49,772 nt of DNA from a virus (Duplodnaviria; Caudoviricetes). The notes under the pieces were generated by a model. It made no database searches, was not told where the DNA came from, and worked only from the letters and a program-made list of their open reading frames with translations. Position 1 is the stretch's first letter. Each line of letters starts with the position of its first letter. The stretch is from IMG/VR virus record IMGVR_UViG_3300025398_000029, positions 1-49,772 of that record; one strand, written 5' to 3'. Both the position numbers and the translations under genes were made by a program. This document shows positions 1-49,772 of this stretch, in pieces.

Positions 1-1
1 C

Positions 2-58
2 AGCCCTGACTGGGTTGATGGCTGGTACGACGACTACTACGTGGAGGAATTGGCATGA
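2..58 (+). CDS. 3' end of hypothetical phage protein (partial)
   Basis: Open frame SPDWVDGWYDDYYVEELA* whose TGA overlaps the next ATG (ATGA). Confidence 0.5.
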   Translation, partial: SPDWVDGWYDDYYVEELA

Positions 59-255
59 GTAGGTTCACTCACTACTTTGTCGTGGCCTACAACGAGGACA
101 CGGGCTTTACTTCCGACACAGGCACCCTAGAGGCAAGGTTCTCCGAGGGCGTAATCTGGGACGAAGAGGAGCAGGAATGGGTACGTATCGAAGACCCTGA
201 GTTCCGTGCGCATGACGCCAGTATCTATTCCAACCTACTGAAAAGGCTACGGTGA
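55..255 (+). CDS. hypothetical acidic phage protein
   Basis: 66-aa ORF, GGAGG RBS upstream, ATGA coupling. Confidence 0.7.
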   Translation: MSRFTHYFVVAYNEDTGFTSDTGTLEARFSEGVIWDEEEQEWVRIEDPEFRAHDASIYSNLLKRLR

Positions 256-325
256 TGGTTTCTAATAACACGGGATTTTTCAATAACCCTTTTCTAAACT
301 TCCTGATGAAAGGGGGTGAGAGAAA

Positions 326-460
326 ATGAGTAATTACCAACTCCAAAGACCAAACAGCACCAACATTGTTGCGCAACAATTACAGTGCTGTGGAAAGTTA
401 GTCCCGATTGGCAACGCACGCTTTATGAAACGTGCCGTGGAGCGTCACCGTTGTAAGTAG
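326..460 (+). CDS. 44-aa small protein with CC..H.C motif
   Basis: Strong RBS GAAAGGGGGTGA, then MSNYQLQRPNSTNIVAQQLQCCGKLVPIGNARFMKRAVERHRCK*. Below the ORF-track cutoff. Confidence 0.6.
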   Translation: MSNYQLQRPNSTNIVAQQLQCCGKLVPIGNARFMKRAVERHRCK

Positions 461-472
461 CAACTAGCCCGT

Positions 473-560
473 GGCTAGGCAGTCTATCCAAAACCCTTTG
501 TAAGACCCCTGTAGTGCCCTGTAGTGCCCGCTTTATCCCAACTGGATAGATTGCCTAGCC
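473..560. repeat. 18-bp inverted repeat with 52-nt loop
   Basis: GGCTAGGCAGTCTATCCA (473-490) pairs with TGGATAGATTGCCTAGCC (543-560), one G-U pair. The loop contains CCTGTAGTGC twice. Confidence 0.85.
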
Positions 561-586
561 CCCGTAAAATAATGCCTAAAATCGAC

Positions 587-765
587 GCCTCGCGTGGGTC
601 GCGTGTATACGCGATTCGCGTGTTTTTTTTTCGCGTATACGCGAGGCCAAAATTTCCAAAAAGAAACGGGCAAACTCAGCCAGTTTTTGAAAAAAAGACT
701 GGGGAAAATTTAGCCCAAGGCCGGCCTCAGCCAGTTTTTAAGGCAAATGTGGGGAAAAATTAGCC
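587..765. repeat. cluster of TCGCGT boxes plus two ~51-bp-period direct repeats
   Basis: TCGCGT/ACGCGA at 590, 599, 609, 616, 631, 639. CTCAGCCAGTTTTT at 675 and 726, each followed by TGGGGAAAA..TAGCC. Confidence 0.8.
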
Positions 766-788
766 TCGGATAAACCCTCATAAAGTAC

Positions 789-817
789 AGTATACCACAA
801 TTTTTGTACCATTACAA
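789..817 (-). promoter_or_regulatory. sigma70-type promoter facing into the non-coding repeat region
   Basis: TTGTAA-N17-TATACT with TGTGG extended -10. The -35 is flanked by the inverted repeat TTTGTACCA (803-811)/TGGTACAAA (825-833). Confidence 0.55.
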
Positions 818-978
818 GGAATATTGGTACAAATATATATGATTACTAGGGGGTTTTGGCTCTAAAAGTACCTACACGCGTGCGCGAGGGACCGGGCAAG
901 GGCGTATAAGCATGGTTTTTTCACCTTACACTCCTCTTCCCCATAACTCACATCACTCACAATCCCTGCGTGCTTTCC

Positions 979-1281
979 TCAATCACCTTGCAAATACTCA
1001 GGTTCTTCACCATCAACAACTAACTCACCGCTTAGCACCTGTCTGGTCATCTCATTTAGCCACTCGTTCAATTCTGCATCACTTACCGTACTCTGTTGTT
1101 CAAAATACGCCTCTTCATTCATTTCCGTGTTCAACTGTCCCATCTTCTCTCCTGTGTCTGGGTTTCTTCCGTCGCTTAGCATTGCCTCAATGTAGGTTTG
1201 CATTATTTGCTCTTGAAGTTGTTCCAATGTAGGCCCGGATTCTTCTTCCTTCGGGTTGCCCCCCGCAAAAAAATCATTCAT
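979..1281 (-). CDS. highly acidic hypothetical protein
   Basis: ORF starting MNDFFAGG, ATGA overlap with the upstream gene, very E/D-rich. Confidence 0.7.
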   Translation of the reverse strand: MNDFFAGGNPKEEESGPTLEQLQEQIMQTYIEAMLSDGRNPDTGEKMGQLNTEMNEEAYFEQQSTVSDAELNEWLNEMTRQVLSGELVVDGEEPEYLQGD

Positions 1282-1523
1282 CGGTTGCTCTCCTTGTTGT
1301 GGTGGTCGAGATAAGCACATACTTCCCAAACAACGTTAGTGATTGAAGCGCCAGTGCCAAGAATAAGAAACACTACCAACAATGCCCACGGCGTTGTTGC
1401 TGCAATGAAGATAACCAAAGCAGCCAACCATGCCAAAGAGATTCGAGTTTTGGGCTCGAGACCCCTTATTTTTCTCCAAAAATTTTTGAATGTAAAGCGG
1501 GGCTTATTAATATTTGTTCTCAT
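1278..1523 (-). CDS. small membrane protein
   Basis: Basic N-terminus followed by two hydrophobic segments. Confidence 0.7.
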   Translation of the reverse strand: MRTNINKPRFTFKNFWRKIRGLEPKTRISLAWLAALVIFIAATTPWALLVVFLILGTGASITNVVWEVCAYLDHHNKESNR

Positions 1524-1717
1524 TACTTATTACTTTCATAATCGTACGTACCCCAAGGCTTTGGCTTGGGTAGTGCTTCTCTTTGCCAATACTGCGCCCC
1601 GCCCTCGGATGGCTTGAAGGCAAAGAACCAGCCGCTTTCTTCCGTTTCCTTGTTCCACTGGAACACCTCTACGTGACTGCCAACTTCCATGAGGTTGCCG
1701 TGGACGGGGCGTAGCAT
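1523..1717 (-). CDS. hypothetical protein
   Basis: 64-aa ORF, TAATG overlaps on both sides. Confidence 0.65.
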   Translation of the reverse strand: MLRPVHGNLMEVGSHVEVFQWNKETEESGWFFAFKPSEGGAQYWQREALPKPKPWGTYDYESNK

Positions 1718-1983
1718 TAGTTGTCGGTCAAGACGGCTACAATGCCCGCTAGGGGCACGTGGACGTACTTGACGCCCTCAATCTCGACGCCGTGAGCCAT
1801 GTTGTGCTTGAAGACTACAGAGTCTCCGGGCTTTACTGTCTCGACGTCGGGACCAACTGCGATTACTTCAGCGACGTCGGGCAATGGCCCTGCGCCCTGA
1901 GGAATGACCAAGCCCGATGCGGTCTTCTTGTCTTCCTGCTCGAGTTTGATAATTACGTTGTCTGCTGTGGCGTTAAATGCCAT
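1717..1983 (-). CDS. groES: co-chaperonin GroES (Cpn10)
   Basis: DNVIIK..EDKKTASGLVIP, VIAVGPD, VKPGDSVVF, GVEIEGVKY and IVAVL are Cpn10 signature segments. Confidence 0.93.
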   Translation of the reverse strand: MAFNATADNVIIKLEQEDKKTASGLVIPQGAGPLPDVAEVIAVGPDVETVKPGDSVVFKHNMAHGVEIEGVKYVHVPLAGIVAVLTDN

Positions 1984-2161
1984 TGCGTTCTCCTTCTAGT
2001 TTTTCGATAGTGACCAGTATGTGCATACGGCAGTCTTCCACGCCACCCTTGTACCCTAGCCACTCTGGTGATTCAAGGTTTTCTGCAAACACTTGCAAGC
2101 CATGTAGTTTGCTGTAGATTGATTGCAGTTCAAGGATGGCGCGGTCGAGGCCGTTTGACAT
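1973..2161 (-). CDS. hypothetical protein
   Basis: 62-aa ORF coupled to its neighbours. Confidence 0.6.
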   Translation of the reverse strand: MSNGLDRAILELQSIYSKLHGLQVFAENLESPEWLGYKGGVEDCRMHILVTIEKLEGERNGI

Positions 2162-2328
2162 TACTGCTCTGGTGTTTCTTCGGGCTGCTCTAGCGTCTCT
2201 TCGGGCTGCCCGAATGCTCGAGAAAGTGAGTTGCCGACTTCCTTTTCAGTTGCGCCCGCTCTGAGCAATAGTGCTCCAACGCCGTTAAAAATCATTGAGC
2301 CAATTGCTACGAGGTCTACTTCATCCAT
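2161..2328 (-). CDS. 55-aa hypothetical protein
   Basis: MDEVDLVAIGSMIFNG...QPEETLEQPEETPEQ* fills the gap exactly, GAAGGA RBS. Confidence 0.6.
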   Translation of the reverse strand: MDEVDLVAIGSMIFNGVGALLLRAGATEKEVGNSLSRAFGQPEETLEQPEETPEQ

Positions 2329-2330
2329 GG

Positions 2331-2579
2331 TTATTCCTTCCCAATTGTTTCGACACGTTCAATGCCGGTTTTGATTGCGCCGTTAAATAGGCTCTTGTAC
2401 TGCGCCTCTGCGTTTTCCCCCGCAAAATTGGCGAGGTGTCCCGTCATGGCCAACAGCGCCTCACGGTAAACTTCTGCCTTTGCTTCTGGGTTCAACGATG
2501 AGAGAAATGTCATTGTTTCTTTGTACGTCTTTTCGAGGTGTTCGAGGAACTCCGGGTCCTGTGCCTGTTCTGGCGTCAT
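2331..2579 (-). CDS. hypothetical protein
   Basis: 82-aa ORF with CAGAAAGGA RBS. Confidence 0.7.
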   Translation of the reverse strand: MTPEQAQDPEFLEHLEKTYKETMTFLSSLNPEAKAEVYREALLAMTGHLANFAGENAEAQYKSLFNGAIKTGIERVETIGKE

Positions 2580-2610
2580 TGTAAATCCTTTCTGTTTATA
2601 ATGCTTGCAA

Positions 2611-2635
2611 ATAATACCACATAACTACTAGTCAA
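2611..2635 (-). promoter_or_regulatory. extended -10 promoter
   Basis: TGTGGTATTAT. A TTGACT lies only 13 nt upstream (non-canonical spacing). Confidence 0.5.
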
Positions 2636-2678
2636 GCGTACTTTTTATAAGTACCATGACCATCTGCGGATACTTGCC

Positions 2679-2858
2679 TTAAAAATGCTCTCGCACTTGT
2701 TCTTCGGTCCAGAACTTGTTGTCTTTGTTCTTTATCCTTAGACGATTTAAAGCCCTGGCAATGTTGGGTTCGCTCCAACCTAGTTTGCGCATTTCGCTTA
2801 TCTCAGCCTTGGCAGTTGTCAATTCCGTAATGGTTTCGTTACTGTTTTGCTCCGTCAT
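2679..2858 (-). CDS. 59-aa HTH-like protein resembling an isolated serine-recombinase DNA-binding segment
   Basis: LGWSEPNIARALNRLRIKNKDNKFWTEEQV fits the G.S...IA..LN.......W....V pattern. ATGA coupling. Confidence 0.5.
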   Translation of the reverse strand: MTEQNSNETITELTTAKAEISEMRKLGWSEPNIARALNRLRIKNKDNKFWTEEQVREHF

Positions 2859-3073
2859 AGAAGCACCTCTCGAATTCGTTCGATGGCTCCGTGAGCGTCA
2901 AAGATGTTGTGGTGGTCTACCCAGAGGGCAATCTGGTCAAGTACGTCAAGTACGTCAAGTACGTCGCAAGGGTAGTCGCCAACACAACCGGCGGAACACT
3001 CGTTAGAGTCGCAATGCCCACAAAAGCATTTGGCGTGCTTTTCTCGTAAAACTTGGCGTTCCTCGGGAGTCAT
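2855..3073 (-). CDS. YPCDV-family Cys/His protein, copy 4
   Basis: MTPEERQVLREKH..CxxC..YPCDVLDVLDVLD. Confidence 0.8.
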   Translation of the reverse strand: MTPEERQVLREKHAKCFCGHCDSNECSAGCVGDYPCDVLDVLDVLDQIALWVDHHNIFDAHGAIERIREVLL

Positions 3074-3276
3074 AGGCTCTCCTGCCCATCTTTGTAGCCT
3101 TCGCCGTATCCCTCGGACCAGGCGTTCTCGAACCAGTCCAGTACCTTGATTACGTCGCAGGGGTAGGGGATGTCCAATCCGTCATCATCTAGGCAAAAAA
3201 CACAAAAGATTCGGTTCTCTCGAAACCCAAATTTGCCGTGCTTCTCTCGTAGGGCTTGGCGTTCTTCGGGGGTCAT
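3070..3276 (-). CDS. YPCDV-family Cys/His protein, copy 3
   Basis: MTPEERQALREKH..CVFC..YPCDVIKVLD. Start set by the ATGA overlap. Confidence 0.8.
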   Translation of the reverse strand: MTPEERQALREKHGKFGFRENRIFCVFCLDDDGLDIPYPCDVIKVLDWFENAWSEGYGEGYKDGQESL

Positions 3277-3542
3277 AGTTTCTCTCCGCACTTGGGGCAG
3301 TAGGTGTGCGTCCAATACTCGGGTAAGACGCTGGAGGCGTACCCGTACTGACCTGACCTCTTCACCGTGACCCAGTGGTCGCACTCAACTTTAACTTTGA
3401 GGTCGTTAAACTTTAGGTTTTCGGTAGCGTCCAGTACCTTGATTACGTCGCAGGGGTACCTTTCATACAAACAGTAAGAACATTGATTTTTTTCGTCCCG
3501 GCTGTGCTTCTCTTGTAAGGTTTGACGTTCTTCGAGGGTCAT
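3273..3542 (-). CDS. YPCDV-family Cys/His protein, copy 2, with C-terminal CxH..CPKCG zinc ribbon
   Basis: MTLEERQTLQEKH..CSYC..YPCDVIKVLD..ECDH..YCPKCGEKL. Confidence 0.8.
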   Translation of the reverse strand: MTLEERQTLQEKHSRDEKNQCSYCLYERYPCDVIKVLDATENLKFNDLKVKVECDHWVTVKRSGQYGYASSVLPEYWTHTYCPKCGEKL

Positions 3543-3814
3543 AGTTCCGCCTTCAAAATGAACTCGGCTGTTTGTAGCCATTCGTAATCGTCCTCGTCTA
3601 CCCGCATTGTGTTGATTTGGTCAAGGCAGTCAAGGGTTTCGCTAACCTTTATCTCCCATGAGTCCAGCACCTGAATTACGTCGCAGGGGTAAAAGACTAG
3701 GCGTGTGCTTACGTCCTCACTTGAACAGTATTGGCAGACGTACTGGTCTCTGTAGGTGTTGGCAAAGCAAGCGGAGTGCTTCTCTCGTAAAAATGTGATT
3801 GTTGCTTTGTTCAT
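3539..3814 (-). CDS. YPCDV-family Cys/His protein, copy 1
   Basis: FLREKH..CQYC..YPCDVIQVLD. Confidence 0.8.
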   Translation of the reverse strand: MNKATITFLREKHSACFANTYRDQYVCQYCSSEDVSTRLVFYPCDVIQVLDSWEIKVSETLDCLDQINTMRVDEDDYEWLQTAEFILKAEL

Positions 3815-3912
3815 CGGTCAAGCCACGCAAAGAAAGTAATTAGAACAATGATGGGGATTAGTAAAAGAAACAACTCCCATGGTTGAGTTATCCAACTTGT
3901 AAGAAAGTTCAT
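3811..3912 (-). CDS. 33-aa single-TM peptide
   Basis: MNFLTSWITQPWELFLLLIPIIVLITFFAWLDR*, ATGA overlaps at both ends. Confidence 0.6.
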   Translation of the reverse strand: MNFLTSWITQPWELFLLLIPIIVLITFFAWLDR

Positions 3913-3995
3913 CGTGCCGCCTCCCAAATGCAAAAGCCCAGCCAGTAAGCCAAGCCGGTGATAGCAATAATGTTAATCCAGTTATTTAATTTCAT
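3909..3995 (-). CDS. 28-aa single-TM peptide
   Basis: MKLNNWINIIAITGLAYWLGFCIWEAAR*, coupled to both neighbours. Confidence 0.55.
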   Translation of the reverse strand: MKLNNWINIIAITGLAYWLGFCIWEAAR

Positions 3996-4228
3996 CAGCG
4001 AAACCTTAGACCTTCAATGTGATTGACTACAATTTCCGAAAGGCATTGAATGGCATCGTCCCAGCCCATTTCGTAACCCTTGTAGTGAGCCTCTTCTACT
4101 GGTTCCCAGCCGTGCTTCTCTTCAATAGAAAGTTTTTCTGGACGTGCCCGGCTCAAACGTTCTTCAATAAGTTCGAGCAACAGTTCTTCAGCACGGTTCT
4201 CTGCGGCAATGGTCTTTCTATCGTTCAT
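3995..4228 (-). CDS. hypothetical protein
   Basis: Starts MNDRKT after GGAGG. Has a YKGYEMGWDDA motif. Confidence 0.7.
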   Translation of the reverse strand: MNDRKTIAAENRAEELLLELIEERLSRARPEKLSIEEKHGWEPVEEAHYKGYEMGWDDAIQCLSEIVVNHIEGLRFR

Positions 4229-4625
4229 TAGCCCCTCCTTCAAGGATGGCAATTGCTGTATCGGTAATACCCTGCTTAGGGAAGTTCTTGAGAAACTCAA
4301 TGGCTCCTTCAATGCGCATTTGCAAATCTGCTTTTGAAGTGGTGTGGGTTGGCCCGTAACCAATTTCCCATACCACTGCTTTGCGCCCTGACAAATTGTA
4401 CTTACGTGCGCCCGAGTCACGGATTCGACCCTCGAGAACAAGCGTGCGACGTGCAGCGTGCAGAGAGGTAATAAGCAGGTTTAGTTCCCCTGCTAATTCA
4501 TGGTCTGTCTTGGGGCCGGCGCTAAGCAAAGCAAACACTTGCTCTTTGCGTGTCTTGAATGTCTTAGCAATTGACAATGCGGCTTCAACACTCGTATCTG
4601 ATTCTTTTTGATGCGGTGGTAACAT
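4218..4625 (-). CDS. winged-HTH DNA-binding protein
   Basis: TSVEAA..GPKTDHELAGELNL..ARRTLV..GRIRDSG.R....SGRKAVVW, a typical phage wHTH pattern. Confidence 0.75.
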   Translation of the reverse strand: MLPPHQKESDTSVEAALSIAKTFKTRKEQVFALLSAGPKTDHELAGELNLLITSLHAARRTLVLEGRIRDSGARKYNLSGRKAVVWEIGYGPTHTTSKADLQMRIEGAIEFLKNFPKQGITDTAIAILEGGANER

Positions 4626-4667
4626 ACTGTCCTTTCTGTTTTGAACGCCATTTTGCGCTACGGATAA

Positions 4668-4696
4668 ACAATAACAGGTCTTTTCTCCCGTGTCAA
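4668..4696 (-). promoter_or_regulatory. sigma70-type promoter
   Basis: TTGACA-N17-TATTGT. Confidence 0.75.
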
Positions 4697-4704
4697 GTCA
4701 TAAA

Positions 4705-4744
4705 TGCAAAATCCCCGACCTTTTTAGGGCCGGGGCATTTTGCA
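4705..4744 (-). terminator. GC-rich hairpin / probable intrinsic terminator
   Basis: TGCAAAATCCCCG...CGGGGCATTTTGCA stem. Confidence 0.55.
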
Positions 4745-4814
4745 GACAGAAAGGAACCACAGTGAACAGTGAGTGAGGCTGCTCGTTTGTAAGTATAGGA
4801 ATGTAAATACAGCC

Positions 4815-4843
4815 TTGACACCGGAAACCCTTTGTGGTATTGT
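4815..4843 (+). promoter_or_regulatory. sigma70-type promoter
   Basis: TTGACA-N17-TATTGT with TGTGG extension. Confidence 0.8.
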
Positions 4844-4888
4844 GGTTTTGCCACAAAAGAGTTGTGGCACATACAGAAAGGAATCAAA

Positions 4889-5221
4889 ATGTTTTTAATT
4901 GAGAAGTTTATCGAAGAGGCCGACGACTTAGAGTTGGATTTGCTAATGCCAACCAATCTTAGTGTCCTTAACGACTACTACTTTGCCATGGAGGCAGTCA
5001 GCGATAACGGAAACTGGTTTGGGTACATTGTACTCCCGGACGACCGTGAGGTTGCTGTTGCTTACAATTCGGCTACGGGTGCGACCAAGTATCGCAAAGA
5101 TGACGCTTATTTTCAGTTTGCCGATGACGCAAAGATTATCTTCCCTGCTGACTCATGCGCAATTGACACTATGAGCGCCTTGCTTGTGCTGTCTGAAGCA
5201 TACGAATGGGATGCGGCGTGA
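4889..5221 (+). CDS. acidic hypothetical protein
   Basis: CAGAAAGGA RBS, then MFLIEKF. Confidence 0.75.
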   Translation: MFLIEKFIEEADDLELDLLMPTNLSVLNDYYFAMEAVSDNGNWFGYIVLPDDREVAVAYNSATGATKYRKDDAYFQFADDAKIIFPADSCAIDTMSALLVLSEAYEWDAA

Positions 5222-5703
5222 GGTATTTCTACGACTTAGAGCCAGAATGGGTTATCTCTGCTTACGAGAAAAATGGTCGTGAGTACAGGGAGATTGCTGT
5301 TTTGTTTGAAGGCCCCCTCATGCCCGTAGAAGCATTTGAGATGATGGCGCAGTTTTGCAACGCGGTGCCCATGTGGCAAGCGGTTCAGCACGCTTTGGAC
5401 CTAGAGAAAGCAAACCCAGAAGCAAGCACGCCTTCGTACGAAGTGCGCCTAATCAGTAAGGCATCAAAGCGAGTTTTAGTAACCGTATTGTGGGAATCTA
5501 GTGCAATTGACTTGTGCAAAGAAGACTACAAGAGTCGAAACCTAAAGACGTATCGACTGTTGGCTGAGATTGATTTGGCCGAAGACGAAGACATTGACGA
5601 AGTAAACCTTTCGGCGCTTTCACTTGCCGGAAACTTTAGGGTCCTTGACATGATGGACCTTGACGAAGTAGAATTAGAAGACACAGACAGAGAGGAGCAG
5701 TAA
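5218..5703 (+). CDS. hypothetical protein with acidic C-terminus
   Basis: GTGA overlap, D/E-rich tail. Confidence 0.7.
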   Translation: MRYFYDLEPEWVISAYEKNGREYREIAVLFEGPLMPVEAFEMMAQFCNAVPMWQAVQHALDLEKANPEASTPSYEVRLISKASKRVLVTVLWESSAIDLCKEDYKSRNLKTYRLLAEIDLAEDEDIDEVNLSALSLAGNFRVLDMMDLDEVELEDTDREEQ

Positions 5704-6026
5704 TGATTAACCATTTTCACAAATGGAGCAAGGGTGACGAAGAAGATTCGTTGCAAGGACGAATTATCAGCAAGATGAATCGGGCGGGTATTACCCTTAC
5801 GGCAGTTGCAGTGCTTGACACAGCGGTAAATAGCGAGGGTCCCTTTGAGGTAATTGAAGTAAATGATGGGCTTGAGTTGATGGTTTGCATCAAGGAGAGT
5901 TTTATTCTCAATCTTTTTGGGGAAGCAGAAAACGAGTACGCACGTGGGTACGCATTTGGCGTTTACATTGGCAGTTTGCTTACTTCTATTTACGATAACC
6001 TTGAGCGACAGGATTCTCTTGACTGA
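5703..6026 (+). CDS. acidic hypothetical protein
   Basis: GAGGAG RBS, TAATG overlap. Confidence 0.7.
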   Translation: MINHFHKWSKGDEEDSLQGRIISKMNRAGITLTAVAVLDTAVNSEGPFEVIEVNDGLELMVCIKESFILNLFGEAENEYARGYAFGVYIGSLLTSIYDNLERQDSLD

Positions 6027-6447
6027 CCCATTGACCAAACAAGAGCGTTGGGAAGTTAGCGAACGCTGGCGGGCTCGAGCAATCATTGAGAAGGCTCAAA
6101 AGTCAGACCGTAATGTTGTTGAAGAACTTGCTTCTCACTTTGTAAGCCGCAAACTAATTGAAGAACTTACAGGAGAAGAGCACGTCTTGAATAAGAAGAC
6201 GCGCCGCAAAGACCCAAACAAAATGCTCCCGGTGTGGGGCAAAGAAAACGCTGAGCGTCAAATGACAACTCAGGAAATTTGCGAATCACTTGGGGTGAGT
6301 TACTCCATAGCAATTGGCTTGGTCAAGAACACCGATTACTTTACAAGAATTAGCCGAGGCATTTATCTTGTCTTGGATGGGGCCGGCAATCGAGAAGCGG
6401 CCAAGGCGTCTAAGAAAAAGGTTGACGCACCTGCTACACTGATTTAG
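6019..6447 (+). CDS. putative HTH DNA-binding protein
   Basis: MTTQEICESLGVSYSIA..FTRISRGIYLV is a wHTH-like segment. Start is uncertain (TTG). Confidence 0.55.
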   Translation: MTDPLTKQERWEVSERWRARAIIEKAQKSDRNVVEELASHFVSRKLIEELTGEEHVLNKKTRRKDPNKMLPVWGKENAERQMTTQEICESLGVSYSIAIGLVKNTDYFTRISRGIYLVLDGAGNREAAKASKKKVDAPATLI

Positions 6448-6467
6448 TAACCCGACAAGGTACACAT

Positions 6468-6510
6468 AGCGGGGCACTTAGGTTTGAACTAACCTAGGTG
6501 CCCCGCTTTT
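6468..6510 (+). terminator. intrinsic terminator between convergent units
   Basis: AGCGGGGCAC.TAGGTT-loop-AACCTAGGTGCCCCGCT followed by a T run. Confidence 0.85.
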
Positions 6511-7218
6511 CTATTCAATAACTTCGCCGTCAATAAGACCGGCTGCCCACGTTGGGGTCATGCCGTCTCCAAGGTCGGTAATCGAGCGAGCAAACATTGT
6601 TCGAGCCATCTCAATTTGATTCTCTTTGAGGTTCAGGTCTCGGTTTAGAATGACCGCCATGAATGCAGCGCCAATAAGGTTGGCTTGCTGTTCTTCAAGG
6701 GCAACAATACGCTTCTGTAAGTCAAATTTGAGCAAAAACTCAAGGGACTTTTGATAACGCTCCCACGCTCGTTCAAGCACTTCAATCAAGGCTCGAGTGT
6801 GTTCAATGCCCGTCTTATCAGTGACCTCTAGAATGCCGTGTAGGTCTTCTAACTTCTCTTCAAGTATGAGAGACCACTGCTTCATCTTGCCCGCCAACAT
6901 GAACGCTTCAACCTCTGGGGGTCGAATGGGTTCTGGTTCGCCAAGGCGCTCTGTGAGCGTTACAAGTTCACGTGTCATTTGAGTTTTTAGTGCGCCCTTA
7001 GTGTGCGTTGGAGTTGAACCCCCGTGCCACTTGCAGCGCCCTTCTCCTAGGTGTTGGGTTCCCATGCCTTGCGTCTTGACACAGTAGCGAGTAATCTCAA
7101 GTTCTTTGAGTTCCTTGCTACGAAGCCTGGCCCCGCATTTACCCTCAAGGGGTTCTGCGGAGCCAGGAATCTTTTGGTCAGGGTAGTTTTCTTCCCAAAG
7201 GGTTTCGTCTTCAGTCAT
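6511..7218 (-). CDS. HGGxSTP-motif protein, probable terminase small subunit
   Basis: CGA......C....GxGTxHxGxGRCKWHGGSTP, then a helical region ending IDGEVIE. Confidence 0.65.
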   Translation of the reverse strand: MTEDETLWEENYPDQKIPGSAEPLEGKCGARLRSKELKELEITRYCVKTQGMGTQHLGEGRCKWHGGSTPTHTKGALKTQMTRELVTLTERLGEPEPIRPPEVEAFMLAGKMKQWSLILEEKLEDLHGILEVTDKTGIEHTRALIEVLERAWERYQKSLEFLLKFDLQKRIVALEEQQANLIGAAFMAVILNRDLNLKENQIEMARTMFARSITDLGDGMTPTWAAGLIDGEVIE

Positions 7219-7366
7219 GGATGGGAAACGTTGTATGGGTTACTTTGAATTCGTAACTGTCTGGGTTGGAGGTTTCTGGGTGGTAAACCTCACTGATAAT
7301 TTTTGGCTGAGAACTTGGGTGTCGCCCCATTGACTCTGCACGCTTTCGGGATTTGTAAAACTTCAT
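7211..7366 (-). CDS. 51-aa hypothetical protein
   Basis: MKFYKSRKRAESMGRHPSSQP...* fills the gap, with overlaps at both ends. Confidence 0.5.
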   Translation of the reverse strand: MKFYKSRKRAESMGRHPSSQPKIISEVYHPETSNPDSYEFKVTHTTFPIHD

Positions 7367-7815
7367 GCTGCTTCCTTTTCTTTTTCAGCCTTCTTGCGAC
7401 GGTACTCTGCAATGTACAAGCGGTGAGCAACCTTGCAGGGTTCGCACATCAAAACAAGTCGCTTGTTGTGAAGTTGATAACCCTTTTCAGTTCCATGCTC
7501 AATAGGCACAATCGGCTCTGCTTTGGCTAACTTTTGCAATGCCGCTTCACGCTGCAACTGCTTGTTGATAGTACGGTCAAAGAATGGCTGTGGCATACCA
7601 AGGTGGCGACGCTGTGTGTATCGCTCTCGTTCGGTAGTGCCCGCCCAAAAACCGTAGTGCTCCTGCTTCATTGCTTGGTCTAAGCACTGTGCTTTTACTG
7701 GGCAAGAATCGCACAGTTCGTAGCACTCCGCTGATGGTTCTTCTGCAAAAAAGTCAATGTTTGAGTTTCGACAGGCGCTGTCATCTACCCATTCGTAGTT
7801 AATAACATTAGCCAT
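7363..7815 (-). CDS. whiB: WhiB family Fe-S transcription regulator with C-terminal HGT..Y..H...CxxC extension
   Basis: W...AC....FF..C..CPVK.QCL..A..GFWAGTTERER. Confidence 0.9.
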   Translation of the reverse strand: MANVINYEWVDDSACRNSNIDFFAEEPSAECYELCDSCPVKAQCLDQAMKQEHYGFWAGTTERERYTQRRHLGMPQPFFDRTINKQLQREAALQKLAKAEPIVPIEHGTEKGYQLHNKRLVLMCEPCKVAHRLYIAEYRRKKAEKEKEAA

Positions 7816-8012
7816 TAGTTTTCAAACCAATCTTCTGGCAATGCCCAGTCATCGGGCGAACCCAATCGAACCATGTGGGCGCAGGGGTCTCCGCCCTGGT
7901 CCCAGTAACGCTCTTCCGTTTCGTGCATAGGGTAGCCGTCGTGCGTATTGCAAAACTGCTCTGTGCAGAAACCATTTTCTAGCCCAAACTTGAGCCATTC
8001 TTCAAAATCCAT
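7815..8012 (-). CDS. small Cys/His phage protein
   Basis: FEEWL..G...GFC...C.THDG.P...E......DPC.H.VR. Confidence 0.7.
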   Translation of the reverse strand: MDFEEWLKFGLENGFCTEQFCNTHDGYPMHETEERYWDQGGDPCAHMVRLGSPDDWALPEDWFEN

Positions 8013-8026
8013 TTTGTTCCTCTCTG

Positions 8027-8509
8027 TTAGAAACATTGGTTATCTCCTGACCACTCTGGCAGGAAGCCTCCGTTTGCTTTGTATACGTTTACTGCAACTG
8101 CGTCTTGCTCAATGCCACTCGCATATTGAGCATTTGAAGCGTACTTTAGGCCACCGTAGTGCGCCCAAATGTAATCCAAAAACTGATAAAGCCCACGTGC
8201 GTTTTCGTAAGAAACCGAAGTCAGGTGGTTGCGTGATTCACTGTACCTAATGCACGCAAAGGTTGCTTGGGCAGAGACCGGAAGCGAGGCAATGGGGCTT
8301 GACGTTGTTGGCCAGTAGGCTTTTGCGTCTGTGGCCCGGGTGCTCCACTTGATTCCTGCGTTGAGCGGGGTGGGTGTTGGCTCCGTTGTGGGGACAACAA
8401 CCCTTGGTTTGTGTAAATGCTTTGTTTCATTTGTCTTAATTATACCAGAGTTGGTACCATTAAAGCAAGTGACTGTGACAAAAATAATTGCCGCTGCGAT
8501 GTTTTTCAT
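8027..8509 (-). CDS. secreted Rpf-like (resuscitation-promoting factor) lytic transglycosylase
   Basis: Signal peptide, P/T linker, CIRYSES (catalytic Glu), GLYQF..W...GG..YA..A..AS..EQ..VA......G...W..C. Confidence 0.8.
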   Translation of the reverse strand: MKNIAAAIIFVTVTCFNGTNSGIIKTNETKHLHKPRVVVPTTEPTPTPLNAGIKWSTRATDAKAYWPTTSSPIASLPVSAQATFACIRYSESRNHLTSVSYENARGLYQFLDYIWAHYGGLKYASNAQYASGIEQDAVAVNVYKANGGFLPEWSGDNQCF

Positions 8510-9012
8510 TTCAGACTTTCTCTTAATGCGCAGTGAATATTTTTCACTGGCCCAGAGACGCTGGTGGAATACTTTATTGCCGCTTCCACTGCGCCGTCAA
8601 GCACGCCTTTGTCAAACTCTTGGAAAGCGTTTAGATAACCAAGAGCGTACGGTGCGCCCGACCCAATCGCCATAACTGACGACGTTATTTCAAGCACCGA
8701 AAGGTCATTCTGAATTATGACCAACGGTTTGTTCGGCCACGCGCAAAGAATTTCCATGTCAGACACAGAAGTTTCTTCGCCCGTAACGTTCTTTAGCATG
8801 TCCACAATGTTTTGCGGAGTGCAGTTTTGTTCTTTGAGGTTTGATACAAGATTGATTACTCGCCACGAACCGACAATGCCAATAAGGCCATTTCCCTTAT
8901 GCTTGATTGCTTTGGGAGTCTTTGATATAAAAATCATTTCTCCGCCAGAAGCACCCGAGTCAAAAGACATTGAGCATTCGGTTTTGTTTGTGTAAGCCAC
9001 TACAACGCTCAT
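8506..9012 (-). CDS. Ntn-hydrolase, HslV/proteasome-beta-like peptidase
   Basis: M-S-VVVA N-terminus, DS, TPK, AIGSG..YALGYL, AVEAA.KY...VSGP. Confidence 0.8.
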   Translation of the reverse strand: MSVVVAYTNKTECSMSFDSGASGGEMIFISKTPKAIKHKGNGLIGIVGSWRVINLVSNLKEQNCTPQNIVDMLKNVTGEETSVSDMEILCAWPNKPLVIIQNDLSVLEITSSVMAIGSGAPYALGYLNAFQEFDKGVLDGAVEAAIKYSTSVSGPVKNIHCALRESLK

Positions 9013-10208
9013 CAATCCCACACCCCGTCAAACAAGAACTGACGGTCACGCAGAATACGGTCAGGCCAGTCTACTCCTTGCAAACGGTCTCCACGAAAAC
9101 GCTTGACGTGAAGCATGGTCTTATCAACATCATCCTTGTAAAGAGAGATGCCAGTTTCAGGCCAGGCCATCCAACGCTGTGAACCCATAGGGGTAAGTTC
9201 ACGCTCGCCCTTAGCGCCCTTAGCGGCGTGGTGCTCCATGACTAATGCGAAGTCATACGTAGTGCGCAGTTTGTCAAGAACCGCCATTGCGCCGTCAGCA
9301 GAATCTTCATACGTCTCATTGGCGCCACGTCGGTACATCTTGTAGATAGGTCCAATGCAAACCAACTCTGGACGGTGCGAAGCAATCTCACGTTGAATCT
9401 CAGCGAGGTCGGACAACTTGCGAATCTCAATGCCGCCGGGGCGTCGGAAGAACTTCAAGCGGCTTTCGTCGTAGTCTTCTCCCACACGCTCACGAAGCAT
9501 GTTCATAAACGGAACGCCCGTCTGCGTAATCGCTTGAGTAGGGTTCTCGAGGTCAATAACAAGCGCCCGCACTGGAGGAATATCACGGTGACTAAACGGG
9601 TGAACACCCTGAGAAGCAGCCATGGCAATGGTGCGAAGAATCATAGACTTACCAGCACCTTCTTCAGCAACAACAATCGTTCTGCTTTCACGGGTCATCA
9701 TGCCCGGAATAACAATTGGAGCAAGTGCATCGGCGTTTAGGTCGAGTTCGCTCATTGTCATTGACTCTGGTTCCACTGAACGAACTGCGCCCACACCAGC
9801 AATTACATTGCCAACGGTCTGAGCAATCTCGTAAGGGTTTCCACCGCCAGCAATCTCTTCCTGTGCCTTCTGCAAATCCACCATCAATCGACGGGCCGAG
9901 GCGTGCTTCGCCACAATTGCGCCGTACTCAACAGCGTTAGACGCAGACGGGCAGTTCATTGACATATTGACCAACAGTGAAACCAATGTGCTGTCGTTCA
10001 GTTCAGATGAAACCGTTACTGGGTCCACCTTTGAGCCACGACTAAACAAATTGCAAATAGCGCCAAAAATATCAGCGTTACGTGGACGGTAAAAATCCTC
10101 TGCCGTCACAGAGTCTGCTGCCGCAATGATTGCGCCAACAGATAGAAACATTGCGCCCAGGAGTGACTCCTCAGCAACAAAGTCATGGGGAATCTTTTTT
10201 TCAGTCAT
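9012..10208 (-). CDS. dnaB: replicative helicase (DnaB N-terminal domain + RecA-like AAA domain)
   Basis: PHD..AE.SLLGAM, DFY......IF, Walker A AEEGAGKS, IDLEN, EHH..K, GS..W..WPE, FRGDR. Confidence 0.85.
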   Translation of the reverse strand: MTEKKIPHDFVAEESLLGAMFLSVGAIIAAADSVTAEDFYRPRNADIFGAICNLFSRGSKVDPVTVSSELNDSTLVSLLVNMSMNCPSASNAVEYGAIVAKHASARRLMVDLQKAQEEIAGGGNPYEIAQTVGNVIAGVGAVRSVEPESMTMSELDLNADALAPIVIPGMMTRESRTIVVAEEGAGKSMILRTIAMAASQGVHPFSHRDIPPVRALVIDLENPTQAITQTGVPFMNMLRERVGEDYDESRLKFFRRPGGIEIRKLSDLAEIQREIASHRPELVCIGPIYKMYRRGANETYEDSADGAMAVLDKLRTTYDFALVMEHHAAKGAKGERELTPMGSQRWMAWPETGISLYKDDVDKTMLHVKRFRGDRLQGVDWPDRILRDRQFLFDGVWD

Positions 10209-10220
10209 GCTCGCTCCTAT

Positions 10221-11219
10221 CTACTTGAGCCAGTAATTACCGGAACGACGTTGGCCCTGTGCATCCAAGGCGTATGTAGTTCCATCACTGGCGAGTAACG
10301 TACCTTTTACGTTAGTAGGACGAGTATAACCGTACTTGGCAGGATTGTCAAGCCTACCTTCATTATTCTTTACGTCAATCCATTCCTGCCCAGCGTCGTA
10401 AGCGTCGTAGATGACAGCCGAAACCAACTGCTCCGGCGTAAGTTCAACCGAAACCGACACGGCATCTTCGTTGGCAATCCACTGACGCCAGTGCTCACCC
10501 TGACCAAAGAACTTCTGCCCGTACATGGTGTAGTTAGGGTCTTCGCCCTTTCGACTCTCGGCGTACTTCTTGGTTGCTTCAAGAAGCAGTGCAGGCTCAA
10601 CGCCACGACCAACCGTTGCCTTGTAGTAAATAAACGCATCACCCTTGCCGTCTCGACGTGGGTACAACTTCCACATCTCTTCAAATGCTTCGGGGTATTC
10701 GGTGCGAGGTTTGCGAGGCACCTTTGGCTTTGCCCCAACTTTTGGGGATATATTAGTATTAGTATTAGTATTAATATACCCCTCTTCACTGGTGAGGACC
10801 CCCCTCCTCACTGGTGAGGACCCCCCATCGTTTGAGGTAGCAGGCCAAAGGTAGTAAATATTGCCCACTTGACGCCCCTCGATAAACGAGTGCACAATCT
10901 CCAATGCGCCAGCGTCACGAAGTTCGTAAATGGTACGCTCAGCAGTGCTATCACTGACGTCGAGAAGCGTTGCAATGGAGCGATGGCTAGTGCCCGGAAT
11001 GCTTAGATTCCCACTCAGCGCCCCTCGCATGTAAGCCCAAAGACGCACCGCCCTGCTTGAAAGCGTAGGGTGGCATAGAATCCATACGGGAATCCCGATA
11101 GATGTTTCGTTTGTAATATCCCCCACCAAAGCGTTGTTCCCAAAACGCAGTGAAGCAGTTATATGCTTCCCGTCTTTTGAGTACCGCTTGGGCTGTTGTT
11201 CGTTCACTCGGTCTGTCAT
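10221..11219 (-). CDS. replication initiator (wHTH + FE..W..YP.K domain)
   Basis: IPVWIL....LS..AVRLW, IA..L..S..T..R...EL...GAL, FEEMWKLYPRR.GK. Directly upstream of the helicase. Confidence 0.8.
   Translation of the reverse strand: MTDRVNEQQPKRYSKDGKHITASLRFGNNALVGDITNETSIGIPVWILCHPTLSSRAVRLWAYMRGALSGNLSIPGTSHRSIATLLDVSDSTAERTIYELRDAGALEIVHSFIEGRQVGNIYYLWPATSNDGGSSPVRRGVLTSEEGYINTNTNTNISPKVGAKPKVPRKPRTEYPEAFEEMWKLYPRRDGKGDAFIYYKATVGRGVEPALLLEATKKYAESRKGEDPNYTMYGQKFFGQGEHWRQWIANEDAVSVSVELTPEQLVSAVIYDAYDAGQEWIDVKNNEGRLDNPAKYGYTRPTNVKGTLLASDGTTYALDAQGQRRSGNYWLK
10751..10826. repeat. probable replication origin (iterons + AT-rich tract) inside the initiator gene
   Basis: TCACTGGTGAGGACCCCCC at 10786 and 10808 (22-bp period), next to (TATTAG)x3-TATTAA. 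Confidence 0.65.
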
Positions 11220-11228
11220 AGGTGCTCT

Positions 11229-11257
11229 ACGATACACCACGGGGGCAAGAGTGTCAA
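11229..11257 (-). promoter_or_regulatory. sigma70-type promoter of the initiator operon (near-leaderless)
   Basis: TTGACA-N17-TATCGT, 9 nt before the ATG, no SD. Confidence 0.7.
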
Positions 11258-11283
11258 GCGTACACACCCCAGAACATTTGTTT

Positions 11284-11292
11284 TGTTATACT
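11284..11292 (+). promoter_or_regulatory. extended -10 promoter for the recA operon
   Basis: TGTTATACT upstream of the CAGAAAGG RBS. Confidence 0.55.
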
Positions 11293-11314
11293 GTTCATAA
11301 CAGAAAGGTTGCTT

Positions 11315-12337
11315 ATGGCAAAGAAAACATTGAGTGGCAGAGACGCCCTCGAAGCAGTAATGGCTCAAATTGACAAAGACTTTGGCGAAGGTTCAATTGT
11401 TCGATTGAACAGCGAAAAAGTTTTGCCAGTAGAAGTTGTGTCTACGGGTATCTTGCCCCTTGACATGGCGCTTGGCGTTGCGGGCCTTCCCCTGGGGCGC
11501 ATTGTAGAGTTTTACGGACCTCCCTCATCAGGTAAATCAACGCTTGCCATGCACACTATTGCAGAAGCACAAAAGCAAGGCAAGGTCTGCGCGTACATTG
11601 ACGCAGAGCACGCAATTGACCCCAACTACGCAATGGCCTTAGGCGTTGACTTGGACGAACTTCTTTTGTCACAGCCCAGCACCGCTGAAGAAGGGCTTGA
11701 GATTATGATTCGACTGGCAGAGACCGGCATTATTTCTGTCATTGTGGTTGACTCCGTTGCGGCGCTGACGCCTCGAGCGGAACTTGACGGCGAGATGGGC
11801 GACGCCAACGTCGGCTTGCAGGCTCGTTTGATGGGTAAGGCTCTTCGTAAGTTGGCAGGGCCGGCGTTTGATAACAACACGTTGGTTATTTTTATCAATC
11901 AGTTGCGAGAGTCCATTGGCAAGATGTATGGTCCATCCGAGTACACCCCTGGTGGCAAGGCATTGCCCTACTACGCTTCGGTTCGACTTGACATTCGACG
12001 TATCAAAACGATTACCAAGGGCGAAGAAGCAACCGCAAACCGAACCAAGGTAAAGGTCGTCAAGAACAAGGTGGCAGCACCGTACCGCTCTGCCGAGTTT
12101 GACCTTGAGTATGGAGTCGGCGTGCCGAAGGCAAACGCCCTTATTGACTGTGCAACTGACGTAGGCATTTTGCAGTCACGTGGCGCTTGGATTTACTATG
12201 ACGGGGAGCAGTTTGCAAACGGTCGGGCAAAGGCAAAGGCAAAGATTGAAAAAAGCCCTGAGTTGTACGAAGAGTTGTACAAGCGCGTTCTTGCTTTGAT
12301 TAACGTTACCAAGGCTTTGGATGACGACAATGACTGA
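11315..12337 (+). CDS. recA: recombinase A
   Basis: STG.L.LD.ALG..GLP.GRIVE.YGP.SSGKST, YIDAEHA.DP.YA, VVDSVAAL, GLQARLM, INQLRE, PGGKAL, KVVKNKVA.P. Confidence 0.98.
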   Translation: MAKKTLSGRDALEAVMAQIDKDFGEGSIVRLNSEKVLPVEVVSTGILPLDMALGVAGLPLGRIVEFYGPPSSGKSTLAMHTIAEAQKQGKVCAYIDAEHAIDPNYAMALGVDLDELLLSQPSTAEEGLEIMIRLAETGIISVIVVDSVAALTPRAELDGEMGDANVGLQARLMGKALRKLAGPAFDNNTLVIFINQLRESIGKMYGPSEYTPGGKALPYYASVRLDIRRIKTITKGEEATANRTKVKVVKNKVAAPYRSAEFDLEYGVGVPKANALIDCATDVGILQSRGAWIYYDGEQFANGRAKAKAKIEKSPELYEELYKRVLALINVTKALDDDND

Positions 12338-12554
12338 AAAAAACGCACAAAAAAATAATCAAATTAGAATTGCGGAAGCGATTAAAATGTGGTACGTTGG
12401 TCATACGTACGGTCCGAGTTACCGAGACATTTCCCGAATCACCGGTATTTCATTGGGAACTGTCTTCAATGTGTGCAAAGAACTACGAGAATCAAACATC
12501 ATTGAATTAAACGAGAAGGTGGCAAGGTCCATCAAGTTGAAAGGAACAGAGTGA
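12330..12554 (+). CDS. stand-alone LexA-type DNA-binding domain protein
   Basis: YGPSYRDI...TGISLGTV...CKEL.....I......ARSIKL. No peptidase domain. Confidence 0.75.
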   Translation: MTEKNAQKNNQIRIAEAIKMWYVGHTYGPSYRDISRITGISLGTVFNVCKELRESNIIELNEKVARSIKLKGTE

Positions 12555-13585
12555 ACAAAGTAGAGGTTATCCCCGTATGGGATATGAGCAATGATGAATG
12601 GCTGGAAGCCCGTAAGGGCGGCATTGGCGGGTCCGATGCTGGCACAATCATTGGAGTAAATAAGTACAAGTCTGCCTACGCATTGTGGGGCGAGAAGACC
12701 GGCATTATGCCTACTGAATTCAGTGGCAACGATGCAACCGATTGGGGTCACGACCTCGAGCGTCCGGTAGCGGCTCACTACGCACGTAAGCACAATAAGG
12801 CTGTCGTAGAGTGGCCTGTCATTCTTCGCTCGCTTGAAGAAGGTCGGGAATTTATGTTTGCCAACCTTGACTTCTTAATTGTGGAGCCCAGCAACGAATT
12901 TCCTGCTGGCTCAGTGCAGACGTGGCGTTTCACCACCCCGCCCCCCAACGTCGAAGGCATTCTTGAAATTAAGACTGCTGGTATTGCCAGCCCCGGAAAC
13001 CCCGGCGCATGGGCGTACGACAACATTCCTGACAGTTACCGTTTGCAGGGATACCACTACGGAATTGTGGCAGGTTTCCATGAGGTGCCCAAGGTCACGT
13101 TTGCGGCTTTGGTTGGCGGTCAGGGTTTGCAGGTTCGTGAGATGGAATGGAACCAGAACATTGCAGACAACCTTATTGTTGCTGAGGCAGAGTTTTGGGA
13201 GCAGGTCATTACCAAGACTGCGCCCCCCACTGACGGAAGTGAAGCAACTGAAGCGGCTCAGCGCCAGCGTTACCCACACCACGAAGAAGGTAAGTTTGTT
13301 GAAGCAGAGATTGACTTCCTTGCTTTGATTGCAGAGTTTGAAGCCGCTAAGGAAGAAGCCGATGCGGCAGACGCCAAGCGTAAGGCTTTGCGAGCACAAA
13401 TTGTTGAGTTGGTTGGCGATGCTGAATCAGCAAAGTACAACGGCTCCGTTCTTCTTACGTACAAGGCTGGCAAGGAAGTAGAGAGCCTTGACACTGACCG
13501 TATCAAGAAGGAAGCACCAGAAATCTGGGAGCAGTACAAGAAGGTTCGCCCCGGTGCCCGCACTCTTCGAATTAATTCTAAGTAA
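12551..13585 (+). CDS. YqaJ-like viral exonuclease
   Basis: EWL..RK.GIGGSD.G.I.GVNKYKS...LW.EKTG, WGH.LE, ANLD, LEIKT, Y.LQ..HY. Confidence 0.92.
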   Translation: MNKVEVIPVWDMSNDEWLEARKGGIGGSDAGTIIGVNKYKSAYALWGEKTGIMPTEFSGNDATDWGHDLERPVAAHYARKHNKAVVEWPVILRSLEEGREFMFANLDFLIVEPSNEFPAGSVQTWRFTTPPPNVEGILEIKTAGIASPGNPGAWAYDNIPDSYRLQGYHYGIVAGFHEVPKVTFAALVGGQGLQVREMEWNQNIADNLIVAEAEFWEQVITKTAPPTDGSEATEAAQRQRYPHHEEGKFVEAEIDFLALIAEFEAAKEEADAADAKRKALRAQIVELVGDAESAKYNGSVLLTYKAGKEVESLDTDRIKKEAPEIWEQYKKVRPGARTLRINSK

Positions 13586-13590
13586 TGGAC

Positions 13591-13619
13591 TTGACTTGTT
13601 CAAATCCGTGTGCTATTGT
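13591..13619 (+). promoter_or_regulatory. sigma70-type promoter
   Basis: TTGACT-N17-TATTGT. Confidence 0.75.
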
Positions 13620-13647
13620 GATTACACCTCAAACGAAAGGAATGTAA

Positions 13648-14340
13648 ATGAAGAGTGAATCAATTATCAACATAGCGACGGCACTTGCCGCTGCTCAAGG
13701 AGAGTTCTCCGCAGTACCCAAGGGTTCTAGTAACCCATTCTTTAAGAGCAAGTACGCAGCGTTGCCTGACGTAGTTGCAACTGCTACACCCGTGTTGTCT
13801 AAGCATGGTTTGTCGTTTGCTCAGTTTGTTGACTCTGACGAAATTGGCGACTTGCTTACCACGTACCTTATGCACGCTTCGGGTGAGTTTATCAGTCACT
13901 CAATGCGTTTGCACGTTACGAAGGCTAATGACCCACAATCTCAGGGTAGCGCCATTACGTATGCACGTCGCTATTCGCTAATGTCGGCCATTGGTTTGGT
14001 TGCGGACGATGACGATGACGGCAACGCTGCTAGTTTTGCCGCTGATATTGCAGCACGCAAAGCGAGCGGTAACGCAGCAACGCCTACACCCGTAAAGCAG
14101 TCGCTGGACTCTAAGGTTGCAGCCGCAGCCGGTCAGCCTGCACCAGCCAAGCCCACCGGCATGGCTACGGAAAAGATGACCCGTATGATTTGGGCCATCT
14201 GCCACAAGACGCTTAACTACGATGATGCACAGCAGTTTTCGGCTGTCTCTGGTGTCATCGGGCGTGAAATTAATGACCTCAATAAGTTGACCTTTGATGA
14301 GGCCAAGAGTGTCATCGAATACCTACAGTCGATTCAATAA
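13648..14340 (+). CDS. erf: ERF-family ssDNA annealing protein
   Basis: NPFFKSKYA.L, HGL, H.SGE, Q..GSAITYARRYSL....GL..DDDDGN. Confidence 0.95.
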   Translation: MKSESIINIATALAAAQGEFSAVPKGSSNPFFKSKYAALPDVVATATPVLSKHGLSFAQFVDSDEIGDLLTTYLMHASGEFISHSMRLHVTKANDPQSQGSAITYARRYSLMSAIGLVADDDDDGNAASFAADIAARKASGNAATPTPVKQSLDSKVAAAAGQPAPAKPTGMATEKMTRMIWAICHKTLNYDDAQQFSAVSGVIGREINDLNKLTFDEAKSVIEYLQSIQ

Positions 14341-14355
14341 CAGAAAGGAATTAAA

Positions 14356-14766
14356 ATGTCATCAACCATTACCATCACGGGCAACATTACCCGAGACCCG
14401 GAATTGAAATTCTCTCAGGGGGGCGTTGCCACGGTTCGTTTTGGCCTTGCAGAAACCTATAAGAGCAAGGAAAAGGAACACACCAGTTTTTACGACGTTG
14501 TTGCCTTTGGCAAGAACGCGGAGAACGTTCACGCTTCTTTGGTCAAGGGCTCTAACGTCATTGTCAAGGGTCGTCAAGAGGTTCGTGAATACGAGCGCAA
14601 CGACGGCACTAAGGGCACCAGCGTTCAAGTTGTCGCTGACGAAGTTGGCGCATTGCTTCGCTTTGCTACGGTTTCAATTCAGAAGAACGAGCGCACTGCG
14701 GCTCCGGGCTTCAATCAGGGCGGCGGCTCCAGCAGCAACGCTCCCTGGGACGACGACCAGTTCTAG
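14356..14766 (+). CDS. ssb: single-stranded DNA-binding protein
   Basis: ITGN.TRDPELKF, AEN...SL.KG..VIV.GR, acidic DDDQF tail. Confidence 0.96.
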   Translation: MSSTITITGNITRDPELKFSQGGVATVRFGLAETYKSKEKEHTSFYDVVAFGKNAENVHASLVKGSNVIVKGRQEVREYERNDGTKGTSVQVVADEVGALLRFATVSIQKNERTAAPGFNQGGGSSSNAPWDDDQF

Positions 14767-14774
14767 GTTGAATC

Positions 14775-15137
14775 GTGACTGACTACTCCGCTCCGCTTAC
14801 CTACAAAAATATTGAGGCATCAATACTCTACTCGGTAGACCGAATGGACGAACTGACCAAGATTTTTGCGGGTACAGCGGACGAGTACGGCAGGGCTGAA
14901 GCGGCCTTCAAGTCTGCTTACGCCAAGAGCCGTCTAAGTGCCCGTATCGAAGGCCCCATTAACGGGGTGAAGGTAACTTCCGATATGGCTGAAGACATTG
15001 CTACCGTAGACACAGAAGTGGAACGTATGGCAATGGAGGCAGCAAAGGCAAAGAATGACTCTACGAGGCAGGCGTTAATGTCTGTTCGTAGTAGGCTAGA
15101 AGTGCTTAGGAGTCTTATGGCTTCTTATCGAGACTAG
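14775..15137 (+). CDS. helical protein, possible UvsY-like recombination mediator
   Basis: All-helical 120-aa protein directly after ssb. The function is inferred only. Confidence 0.55.
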   Translation: MTDYSAPLTYKNIEASILYSVDRMDELTKIFAGTADEYGRAEAAFKSAYAKSRLSARIEGPINGVKVTSDMAEDIATVDTEVERMAMEAAKAKNDSTRQALMSVRSRLEVLRSLMASYRD

Positions 15138-15145
15138 GAGGCTTT

Positions 15146-15298
15146 ATGTACGAACAAGAACTGCAAAAGTACATCGAAACTTTGGAATCGCAAATCGAAG
15201 ATTTGAAAATCCAAATGGAGACGCTACAGACTGCTTTGCGCGAGTCCCACCGACTCAATGCAATTCTTATCACGCAACAGCAACATATAGACCTGTAA
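15146..15298 (+). CDS. 50-aa coiled-coil protein
   Basis: GGAGG RBS, heptad-like MYEQELQKYIETLESQIEDLKIQMETL. Confidence 0.65.
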   Translation: MYEQELQKYIETLESQIEDLKIQMETLQTALRESHRLNAILITQQQHIDL

Positions 15299-15691
15299 TT
15301 GGAACGCAAGAAGCCCCTCGTTTCCCGAAAGGGATTAGAACGAGGGGCTTCTTTGCGTACAAACACGCCCTTAAAACAGAAAACGGGGCTAACAACGAAA
15401 AAATCGCTGTCGCCCCGGTCTAAAAAAACAAAAGAACTTTACAAAGAGCGTTCTTCCTTTGTTGCTCAATTTCTTGATGCTCACCGAACGTGCCAAGCAC
15501 AATGGGACAATAACTGCTCAGGGCGCTCTGTAGACGTCCATGAGGTCCTCCCCCGTGGTGTTGGGGGTGCTATAGTAAGTGAAGACTTAGAACAGTTTAT
15601 GGCTGTGTGTCGCTACTGCCACACCATGATAACAGACAACCCAGCAGAAGCGCACAAAAGAGGATTTCGAAAATGGTCATGGGAAAAGTAA
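15299..15691 (+). CDS. HNH-like nuclease
   Basis: C......C.G...DVHE...RG.GG......MAVCR.CH, with a basic KxPL-repeat N-terminus. Confidence 0.8.
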   Translation: MERKKPLVSRKGLERGASLRTNTPLKQKTGLTTKKSLSPRSKKTKELYKERSSFVAQFLDAHRTCQAQWDNNCSGRSVDVHEVLPRGVGGAIVSEDLEQFMAVCRYCHTMITDNPAEAHKRGFRKWSWEK

Positions 15692-15843
15692 ATCACATTG
15701 TAGAAGTCGTTTTTGAAAAGGGCAAGTACCGTTCTTCTTGCACTTGCCGTTGGACCTCGAGCCACCCAAGTCGAACAAAGGCGCTGTCTTCTTCGCATCT
15801 TCATGTTTCAGATTCGTTGGGCGCCTATGACGCCAGAATTTGA
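15679..15843 (+). CDS. small CxC/HxH protein
   Basis: YRSSCTCRW....R..A....HLH fills the gap between HNH and WhiB. Confidence 0.5.
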   Translation: MGKVNHIVEVVFEKGKYRSSCTCRWTSSHPSRTKALSSSHLHVSDSLGAYDARI

Positions 15844-16150
15844 TTTCACAGAATACGAAATCTATCAATTTCTTAGCGTTCTAGCAGAAAGCCGTCCAGA
15901 CTTCTACAACTACGCGGCCTGCAAAAAGCAAGGCATTCAGCATTTTTTTCCGGGGCGGGGTAAGTCTTCGCTAGTTAAGAAGGCTATTGAAATCTGCCAG
16001 TATTGTCCAGTCCAGTACGAGTGTTTTGAGTACGCAATGAATACTCACACTGAAGATGGTGTTTGGGGCGGAAGTGCGCCCGAGCAACGAACCAAATGGA
16101 TACAGTCTAAAATTAGCGTAGAAGAAGCATGGCTAAATCTAAAACAATGA
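15827..16150 (+). CDS. whiB: WhiB family regulator (second copy)
   Basis: AAC......FFP..G......A..IC..CPV..EC.EYA......GVWGG....QR. Confidence 0.92.
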   Translation: MTPEFDFTEYEIYQFLSVLAESRPDFYNYAACKKQGIQHFFPGRGKSSLVKKAIEICQYCPVQYECFEYAMNTHTEDGVWGGSAPEQRTKWIQSKISVEEAWLNLKQ

Positions 16151-16390
16151 AGAAGGCGCTTCTTCTTCTTCTCGCCGCTTTTTTAGTTCTCTAAGTCGCT
16201 TGGGGTATGACGGGTCTTGCGTACACGTCATGTGCACTTCATCGTAATCAGCAAAAGTACCCTCTAACTGCTGAGGGCATAGGTCTCCGCAAACAATGCA
16301 GGGAATCCAAGAATACTTGTCGTTCCTGTTTCTGCGAAGATTGATTTGTCTTGCTACCTCAACGTTTTGAGGTGTTTCATTACGCTTCAT
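16139..16390 (-). CDS. small Zn-binding protein
   Basis: CIVCG...VH.TC motif. Confidence 0.6.
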   Translation of the reverse strand: MKRNETPQNVEVARQINLRRNRNDKYSWIPCIVCGDLCPQQLEGTFADYDEVHMTCTQDPSYPKRLRELKKRREEEEAPSSLF

Positions 16391-17379
16391 AAAATTTGTT
16401 GGTCACTCCATCCAAAGGGCCCACATCCGGTGCCGACCAACAATGTTAGCATACCTGGGGGACAGTTTACGCCAGCAGTGCTGGTAATCCAGTGAGAACC
16501 ACCGTCTGCGGCTGGAGCCATAAAGACCTGACGCCCCGTAGCACTTGATGCTACATAGTGGTGAAGGTGTCCACAGAATAGAATTTGCGCCTTAGCAACG
16601 GGCTGGTTGCCCATTACTTGACCCTGCCACCAAGACTCAATCTTGCCAATGCTGCCATTGGTCTTTACCCAGTTTTTATTGCTTCCATTGCGGAAAGAGT
16701 GACCGTGCGCAAATGCGCAAGTTACTCCGGCAATCTCAAGGGTCATGGTTAGGTCTTCGGCAATGGCGCCAAGGGGGATGTTCACGTTGGCGTAACGCTC
16801 TACGTTATGCTCAATGATTTCCGCAACACCGTCAAAGATTGCAAGGTCATCGTTGTCTGTCCAAGATGTGTACGCTTTTCCATAAGCATTCCGGTTCTCA
16901 CCGTGGTTGCCCGGAACGGCCCCTAGAACGACCCTGTAGCCCTCGTCAACAAGCAAGTCAACCATTCGCATTACCAAACGACGAGCGACCCGCATTTGCT
17001 CACGACGGTCGAGGTCGGTATTGGCGGTCTGCATGTCGTAGTGTCCCGAGCATTGCTCGATAAGGTCACCCAAACCCACAAGGTAAACCGTTGTTACGCC
17101 ACGCCCAAGTTTCTTTAGGTCACGCAAACGAAAAACAAGTCGGTCTTGAAAGGTAACAATGCGGTCAATGATTGCTTCACTGCCGCCCCCTTCCATTTTT
17201 CCCATTTGCCAATCGGCCAAAAGCGCAAGCATTGCTACTTCGCCTTCAGGGGCAACGGGCTTTGCAGGCTTCTTCTTTTCAATTGCCTTGCGTAATTCAG
17301 TTAGGTCTTCAAAATCAACTTCTATTGGCTCGAGTCTGTGTCGATAAAACTCTGTCAAATCAAGTTTATTTGAGGCCAT
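16387..17379 (-). CDS. calcineurin-like metallophosphoesterase / nuclease
   Basis: ADWQ.GK, GLGDLIE, GNHGE, AHGH, GH.HH. Confidence 0.88.
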   Translation of the reverse strand: MASNKLDLTEFYRHRLEPIEVDFEDLTELRKAIEKKKPAKPVAPEGEVAMLALLADWQMGKMEGGGSEAIIDRIVTFQDRLVFRLRDLKKLGRGVTTVYLVGLGDLIEQCSGHYDMQTANTDLDRREQMRVARRLVMRMVDLLVDEGYRVVLGAVPGNHGENRNAYGKAYTSWTDNDDLAIFDGVAEIIEHNVERYANVNIPLGAIAEDLTMTLEIAGVTCAFAHGHSFRNGSNKNWVKTNGSIGKIESWWQGQVMGNQPVAKAQILFCGHLHHYVASSATGRQVFMAPAADGGSHWITSTAGVNCPPGMLTLLVGTGCGPFGWSDQQIL

Positions 17380-17602
17380 AACAAATACATTCCTTTTTAC
17401 GGTGCCTAAGTAGGGCAGGATGCTTGGCGTCAAGGCCACGCTTTTGAATGAAACGAACAATAGATGCACCGTCAATTGTGGGCTCAATAAGGGCCGCTTC
17501 AACTTTTTCACGGTCATCTTTTTCAAGACGGGAAATAATTTGCCCAGCGATACAAGGCCGCTTTGGCTTCTCAAAAAATTCTGACAAATCTGCTTTAGGC
17601 AC
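17366..17602 (-). CDS. small Cys/His protein preceding the phosphoesterase
   Basis: C....RHR..EC.C motif, GAAAGGA RBS, GTG start. Confidence 0.7.
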   Translation of the reverse strand: MPKADLSEFFEKPKRPCIAGQIISRLEKDDREKVEAALIEPTIDGASIVRFIQKRGLDAKHPALLRHRKKECICYGLK

Positions 17603-17629
17603 TAATGGTTCCTTTCAGTAGTCGCCCGA

Positions 17630-17640
17630 ATTGTACCACA
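17630..17640 (-). promoter_or_regulatory. extended -10 promoter
   Basis: TGTGGTACAAT in the short intergenic gap. Confidence 0.55.
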
Positions 17641-17643
17641 GTG

Positions 17644-18111
17644 TTAGCCTAAGGGAAAGTTTTCTGGCTTAACAATTAGTTGATTGTCATTGCGCACTTT
17701 GGTTTTTGTGGTGTCTGCGTTTACAGAAACGGAAGGTTCGCCCATCCAAGAATAAATCCAAATCCCAGAAGAGTAAAGCCCAGAGTCAATAATGGCTTGA
17801 TAGGTTCCCGTTGCAGTTCGCACAATGGTGCTTGTGGGGTCTCCAGTGCCGTGCGTGTACGTATAGGTAAGCAGAGTGGTTGTGCCGTCATCGCCATTAA
17901 TTTGCACGCCCAGAAGCACAACGTCAGGGTCTACAATTGTTCCAGTGTATGAAGTAAAAGGAGTGCTTGTAAGGAGCACAATTTTAGTGCCCTTTGCGTA
18001 GATGTTTGCCGCAGTGTTTTTCACTATGTTGTCTCCAAATAATCCGTCGTTTGCAACAACAATTGCAGACGTGTCGGCACTTATAACGGTCTCCGGGCTT
18101 GGGGAACTCAT
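17644..18111 (-). CDS. probable virion beta-sandwich protein
   Basis: VDP..V......TYT.......I.R..TG.Y...I.....G.W.Y.W pattern, late operon. Confidence 0.55.
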   Translation of the reverse strand: MSSPSPETVISADTSAIVVANDGLFGDNIVKNTAANIYAKGTKIVLLTSTPFTSYTGTIVDPDVVLLGVQINGDDGTTTLLTYTYTHGTGDPTSTIVRTATGTYQAIIDSGLYSSGIWIYSWMGEPSVSVNADTTKTKVRNDNQLIVKPENFPLG

Positions 18112-18557
18112 TATTTATTCTCTTCCGTAACGGGGGAGATAAGTCCCCTAACGTATTTTTCTGCCTCAAAGTCACTTGCTGCGGCAACGTGAATGCCGCC
18201 TGCGCCACGGTGGTGCGCTTCGCAAAGCCACATAAGATTGTCTCCCGATTCAACCCAAGCACCAACAATTGATGGGTCACTTACTCCTGGGTAATCAACC
18301 TCGAGCCACTTGAGGTCAACGCCGTTTTGAAGGCTAAACTCAATGTGGGCATGATGCAACTCAAGCGGTTTCTCTAAGGAGCATTCACTAAAGTCTTTCC
18401 GGTGTGCGCCAATAGCACATACCGCCGTCGCTTTTGTGCGACGACGGTATGCGTTAAAGTCTTTGTAATGCGGGTCGTGCTCACGTGGTTCGTGATGCGG
18501 ATAATGAACCACGTAGTGATGCGTTACACCCTGGTCGTGAGCCGGGGTCTCAGGCAT
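18111..18557 (-). CDS. His-rich HNH-fold protein
   Basis: C...C..LELHH..IE...NL..LC..HHRG..GIH. Confidence 0.6.
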   Translation of the reverse strand: MPETPAHDQGVTHHYVVHYPHHEPREHDPHYKDFNAYRRRTKATAVCAIGAHRKDFSECSLEKPLELHHAHIEFSLQNGVDLKWLEVDYPGVSDPSIVGAWVESGDNLMWLCEAHHRGAGGIHVAAASDFEAEKYVRGLISPVTEENK

Positions 18558-18983
18558 CTAGAAAGAACCCTCAGTAAGTACGTTAACCGAAGAGATTGTG
18601 GCGCTGTTAGTCGTAGTCACCTTGATGTACCACTGCGAGGGAACTCGCACCGTAATGGCGTGGTTGTTTGCCGCGTTGCCCGCAGACGAAGGAATAACTA
18701 CGTTTGCACAAGCACTAGTTGGACCAAAAGCAACTTGAACTGTACCGCTTGTGGCACCGCCAATAAAGATGTAGTACGTGGCAAAACAAGCAGCGGTGTT
18801 TTGCACCGCCGTGCCAGACGTGAATGGAACACTGCTAGTAAATGCAGGCGCAAATCCACCTACTTGAGTATTGGTTGTTCCATTAAAGTGTTGAATAGAA
18901 CCTGTAGTGGTGTCAACAAATACAGGGTATGGAACAACAACATGATTTGGGGTGTTGCTAAAAAGAGCGTTGGAAGTTGTCAT
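18558..18983 (-). CDS. hypothetical virion-associated protein
   Basis: T/S/G-rich beta-strand protein in the late operon. Confidence 0.6.
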   Translation of the reverse strand: MTTSNALFSNTPNHVVVPYPVFVDTTTGSIQHFNGTTNTQVGGFAPAFTSSVPFTSGTAVQNTAACFATYYIFIGGATSGTVQVAFGPTSACANVVIPSSAGNAANNHAITVRVPSQWYIKVTTTNSATISSVNVLTEGSF

Positions 18984-18992
18984 AATTATTCC

Positions 18993-19511
18993 TTAATAAA
19001 TTTGTACGCCACCACCACCGAGAACGCCGTCGAACTCAGCAGGGGTAATGTCGAATGGGTCGGTTGGGCAATCCCAGGAGCCGTGCTCCCAAGACCGTGC
19101 TACAAGTGCGGAGCAGATAAGGGTGTCTGCGGTACGAATGTCAAAACGAAAAAATGCGGGCAAAACAATGTTGACGGCAATGCTAATAATGGTGAGCACA
19201 CCGTATTTAGTGCCCAATTGCCTGCGAGCGTAAGCGGTTGCCTCGTCGCGATTCACCGTGTCAGGGCAAGAAATTATTTTGACGTGACCACCGGGGGCAA
19301 CGTCTTGAATCTTTACGCGCTCGCATCGACGGGCCATTTGAATGCACCAAATGGTTCCATCGGCATCCACAAAATCAACAATGGCCATGTGGTTCCACGA
19401 ACGATACTTCCACCAACGGATAGCCTGGCCAAATCGAATCATGGCACCGTATTTGTTGTGCGTGTGTGCAAATACTGCATCACCCGGCTGAGGTTTATAA
19501 TTAGTTGTCAA
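18993..19511 (-). CDS. permuted papain-like NlpC/P60 (YiiX/YebB) hydrolase
   Basis: PGD, WNH.A.V, A....G..Y, LICSALVA..W, P..... Confidence 0.8.
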   Translation of the reverse strand: MTTNYKPQPGDAVFAHTHNKYGAMIRFGQAIRWWKYRSWNHMAIVDFVDADGTIWCIQMARRCERVKIQDVAPGGHVKIISCPDTVNRDEATAYARRQLGTKYGVLTIISIAVNIVLPAFFRFDIRTADTLICSALVARSWEHGSWDCPTDPFDITPAEFDGVLGGGGVQIY

Positions 19512-20235
19512 GATTTTTCAGGTCCTCTTGTAGCGTCAAAATGTTTACGTTCCATACGGGGCCGTGGTCCAATTCCGTAAATGCTTCGGGGATAACCACC
19601 CAGGCTTCAGAGCCGTAGGTTTCCCACCATTGCCACGTCATTGACTCCGTAGAGCCCCAAGTAATAATTTCAATACCCGCTTCGTTGCAACCCGTAGCCA
19701 CAACGCAGTGGCCTCCAGTTGGCTCTTCCGGCGGTTGGGAAACATCCCAGGGTTGGTGAGACTCAAATTGGTTTTCGGCGCTAGGAGGCATTTCAACGCC
19801 CAAGTAGACAGACCCAAACAAATAGATAGCGGCAGCCATTTCATTTTGATTTTTGATGTTGACGGGAGCGTACGCAGATATTTTTGTGTTGAACAATCCA
19901 TCTCTCATCCAAGTTTGTAGCACATCATGTTCGACAAGTCCGCCGTCAGCACCACCGGTCAATTTAAAATACTCATCTTTGACCGCCTCGTCTCCGGGGT
20001 ATTCAAAAGTTTCTCCAATTTCGGCGTATGCTAATTGAAGCATGTGAATAACACCAGCCAAGGTGCAGTCTCCATACGTATCATTGAGCGCCATTGGATA
20101 ATTTGCAACCCTAGAGGAATAATCAAAAGAACGAGGAGCAGGGGCAATTGTGCTTTTGACGTAATTTGACAAAGTTCCCATAGCGAGTTTTGCCGCTGGG
20201 CCCTTGCCTCTAAATCCTGCAACACGTGTGGCCAT
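19501..20235 (-). CDS. papain-like cysteine peptidase
   Basis: ND.YGDCT.A, D.G, GGHCV..TG, ITWG. Confidence 0.78.
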   Translation of the reverse strand: MATRVAGFRGKGPAAKLAMGTLSNYVKSTIAPAPRSFDYSSRVANYPMALNDTYGDCTLAGVIHMLQLAYAEIGETFEYPGDEAVKDEYFKLTGGADGGLVEHDVLQTWMRDGLFNTKISAYAPVNIKNQNEMAAAIYLFGSVYLGVEMPPSAENQFESHQPWDVSQPPEEPTGGHCVVATGCNEAGIEIITWGSTESMTWQWWETYGSEAWVVIPEAFTELDHGPVWNVNILTLQEDLKNLDN

Positions 20236-20237
20236 TG

Positions 20238-20537
20238 CTATCCTTCCGTGACGTTTTCATGCGACCATTTGGCTGCACGTTCGGTAGTGAATTTTCCGAC
20301 AATGCCGATTGGCAAAATACCCAACCATCCGGGCCAACCAAGATGAATTAGTTGTACGCCAGAAAAAGAAGCAAGAATAATGTTTACAATGTCACTAAGA
20401 CCATCCATATCACCAGCAAGTTTGTGTTTGCCCGGCGTGTTGATTGCTTTGGTCAAAATGGTGGCAAGTACGTCACGTACTACCATGCAAGCGCAGCCAA
20501 TAACTGAATAAAAAGCAACGGCTAACCAAACGTGCAT
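20238..20537 (-). CDS. membrane protein, putative holin
   Basis: 2-3 hydrophobic helices, in the lysis region. Confidence 0.55.
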   Translation of the reverse strand: MHVWLAVAFYSVIGCACMVVRDVLATILTKAINTPGKHKLAGDMDGLSDIVNIILASFSGVQLIHLGWPGWLGILPIGIVGKFTTERAAKWSHENVTEG

Positions 20538-20911
20538 TAAGCAATCTCCGATGTAGATGGGGCGCCAGCAACAAGTTGCTTAATTTCACTAAGCATTTCA
20601 GCGTGGTCTAGTGTTGTTTTGAGGTGAAACTCTTGCAACTCCGCAGAGATTTTGTCACTGCGTTTTGCGGCAATCAAAAGAACGGAACCTTGAAGTCCTG
20701 CAAGCATTGAAAGCGCAAGGTTTAACCGAAAAAACGGAGCAGGGTCAGAACCAAATCCGCCGCTGATAATCCAAAACGCCATCCCGGTCAGGAACGTCCC
20801 AAGAAATGTCCACGTTCCCATTCCCAGGCGCATTCTGTCGGCGGCTCGCTCCCCCAGTGTTCGGTCTTTGCCCGTGCGCACGCTCGGATGGAATTCCCAA
20901 TGCTTTGCCAT
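20537..20911 (-). CDS. DUF1003-like membrane protein
   Basis: RT.GER.AD....GMG.W.F, DP.PF..LNL.LS.LA.LQG..LLIAAKR.D. Confidence 0.8.
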   Translation of the reverse strand: MAKHWEFHPSVRTGKDRTLGERAADRMRLGMGTWTFLGTFLTGMAFWIISGGFGSDPAPFFRLNLALSMLAGLQGSVLLIAAKRSDKISAELQEFHLKTTLDHAEMLSEIKQLVAGAPSTSEIA

Positions 20912-21288
20912 TACTCATCTCCTAAGCCTTCGTGGTAACCAAAATGACGCTCTAAGGCTTTGTCGAGTTTTACAATGTATCGACGCAAATCGTCTTGTTG
21001 TTCTTCAATCTTGCGAAAACCCTTTTCAGTGTTTTCTTCTAAACGCCTTACAGCGTCTTTCATACTGCTCCCGCCGTTGTGAGTTGTTTCTTTGTAGATG
21101 TGCTCAACTTCTGAGGAGATTTTTTTAGTAAGGTCGTTTTCGACTTCCCTCCCGACAAGAGTGCTTACTTGCTTAATAAAACGACGATGCACAAATGTGA
21201 CTATCGCCCAAACTGTGCCTGCGGCAAAACCAATGGCTGCAATGTAGTTAAACCAAAAGTTTGAACCGTTAATAAAACTTGAATTCAT
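20911..21288 (-). CDS. TM + coiled-coil lysis-cassette protein (DUF2746-like)
   Basis: N-terminal TM, NGGSSMKDAV.R.E motif. Confidence 0.7.
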   Translation of the reverse strand: MNSSFINGSNFWFNYIAAIGFAAGTVWAIVTFVHRRFIKQVSTLVGREVENDLTKKISSEVEHIYKETTHNGGSSMKDAVRRLEENTEKGFRKIEEQQDDLRRYIVKLDKALERHFGYHEGLGDE

Positions 21289-21293
21289 AATCT

Positions 21294-21842
21294 TTATGCG
21301 GCAGGGGGAAGCCGAACTGGCTTGTTGTTAGCGGTAATGTTGCGGAGAAAAGTTTGTGGCTGGCGACCATCCGAGGGGAAGCCGCGTGAAGGAACCGTAG
21401 TGGGTGGATTTACCCAACAGTAACCAGGTCCGCCCTGTTGACCGTGGCTCACGGTAAGAATGTCGTTGCCGTGAATTTCCACGATTATTGCCACATGCCA
21501 GCCCGTGCCGGTTCCATAAACAACGTGGTCACCAATTTGTATTTGCTCAACTGGAATGTTTTTGCCATTTTTAATCCAAAGAGTCATGTGTTCTTCGTGG
21601 CTAAGAAATGTGCCCGTGTATCCTTCGTGGTCAAACCCAAGACCGTTGGGGTCATTTGCATTTGCCCACCATGCGTAAAGCGTGCAGGAACTCGAGCAGT
21701 CAGCGTTGACCGGGAACTTGATTGGCCATACACCAATAGCACTCATGCGGTCATTGCCTTCTGAGTAATTAAAGTGCTGGTGATTCTTTACTGCCCAGTG
21801 CGCCCAGGCGACTTCGGCATTGCGGTGGTCTACAATAGTCAT
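21294..21842 (-). CDS. NlpC/P60-type peptidoglycan peptidase (endolysin candidate)
   Basis: YS....R......P...DCSS, GYTGT, GD.VVYG...G.HVA, SHG. Confidence 0.8.
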   Translation of the reverse strand: MTIVDHRNAEVAWAHWAVKNHQHFNYSEGNDRMSAIGVWPIKFPVNADCSSSCTLYAWWANANDPNGLGFDHEGYTGTFLSHEEHMTLWIKNGKNIPVEQIQIGDHVVYGTGTGWHVAIIVEIHGNDILTVSHGQQGGPGYCWVNPPTTVPSRGFPSDGRQPQTFLRNITANNKPVRLPPAA

Positions 21843-21854
21843 TATTGTCCTTTA

Positions 21855-23267
21855 TTATTGGCTAACAAGAGATACGGCAAGGTAAGTGAGTCCATTACCA
21901 ATTGTCGTGGTTTGTGTGCTGCCGCTGTTTTGACGCGCTGCAATAAAAATTGCGTCACCAGCGTTTGCGTAAACAGTGTCGCTCAAAGAAACGGCAGTTC
22001 CAAGCGTGTTTGCGGGGGATTGAGATGTTCCCCATTGAGTGCCCGATGGGGAGGTTCCCGAAACCGAGCCAACCCAAATTTGAAGTTGAAAAATACCGCT
22101 ACTTGTGGCGTTGTAAAATGCTGAACCACTTACTTGATACCAACCGGCGGAAGGAACAGTAAGACCATATGTTGTTCCCGAAACGGAGTAAACAGTTATT
22201 CCGTTTTCAAGAAAGGTTCCAGTACCTGAAATTGTGTCAAAAACAATTGCAGTATTTGTGGTGCTTGGTACAGTTGTCTTTGACGTTGAGTTTGCTGTGT
22301 AAATACGTCCAGCAGGATTAGTATTTAAAATTTTTGTTGCATTGGTTAAGTCAATTGCGCTCGGCGTCCCCGCGGGACCTCCACTGTACAAAAGCGTTTG
22401 GCTTGAAGGAACAAAAGTGTTGTTTACCGAAGTAACGCTTGGGAGGGCGGTCACGTTGGCAGCCATTGCGCCTAAGTTTGTAAGTGCCGCAGCCGCTGTT
22501 GTGGCGTTTGTGCCGCCATTAGCAACCGGAAGCGTTCCAGTCACACCGGTTGTCAAGGGAAGGCCAATTGCGTAAGTGAGAGTTGCGCTTGAGGGCGTTC
22601 CCAAGTTTGGCCCAACCAAAGTGGGAGAGGTGGCAAGAACATTTGCGCCCGTGCCCGTTGGCGTGGTTACAGAGGCGCCAGTGCCACCATTTGCAGCCGG
22701 CAATGTACCCGTGGTAACGTGCGCAACTGATGTGACAGTAGGCGCTGATGCGGTTCCGGCAAGGTCTCCAGCGAGTTGTACAATTCCTTGCGTTGATGTA
22801 GTGGCGGCGGCAGAACTGGGAACAGACTGATACGTTGAGCCCGAGGCGCCAGAAGTAAGCACAAGGCCGCTAGTTGATGTGCCAGTAATAACGCTAACCC
22901 AAGCCGAACCATTGTAGTAAGAAATTGAAGGATTTGTGTAAGTGGTATTAATCCAAACTTGGCTAGGAAAGGCAACCGCTGGAGCCGTTGTCCCTACATA
23001 AACAGAATCAGCACCAAGGTTTACCCAAGAAGTTCCGTTGTAGTAGTTGAGTCCGTAGTTTGAGGACGTAGCAAGAGAGCACCACCAGAATTCACCACCC
23101 GTGCTGTTGACCGATGGGGTTGGGGCTGAGCCTGTTGTAGTGGTTGCCCAAAGGGGAATGTTGGTGTCAATAAAACTAGCAACAGCCTGAATGTCAGAGG
23201 CTACGTTAGCGGTGTCGCTCGAGAGCGGATAGGGCACCTGGGCCCGTGTGGTCTTTCCACTTGACAT
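21855..23267 (-). CDS. tail fibre protein
   Basis: Baseplate-anchor N-terminus (T......PYP...D), GxLPxANGGT repeats, C1q/BclA-like C-terminus. Confidence 0.8.
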   Translation of the reverse strand: MSSGKTTRAQVPYPLSSDTANVASDIQAVASFIDTNIPLWATTTTGSAPTPSVNSTGGEFWWCSLATSSNYGLNYYNGTSWVNLGADSVYVGTTAPAVAFPSQVWINTTYTNPSISYYNGSAWVSVITGTSTSGLVLTSGASGSTYQSVPSSAAATTSTQGIVQLAGDLAGTASAPTVTSVAHVTTGTLPAANGGTGASVTTPTGTGANVLATSPTLVGPNLGTPSSATLTYAIGLPLTTGVTGTLPVANGGTNATTAAAALTNLGAMAANVTALPSVTSVNNTFVPSSQTLLYSGGPAGTPSAIDLTNATKILNTNPAGRIYTANSTSKTTVPSTTNTAIVFDTISGTGTFLENGITVYSVSGTTYGLTVPSAGWYQVSGSAFYNATSSGIFQLQIWVGSVSGTSPSGTQWGTSQSPANTLGTAVSLSDTVYANAGDAIFIAARQNSGSTQTTTIGNGLTYLAVSLVSQ

Positions 23268-23269
23268 GG

Positions 23270-24544
23270 TTAGTAGCCTCCTATAAAGATTTGAATTCCG
23301 GCTGGCCGGTACCTGTAAACAAAGTTAACGTATGGCGAGTTATTGCTTGCTACGCTGCTGCCCTGAAGGTCAAAGTAAATATTACCAATACTTGCAAGGT
23401 AAGACTGAAGGGACGCATACGTTGAGGATGCCCCACCCGCGCTGTTCGTTAGGCTTTGATACGAGTATTGGGAAAAATAAACAGACGGCAACAAGATGGT
23501 CATGGCGGAAAAATTGTAAGAATACGGTTCTTTCAAAGTAACCGTTCCGTTTTGCCCTGTAACCGCCGTTCCAGTTGCCGAGTTAGTCACCGTGAATTGC
23601 GTTGAAGTTGCCGACGCAACTGTTGCGTTTGTAAGGTTGAACGCTGAGGTTGCAAGACCTGCAATAGATACAACCGAACCGGCAGACAATGAGTTTGCGC
23701 ACGTGTACGTTACCGTTGTCCCATTTGCGGAAGCCGCCGTAACCGTATATGAAGTAGTTTGCGTGTTTTCCAACACAATAACTTGCGATTCAGACAATGG
23801 CGTAACTGTGTTTACCAACTGAGCGTTTATAACTTGAATCAATTGCTGAACAATGGCGCTCGAGGTTGCCCGATTAAAACCGCTCAAAGATTCAATGTGT
23901 TGAATCATTTGCTGTCGGTTCATTGTTGAGTTTGTAGGGATTGAAGAACCTACAAATTGAGCAAGCCAAGGCAACGCATAGTTAGGGCAACGTTGAATAT
24001 CTATTAGTTGCGACCAACCGCTTGCGCCGGCCCAGTCTTTCAGATAAACACTTCCATCTGCACCAGTGCTAGCAGGCCAACTCAATCCGTTTCCACCCGT
24101 GGGGTAGTTACGAGTTACACCGGAAATTGTTATAACAGGGGCAAGCCAGTCATAGGTTCCGGCAGGAATCAAAATAGTTTCAACTGTTCCCAACAAAGAG
24201 TTGACTAGTTGAACTTGAAAAGAAGTTGCCGGAACTGTAGTAAAAACATTCCATGTTGCGTCTGTGCCAAAAATGTTAATTGTTGTGTCGCTTGGAGCAA
24301 TTGGGGAGGCAATTTGAGCGTCAGTAATTTTGTACGTAGCGTAATTGCCAATGTTTGCTTCAACGTGAATACCTTGCCCTACGTTGTTGCGAGTAAGAAT
24401 ATCTAGTTGGTCTAACTGAGAAGCGGCACCATAAATGAAATACCAAAGCGGGTACCCATTGGCCGCATCTTGGTCTTGAATAAACTGAGGTACGGTGTTA
24501 TAGATTGATTGAGTGTTGTAACTATTCGGTAGGGTTACCGTCAT
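23270..24544 (-). CDS. baseplate wedge, P2 gpI-like, with inserted domains
   Basis: P.FI..QD...GYPL, CP..ALPWLAQFVG, RPAGI C-terminus. Follows gpJ. Confidence 0.8.
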   Translation of the reverse strand: MTVTLPNSYNTQSIYNTVPQFIQDQDAANGYPLWYFIYGAASQLDQLDILTRNNVGQGIHVEANIGNYATYKITDAQIASPIAPSDTTINIFGTDATWNVFTTVPATSFQVQLVNSLLGTVETILIPAGTYDWLAPVITISGVTRNYPTGGNGLSWPASTGADGSVYLKDWAGASGWSQLIDIQRCPNYALPWLAQFVGSSIPTNSTMNRQQMIQHIESLSGFNRATSSAIVQQLIQVINAQLVNTVTPLSESQVIVLENTQTTSYTVTAASANGTTVTYTCANSLSAGSVVSIAGLATSAFNLTNATVASATSTQFTVTNSATGTAVTGQNGTVTLKEPYSYNFSAMTILLPSVYFSQYSYQSLTNSAGGASSTYASLQSYLASIGNIYFDLQGSSVASNNSPYVNFVYRYRPAGIQIFIGGY

Positions 24545-24546
24545 AA

Positions 24547-27264
24547 TTAGAGTCCAGTAAACGTGTTGCTTGGGTTAGCGTAAACCGTTGGGGTAATCGT
24601 ATTGGCAATCGGCAGCGGAGCAATCCCAACCAAAGGAACCGTTGTTGTGAGATACGTTCCACCAGTAGGGTACGAAGTTCGTGCGCCTACAGAAACAACA
24701 TTTGAAACCCCGGCAACTTGGCCGATGATTGAAGCAAGGTCCATAACGTTTACCGAGACCGCAGCACCGTTCCAATAAGGGGGCGAGTTTGTGCCGCCCG
24801 CCCATGTTGCGGGGCTAAGAAAAGAGCGAATAGCAGAGTTTACAGAAGTCTGCACTGCCGTTGTGGTGTATGCGGGCGAAACGTAAATTGTGTATTGAAC
24901 GTCAATCGGCACATAATTAGGGTTGATTGAATTAACCGTAAAGTTTGTTTCACGTCGAGTTGCAAGGTAGGACGAAAGATTTTGCGCAATGCTTGGAGCA
25001 ACAGGAAGTCCGTTAGCGTCTGTGGGAACAACCGAAACAGTACGAGGGTAATTGTACGTGTTGGGGTTATAAAGCCCTCCGGGGGTCCATGTGTAGTTGT
25101 ATTGATTCAACGCAGGAAGATTTGTAAGCGTGTAAGCGCCAGAAACAACAGCAACGTTAGAAACAATAACGCTTGAGCCAAGAGGAACATTAAGGCCAGT
25201 CCCAAAAACAATGTTTACCTGAACGTCTGCGGGAGCAGCAAGAGTAAATTGAATTGGCAATGTAACCACTGCGGCTGCCGATGGACTAACGGTGGCGATA
25301 ACTGCGGATGTTGCAACGTTTACAACTTGAATAGAAATATTGCTATAAGTTGATGATGCCGCGTATGTGGCGTTGACCGTTGCAAAAAGCGTGTAAACCC
25401 TTGAGGTAGATGTTGTGTCAGAGACAAGGTGGGAAAGGTTGAACGCTTGCGAACTAACCGTTAACGATGAACCAAGTGCAGAGCCGGTTCCCTGATATTG
25501 CACGCCAGTTCCCGGAAGGATAACCGTGCCGTTGGGGTTGGTCCAAGAAGAGCCGTATCCGTTGCTGTATTCGTAGTCAAGGAATGTAGCATCAGGAATA
25601 AAGTTGTAATTGCTTGTGGTAAGCGTTGGACTTTGCGCCGTTGTAAGGTCCAACTGAACCTCATTAAGCGAAACATACGGTATTGTGTGCGTCTTGCTTG
25701 TTTCAGTAGTTGAGAAAGCAATATACATTTGAATGCTAGTTACGTATGGGCGCGGAGCCGATGGATTGGCGTTTGTGTAAATTGTGGTAACGCTGGGGTC
25801 AGAAGCGAGAACGTTTGTGGAGTTGGCGTTAGTTGACGCAATGTTGCACGTAACAACTTTGGAGTTAGACGTGTACGTGTAAAGAGAATCGTCCAAAGTT
25901 GGCAATGAAGAAAATGTTTGCACTGAACCATCAATGTACGTAGCAACCGCAACAATGTATGGCTTTTCTGTTGCCGTAGTTGCGGGGGCTGAGCCGGCGG
26001 CTTTAATTACAGAAGCGGCTTGATACCAGTAAGAGTTTGCGTACAGACTTGATGCAACAGGGGCAGAAGCCGCTTGAAGTTGCTTGACGGTTGCAGACGT
26101 TGTGTGCGCGTAGGCTAGTCCTGGTGACGCAATGGTAAGTGTTTGTTGTGTTGCGGAGCCCGAACCAGTGGTTGCCGATGCTGCGGTAACAACCGCAATT
26201 TCATTGCCGTTTGTTGAATCGGTAATCATAATCAGGGCCGGGGCAACCGAACTGATTGTGGTGCTAAAAGACGGGCCTGTTCCAACCGTCACAATAAGGC
26301 TTGTGGCTTTTGCAATAGTGGCAGTTTGCACGGTGGCGGCGCTAACAAGAGCAGTGCTTGTGCTTGTAAACTGAAGATAGTTAGATGGTGCTGTTCCGGG
26401 CGTAGAAAGCGTAGGCAAACCAGCCGTTACGGTACCGTTTCCGACCACACCCCAACCACTAGGCGTTGAGCCCGAAGTAGAAGCAGTTGTAAAGTTTGCA
26501 TTGGCCGCACTAAATAAATTGGTCAACGAGTTAAAACCGTCAAAAGCCTGTGCGCGGTAAATACCGGATACGTTTTGAGCAAACAAAGCGTAGTCACTCG
26601 GGGTAATTGGCCGAGGGGCAAGCAATTGAAGTTCAGCCGTAAGACGAGAAAGAAATGCGTCTGTTGATTCAGGGTCTGTTCCGGCAACAAGGTTAGAATT
26701 GTTTGCGGGGGTTCCCGTAATAACAACGCTTGAAATGTTTGCATCTTGCGTTTGCAGTTGCATGTAAAACGGGGGTGTAGGAGAAGAGTTTACGTTTGCG
26801 CCAAAACCAGAAAACGATTGAATGTTGTAAGCCGCACCCGTAGTGACGGCTTCCAGCAAAACGCCTGCCGTGCTATTTGTTCCTGCGGAGATTGTAAGAG
26901 GGTTTACCGTTTGAAACTGGTAAGAGGCACCTGCGTAAAAAACGCCAACAATTGTTCCAGCCGCAATTTGATAACCGCCAGCGGGAGCATTGCTAACCAA
27001 AGTCCAAGTTGAATACAGTTGATTCTGAAGTCCCGCATTTGGCACAATTCCAATGAGTGAACCAAAGTATTGAAAGATGGAGTCAGGGACGTTAGAGGCC
27101 ACGTTAGCGGCCTCTGATGACATTGCAGCAAACTGTTCTAGAAGAAGAACCTCGAGGTTGCCCTCACGGGGAATCCAACCAGGAATATTGGCAGAGATAG
27201 AAGCAAGGGACTGTTGGACAAGTACGTCTGCTTCTGTTACGATTGGTACGTTAATGTATGCCAT
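24547..27264 (-). CDS. baseplate gpJ-like protein with a large insertion
   Basis: PGW.P.EGNLEV.LLE, G.D.ES....L.R, PRPI...DY, gpJ-like C-terminus. 905 aa. Confidence 0.85.
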   Translation of the reverse strand: MAYINVPIVTEADVLVQQSLASISANIPGWIPREGNLEVLLLEQFAAMSSEAANVASNVPDSIFQYFGSLIGIVPNAGLQNQLYSTWTLVSNAPAGGYQIAAGTIVGVFYAGASYQFQTVNPLTISAGTNSTAGVLLEAVTTGAAYNIQSFSGFGANVNSSPTPPFYMQLQTQDANISSVVITGTPANNSNLVAGTDPESTDAFLSRLTAELQLLAPRPITPSDYALFAQNVSGIYRAQAFDGFNSLTNLFSAANANFTTASTSGSTPSGWGVVGNGTVTAGLPTLSTPGTAPSNYLQFTSTSTALVSAATVQTATIAKATSLIVTVGTGPSFSTTISSVAPALIMITDSTNGNEIAVVTAASATTGSGSATQQTLTIASPGLAYAHTTSATVKQLQAASAPVASSLYANSYWYQAASVIKAAGSAPATTATEKPYIVAVATYIDGSVQTFSSLPTLDDSLYTYTSNSKVVTCNIASTNANSTNVLASDPSVTTIYTNANPSAPRPYVTSIQMYIAFSTTETSKTHTIPYVSLNEVQLDLTTAQSPTLTTSNYNFIPDATFLDYEYSNGYGSSWTNPNGTVILPGTGVQYQGTGSALGSSLTVSSQAFNLSHLVSDTTSTSRVYTLFATVNATYAASSTYSNISIQVVNVATSAVIATVSPSAAAVVTLPIQFTLAAPADVQVNIVFGTGLNVPLGSSVIVSNVAVVSGAYTLTNLPALNQYNYTWTPGGLYNPNTYNYPRTVSVVPTDANGLPVAPSIAQNLSSYLATRRETNFTVNSINPNYVPIDVQYTIYVSPAYTTTAVQTSVNSAIRSFLSPATWAGGTNSPPYWNGAAVSVNVMDLASIIGQVAGVSNVVSVGARTSYPTGGTYLTTTVPLVGIAPLPIANTITPTVYANPSNTFTGL

Positions 27265-27935
27265 TAGTCACTTCCCAAATTACTGGTGATTGATACGCTT
27301 AAAGAAGCGTTATTGTTGTCGTCATATTCTACTGAAACATTTGCGTTGGCCCGTGGCTCCCAACGTTGAATTGTTTGTTCAATAGATTCTGTGTCAATAT
27401 CGGTAAAGGTTGGGTCTTCAATGCCAAACTCGGGAAGCATTGTTCTTTCGCCAATAAGCGCCCCTACAACCATTGCAACTGAAGAAGATATTTCTTCGTA
27501 AGAATCTTGAGGGTTGACGGACAATTGACCAAAAGGGTCAAGAGTAAAATTGTTTTGAAAATGCGGCGGACCATAGACAGGGTTTACAGACGGAGAAAAA
27601 ACTGAAATATTTAGCGGAACGCTGCTTGCGTTTAAATAATCTACGTGAATAATGCTAAAGGCAACCGACGCGGGGATATTTGTCAAGTTAGGAAACTTAT
27701 AAAAATACGAAGGGACCGGGGCGACCAAACTAAGGTTTGAGGTTCCGCTTGCTCGCACAACGTTTGGCGCAAGAGAGGTAAACAAGTTCCAAACAGGAAT
27801 GGTTTGGTCGGCATTTGCTAGTACGTACACTTGGTAAATGGAGCCATTGGTGACGTCGCTCGCCGCCGTCCAATTTAATTGGATTCCGCTTCCTGCAACC
27901 CATGTTGCTGTAAGTTCTGTAATAGCGTCAGCCAT
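27264..27935 (-). CDS. baseplate gp25/gpW-like protein with N-terminal FN3-like domain
   Basis: QDS..EI...V......GER...PEFGI.DP, I.RWEPRA. Confidence 0.85.
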   Translation of the reverse strand: MADAITELTATWVAGSGIQLNWTAASDVTNGSIYQVYVLANADQTIPVWNLFTSLAPNVVRASGTSNLSLVAPVPSYFYKFPNLTNIPASVAFSIIHVDYLNASSVPLNISVFSPSVNPVYGPPHFQNNFTLDPFGQLSVNPQDSYEEISSSVAMVVGALIGERTMLPEFGIEDPTFTDIDTESIEQTIQRWEPRANANVSVEYDDNNNASLSVSITSNLGSD

Positions 27936-29171
27936 TTAGATTCCTAGTCTGCCCCCCTGGCGCGGACCTTCCTTAATTGCAATAAGGTTGGCGCAGACAT
28001 AAGGGATATTGTTTGCTTGGTGCCACTCGCTTGGGAAGTGAGTGAAAAGTTGGCTTACTTGAAAGTTGCAAGTAATTTCTGGGACAAACCGGCGAAACTG
28101 GTCGTCTGTCCAATACCAAAAACTGTTTTCGTTGTAAAACGCAACGTGCGTAGGGTCTTGGAAGGCGCCTCGGCCATCGGTGCTGGGGGTAAGGCTAAGG
28201 ACCATGCCGCCGTGGGCAAGAACCCGGTGAAACTCATTCCACAATCGAATCTTATCTGAAATGTGTTCGCAGAAATCAACGGCTCGAATAACGCCTACAG
28301 AATTGTCTTCCATGTCGCCCAGCACGTTAAAAATGTCGCCTAAGAAATCAGCAGGCTCATTAAGGTCGACGGTTTTGTAACCGGGTGCAGGATTGTGCGC
28401 CCCACCAAGGTCAAGAGCCAAAAGACCTTCATCTTCGGCCCACTTCAACAAAAGGGGCTGAATGGTTTGCCCATGAAGACGCACAGTTTCTTCTTGAATA
28501 AACTTGTTGGTCTCTGGGTCTTTTTGCGTGTTTAGCGTGTGTACACGTTGGTAGTACAAACACTTTTCAATGTGGTGAAAGCCGCCAATCAAGTAAAGAC
28601 GCGTCATCAAATCTTGGTCGTCAAGAACTTTTTTTGAAGAATCGTATCCGCCCGCAGTGTCGTACGCAAACTTTAAAAAAGCGCGGACATGATTGGGGGC
28701 ATACCAAATGTAAGAAACATTGTGCGGACTAGGCTCGAGGCCCTTGCAGACCAAATGCTCACCCTCTTGATAGTATTCCCAACCAAATGATTCATCAAAT
28801 CGCTGGTGGTTTGGGGTGCCGTCTTCGTTAATTTGAGCAAAGTCAGAGTAAGCAAAGACAGTGTAAGGGTCCTTGAAAACGTTTTGAATTTCTTCTAGAG
28901 CGTTGGGGGCAAGCAAGTCGTCGTGGTCAAGTTCCACAAGAATCCTGCCGGAACAAAGTTCAACGGCATGACGCTTCAGTGCGCCTACGCCTTGCAGTTT
29001 TTCATCTGCATACGCAACTCGAACACGGTCGTCCCACTCTGGACGAGACCACTCAGCGCCACCATTAAGGAGAACAATCCATTCCCAATTCTCAATTGTT
29101 TGCGCTTTTAGAGAAGCGTAGCAATCATCTAAGAATTTAGAGTTATGGCTTGGCGTAAATACACTAATCAT
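27936..29171 (-). CDS. GT2 glycosyltransferase fused to class I SAM methyltransferase-like domain
   Basis: ISVFTPSH, EWIV, ELDHDD, DD.DL. C-terminal LDLGG, EH, L..GG, DPTH. Confidence 0.9.
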   Translation of the reverse strand: MISVFTPSHNSKFLDDCYASLKAQTIENWEWIVLLNGGAEWSRPEWDDRVRVAYADEKLQGVGALKRHAVELCSGRILVELDHDDLLAPNALEEIQNVFKDPYTVFAYSDFAQINEDGTPNHQRFDESFGWEYYQEGEHLVCKGLEPSPHNVSYIWYAPNHVRAFLKFAYDTAGGYDSSKKVLDDQDLMTRLYLIGGFHHIEKCLYYQRVHTLNTQKDPETNKFIQEETVRLHGQTIQPLLLKWAEDEGLLALDLGGAHNPAPGYKTVDLNEPADFLGDIFNVLGDMEDNSVGVIRAVDFCEHISDKIRLWNEFHRVLAHGGMVLSLTPSTDGRGAFQDPTHVAFYNENSFWYWTDDQFRRFVPEITCNFQVSQLFTHFPSEWHQANNIPYVCANLIAIKEGPRQGGRLGI

Positions 29172-29214
29172 GTCGTTCCCCTCAGAGCGGCAGTAAATGC
29201 CCCATCATACAAAC

Positions 29215-29243
29215 ATAATACACCATATAGGTTAAAAAATCAA
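29215..29243 (-). promoter_or_regulatory. internal sigma70-type promoter upstream of the GT2-MTase gene
   Basis: TTGATT-N17-TATTAT. Confidence 0.6.
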
Positions 29244-29247
29244 GGAT

Positions 29248-29445
29248 TTACATAAAAGAAAAGAATCCGGCGGACGAAGTAACGGGAGTTGCCGTAACAA
29301 AGAAAATGCCGGGAAACATTACAGTTCCTTGATTGCTCCAATACCGCTCGCCGTTTGTGCCGGTTGAGGCAACGCTGTTGTACGGAGGAAGAACGGTTCC
29401 TTGTTCACGCCAGTACCTAAGTGCGTTTGGGTTGGGGGAAGCCAT
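29248..29445 (-). CDS. small protein with an internal repeat
   Basis: RYW..QGTV..P occurs twice. Confidence 0.6.
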   Translation of the reverse strand: MASPNPNALRYWREQGTVLPPYNSVASTGTNGERYWSNQGTVMFPGIFFVTATPVTSSAGFFSFM

Positions 29446-31403
29446 TAGACAATTGCTCCAAAGTTAAGAGTGCCCGTGCCCGCGGTGTCTTTAGACGTAA
29501 TTTGCAAAGCAATGTAACCCTGTTTGGTTGGGGTAATAGATGAAAATGTCAACGTTTGCCAAGAGCCGGACGTAGTGTTTGAAAGAGTCTGAGCCGCAAC
29601 GCCAAGTTCAGGGTTTGCCAAAATGCTGACAGTTGACGTACCTGTAAAACTCTGCAACACTTGAACTGCAAATGTATGCGCAACGGAGTCAACTGCAATG
29701 TAGACAATTTGGTCTCCAGGGCCTACAAGTTTTCCCGAGGCGGTGTAGCCAGATGGATAGTTTGTAAGGTCTTGCACGGCAAAGTCGTGTCGCTCTGCGT
29801 ATCCAATGGTGTACTTTGATGAGCCTCCACCAGAGGGCCTAGGACGGTTTAAAACGTCGTAGGTGGGCGTTGGCGTAACGGTTCCCGCGTAAGTGATACT
29901 GGCATTGCCAAAACCCAACAACGGGGATACATTGCTGGGGGAAGCAAAGGGCCTAATTTGATTTGAGATTTTTGACCATTGACCAAAATCAATGGCAGGC
30001 GAAGAACCGCTTGGACTGCCAGTGTAGGTTTGATAGGAGGTTCCGGCCAGTGTTATTCCGCTAAGAGCGCTACCGCCAAACCATTGGTTGTATCCAGCAT
30101 CAGTAATAGCGTTAGGAGTACCGCTTCCGTAACCGCCATAAACAGCACCAGAAATAAAAGAATTAGAAACGTTTGCAATTCCTACTGCTGTTGTGGCAGA
30201 AGAATAAACACCTTGCGCTGCGCCAAAAATTGTGCAGTTATTTATGTAACACATGTTTGCATATTGCAAAGAACCGTTTGTTCTTACCCAAATTGCAGCA
30301 TGGTTGGAACCACCCCAGCCCATAATAAGGCTATTTTGAATGACAATAGAGCCACCAAAAGAAAAATACGGAGTTATTACTGCGTTGTTTGCTGTTCCCT
30401 TTCCAACTAAAAGGCAACGGTCATATAAAACATATGGAACAAAACCCGTTCCGTAACCGTTAGACATTGTAATATTAGAAGAAGATGCCATTCCGTTAAA
30501 AACGCAATCTTGAAAAACTAATTGGCCAAACATATACCAAGTAGTGCTGGTGCTATAAGACAAAGAACCAGGGTTATTGAAACCGGCTGTAAAAGTCAAG
30601 ACGTTTGATGTGTTAGAGGTAACAAGACAGGTTACGTTACCAACTTCAAATATGTAGCCTGCCCATTGATTTGTTGCCCAACTAACGCCACCGATTGTAA
30701 GAGTTGTTGAGGTGTTTGAAATTATTTGAGTTCCACTAGTAGCGGGTAGTTGTGAGGTCTGAAAAATAAAACCGTTTGTAGTGCTTGTGCCAGTTCCGCC
30801 AATCCAAGTAATGTTTGAAATGGTGGTTTGAGTTGTGTAAAAAAGAGCACATTGCCCAGCATATCCAGTTACCCCAGTGTCGGCGGTAAACCAAGTTGCT
30901 ACCACCTCCCCAGCATCTCCTGTGTAGGCGCCAGTAACGTCACCAATTACGTTTAAATTTATTCCGCTGAAGAAGGCAGCGGTAGAATACCGATAAACAC
31001 CAGCGCCTACATAAATAGTAATAGTTGGAGAGTTCACCGTATTTGCATATATTGGGTTTACCGCCGAGTTAGGAAGAGCGGCAGTAATTGTGGCAAAGGG
31101 TCCACCAACATTAAAAGTAAGTCCTGTTGTGCCAGTAAAACTGGCTCCATAAACGTAAGAAATTGTTACAGTTGTTGCGGAAGTGTACGCAGTTATAAGA
31201 TACCAAGAACCATTGTTAATGTTTACGTTTTGCCCAACCATTGAAGCGGTAAAAACGCTTGCAAGGGAAACAAGGGTAGTGCTGTTTGAGCCCGCGGCGG
31301 TGGTGCTAGTTGCCAAAATGGTTGGAGAGGTTCCACCATTTGCCGTATCAGATGCACTGGCGTAGTTGCTTGTATTGCGAACATAATAAGTAGTTGCGGC
31401 CAT
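29445..31403 (-). CDS. virion appendage with pectin-lyase-like beta-helix
   Basis: TYYV, GPFATI..A, IYVG.GVY, repeated I.N../C.F turns. Confidence 0.65.
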   Translation of the reverse strand: MAATTYYVRNTSNYASASDTANGGTSPTILATSTTAAGSNSTTLVSLASVFTASMVGQNVNINNGSWYLITAYTSATTVTISYVYGASFTGTTGLTFNVGGPFATITAALPNSAVNPIYANTVNSPTITIYVGAGVYRYSTAAFFSGINLNVIGDVTGAYTGDAGEVVATWFTADTGVTGYAGQCALFYTTQTTISNITWIGGTGTSTTNGFIFQTSQLPATSGTQIISNTSTTLTIGGVSWATNQWAGYIFEVGNVTCLVTSNTSNVLTFTAGFNNPGSLSYSTSTTWYMFGQLVFQDCVFNGMASSSNITMSNGYGTGFVPYVLYDRCLLVGKGTANNAVITPYFSFGGSIVIQNSLIMGWGGSNHAAIWVRTNGSLQYANMCYINNCTIFGAAQGVYSSATTAVGIANVSNSFISGAVYGGYGSGTPNAITDAGYNQWFGGSALSGITLAGTSYQTYTGSPSGSSPAIDFGQWSKISNQIRPFASPSNVSPLLGFGNASITYAGTVTPTPTYDVLNRPRPSGGGSSKYTIGYAERHDFAVQDLTNYPSGYTASGKLVGPGDQIVYIAVDSVAHTFAVQVLQSFTGTSTVSILANPELGVAAQTLSNTTSGSWQTLTFSSITPTKQGYIALQITSKDTAGTGTLNFGAIV

Positions 31404-31412
31404 TGTCTATCC

Positions 31413-33080
31413 TTACGCTACTGCCACGCATCGCCATTTTGATGTTTCGGTGTTCCAAAAGAAACCAACGTCAAGGCGTGTTGTGCTAGTGGTTGTTGTA
31501 GGAAGTGTAGCAGTTGAAGGCTCAAACTTTGTTCCCCATGTCAATGGAATGCCAGTAGTTCCAGTAACGCTGATTCGCAAAGTGTCTCCATCAACAGGGG
31601 TGCCAGTGAGGTTTGTGGTAAACGACGTAATGGCCGCAGTTTGCGCCGTAATGTGTACAACATCGTAAGAGTCTGTGTTTATTGTGGGCGTGGCAGAGTT
31701 TGCAGAAAGAGAAAGAATTCGTTTGGTAATTCGTTTGTTGGTAACAGTTTGTGCCGCAGTGGTTCCTACAATCTGCTGAGCAATAGCCGCAGGGTCGTAA
31801 GTAGTTGTGGACATGTTGCCCGAACCAGCAGTACCTTGTGGACCCTGTAGCCCTACGTTCCCAGCAACGCTCATTGACCAACTAGAAAATGATATGGAAT
31901 ATGAGGATACGTTTGCCGGGGTCGTTGACGACCAGTTGCCAGTAAACGTCAAGGTTGTTGCGTTGTTGGATGTAACCGTAGCGGTAGTGGTTCCAACCGT
32001 TACAACAGCGCCAACCCAAATATTTGTTGGCCAAGTGTAGGCGGATTGTACAAGAGTTGTTGCAGTAATTGTTGTAGAGACACCGGTTCCATAAGCGTTG
32101 TTACCAATTGTGTCAATGGTTACGTTTGTGTTGTTACCAAAACCACCTGTGGGGCCGGTATTTATTCCTTCTACATAAACGCTAGTAGATGAAGTAGCAA
32201 CAAGGCGAACTCTTCCTCCGGTTTGATATGCGGTAATTGAATAAGAACCTACGGTGCTATTGCTAAAATTAAAACTACCCAATTGAGGCGCAAATGAGTT
32301 TGTTGGAACAAAAATATATCCATAACCTTGGAAGCCTTGAGAACCCGTAACGCCTTGTGGCCCTGGAAGACCATCGGTGCTAAAAGTCCATGGCCCGGCG
32401 GTTGTTGCAGTTCCGTTTGTTGTGTCTATAAGTACGGTAATGGATGAGTTCGCCGTTAATGCTGTTATTGTTCCAGACGCCCAAGTAGTAGGTAGTGATG
32501 TAAGGGCGGCACGAACACGTTGACCAACTGCAAAAGCACCACTATTAGAAACGGCCCAGGTTAAAGAATATGTACCGGTAGATAATGTATTTTGGGTAAT
32601 TGATGTTACGCCGTAATAACCAATTCCCTGGTAGCCCTGCGGCCCCTGCGGCCCGGTAACAGCCTGCCCTTGATAGCCCTGAGGGCCTTGAGGAACAGAA
32701 AAATTAAACACTGCCGTACTTTGTGAGCCAGAATTAGTAACCGAAGCGCCAGTTGCATAGGAGACGGTAGAAGTCGTTCCAACGTTTACCGTTGCTGCGC
32801 TGCCTTGGTAGCCTTGGTAGCCCTGTTGTCCAACGACAGCGGTAACCCAAGAGCCGATGTTTAGCGGCGTGGATGTTGTAATGCCCGCTGATGAAGCAAC
32901 AACAAATTGCGTTGAGTTGGTAATGCTTGAGATGGTTGTGTTGATTCCGTAAGTGGCGTTTTCAACGTACATACCAGTCGTAAGGTTGGCGGTGCTTGAA
33001 ACGGTAATTGTTGTGCCTGACACGGCGGTTGGCGTAAACGGCGAACCTGTAGCAGGGACAAAATATTTCAACTGAGACAT
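31413..33080 (-). CDS. collagen-like tail fibre
   Basis: GYQ/GPQ triplets, T/S-rich domains, C-terminal ...KWRCVAVA domain. Confidence 0.75.
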   Translation of the reverse strand: MSQLKYFVPATGSPFTPTAVSGTTITVSSTANLTTGMYVENATYGINTTISSITNSTQFVVASSAGITTSTPLNIGSWVTAVVGQQGYQGYQGSAATVNVGTTSTVSYATGASVTNSGSQSTAVFNFSVPQGPQGYQGQAVTGPQGPQGYQGIGYYGVTSITQNTLSTGTYSLTWAVSNSGAFAVGQRVRAALTSLPTTWASGTITALTANSSITVLIDTTNGTATTAGPWTFSTDGLPGPQGVTGSQGFQGYGYIFVPTNSFAPQLGSFNFSNSTVGSYSITAYQTGGRVRLVATSSTSVYVEGINTGPTGGFGNNTNVTIDTIGNNAYGTGVSTTITATTLVQSAYTWPTNIWVGAVVTVGTTTATVTSNNATTLTFTGNWSSTTPANVSSYSISFSSWSMSVAGNVGLQGPQGTAGSGNMSTTTYDPAAIAQQIVGTTAAQTVTNKRITKRILSLSANSATPTINTDSYDVVHITAQTAAITSFTTNLTGTPVDGDTLRISVTGTTGIPLTWGTKFEPSTATLPTTTTSTTRLDVGFFWNTETSKWRCVAVA

Positions 33081-33503
33081 TTACCGCCCCTCTCCAATAA
33101 GTTCTAAAGTCATTTGCAACTCTTCTTTAACGGTCAATCCAGCCGGAATACGCAAATCAAAATGACTTGGAATTTCCCACATTGCGTTTGTGTCTTGAAA
33201 TTTAGATTCTTTAACTCGGTCTACCCAAATTAAAAAATCCGGCTTACCAAATGATTCGCAAGTTTCTTTGGTCGGGCACACAAAATCAACCACAACATTA
33301 TGACCTTGTTCTTGAAACATGCGAGCCATGCCGCCAAGACGCCGTGCTTGCTCTACGCGGTCGGCTAAAGAAAAGCCAAGGTCATTGCTTACATGTTTGC
33401 GCACTGCATCAGCGTTTATATGTATTGCGTTAATCCACTCAGAGACTGCACTTGCAAGAGTAGTTTTGCCCGCTCCAGGCAATCCAATTATTTGGATAAT
33501 CAT
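33081..33503 (-). CDS. cysC: adenylyl-sulfate (APS) kinase-like P-loop kinase
   Basis: IIGLPGAGKTTLA, NAD.VR....DLGFS..DR.EQARR, DFVCPT. Confidence 0.82.
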   Translation of the reverse strand: MIIQIIGLPGAGKTTLASAVSEWINAIHINADAVRKHVSNDLGFSLADRVEQARRLGGMARMFQEQGHNVVVDFVCPTKETCESFGKPDFLIWVDRVKESKFQDTNAMWEIPSHFDLRIPAGLTVKEELQMTLELIGEGR

Positions 33504-34165
33504 TTTCCGTCCCAAAATAATTCTGGGGTGTTGTAAATTTCGTAATCAAGCGGGCTCAAATTGTTTAGATAATCTATTTGGTCGCTTGTCAAGGAACCAT
33601 AAATTATTGATGAAGCGTCTGTTGTGTTTATGGGGTCATCATTGTCGTAATTAAAGCAATAGCGAAACGTTTCACTTGAACCAAAATCTTGCAAAATGCG
33701 ATTGCCTAATATTTCTACAGACTTTAAAGGAAACTGGTCATCACGCAAAAATAGATTTATTCTTGCTATGCGACGCATAACTTCATCACGGTCAACTTGA
33801 ATTGACAAAAAATCTGGATTGTCAATGAACATTGACATTGTTATGTTTTCGCTTGGAACAAACAAAAGATTTTTTGATTGATAGTCAGACAACACATCTT
33901 TATTTTTTTCAAACCAAGACAAAAAATCATCTACCGTAGGGTTGTTATTTTTGTAAGTGTATTGACTAACCGTTCGAGCGGCGGGTTCGCGCCAAGAAGA
34001 AACAAGGTAAGTTTCATCGTCTACGTTTTGCCATGCTGCGTGAAAACCGTATTGAAGGTTAAGGTTTGCAACCTCTGGCATCAATTCGCAAACATTAATC
34101 AAAACCCTAACGCGCACAAAAGAACCGCCAGTTTTGGGTGTGTGAATGTGATAAATCTTGTTCAT
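33500..34165 (-). CDS. sulfotransferase (Sulfotransfer_2-like)
   Basis: 5'-PSB H.PKTGGS, 3'-PB REP..R.VS.Y, C-terminal LD.EIY. Confidence 0.8.
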   Translation of the reverse strand: MNKIYHIHTPKTGGSFVRVRVLINVCELMPEVANLNLQYGFHAAWQNVDDETYLVSSWREPAARTVSQYTYKNNNPTVDDFLSWFEKNKDVLSDYQSKNLLFVPSENITMSMFIDNPDFLSIQVDRDEVMRRIARINLFLRDDQFPLKSVEILGNRILQDFGSSETFRYCFNYDNDDPINTTDASSIIYGSLTSDQIDYLNNLSPLDYEIYNTPELFWDGK

Positions 34166-35013
34166 GCTGACACCAAATTTGAAAGAATTCCTTGAGTGGT
34201 TGACAACGTTAAATACGAAACAATAACAATTCCAGAGCCACCGGAACCGTTGCCTATATTAGTATTAAAAACGCTGTCGCCTCCGCCACCGCCACCCGTA
34301 TTAGGTGTTGCGTTTAAGCCAGAACCGCCAACTGCCCCTCCACCCAAACCACCTGCTCCACCAGTTCCGCCACCGTCTCCGCCACCGCCACCGCCACCGT
34401 AGTAAACGGTACTGCCAGTGATGTTAGATGTTACGCCGTTTCCACCGGCTCCACCGTTGGTGGTCCCAGCGTTATTGGAACCAACATTTCCCGCACCACC
34501 GCCACCTGCGCCACCACCAACTACGGTATTTAATCCACCGTCATGGCCGCCGGGGGCGCCAGTTCCATTAGGAAAAGGATAGAAACCATAACCGCCACCG
34601 CCGCTACCGCCACCAGCAGTGCTGCTACTTCCGCTGATTCCGTTTTGGGCAACTCCGTTTCCTGAACCACCATAACCGCCGCCTCCGGCAGTTACTCCTG
34701 CAAAAGAAGAACTACCGCCATTGTTGTTTGCGCCAACGCCAGCGCCACCAAGCCCAACAACAACCGGCATACTTCCAGTAAGGGTAACGCCGCTAAGGGC
34801 AACAACGCCGCCTGCGCCACCGCCCCCACCACGACCGTTATAAGAACCTTTAGAAAAATCACCCCCACCAGAACTGCCGCCGCCAACAATGAGGACGGTT
34901 GCTCCCGATAATGTGCCTGAGCAAACAAGGGTGTCGGATTGTTTAAAGGTAATTACGGTGTAAGGACCGTTGGTAGAAACAATGCCATGTGTAGTGGTAA
35001 AAGCAAAAGCCAT
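34162..35013 (-). CDS. glycine-rich virion protein
   Basis: L.VGGG..GG, GGGGAGG, YYGGGGGG, NTGGGGGG, GGSGIVIV.Y. Confidence 0.8.
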   Translation of the reverse strand: MAFAFTTTHGIVSTNGPYTVITFKQSDTLVCSGTLSGATVLIVGGGSSGGGDFSKGSYNGRGGGGGAGGVVALSGVTLTGSMPVVVGLGGAGVGANNNGGSSSFAGVTAGGGGYGGSGNGVAQNGISGSSSTAGGGSGGGGYGFYPFPNGTGAPGGHDGGLNTVVGGGAGGGGAGNVGSNNAGTTNGGAGGNGVTSNITGSTVYYGGGGGGGDGGGTGGAGGLGGGAVGGSGLNATPNTGGGGGGDSVFNTNIGNGSGGSGIVIVSYLTLSTTQGILSNLVSA

Positions 35014-35014
35014 G

Positions 35015-37024
35015 TTATACGTAGCCTACACAACGCCATTTAGATGTTGCCCCGTTGTAAATAAATCCAACAGTAATTGGAGAAACAGTCGAACCGTTAG
35101 AAAAACCCGGCGGGGCAACTGCGCTTGATTCCGTGTTTGACCAAGACAAGGTTGCTGGAGAAGCAGAAAAATCGTAGAACCTAACAACAAGAGATTGTCC
35201 GTCTATGGCGCCCGTTGATGAAATGGTAATTGCTACCGTAAGGTTAGACGTATTGGTAATTTTAACGGAAGTATTGGAACCAACTGTTACGGTAAGCAAA
35301 CCGCTGCTAGGGACGGATGATGTACCGACCTGAGGCAAATACCCACCCTGGTAGCCTTGCGGCCCCTGCGTACCGTTTCCAGCAGCAGTTTGGTCAAGCC
35401 AAAGAAGTGTTGTGTCTGATGGGGGTACGCCAGTGTTAGTGGTAACAACGCCTTGAATACCTTGGTATCCTTGTGCTCCTTGGTAGCCCTGGTAGCCTTG
35501 TGAGCCAACTGCACCCGTAAGAAAAAGAGTATTTGGGCTACGAGTTACACCGTCACCAATTGAATAGTCAACCGTAAAAATAACGTAGGCGCTTGACGGA
35601 AACGTTCCATCTACAGTTGTCAAAATGCCTTCTGCATAGTTTGTTGTAGGCGCAGATTGAGCACAAATGCGAACTCGCTGACCAACCTGAAGAGCACCAA
35701 AGCCGTAAGGATTTCCACTGTTGAATGGAGTGGAGATTGTTAACGTTGTTCCGACAAGACTTGCCCCATAGGCAATGCCTTGATTGTTTACAACTGGCGT
35801 GTACCCAACACCTTGATATCCTTGCGGAACCGTAAAGTTAAGAACCGCTGCGGAGGAGGAGCCTGAGTTGGTTACGCTTGCTTGCGTACCTTGCGCACCC
35901 GTAGTGGTTGTTCCAACTGAAACAGTTGCCGCGGTGCCAGAAGTTCCAGCAGTACCCTGTGGACCTTGGGGGACGGAAAAGTTGAATACTGCGGCACTTT
36001 GTGAGCCAGAGTTGGTTACTGAAGCCGGCGTACCATATGGAACAGTTGTGGTTGTGCCAGCATTGACCGTTGCAGCCGCTCCTGTCGAACCTTGCGGACC
36101 AGTTGCGCCGGTAGCGCCAGTTGCGCCAGTTGCGCCAGTTACACCCTGCGGGCCAGAGAAAGCAATTTGTTGAATGGCAAACAATACAGAGTCGCCGGCA
36201 GGAACAGTCGGACCGGTTTGCGCTGGGACTGCGTAAATACTAACATTGCTTGACGATGGGGCCCAGCAAAGTTGGTAGTAATCGCCAGCGTTTGCCGGAA
36301 TGCTGAACGTTGCCGTTGCAAGAGCGGTGCCGTTAGTGCCAGAATGTGAACCTGTAATCGTTGTATAAATATTTGTTGTTGGTACGTCAACGCCGTTAAG
36401 TCGAATCCACAAGTCGGCGTTAGCAATTTGCGTGCCGCTATTGGCAAACATCACTTGGTATGTTAGGGTGTAGTTTCCAGCGTTGTTAATCTGCACGGCA
36501 GAGCCCGCAGTGGCTGCATTTGTGCCAAACGTTGTTGAGCCAGGATTAAGAAGCGTCATACCGTTGCCAAACGCGGTGTTATGAATGGCAACAAGGTTTA
36601 CAGAACTTGTAGAGCCCGTTTGGCTTGTTGTGTCATAAAATCCTGACCAGTACGCGTTTGTGCCGCCAACACCCTGTGGGCCCTGTGGGCCTTGTGGACC
36701 TTGAGTGCCGCTTCCCCCACCGCCAAAACCAATAAAACTGTGCACGATTGGCGTATTGTTGATGTTGAATGTTAACGAACAAGGGGTACCAATGGGAGGT
36801 GCAACAGAACCTGGGTATGGCAAAGGACCCCAAACCTGAGTGCCACTCAAGTTGGGGATTGTGATTGTCATATTGCCAGCAGTAATTGCGCCGTCGCCAG
36901 TGCTGACGTCGGTTTGAACTACAACACCGTAATACGTGCCTTCAAATTGGCGACCAGAGGCAAATATGTTTCCTTGCCATTTTAACTGGTGCTGTAAAAG
37001 TGTAAGTGCGTCTTGGCTTCTCAT
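35015..37024 (-). CDS. baseplate spike (gpV-like N-terminus) fused to collagen-like fibre
   Basis: Y.GVV.......IP.L......GP.PYPG...PP.G..C...F N-terminus, directly after the hub gene. GPQ/GAT/GYQ triplets and a C-terminal KWRCVGYV domain. Confidence 0.7.
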   Translation of the reverse strand: MRSQDALTLLQHQLKWQGNIFASGRQFEGTYYGVVVQTDVSTGDGAITAGNMTITIPNLSGTQVWGPLPYPGSVAPPIGTPCSLTFNINNTPIVHSFIGFGGGGSGTQGPQGPQGPQGVGGTNAYWSGFYDTTSQTGSTSSVNLVAIHNTAFGNGMTLLNPGSTTFGTNAATAGSAVQINNAGNYTLTYQVMFANSGTQIANADLWIRLNGVDVPTTNIYTTITGSHSGTNGTALATATFSIPANAGDYYQLCWAPSSSNVSIYAVPAQTGPTVPAGDSVLFAIQQIAFSGPQGVTGATGATGATGATGPQGSTGAAATVNAGTTTTVPYGTPASVTNSGSQSAAVFNFSVPQGPQGTAGTSGTAATVSVGTTTTGAQGTQASVTNSGSSSAAVLNFTVPQGYQGVGYTPVVNNQGIAYGASLVGTTLTISTPFNSGNPYGFGALQVGQRVRICAQSAPTTNYAEGILTTVDGTFPSSAYVIFTVDYSIGDGVTRSPNTLFLTGAVGSQGYQGYQGAQGYQGIQGVVTTNTGVPPSDTTLLWLDQTAAGNGTQGPQGYQGGYLPQVGTSSVPSSGLLTVTVGSNTSVKITNTSNLTVAITISSTGAIDGQSLVVRFYDFSASPATLSWSNTESSAVAPPGFSNGSTVSPITVGFIYNGATSKWRCVGYV

Positions 37025-37026
37025 TA

Positions 37027-38430
37027 TTATGTTGTCGGGGTTGCAGCGTTGGCGGATGCAATAGCGGCCCAGGCTGCGGCACTGTACGAAGTTCCAATGG
37101 GGAACGGAGCAAGGGGCTGCGAACTTGGGTCGTATACTTGACCGTATGGCATGGGCACTTGAAGAACCACGGTTGCTTGCGGACGAAAAGCGTCACGTTG
37201 CATGGAAGAAATCATCCATTGGCCGTCTGCAATGCCGCAACCGGTTATTTCAATAATTTCGCCAATGTCGAATTGCCAGTCATCTAACATGCACGTTACC
37301 GTTGCTTGTCCCAATGGCTTACCTACGTCCCAGTCAAAGTCAATCAACTGAATCTTATCATTGAACTCAGAGATAACTTGCATGTTGCTCCCCGTTGTTC
37401 CTTTAATTGCGTTGATTGGCGGAGTATTATTTTGACCAGGAAGAATACCAAGCCAAAATTCGTCGGGCCCAAAGTAAACGGTGTTAGCGTTTTCCCAAAT
37501 GCGCCAACCAATACTTGATGCGATGCGGCTAATGGCAGTCCAAGTATCTTCATAAGGGTCTGTGGTTGTGCCTCGGCCAAGGGCAACCGGAATAATTGGA
37601 ACTCCATGATTACCCGTAAGAGAATTCCAAATTTGTTTATAATCGGGGGCAACAAGAGTTATGTCAGAGTAATAACTATTTGCGGGGGCTGGGTTCAATG
37701 CTTCAACAAGGCTTTTCACAAACGGGGTTACGCCGGCACTAGTTATACTGGTAACGCTACCATTTCCTCGTTGTTGAGACAAACGGAATACCGCTTCTGA
37801 TTCAAAAATCAATTGAACTTGGTCTGATGCTTTTACAAATTGAACAAGGGTATACACCAATTTGTTGGCGCTTTGAATAATCTTTTTTGTTTTGGGGTCA
37901 ATGATGTAGTTTGATGCAGCGGCAAGAGGGCTTGAGTCAATGTAAGGGATTGTGCGGCTATTGCCCTGCCCCGCAACAATGATTGTCAAACCTTGTTTAA
38001 TTCCTTGACCGCCGCCGCCAGAGGTTCCTCCGCTGTTATTTGTGGCAGTTGCTATTTCCGCAAACGAAAGATACCCACCAGTACCTTGATTACTCCCAAG
38101 GCCGGTGCCTCGAAGAATTTGACGGGTGGGGTCAGTCAACTGGATAGTGATAGTTGAAGTGCCCAGCATGTTTTGCTGGAGAATGACGTCGGTTACAGCG
38201 TCTTCGTAGTGATACCCTAAACGTTGATAAATTTTGCCAGTTTCAGGGTCAAGGGTAACAAAATCTGCAAGGTCATTTGGGCCAAAGCCAATGCCAGTTG
38301 GAAGCGTTTGAAGTTTTAGAATAGAACTTTTGCTAACCGGGACCATTGCAGGGTTAGCCGCGACGTTGTTTGTAACGCCAGCCGTTGCGCTTTTAGCGCC
38401 AGTTTTTTTTCCTGTTGGTCTTGTAGACAT
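37027..38430 (-). CDS. baseplate hub (gpD/gp27-like)
   Basis: STITI.L.DP, EDTW.A..RIA..IGW..W....YFG, G.G.ADG.W.I. Position after the tube initiator. Confidence 0.75.
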   Translation of the reverse strand: MSTRPTGKKTGAKSATAGVTNNVAANPAMVPVSKSSILKLQTLPTGIGFGPNDLADFVTLDPETGKIYQRLGYHYEDAVTDVILQQNMLGTSTITIQLTDPTRQILRGTGLGSNQGTGGYLSFAEIATATNNSGGTSGGGGQGIKQGLTIIVAGQGNSRTIPYIDSSPLAAASNYIIDPKTKKIIQSANKLVYTLVQFVKASDQVQLIFESEAVFRLSQQRGNGSVTSITSAGVTPFVKSLVEALNPAPANSYYSDITLVAPDYKQIWNSLTGNHGVPIIPVALGRGTTTDPYEDTWTAISRIASSIGWRIWENANTVYFGPDEFWLGILPGQNNTPPINAIKGTTGSNMQVISEFNDKIQLIDFDWDVGKPLGQATVTCMLDDWQFDIGEIIEITGCGIADGQWMISSMQRDAFRPQATVVLQVPMPYGQVYDPSSQPLAPFPIGTSYSAAAWAAIASANAATPTT

Positions 38431-39200
38431 TATACCGGTATCTTAATAGTTGTCCCTGGTTTTAAAACTGTAGCATCTTTGGGGTCTCGCAAGTTGTTTA
38501 ACGTGTTGGTTGCTGCAACCCAACTGCTAAGAGTGTTGTATTTTTGAGAACTTTTGTAACCCTTGGGTCCTCGAGCGATTGTTTGAATTGTTTGATTTTG
38601 TCCAACCAAATAAGGTTTGCTGGCAATTTTTGTTTTTTGACTTGCTATTTCGGCAAAACTGGCAACGCCTGGAATTGGGCTATTAAATTCATAACAAGTA
38701 ATTTGCACGCCCTGTTGTACAATGTCTCCAGTTTGCCCATCTCGAATAGCGGCTTCTAATTGAAAAGAATACAAGTACCAGAAACGTCGTTTGGTTGAAG
38801 TTGACGTGCCTGGAACCGGACCAGAAATTGTAAACACTGGAGGTTGATACGTGTTTGGGATGGGGTCAACCCAACTAATAAGTTGTTGATACATGTCCGA
38901 AGCAGTTTTTCCATGGGGCAAGTTGCTATTGTCAAACAACAGTGTCATCTGAATCTGAAATGGCGACCGGTCGTACCATTGCGTTGCCGCAACGTTTTTT
39001 GGACGGTCAACAATTTGCCAACCACCCGAGCCCGAAACCTGACTAAGTTGCGAATCACCAATCAAGTTTCCAATAACAGCAAAATACTGAGGTGCCGCCG
39101 CGCCTTGAGGCGTAAGTTTTACTTGTGTTTTGGTGCTGGTTAATGCAGCCGGAATTGTTAGATGATGTTTTGGGTGATGGTTATTTTTTTTAGTTGCCAT
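38430..39200 (-). CDS. tail tube initiator (gpU-like) with C-terminal LysM-like domain
   Basis: GGW..V.RPK...T.W, PP...I.G. C-terminal Y.V...T...IA...N.LRDP....PG..IK.P. Confidence 0.75.
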   Translation of the reverse strand: MATKKNNHHPKHHLTIPAALTSTKTQVKLTPQGAAAPQYFAVIGNLIGDSQLSQVSGSGGWQIVDRPKNVAATQWYDRSPFQIQMTLLFDNSNLPHGKTASDMYQQLISWVDPIPNTYQPPVFTISGPVPGTSTSTKRRFWYLYSFQLEAAIRDGQTGDIVQQGVQITCYEFNSPIPGVASFAEIASQKTKIASKPYLVGQNQTIQTIARGPKGYKSSQKYNTLSSWVAATNTLNNLRDPKDATVLKPGTTIKIPV

Positions 39201-39201
39201 A

Positions 39202-42200
39202 TTACGGTTTTCCTGTCATCCCCTGTTTGATGATTCTTGAAACTGCGCCCGAAAGACCACCGTGCCCAAGAGCCGTGCTGAATGCTGTGGCCATGCCAGA
39301 CTGAGTAAGGCCAGCCGCAGTAATGGCTTTAGTAAACGATGTTTCAACAGCGGCACCGAGAGCGGTCATGTTTTGTTGATTCAAGTTATTCTTTGAAGCA
39401 ACATTTTCGGCAAGAGCAGCAGATGTTTCAGCCTGCGCCTTGAGTTTTGCAGCAGCAACTTTTAGGGCCGCTGCTGCTTGTGTGTTTCCAAGACTTGCTT
39501 GCGCCGCCGCCGCTTTTGTGTCCATTCTTGAATCAAGCGCCGATTGAATTGACATGCGTGTAAGTTTTGCATAGTCAGAAGTTGCTTGAGCAACCGTAAG
39601 GTTTTTCTTAGATGCTTCTCTTGTTAGCGAAGCAGTCGGACCATCTACGGACAATTGCGAAGCAGTTATGCTCTTGACAGTTTTCAATGCTTGAGACATT
39701 GGCATTTTTGAAATTTGATTGCTTATTGCCGATTGAGTTGATTGCGTTAGCGCAGCAATTTGAGCGGTTTTTTGCGCACCGGTCAAACTTGAATTGTTCA
39801 TAATTTTTGCAAACGCGGCTTGAGCATTTTTTGGCAACCCTGCCATTGCATCTGGATTTTGCGCAAGAAATTGCTTCATTGTTTCGTTGTTACCATACTG
39901 CAAATTTGGGTCGCCTTTAATTGCTGCAACAAATTTCCCTAAAGCGCCTTGTTCCGTTGTTAAACTTTTGTAAGTTGCAAGGTTTGCCAATTGTGCTTTT
40001 TTTGCACTTTGCGCATCACTCATGTTGCCAAACAACTTGTCTTGTTGTTGCCAATTTCTGATGTTGCCTGTATTGGTATAGAACGAAGCGTAGTCTGCCG
40101 ACGTGGCGGTGCCCGCTGCAATCTTTGCAGCAATACCTTGATTTTGCGCTTGTGCAACAAGGATTTCAGACCTCAAATCGGCCCGCCCGGTCATAACACC
40201 CGCAACAGAGATTGGCTTTGGCGCTGGGGTTTTTGGGGTGCTGCTGCTAAACAAAGAACCAAAAAGATGGCCAATGCCTCCAACCGCAGAACCAATACCC
40301 TTGGCAATGTATGGCATGAGCATAGGCCCAACAGTTGCCATGACAACTGCGCCCACTGGGCCGCCAACCACGCCGCCAACAAGGTCGCCAAGACCAGCAC
40401 CAGCAAATCGAGAAAGAAGTCCGCCACCAACTTTTTCCGCAACAGGCAGGGCTTCCTTTGCTACAAAACCAGCGGCATCGCCAGCAAGTGCAGATTCGCC
40501 CTTGCCCACAACCGCTTTTTCAGCATCAGAAAGAGCGGTGGTTTCCCCTCGTTTGAACAACTTCTTAAAGAGGTTTCCGCCACCGCCGCCGCCAACACTT
40601 TTGCTAATTCCAGCGGCCTCGAGCATTTTGTCGGCAGCCATATTCATTTTGTCGGCAGGCGTTTGCAATGAAGCAAACATACCAGTACCGCGACTAAGCG
40701 ATTCAAAAAACTTTGCAGGACCGGTTCGAGCAATGCCTTCTTCAGCGGGGCCAGCAATGCGGCCATAGAGTCGGCTGAGGGCACCGGCACCGGCACCAAA
40801 AACACGCATACCGCCTTGAAGAACGCCAGCACCCTTAATAACTAAAGCAGAGGCACCCATAATGCCAATTGCGGTAACCAATGGTACAAGAACAAACTTC
40901 ATTTTAAGAAGTCCGTCTACAACGCCCAATAAAACCTTGCTTAATTTAATAGCGGTAGGCGTAATTTCTTGACCCAACTTGACCATTTGACCCATAAAAG
41001 TTTGTTCCATGCGACGGAACTGGGCTTGTGGAGTGGCATTGGCAATAGCAAGGTCTTGATTTAATTTCTTTTCCGTTGAATTTCGGTCAATGTACGCTTG
41101 AATACCCGCAATTTCACCTGGGTGCATAATAAGGGCGTCAATGGTTGCTGAACTGCGCGAACCACCGTACGCTTTTGTAACGATAAGGTTTTGAAGGGTA
41201 TTCAACCATTGAGCACCGCTAACGGCTGTTCCATTGGCACCAGAGGTTGTGGTGCCCAAAGCAGCGGCAGACATTGAACCAAGTTTTCCAGCGGTCCATT
41301 CGTCCAAAACTTTTTGCGGAATTGTTCCGGTTGCCCATTTTTCAATTTGGGCTCGAGCGGCAGCCGCACCGGTTAGAACAACGCTTTTGCCCTGCGCGTC
41401 TTTTGTGGTAGTTGTTTCCTTGAACGCAGATGGGTTGAAGCGTTGCAAAGCCTGGTGCAAGTATTCGGCGGCAGCGGTAATTCCGCCCTTGCCCGAAAGC
41501 AACGCACCTAACTGACCGGTGCTAACGCCAATCATTGACATAGCGGCAGAACCCTGCGCACTGGGCGCGGTCATAAGCGTAAGGGCGGTTTTAGCATACT
41601 GACCAGCAGTAGAACCAGGGGTACCCAACGTGGTCAAAAGGTCTACAAATGAAGCACCACTTGATGCTGAAATATTGTGAGCAGACAACGAGGCAAGCAA
41701 CCCTCGGCCCATAGCGGAAATAAATTCCGACTGCTTAATGTCACCACCACCAACAGCAGCGTTAACCCAGGCAGCAGCCTTTTTTGGGTCGGTACCAATC
41801 CCCTGAAGGTTGGCGTTCATAATAGCGCCAATAACTCGAGCAGATTGTTCTGAAGGGGCGCCGCCGGCCACGCCGCCAAGAACGTTCAGGTTTGCAACCT
41901 GTGAAGCCATTTGCCCCAATTGCTTATTAGTGGCGCCCAGCCCACCGTTCCAACTCGCCGTGGCGGAGGAAACACGGTAAAGAATGTTGGCTACGTCAGT
42001 AAGGTGTATACCAGTGTTTTTGGCAATGTTGACGGCTTCATTGGTTAAGAAGGGGAGGCTTCCTGGCGCTCGCCCGGCTTGTGTAATGGATTGCGTTAAC
42101 GCAGCATTAAACTGAGTGTAATTTTTAATTGCTTCGTAAGCAACGCCGCCCACAGCCAATGTGCTCCAAGTTGCCGCCTTGAGAAATTCGGGAGTTCCTA

Positions 42201-42654
42201 GGCTGCTAATCTTGGAAAGAATGCTCGTTGTTTTTGCTTTTTCACCGGTAGCGGCTTTGCTGGCCGTTGCCATTTCTTCATCAGCGACAGCGGCTTCTCG
42301 AGTTGCAGAAGCGGCCTCCTTCAAAGAAGTAACAAGCAAACGCAACTCAGCAATTTCTGCCTTCATTGCGCCGGTGGCTTTTTCGGTCTCCTCGGCACCA
42401 AGCATTGTGGCAGCCGTGTTGTCTTCGGTGGCCTTAGCAGACTCATTCATAACCCTGATAAGGTCAGTCAGTTCTTTAGTTAGAACACTGGTCTGCTTTG
42501 AGTTGTCCGCCATCGTCTTGACAAGTTTGCCGCCTGTCTTGACGTTATCGCCCATTACCTTTGTAAGGTCATCTATCGACACCTGAAGGGCGTCAACGTT
42601 CTTGACGGCATCACCCGTCTGTACGTCTAGATTAAAACTAAGTTGTTCATTCAT
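39202..42654 (-). CDS. tape measure protein
   Basis: ~1150-aa A/G/T-rich helical protein after the chaperones, TP901-like core. Confidence 0.9.
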   Translation of the reverse strand: MNEQLSFNLDVQTGDAVKNVDALQVSIDDLTKVMGDNVKTGGKLVKTMADNSKQTSVLTKELTDLIRVMNESAKATEDNTAATMLGAEETEKATGAMKAEIAELRLLVTSLKEAASATREAAVADEEMATASKAATGEKAKTTSILSKISSLGTPEFLKAATWSTLAVGGVAYEAIKNYTQFNAALTQSITQAGRAPGSLPFLTNEAVNIAKNTGIHLTDVANILYRVSSATASWNGGLGATNKQLGQMASQVANLNVLGGVAGGAPSEQSARVIGAIMNANLQGIGTDPKKAAAWVNAAVGGGDIKQSEFISAMGRGLLASLSAHNISASSGASFVDLLTTLGTPGSTAGQYAKTALTLMTAPSAQGSAAMSMIGVSTGQLGALLSGKGGITAAAEYLHQALQRFNPSAFKETTTTKDAQGKSVVLTGAAAARAQIEKWATGTIPQKVLDEWTAGKLGSMSAAALGTTTSGANGTAVSGAQWLNTLQNLIVTKAYGGSRSSATIDALIMHPGEIAGIQAYIDRNSTEKKLNQDLAIANATPQAQFRRMEQTFMGQMVKLGQEITPTAIKLSKVLLGVVDGLLKMKFVLVPLVTAIGIMGASALVIKGAGVLQGGMRVFGAGAGALSRLYGRIAGPAEEGIARTGPAKFFESLSRGTGMFASLQTPADKMNMAADKMLEAAGISKSVGGGGGGNLFKKLFKRGETTALSDAEKAVVGKGESALAGDAAGFVAKEALPVAEKVGGGLLSRFAGAGLGDLVGGVVGGPVGAVVMATVGPMLMPYIAKGIGSAVGGIGHLFGSLFSSSTPKTPAPKPISVAGVMTGRADLRSEILVAQAQNQGIAAKIAAGTATSADYASFYTNTGNIRNWQQQDKLFGNMSDAQSAKKAQLANLATYKSLTTEQGALGKFVAAIKGDPNLQYGNNETMKQFLAQNPDAMAGLPKNAQAAFAKIMNNSSLTGAQKTAQIAALTQSTQSAISNQISKMPMSQALKTVKSITASQLSVDGPTASLTREASKKNLTVAQATSDYAKLTRMSIQSALDSRMDTKAAAAQASLGNTQAAAALKVAAAKLKAQAETSAALAENVASKNNLNQQNMTALGAAVETSFTKAITAAGLTQSGMATAFSTALGHGGLSGAVSRIIKQGMTGKP

Positions 42655-42670
42655 AGTTGACCTTATAAAC

Positions 42671-42701
42671 AAGAAAACCGCTACCCCCGAAGAGGTAGCG
42701 G
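42671..42701 (-). terminator. intrinsic terminator before the tape measure gene
   Basis: CCGCTACC.C-TTCG-G.GGTAGCGG-TTTTCTT. Confidence 0.75.
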
Positions 42702-42742
42702 CCATCCTGCCGCTCGAATTGGTTAGTAAGCGGGGTTAGTAG

Positions 42743-42970
42743 TTAGAAAATCTTGGCTATTGTTTTTGCAACTTCGTAGCCAATAAGTTCAGCAAGAACT
42801 TTGATTTCTTCGATTTTTTCTGAATTCTTTAATTTGATTGCACTTTGGATTACCGCCATGCTAATCAAATAATCTTCAGGGCCCTGGCTCAGTAGAGTTG
42901 TTGACTCCATGCCTAGGTAAACGGCATACCCCGCGGCTTCAACGTAGGGGTCTTCGCTCAGGGCTTTTAG
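42743..42970 (-). CDS. tail assembly chaperone, -1 frameshift extension (gpT-like)
   Basis: 75-codon frame LKALSEDPYVEAAGYAVYLG...AKIF* opens only at the gpG stop. No RBS or start codon at its 5' end. Confidence 0.7.
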   Translation of the reverse strand, partial: LKALSEDPYVEAAGYAVYLGMESTTLLSQGPEDYLISMAVIQSAIKLKNSEKIEEIKVLAELIGYEVAKTIAKIF

Positions 42971-43512
42971 AAAGTTTCGTCAGCCTCGTTGTTGGCAATG
43001 TTGCTCCAACGGAACAGACGATTGGCTGTTTCAATCAAGTCGCCCTCTGCAAAAAAGGTAGCAACTACAACATCAGTTGCGCGTGCGGCCTCGATGCCAA
43101 GAGCGTCAGCCATAACCTCGTCAAAGCGGGTCCAGGGGCTGTGTGGCTCGTTGGGACGCAAGGACAATTTATTGTCCTTGTCGCCATTCATCACGGCGTA
43201 TACGCCAATACAAGCGTCAAGAAGCATCTCAGCGTTAGCCAAAAATGACCAGTCTGTGTTCTTGTCGGCTTTAGCCTTTGCTTGATACTTCTCAATGGTG
43301 TGCCCCAACTTTGTAGCAGAGACCGGCTTGAAGCGCAAGTAAAGTTCGGGATTGTCCCAGCGGGGAACCTTAATGTCAATGTACAAGTCATTGACAATTT
43401 GTTCGCGACGCTTCTTCAATGACAAGAGGGGAGTTGTCTCAACCAATTGGTCGGCAACTTCCCCGCCTGTCACTAGAATTTCGTCCTGCCCCTCGATTTT
43501 AAAATCAACCAT
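42967..43512 (-). CDS. tail assembly chaperone (gpG-like)
   Basis: Between tube and tape measure, GGAGG RBS. Confidence 0.75.
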   Translation of the reverse strand: MVDFKIEGQDEILVTGGEVADQLVETTPLLSLKKRREQIVNDLYIDIKVPRWDNPELYLRFKPVSATKLGHTIEKYQAKAKADKNTDWSFLANAEMLLDACIGVYAVMNGDKDNKLSLRPNEPHSPWTRFDEVMADALGIEAARATDVVVATFFAEGDLIETANRLFRWSNIANNEADETF

Positions 43513-43550
43513 GTTTCCTCCAGGTTTTATTTTGTTAGTATGTTATCAGA

Positions 43551-44120
43551 TTAGATAACGGCTGTTGTGCCCCAAAGCGATGTACCCATTGAAGTGCTAG
43601 GCTGGCTTGTGGCCGTGGTGGCCGAAGCAGAAGTAAGAGCAACGGTTTCAACCGAAAGACCAACCTCAAGCATACGAACGCTGTTGCTGTTTGAGTCGGT
43701 GCCACCAGGCATGGCCTTGTTGAGACGTCCGGTGTAAACCGTACCAGAACCCCATGCGTTACCACCGTCGTCCAAAGGCTGAACGGTAACAGCAACAATA
43801 GAGTTACCAATCAGTTGCGTTAGGTCAGACCAAATAAGGTTGTCAATTGACGTGTTCCACGCCTTAGTGATGGTAACGTCCGAGTAAGTAGGCAACGCCA
43901 AGAACGAAATCTCTGGACCCATGCCACCAGGACGGTGCTTGTTGATTGTGCTCTGAACATCGCCGCCGCTGAACTTGTCGAAAGTGACAGGGGTGTTTCC
44001 GGCCAAAATGCTTGCAAGAGTGACGCCGAGAGGTTTTGCCAGAATTGTAAGCGATACAAGAAACTGTTGTTCTGAACCGAAATACGTTGGGGTACCTGTA
44101 TTATTGTACGTTGTTGACAT
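43551..44120 (-). CDS. tail tube protein
   Basis: FDK.SGG......K.RPGGM..E, V..QPLD..G, YTG.L. Follows the sheath gene. Confidence 0.85.
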   Translation of the reverse strand: MSTTYNNTGTPTYFGSEQQFLVSLTILAKPLGVTLASILAGNTPVTFDKFSGGDVQSTINKHRPGGMGPEISFLALPTYSDVTITKAWNTSIDNLIWSDLTQLIGNSIVAVTVQPLDDGGNAWGSGTVYTGRLNKAMPGGTDSNSNSVRMLEVGLSVETVALTSASATTATSQPSTSMGTSLWGTTAVI

Positions 44121-44146
44121 GTGTTTTCCTTAGTGTCTAGTTCTAG

Positions 44147-45913
44147 TTATTGAGGAAGCGTTGCAGTGACGGCGTACTTAACAATGCTGATGTTAACGAA
44201 TTCACCAAAGGGTGACATTTTGAGGCTAACAACTGCATTGACCTGACCGGCCTGAATTGTGGCGGGAGTGTTGACCGTAGGACCAGTGTTCACAACGTAT
44301 GCCGAACCAGCGGTGGCGCCATAAAGGCTTCCGCGCAACCAATAAGCCTGGCATTGAGCGCCAAGCGCACCGGCCAACTTGCCAAACAATTGGCCCTTGG
44401 CGTCAATTTCCTGAAAGACGAATCCTTCGGCAATGGCGTCAAACTGCGAAACAACCTGCATACGGAAACGAACGTTGTTGAAGTAAATCCAAGCGGGGTT
44501 CACAGCAGCAGAACGGAATCCGTAGATGCAAATTGTGCCAACGTTTGCCACGTTACGGATAACGTTGACGCCAGCGGCATTGAGTGTTGCGCGGTCAGAC
44601 GAACCGTACAACTGCGTAAGGCCAGTCACGTAAGTGGCGTTTCCGCCCGTAATGCCAGCAGCAGGAACGTTGGCATCGTGTCCGGCGTCATTCTGAGCAA
44701 TCTTGGCAGCGGCCAAGGCAACTGGAGCAACTGTGCGCGTAAACGCATATGGGTTGGTTGTCGAAGGGTTGGTGTTTACCGTGCCAGGGGTCAAAAGCCA
44801 AGGACCAAAGAAAGCGGCGTATGAAGGGTCAACCACGGCAACGTTTGTTTGGAATGTTGTAACTGTCGAAACCAGTGTGGCGGCTGTAGCCGAGTTAGGG
44901 GCATCCAAGAGGGCAACGCGGTTGTTATTTGCAGCGTGGTTAGCAAGGCTAACGTACATGGCAGCGTTTGTGTTGCCGGGGTACGAAACCTGGCCGGGAC
45001 CATACGCTTCAGTAATCGAAGCAAGCGCGGCTGTAACGTCAGTGTCTGCAACTGCAACGTCAGTGCCACCAGTCATGTACACGGTCAAAGGCGTAACAGT
45101 GGTTGTGGGCAGTGAAGAAATCAGCGTAGCGGTAGCCGAGGCGCCGGTGACAGCAGTACCAGTTGCAGCGTTGGTCACTGTGAACTGAGTGCCGCTAGCG
45201 GTTGCAATTACAACGTTTGAAAGGTTGAATGCCGCAGTTGAAAGACCAGCAATAGTAACTGTCTGACCAGCGGAGAAAGAGTTGACAGCGGTGTATGTAA
45301 CCACGCCACCAGTAGCCGAGGCTGCTGTGACGGTAGCGGGGTTGGGGGTAACGGCAGAAGCGGTCACAAGGCCCTGATACAAGGGCAGCGAGTTCACCCA
45401 GTTGATAACATCAGTGTCGCTCGAAAGACCAGTAATCGAAGCGTTGGTAACACCGTTATAGGCAATGGTTGCGCTGTAGTTACCAGCCGAAATAAAGTTT
45501 ACGGTAAGGATAACACCAGCCGCAGATGCGCCCGAGGAGTTGGCCCATGTGCCCTTACCGCCAGCGGTAAGAGTCCAAACGCCACCAGCGGAGCCAGATG
45601 TGGCGGCAACACCGGTTGATGCGGGCTGAACGCGCACCACAAATGCCTGCATACCACCTTCGCGGAAGTACACATCAAGGGCGTCGTAAAGAGCCGTGCT
45701 GTTCATGTTGGGCAATGAGTAACGACCAGTAATTTGACCGTTAACAATTTGACCAAAAACAGAGTTGAAGTCATTCATTGACTGAATTGGAACTGGGATG
45801 TTTGCGGGACCCGCAGCGACTCCAAGCGCAAACCAGGTACCCGTAGGGTTCTGGACTGAGACATTGGATGTGTTGCTTGTCACCGTGATATTAACACCGG
45901 GGGCTTGAGCCAT
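44147..45913 (-). CDS. contractile tail sheath protein
   Basis: APGV.I, FF.EGG-like motif, GPGQV..PG, R.ALLD.P, LN.AGVN.IR, YG.R, W..G.LYG, P..E. Confidence 0.93.
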   Translation of the reverse strand: MAQAPGVNITVTSNTSNVSVQNPTGTWFALGVAAGPANIPVPIQSMNDFNSVFGQIVNGQITGRYSLPNMNSTALYDALDVYFREGGMQAFVVRVQPASTGVAATSGSAGGVWTLTAGGKGTWANSSGASAAGVILTVNFISAGNYSATIAYNGVTNASITGLSSDTDVINWVNSLPLYQGLVTASAVTPNPATVTAASATGGVVTYTAVNSFSAGQTVTIAGLSTAAFNLSNVVIATASGTQFTVTNAATGTAVTGASATATLISSLPTTTVTPLTVYMTGGTDVAVADTDVTAALASITEAYGPGQVSYPGNTNAAMYVSLANHAANNNRVALLDAPNSATAATLVSTVTTFQTNVAVVDPSYAAFFGPWLLTPGTVNTNPSTTNPYAFTRTVAPVALAAAKIAQNDAGHDANVPAAGITGGNATYVTGLTQLYGSSDRATLNAAGVNVIRNVANVGTICIYGFRSAAVNPAWIYFNNVRFRMQVVSQFDAIAEGFVFQEIDAKGQLFGKLAGALGAQCQAYWLRGSLYGATAGSAYVVNTGPTVNTPATIQAGQVNAVVSLKMSPFGEFVNISIVKYAVTATLPQ

Positions 45914-46170
45914 TAGATTTCTCCTGTTGGGCTAGTAGAAACAGTTTCCTGATTCTTAGAATTTTTGGTTTGTGTTGCGGCCTTTGGCGCTACTTCTTCT
46001 GCAACGACCGGAGGCGTTACATCGGGAACTAGGCTGGCGTGACCATTTGAGATAAGGTCCTCAATAACCGGCGTGTCGTTGACCACATGGATTTCTCCCT
46101 GCGCCATTGGTTGCCCCAAGTCGTCATAAACTACATAGTCCGACTGGATAAGAATTGTGATTTGATTCAT
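45913..46170 (-). CDS. hypothetical tail-associated protein
   Basis: Small ORF between the terminator gene and the sheath gene. Confidence 0.6.
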   Translation of the reverse strand: MNQITILIQSDYVVYDDLGQPMAQGEIHVVNDTPVIEDLISNGHASLVPDVTPPVVAEEVAPKAATQTKNSKNQETVSTSPTGEI

Positions 46171-46802
46171 AGCGATTCTTTCTGCACAGTGATATTTTTG
46201 GTCTGAGACACTGGCACGGCTGCCGGAGCAGCAACTGATGGAGTTGCAACGCCACCGTAGATGTTCATTACGTTGGCAATGGTAACAAGAAAACGAATGT
46301 GCGATACACCGGTTGTTCGAGTAGAACTGTGCTCACCTTCAAGGTATTCTTCGCCCAGCCAAATGGTTGTTTCAGCAATACCGCCAAGTGCGCGATTTTG
46401 AACCATGCAAGTTCGGAGGCACGCGGCATAAGCCTGCGTAAGCGCCTCTGTTTCTTGCCAGTCAATTGAACCGTAAATGTAGACCATTACGTCAACGTGA
46501 AAATGCGCACGAACATTGTTCTGAAAAATTTCTGGTTGACCAGCGGTTCCGGGAACGGTAACTAAAATAGCCGCCGAGGAATTCTTGGGAAGCGTGCGAT
46601 ACTCGGGACGGTGACGGTACTCAAAAGGCACCATCAAAACGTTGCTACCAAGTGCGCGGTTGAATTCAGCAATGTATGTGGGGAGCCAAGTTTGAAGAGT
46701 GTTATAAAACGCTTCTTGAACTGTGTGACCACCGTATACAGGGCCAAAGGCATCGCCAATGTCCTGCGTTGACCATTCGGTCCACCATTGCTTTGTAGCC
46801 AT
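46167..46802 (-). CDS. tail terminator / neck protein
   Basis: Position, L..WLP.Y..E, Y.AC.R..M.Q...LGG. Confidence 0.65.
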   Translation of the reverse strand: MATKQWWTEWSTQDIGDAFGPVYGGHTVQEAFYNTLQTWLPTYIAEFNRALGSNVLMVPFEYRHRPEYRTLPKNSSAAILVTVPGTAGQPEIFQNNVRAHFHVDVMVYIYGSIDWQETEALTQAYAACLRTCMVQNRALGGIAETTIWLGEEYLEGEHSSTRTTGVSHIRFLVTIANVMNIYGGVATPSVAAPAAVPVSQTKNITVQKESL

Positions 46803-47602
46803 TAGGAGCCCCTCTTACCAAGTGATTTGCCGCCAACTGTTGTTGTTTGGCGCTTGTAGGGCTTAACGCCTTCTTGCTGAATGATGTGACTTGCGCCAAA
46901 TGGCATCATGCCAGCCTTTTTGCGTTCCATTCGCTTTTCAAATTTGCGCAAATCTTCTTTGGTTGACTGCATAAGCCAAGAGTTTGAAGGAACTTTAATT
47001 TGTTCTTTTTTGATTTCTTCTGCGGTTCCGTAAAGAACGTAAAACCGAAGAATTTCATTTGCCATTTTTACAAACTTAGGTGTCATCTCAACAAAGGGAC
47101 GTCGAGGATTATTGCCCATACCAAGTTGCGCAAAAACGCCGTAGTTTTTGCCACGGCTATACTTTTCGTTTCCGCCTTCTCGGCGCGGGTCAATTATAAG
47201 TTTGACTGCTTTGTTGCCAACGTAACTCAACTCTGGGTTAGAGGCGGCTCGAGCGAGATAACCAAAGTTTAAAAGAGTCTGGTCTTGAGGGTTTCCACCC
47301 TCAGATTTTCTTTTAGCAATAGTTTTCTTGTCAGTTGGCTGCCAAACTTTTCCACCAAATGTGCTGGAATAACCATCGTGAAGAAAGCGGTCTGCTTCCA
47401 TCAAACCGAACTCAGCCGCCATTGCGTTAAATGCGGGCTCTGGGTCTTCAAGGTGAATCTTGATAAGTTCTAAACGAGCAGCAACTTCACGAAAAGCCGT
47501 TTCAGCAACTTTAGATGCGTTTGCGTTTCCGTACTGAAGTTTCTTTGGGGCTGAGCCGCCAAATGCGCCCTTTTGACCATTTGCTCTTGCGCCAACAGTC
47601 AT
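46802..47602 (-). CDS. tail completion / virion morphogenesis protein
   Basis: W.P....TI.RK, L...G.L, YG...Q.G....PRRPF. Confidence 0.7.
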   Translation of the reverse strand: MTVGARANGQKGAFGGSAPKKLQYGNANASKVAETAFREVAARLELIKIHLEDPEPAFNAMAAEFGLMEADRFLHDGYSSTFGGKVWQPTDKKTIAKRKSEGGNPQDQTLLNFGYLARAASNPELSYVGNKAVKLIIDPRREGGNEKYSRGKNYGVFAQLGMGNNPRRPFVEMTPKFVKMANEILRFYVLYGTAEEIKKEQIKVPSNSWLMQSTKEDLRKFEKRMERKKAGMMPFGASHIIQQEGVKPYKRQTTTVGGKSLGKRGS

Positions 47603-48288
47603 TAGCCGCGGACCCAGGGGCCAATCAACTTGTCAATTTGCTTTTCAATTTCATCAAGGTTCATCTCTCGACGAGTCTGTGGTTCAAACTCGAGCATGAT
47701 GAATTTGGCGGCTTGGAAAAGGCAGGCGCGTCGAAGTGATGCCGGAATGCCGTTTGTGTAGCCGCCGTCATAGATGACTTCAATACGGCTTCCCTCGGGA
47801 GCAAAAGTTCCCAAGCGAATCCATACGTGCCCGTCAGTAACGTCAGGGCCGCGAACGCCGCCGTGAAGAAAGTCAATGGGCTGGTAGTCACCGTATGTGC
47901 GAAAAATCTTCATGGACTGAATGTTGTATGTCCATAGTTCAGGGTATGCCGGTGCGCACTGGTCAAGCCAAAAGTGGCGAACAAGTGTTGAAGCACCAAG
48001 GGCAATAGCCTGTGACATACCCAATGAACCATAAATGTCCATAGGCATGTCTGCGTTATTGCCGTACTCTACGGGGTCGATTCCAAAGAGACGGTCTTGA
48101 TAAATGTGGCCCGTAAATGGAGCCAGACGACGACCAGTAATATCTTCAAGGTGAGCCGTGGCTTCAACAAGAATATCTGCAATAGTCGTTGGGTCTAAAT
48201 CAACCACCAACTCTGGGTAACGCTTTGAGAAATCGGCTACCGTGGCAAGAGCAACGGGGTCCGAATATTGTGACCCGTTATTTGCCAT
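47602..48288 (-). CDS. head-tail adaptor
   Basis: LATVADF, I.V.Y.GGY...IP..L..ACL..A, L..W.R. Confidence 0.8.
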   Translation of the reverse strand: MANNGSQYSDPVALATVADFSKRYPELVVDLDPTTIADILVEATAHLEDITGRRLAPFTGHIYQDRLFGIDPVEYGNNADMPMDIYGSLGMSQAIALGASTLVRHFWLDQCAPAYPELWTYNIQSMKIFRTYGDYQPIDFLHGGVRGPDVTDGHVWIRLGTFAPEGSRIEVIYDGGYTNGIPASLRRACLFQAAKFIMLEFEPQTRREMNLDEIEKQIDKLIGPWVRG

Positions 48289-48294
48289 GATGAC

Positions 48295-48600
48295 CTATTC
48301 CTTCGTGCGTCGCTTGGTTGATGATGCTGTTTGTAAGGCGTCTGAGAGGTCGTCTCCGACCTTTTCTTCAACGACAGGTGCCTTGGGTGCCGTCTTCTTA
48401 ACGGGGGCCTTTTCGACCACTTCCGTAAATACTTCTTCAACTTTATTTACTGCCTTTTCGACAACGTAAAAAAGTTCTCCGGGAATTGAGAGGAGTTCTT
48501 GAGCAAGTCGTGGGTGAATTTCTAAAGCACCCTCGTCACCAACTTTGTCCCAAACGTAGCCGGCAGCGCCGCCTAGTTCTTTCTTTGCTAACAAAACCAT
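48295..48600 (-). CDS. hypothetical protein after the capsid gene
   Basis: GAAAGG RBS, K/E/P-rich tail. Confidence 0.65.
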   Translation of the reverse strand: MVLLAKKELGGAAGYVWDKVGDEGALEIHPRLAQELLSIPGELFYVVEKAVNKVEEVFTEVVEKAPVKKTAPKAPVVEEKVGDDLSDALQTASSTKRRTKE

Positions 48601-48621
48601 TTCAAAACCTTTCGATAAATC

Positions 48622-48668
48622 CAACATGGCGGGCGGGGGAGGAACGAGGGGCCCCGCCCGCCATGTTG
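48622..48668 (-). terminator. 17-bp perfect hairpin after the major capsid gene
   Basis: CAACATGGCGGGCGGGG / CCCCGCCCGCCATGTTG. No long U-tract. Confidence 0.7.
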
Positions 48669-48709
48669 AAAATGTGTGCTACTTAAACCTAAGCAACCAA
48701 TTGACTAGA

Positions 48710-49771
48710 TTAGTCAACGATGAAGTTAGGCGTGTACGACGTGTTGGTCGGCGTGTAACCGTTACCAGAAGTGCTGTCGAGAGCGGCACGAACGTTGGCC
48801 AAGCGACCAATGTACTTTGGAGCACGAACGGCGAGCGTGGTGTCCGCAACAAAGGCGAACGGCAGGCTGTCGGGCGAAGCAGTGGTCGGGAACACGTTGA
48901 CAGGCTGCATCTCACGAACGTGAGGACGAACAATGTAGTTCGGGTCACGTGACATGAGGTAGATGCTCTGCTCGCCGTTAGACGTCAGCGGGTTAAGACC
49001 CGGGTTGGCGTAGTAGTACGAGGTGGGAGCGGTGCCAATAGCGTGCGTACCGTCGTTGGGGACAAGGGCAGAGCCTGTGTCGGTGATGACGGTTGTAGGC
49101 CAAATGTTACCAGTGCTGTCGGTGTAGAACGCGTCAACCATACCGATAAGGGTAAAGTTGGTGTTCACGCTCTGCGAGCCACCAGCGGCGGTGCGGTAAA
49201 CCTTGTAGTGCGTAGGCTGCGAACCTTCAGGACCCGTGGGGGTCGAGAAAGACAACTTAACACCACCGGTCGAAGGAGCGGCAGAAGCAGCAGTCGAGCC
49301 CTGGATTTCACCAAAACGAGCAATGACGGGAGCCACAACGTAACCGTAGGTACCGTTCAAAGTACCAGTGATTCCGGAAATAGTCGTTGTGACTGCGCCC
49401 ATCTTGTTGGTACGAGGAGCCAAGAACGAAGACTTGACAATGGGAACGCCACGGTAGGTGGGAACAATCAGACCCGAAGCAATCTCAACCTGGTCAACGA
49501 AACGCTGCTGGTTGACAAGCAACTGCGAAAGGCGGCTGTTGGCAGCGGGCGACATGAGGAACATCCATTCGGAGTTCTCCACGGGCTCGGCAACGTTGCT
49601 TTCCACGAGGTCGATGAGAAGGTCAAGCGAACCAAGAGCAAGGTTCCCACCAGCCATGTTGATGGCGTTTTGGTCAACACCGTCAGTCCATGGGTTGTAC
49701 GAAGCGCCAGCCCAACCAGTCGAGCCAGAGGCACCACCGTAGTTGTCGATTGTACCGCCACCAATACCCTG
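48710..49771 (-). CDS. major capsid protein (partial, HK97 fold) with inserted Ig/FN3-like domain
   Basis: Frame open to the window edge. L..LD.LID.V, MSP.....L..LL, V.TY.GVPI, C-terminal D..LAV..P. Strong C-ending codon bias. Confidence 0.8.
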   Translation of the reverse strand, partial: QGIGGGTIDNYGGASGSTGWAGASYNPWTDGVDQNAINMAGGNLALGSLDLLIDLVESNVAEPVENSEWMFLMSPAANSRLSQLLVNQQRFVDQVEIASGLIVPTYRGVPIVKSSFLAPRTNKMGAVTTTISGITGTLNGTYGYVVAPVIARFGEIQGSTAASAAPSTGGVKLSFSTPTGPEGSQPTHYKVYRTAAGGSQSVNTNFTLIGMVDAFYTDSTGNIWPTTVITDTGSALVPNDGTHAIGTAPTSYYYANPGLNPLTSNGEQSIYLMSRDPNYIVRPHVREMQPVNVFPTTASPDSLPFAFVADTTLAVRAPKYIGRLANVRAALDSTSGNGYTPTNTSYTPNFIVD

Positions 49772-49772
49772 C

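What the first reader, a model, noticed from the sequence alone, without database searches (positions are those of the whole stretch)
27936..35013. Candidate virion glycosylation-methylation-sulfation system embedded in the tail-fibre operon
Seen: between spike and baseplate genes lie a sulfotransferase and an APS kinase, ATGA-coupled to each other and to the Gly-rich virion gene, and directly followed by a collagen-like fibre. A GT2-methyltransferase fusion follows three genes later. Known: APS kinase makes PAPS, the sulfotransferase donor, and some actinophages glycosylate their virion proteins with their own GTs. The surrounding structural proteins are extremely Ser/Thr-rich, and the collagen triplets are unusual Gly-Tyr-Gln runs (QGYQGYQG). 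Inference: the phage builds a sulfated/methylated glycan coat, or sulfates Tyr, on its fibres and tail, changing charge, adhesion or protease resistance. I know of no experimentally described sulfated phage virion. This is my best candidate for a novel system.
Basis: partly seen in the sequence, partly recalled or inferred. Interest (0 to 1): 0.8.

Follow-up and report, generated by a model that had tools for sequence, protein, structure and literature searches.

The report
Phage sulfation cassette among fibre genes
An uncultured phage of actinobacteria carries, wedged between its fibre genes, a sulfotransferase-fold gene coupled to a shortened APS-kinase gene; related phages keep the pair together, usually near fibre-like genes, so it likely adds sulfate to sugars on the phage's own fibres, an untested kind of phage particle decoration.

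Summary
The genes and the ATGA overlaps are real. The 221-aa protein is a sulfotransferase: confident model, nearest to heparan-sulfate 6-O/2-O enzymes (Z 12.4/12.1; tyrosylprotein enzymes 6.7-6.9). The 140-aa kinase keeps the APS-binding residues but lacks most of the lid. The pair is a mobile cassette: the kinase is directly adjacent in 9 of 11 members of this sulfotransferase clade (0 of 25 outside), under purifying selection, and sits among collagen-like or Ser/Thr-rich genes at several genome positions. No cysH was found in 6 kinase-bearing genomes, so the usual 'assimilatory AMG' label fits poorly. The GT2-methyltransferase is not tied to the pair (2 of 30 groups; a complete relative with the same tail module lacks both enzymes). 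Gly-Tyr-Gln is not enriched where the enzymes occur. Best reading (about 0.5): sulfation of sugars on virion fibres. The acceptor is not shown, no APS source was found in this 57%-complete record, and cultured phiRSL1 has a similar pair in a DNA-modification cluster. The scan noted the same idea earlier on other genomes (unchecked notes). New variant of virus-encoded virion glyco-tailoring; interest 0.6.

The parts
35015..37024 (-). Spike-position protein extended by a fibre-like, Ser/Thr-rich C-terminal part with short GxQ runs (669 aa); candidate acceptor
   Evidence: Position after the hub gene; PHROG tail-fibre hits; relatives have a 149-164-aa protein in this place; composition. The spike label is inferred from position and N-terminal likeness to those relatives.
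34162..35013 (-). Gly-rich virion-type protein (283 aa), ATGA-coupled to the sulfotransferase; candidate acceptor
   Evidence: PF21722 E 2.9e-16; overlap read
33500..34165 (-). PAPS-dependent O-sulfotransferase of the Sulfotransfer_2 / heparan-sulfate 6-O/2-O type (221 aa); no membrane segment predicted; GC 0.372
   Evidence: Invariant H8 K11 G14 H42 R59 P61 S67; profile to PDB 5t03 E 7.7e-6; 10 of 23 family members hit PF03567 at E<=0.05; model pLDDT 92.4; Z 12.4 and 12.1; hydropathy and GC
33081..33503 (-). Shortened APS-kinase-like protein (140 aa): APS-binding residues kept, most of the lid missing, no fused nucleotidyltransferase
   Evidence: PF01583 E 3.8e-15; APS kinases lead the PDB hits; K13 T14 D32 R35 F44 R49 invariant, with the spacing of M. 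tuberculosis CysC D480/R483/F492/R497
31413..33080 (-). Fibre protein (555 aa, 32% Ser+Thr, short GxQ runs, shared C-terminal tip domain); candidate acceptor
   Evidence: PHROG 3030 tip E 5e-16; a protein with the same N-terminus follows the kinase in G002; composition
29445..31403 (-). 652-aa Ser/Thr/Gly-rich protein of no known family, probably a virion appendage
   Evidence: No Pfam, PHROG, NCBIfam or significant PDB sequence hit; 26% Ser+Thr
29248..29445 (-). 65-aa ORF of no known family
29215..29243 (-). Promoter-like element in front of the GT2-methyltransferase gene, kept in 5 phages with this tail module whatever gene lies upstream
   Evidence: Consensus scan (region-wide count not above shuffles); alignment of upstream regions; similar motif at window 11233 in front of the replication genes. 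Activity not shown.
27936..29171 (-). GT2 glycosyltransferase fused to a class I methyltransferase (411 aa); a widespread phage gene, not bound to the sulfation pair
   Evidence: chondroitin synthase E 5.5e-12; 80 related loci; full-length homologue in cyanophage S-CRM01, 40.6% identity
27264..27935 (-). gp25-like baseplate wedge; downstream boundary of the variable slot
   Evidence: PF04965 E 2.4e-7

Best explanation
The sulfotransferase and the shortened APS kinase form a translationally coupled, mobile two-gene cassette that is predicted to turn APS into PAPS and likely transfers the sulfate to sugar hydroxyls on the phage's own Ser/Thr-rich fibre proteins during assembly in the cytoplasm. 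Shown: fold, catalytic motifs, coupling, purifying selection, placement among fibre-like genes. Inferred: (1) late co-expression with the fibre genes; (2) APS from the host, or from an HxGH nucleotidyltransferase that is fused to the kinase in most relatives but was not found in this record; (3) a sugar acceptor, from the nearest solved folds and from glycosyltransferase and NDP-sugar neighbours; (4) the virion as target; (5) the GT2-methyltransferase, or another glycosyltransferase, as source of the glycan, which is possible here but not obligatory. The likely effect is negative charge on appendages that are otherwise almost uncharged (Asp+Glu+Lys+Arg about 3-5%), altering adhesion, aggregation or proteolysis.
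For: Fold nearest to heparan-sulfate 6-O and 2-O sulfotransferases, Z 12.4 (rmsd 4.3, 194 aligned) and 12.1, next row 8.9. PAPS-binding and catalytic motif residues invariant in 23 of 23. Kinase residues that hold the sulfate of APS invariant in 21 of 21. Stop-start overlap between the two genes in 7 of 7 pairs read; dN/dS 0.12-0.21 in 4 gene pairs. Kinase adjacent in 9 of 11 clade members against 0 of 25 outside; fibre-like gene within 6 genes in 9 of 11 against 7 of 25. The cassette lies among collagen or Gly-rich genes at different positions: behind the spike (window), between capsid and head-tail genes (G002), behind the lysis genes (G011). Clade members L219, L221 and L228 place a glycosyltransferase (PF04488) or an NDP-sugar dehydratase directly upstream. 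In complete G006 the same slot holds two GT2-TPR proteins, one resembling SunS peptide glycosyltransferases (E 1.3e-14, below cut-off). No membrane segment predicted in the three enzymes.
Against: No acceptor is shown; gene position is the only link to the virion. Fibres do not need the cassette: 1 of 15 groups sharing the fibre tip domain has it nearby, and complete G006 lacks it. No APS-making gene in the window or the 6.9-kb extension (record 57% complete). The kinase scores far below NCBIfam APS-kinase cut-offs (56.5 against 138.7 bits) and lacks the lid, whose closure is essential in M. tuberculosis CysC. The same kinase family sits with a Sulfotransfer_2 gene in a DNA-modification cluster in phiRSL1, with a sulfotransferase-like gene outside the tail operon in Salvo, and in glycan islands of SAR11 cells, so the pair serves several targets. 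18 of 25 sulfotransferase groups outside the clade have no fibre-like gene within 6 genes. The clade's support (92/83) is below the starred level and the window's branch is long.
Confidence: 0.5

Rival explanations
1. The pair sulfates a host cell-envelope glycan or glycolipid precursor on the cytoplasmic side, masking the receptor or changing the surface of the infected cell.
For: The same short kinase lies beside sulfotransferases and glycosyltransferases in glycan islands of SAR11 single-cell genomes L198, L200, L203. The fold is carbohydrate-type. The GT2-methyltransferase has its own promoter-like element.
Against: The pair is translationally coupled inside fibre operons and moves with fibre genes between genome positions; no transporter, flippase or membrane segment is seen in the three window enzymes.
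Confidence: 0.2
2. The pair sulfates a small molecule (metabolite, signal or defence messenger), and its place among fibre genes only reflects a recombination-prone island under a strong late promoter.
For: Kinase loci of large actinophages also hold Trp halogenase, 2OG oxygenases, carbamoyltransferase and DUF2061. The sulfotransferase gene has low GC, 0.372 against 0.484.
Against: Small-molecule sulfotransferases score Z 7.5 or less against 12 for glycan enzymes. The window's clade keeps fibre-like neighbours in 9 of 11 cases across very divergent sequences.
Confidence: 0.13
3. The pair sulfates a sugar on hypermodified phage DNA.
For: Cultured phiRSL1 has the short kinase, three TAGT glycosyltransferases, a Sulfotransfer_2 gene, an HMUDK_hel gene and a thymidylate-synthase-family gene in one run.
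Against: No thymidylate-synthase family gene in 5 of 5 clade-bearing records, one 97% complete; no TAGT in 4 of 4, while the phiRSL1 control rang; none among the window ORFs scanned. The phiRSL1 sulfotransferase fits another subfamily better. The window and most of these records are incomplete.
Confidence: 0.07
4. The sulfotransferase sulfates Tyr (or Ser/Thr) of the GxQ fibres directly, with no glycan.
For: GYQ triplets occur in both flanking fibres, and collagen genes directly precede the sulfotransferase in L084, L086, L087 and L358.
Against: Tyr is 11.4% of 1183 GxQ triplets in loci with the enzymes and 16.0% of 407 without, and alternates with Phe; 0 of 9 GYQ have Asp/Glu within 5 residues; complete G006 has a fibre with 7 GYQ and no such enzymes; tyrosylprotein sulfotransferases score Z 6.7-6.9.
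Confidence: 0.06
5. The kinase is an auxiliary metabolic gene (cysC) that boosts host assimilatory sulfate reduction, as phage cysC is usually read.
For: This is the published reading of freshwater phage cysC (passages of PMC10914622, 10.1101/655167, 10.1101/2021.01.05.425418).
Against: No PAPS reductase in the window or in 5 other kinase-bearing records, two of them at least 90% complete; a sulfotransferase lies in the locus in 14 of 25 kinase groups and adjacent in 11; the two genes are coupled here.
Confidence: 0.04

Closest known systems
Megavirinae fibril-glycosylation clusters with SAT/APS kinase and sulfotransferase (Moumouvirus australiensis ma457/ma461, Cotonvirus ORF724/725; PMC10117803, passages read)
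   Same: A virus encodes PAPS supply plus a sulfotransferase beside glycosyltransferases, proposed to sulfate sugars on virion fibrils.
   Different: Giant viruses of amoebae with a full 624-642-aa PAPS synthase and their own NDP-sugar pathways; the authors state that validation is needed. Here a tailed phage has a 140-aa kinase and a two-gene mobile cassette.
Mycobacteriophage virion glycosylation (Che8, Corndog, Myrna; Freeman et al. 2023, known only through passages of PMC12363180, PMC11256854, PMC12619734; the paper itself was not available)
   Same: Phages of Actinomycetota glycosylate their own virion proteins with phage-encoded glycosyltransferases.
   Different: The targets reported are capsid and tail tube; no sulfation is mentioned in the passages seen; the window's GT2-methyltransferase had no mycobacteriophage match in the phage collection.
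Heparan-sulfate 6-O- and 2-O-sulfotransferases (PDB 5t03, 3f5f; Sulfotransfer_2 type)
   Same: Fold and PAPS-binding motifs.
   Different: 13-15% identity; no membrane segment; shorter; acceptor unknown.
APS kinase CysC (PF01583; M. tuberculosis CysC, PMC4373884, passages read)
   Same: P-loop Lys/Thr, catalytic Asp, both sulfate-binding Arg and one stacking Phe at identical spacing.
   Different: Most of the roughly 30-residue lid, with Arg559/Lys562, is missing; in 68 of 80 related loci the kinase is fused to an NMNAT-like HxGH nucleotidyltransferase rather than to Sat or CysN.
Phage cysC read as an assimilatory-sulfate AMG (PMC10914622; 10.1101/655167; 10.1101/2021.01.05.425418; passages read)
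   Same: APS-kinase-like genes in freshwater phages. Whether their genes are this short family was not checked.
   Different: Here the partner is a sulfotransferase, and no cysH was found in 6 records.

Membership tests
PAPS-dependent sulfotransferase (Sulfotransfer_2 / HS 6-O and 2-O type) | 5'-phosphosulfate-binding loop with Lys, and 3'-phosphate-binding Arg...Ser motif | tested here: met
   H8/K11/G14 and R59/P61/S67 invariant in 23 of 23, at least 90% in 144 rows; they align with the same motifs of 5t03 and 3f5f
PAPS-dependent sulfotransferase (Sulfotransfer_2 / HS 6-O and 2-O type) | Sulfotransferase fold | tested here: met
   Model pLDDT 92.4; Z 12.4 and 12.1 over 194-195 residues; top BFVD hit a phage sulfotransferase, E 1.6e-7
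PAPS-dependent sulfotransferase (Sulfotransfer_2 / HS 6-O and 2-O type) | Pfam PF03567 above cut-off | tested here: inconclusive
   The window protein has no hit; 10 of 23 family members hit at E<=0.05; L002 scores 24.5 against the cut-off of 22
PAPS-dependent sulfotransferase (Sulfotransfer_2 / HS 6-O and 2-O type) | Sulfuryl transfer to a carbohydrate | not testable with these tools
   Needs an assay
Tyrosylprotein sulfotransferase system (TPST / RaxST type) | Closest fold is a TPST | tested here: not met
   TPSTs were aligned and listed at Z 6.7-6.9, against 12.4 for HS6ST
Tyrosylprotein sulfotransferase system (TPST / RaxST type) | Acidic residues around the acceptor Tyr (feature recalled, from no call) | tested here: not met
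   0 of 9 GYQ have Asp/Glu within 5 residues
APS kinase (CysC) | P-loop, catalytic Asp, two sulfate-binding Arg, adenine-stacking Phe | tested here: met
   K13 T14 D32 R35 F44 R49 invariant in 21 of 21; mapped on K456 S457 D480 R483 F492 R497
APS kinase (CysC) | Lid with the Arg559 and Lys562 equivalents | tested here: not met
   Profile alignments to solved APS kinases break between position 83 and about 100; only about 6 residues separate the fourth strand from the second Phe/Tyr. An Arg or Lys before that Phe might substitute; not tested.
APS kinase (CysC) | NCBIfam apsK cut-off | tested here: not met
   56.5 bits against 138.7; Pfam PF01583 cut-off is passed, 56.7 against 21.1
APS kinase (CysC) | APS + ATP to PAPS activity | not testable with these tools
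   Needs an assay
Phage virion glycosylation system (Che8 type) | Phage-encoded glycosyltransferase | tested here: met
   GT2 with DxD motif, PF00535 E 1.3e-13
Phage virion glycosylation system (Che8 type) | Homology to the mycobacteriophage enzymes | tested here: inconclusive
   tblastn against 50,697 phage records listed 11 matches, none a mycobacteriophage; no structure comparison was made
Phage virion glycosylation system (Che8 type) | Glycans on virion proteins | not testable with these tools
   Needs virion glycoproteomics
Phage DNA hypermodification cluster | Hydroxymethylase or TET-associated glycosyltransferase in the genome | tested here: inconclusive
   None in 5 (PF00303) and 4 (PF20691) clade-bearing records, but only one is at least 90% complete and the window is 57% complete; TET/JBP was not searched genome-wide
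Assimilatory sulfate-reduction AMG set | PAPS reductase (cysH) in the same genome | tested here: inconclusive
   0 of 6 records, two of them at least 90% complete, controls 14 of 14; the host could supply cysH

The most novel reading that the evidence does not exclude
Freshwater actinophages build heparan-sulfate-like, sulfated glycans on their own fibres with a lid-less mini APS kinase, fused in most relatives to an NMNAT-like domain that acts as a minimal ATP sulfurylase. That would be a sulfated phage virion, and many phage 'cysC' AMGs would be sulfation-donor genes for phage macromolecules, including DNA in phiRSL1.
Probability: 0.4. Interest if true: 0.85.

Novelty: new variant of a known kind. 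Interest (0 to 1): 0.6.

Why it matters
If true, phages would chemically tune the charge of their virion appendages with a modification known from animal extracellular matrix, which bears on host recognition, adsorption to particles and persistence in water. Independently of the target, the coupling to a sulfotransferase and the absence of cysH argue that a gene often counted as evidence for virus-driven sulfur assimilation serves sulfation instead. The enzymes are small, predicted soluble and directly assayable; the 250-aa kinase-nucleotidyltransferase fusion is a candidate minimal PAPS synthase.

Tried and rejected
Single-sequence fold of the sulfotransferase: pLDDT 34.5, not used; refolded with 144 rows. 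Foldseek against the PDB gave no match at E<=0.001, with the same heparan-sulfate enzymes on top. Word-index homologue search found only 2 proteins. tblastn of the sulfotransferase against cultured phages: no match at E<=1. Search for RNA data: no RNA holder listed. Search for the nucleotidyltransferase domain: none in the window or extension L208, none in G001-G005, G013, G014 (control G012 rang); all these records are partial, and the 69,441-bp contig of the same phage could not be searched; a DNA pattern search for a leftward extension found nothing. The promoter/terminator scan as a whole was not above shuffles (22 against 18.3 +/- 4.1); only the one conserved element was kept. The 652-aa protein gave no family. 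Rejected: Tyr sulfation inferred from GYQ; an obligate three-enzyme system; Ser/Thr richness as specific evidence. No complex prediction was run. Literature searches that found no description of a phage sulfotransferase acting on virions or DNA: 2 unrelated listings; 3 unrelated; 0; 0; 10 of 15 listed, none on phages; the library lacks most subscription papers. No supplementary files were read; gene tables there could show the cysC-sulfotransferase link.
Full report
Setting. The window is the whole record G000, a linear virus record of 49,772 bases estimated 57% complete. WhiB and Rpf-like transglycosylase genes point to an actinobacterial host (inference from family knowledge). The finding lies in a long minus-strand run of tail genes, between a hub/spike pair and the gp25 wedge and baseplate genes.

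Observation. The Gly-rich gene, sulfotransferase and kinase are joined by ATGA overlaps, the fibre start follows the kinase stop without a gap, and the GT2-methyltransferase is the third gene after the fibre. The collagen-like runs are short here: at most 9 and 6 Gly-X-Y triplets, with 9 GYQ in all.

The sulfotransferase. It has no Pfam hit of its own. The Atlas placed it beside Sulfotransfer_2 clusters (feature score 0.96, family on 22% of members). A 23-sequence alignment shows invariant H8, K11, G14, H42, R59, P61 and S67; its profile hits heparan-sulfate 6-O-sulfotransferase (E 7.7e-6) and then the 2-O enzyme. A model from 144 sequences has pLDDT 92.4. Against 48,161 solved chains the best matches are the same two enzymes (Z 12.4, rmsd 4.3, 194 aligned; Z 12.1, rmsd 3.9, 195 aligned); other glycan sulfotransferases follow at 8.2-8.9 and tyrosylprotein sulfotransferases at 6.7-6.9. 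The fold is shown; a carbohydrate acceptor is inferred.

The kinase. APS kinases lead all comparisons. In M. tuberculosis CysC, Asp480 is the proposed base, Arg483 and Arg497 hold the sulfate of APS, and Phe492 stacks on the adenine (passages of PMC4373884). D32, R35, F44 and R49 have the same spacing and are invariant in 21 of 21 aligned phage proteins. Against that, most of the lid is absent, lid closure is essential in CysC, and the protein scores 56.5 against the NCBIfam cut-off of 138.7. It therefore likely works as an APS kinase but is not a standard member. In 68 of the 80 best viral loci (of 580 confirmed) it is fused to an HxGH nucleotidyltransferase domain, which resembles CTP_transf_like/NMNAT proteins and is a candidate APS source (untested). 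Sister phages L086 (fused) and L087 (solo) show that the domain is gained or lost easily. It was not found in the window or the 6.9-kb extension.

The pair is a cassette. After merging kinases at 90% identity, 14 of 25 groups have a sulfotransferase in the fetched locus and 11 have one adjacent. A group counts if any member does, one group holds 33 loci, and the profiles were built from neighbours of these same loci, which favours this set. From the other side, 36 of 37 sulfotransferase groups were put in a tree (L098 left out because its gene is in two pieces). The window's protein falls in an 11-row clade (support 92/83, below the starred level; long branch) in which 9 have the kinase directly adjacent, against 0 of 25 outside, and 9 have a collagen-like, Gly-rich or Ser/Thr-rich gene within six genes, against 7 of 25 outside. 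The stop-start overlap is kept in 7 of 7 pairs read, and dN/dS is 0.12-0.21 in the four gene pairs in which synonymous sites were not saturated, of six computed. The cassette sits at different places: behind the spike here; between major capsid and head-tail genes in G002, again followed by a fibre with the same N-terminus and by the GT2-methyltransferase; and between long collagen genes behind the lysis genes in G011, which shares this tail module. The fibres may thus be head or neck appendages as well as tail fibres. L219, L221 and L228 place a PF04488 glycosyltransferase or an NDP-sugar dehydratase immediately upstream. The sulfotransferase gene has GC 0.372 against 0.484 for the window, as expected of an acquired gene.

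The GT2-methyltransferase is a separate unit. Of its 80 best loci (of 111), 6 hold the pair, that is 2 of 30 groups. To remove the profile bias, 88 of 95 same-strand neighbour representatives from the other loci, plus one longer protein, were scanned against Pfam: none was a sulfotransferase or APS kinase (opposite-strand clusters and proteins outside 160-400 aa were not scanned, and Pfam also misses the window's own enzyme). Many loci are short contigs. G006, a complete 78.9-kb relative with the same tail module, has neither kinase nor this sulfotransferase family; in the same slot it carries two GT2-TPR genes. Five phages with this tail module keep a promoter-like element in front of the GT2-methyltransferase whatever lies upstream, and a similar motif precedes the replication genes. 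The largest groups place the gene between lysis and recombination genes, and cyanophage S-CRM01 has a full-length homologue in a non-structural region. It may supply a methylated glycan that the sulfotransferase acts on here, but the data do not make it part of one system; I put that at about 0.25.

Tyr sulfation. Tyr is not enriched in GxQ triplets where the enzymes occur (11.4% of 1183 against 16.0% of 407), alternates with Phe, and lacks acidic neighbours in 9 of 9 cases; G006 has seven GYQ without the enzymes. The triplet counts include near-duplicate proteins. The fibre tip domain occurs in 15 groups, of which only the window's own has the pair nearby. Ser/Thr richness and GYQ are therefore features of these fibres, not signs of sulfation.

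Other uses of the same kinase. Among cultured phages (19 records), phiRSL1 has it in a run with three TAGT glycosyltransferases, a Sulfotransfer_2 gene, an HMUDK_hel gene and a thymidylate-synthase-family gene, which reads as DNA hypermodification. Salvo has a kinase-nucleotidyltransferase fusion three genes from a weak Sulfotransfer_4 hit (E 6e-4), on the strand opposite to the tail genes. SAR11 single-cell genomes have it in glycan islands, or beside a separate nucleotidyltransferase. The partner is again a sulfotransferase, but the target varies. For the window's clade, no thymidylate-synthase family gene was found in 5 records and no TAGT in 4, and no PAPS reductase in 6 kinase-bearing records including the window; most are incomplete.

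Mechanism. Shown: a sulfotransferase fold with intact motifs, a kinase with the APS-recognition set, coupling, selection and placement. Inferred: late expression, PAPS formation, a sugar acceptor, and the virion fibres as target (0.5). Rivals: host envelope (0.2), small molecule or hitch-hiking (0.13), DNA (0.07), direct Tyr/Ser/Thr sulfation (0.06), assimilatory AMG (0.04).

Comparison with print. Phage cysC is described as an assimilatory AMG (passages of PMC10914622, 10.1101/655167 and 10.1101/2021.01.05.425418; the last two contain no occurrence of 'sulfotransferase'). Mycobacteriophages glycosylate capsid and tail tube (passages of citing papers; the original was not available). The nearest analogue is the Moumouvirus australiensis cluster with SAT/APS kinase and sulfotransferase, whose authors say validation is needed (passages of PMC10117803). 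Host-mediated methylation of phage tail proteins appears in a search listing only (PMC13445384). Searches found no description of a sulfated phage virion, in a library that lacks most subscription papers; no supplements were read. Seven earlier notes of this scan propose the same idea on other genomes; they are unchecked and are not counted as evidence.

Verdict. A real, conserved phage sulfation cassette, most likely aimed at virion appendages; a new variant of virus-encoded virion glyco-tailoring, not yet a demonstrated system. Interest 0.6.

Noticed in passing
L205:6989-14348 (phiRSL1, NC_010811.2, ORF238-ORF230): Short APS kinase, three TAGT glycosyltransferases, two nucleotidyltransferase-type genes, a Sulfotransfer_2 gene, an HMUDK_hel gene and a thymidylate-synthase-family gene in one run: a candidate pathway for sulfated-sugar DNA hypermodification in a cultured phage. 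Searches found nothing on it.
   Followed up: partly
L086:8654-9409, L040:4543-5301 and 66 further kinase loci; L199:4995-5793, L202:4995-5776: The short kinase is fused to, or in SAR11 adjacent to, a roughly 115-aa HxGH nucleotidyltransferase, often followed by DUF2061: a candidate minimal PAPS synthase.
   Followed up: partly
L204:5644-7735 (Xylella phage Salvo) and L206:6980-8423 (RsoM2USA): Cultured phages with the short kinase near a sulfotransferase-like gene outside the tail operon (Salvo gp29 weak PF17784 hit; the RsoM2USA neighbour had no Pfam hit).
   Followed up: partly
L112:2-1923 and L190:3-245 (G006): Two GT2-TPR genes, one resembling SunS peptide glycosyltransferases, fill the slot between spike and GT2-methyltransferase where the window has fibres and the sulfation pair.
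   Followed up: partly
window 29215-29243 and around 11233-11260, - strand: Similar promoter-like motifs precede the GT2-methyltransferase and the leftward replication genes; the first is kept in 5 related phages.
   Followed up: partly
L015, L058, L100, L102, L231, L251 and related loci: Large freshwater actinophages carry islands of tailoring enzymes: Trp halogenase, many 2OG oxygenases, Asp/Asn hydroxylase, DUF6065, carbamoyltransferase and several sulfotransferase types.
   Followed up: no
window 11222-14766: The phage encodes RecA together with YqaJ, ERF and SSB, i.e. both a RecA and an exonuclease/annealase set; G011 has RecA, YqaJ and ERF as well.
   Followed up: no
L098:7980-8698: The sulfotransferase gene is in two pieces (125 + 112 aa) in this record, by frameshift or assembly error; L085 has it whole.
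   Followed up: no
window 29445-31403: 652-aa Ser/Thr/Gly-rich protein with no family or solved relative; not folded for lack of jobs.
   Followed up: partly
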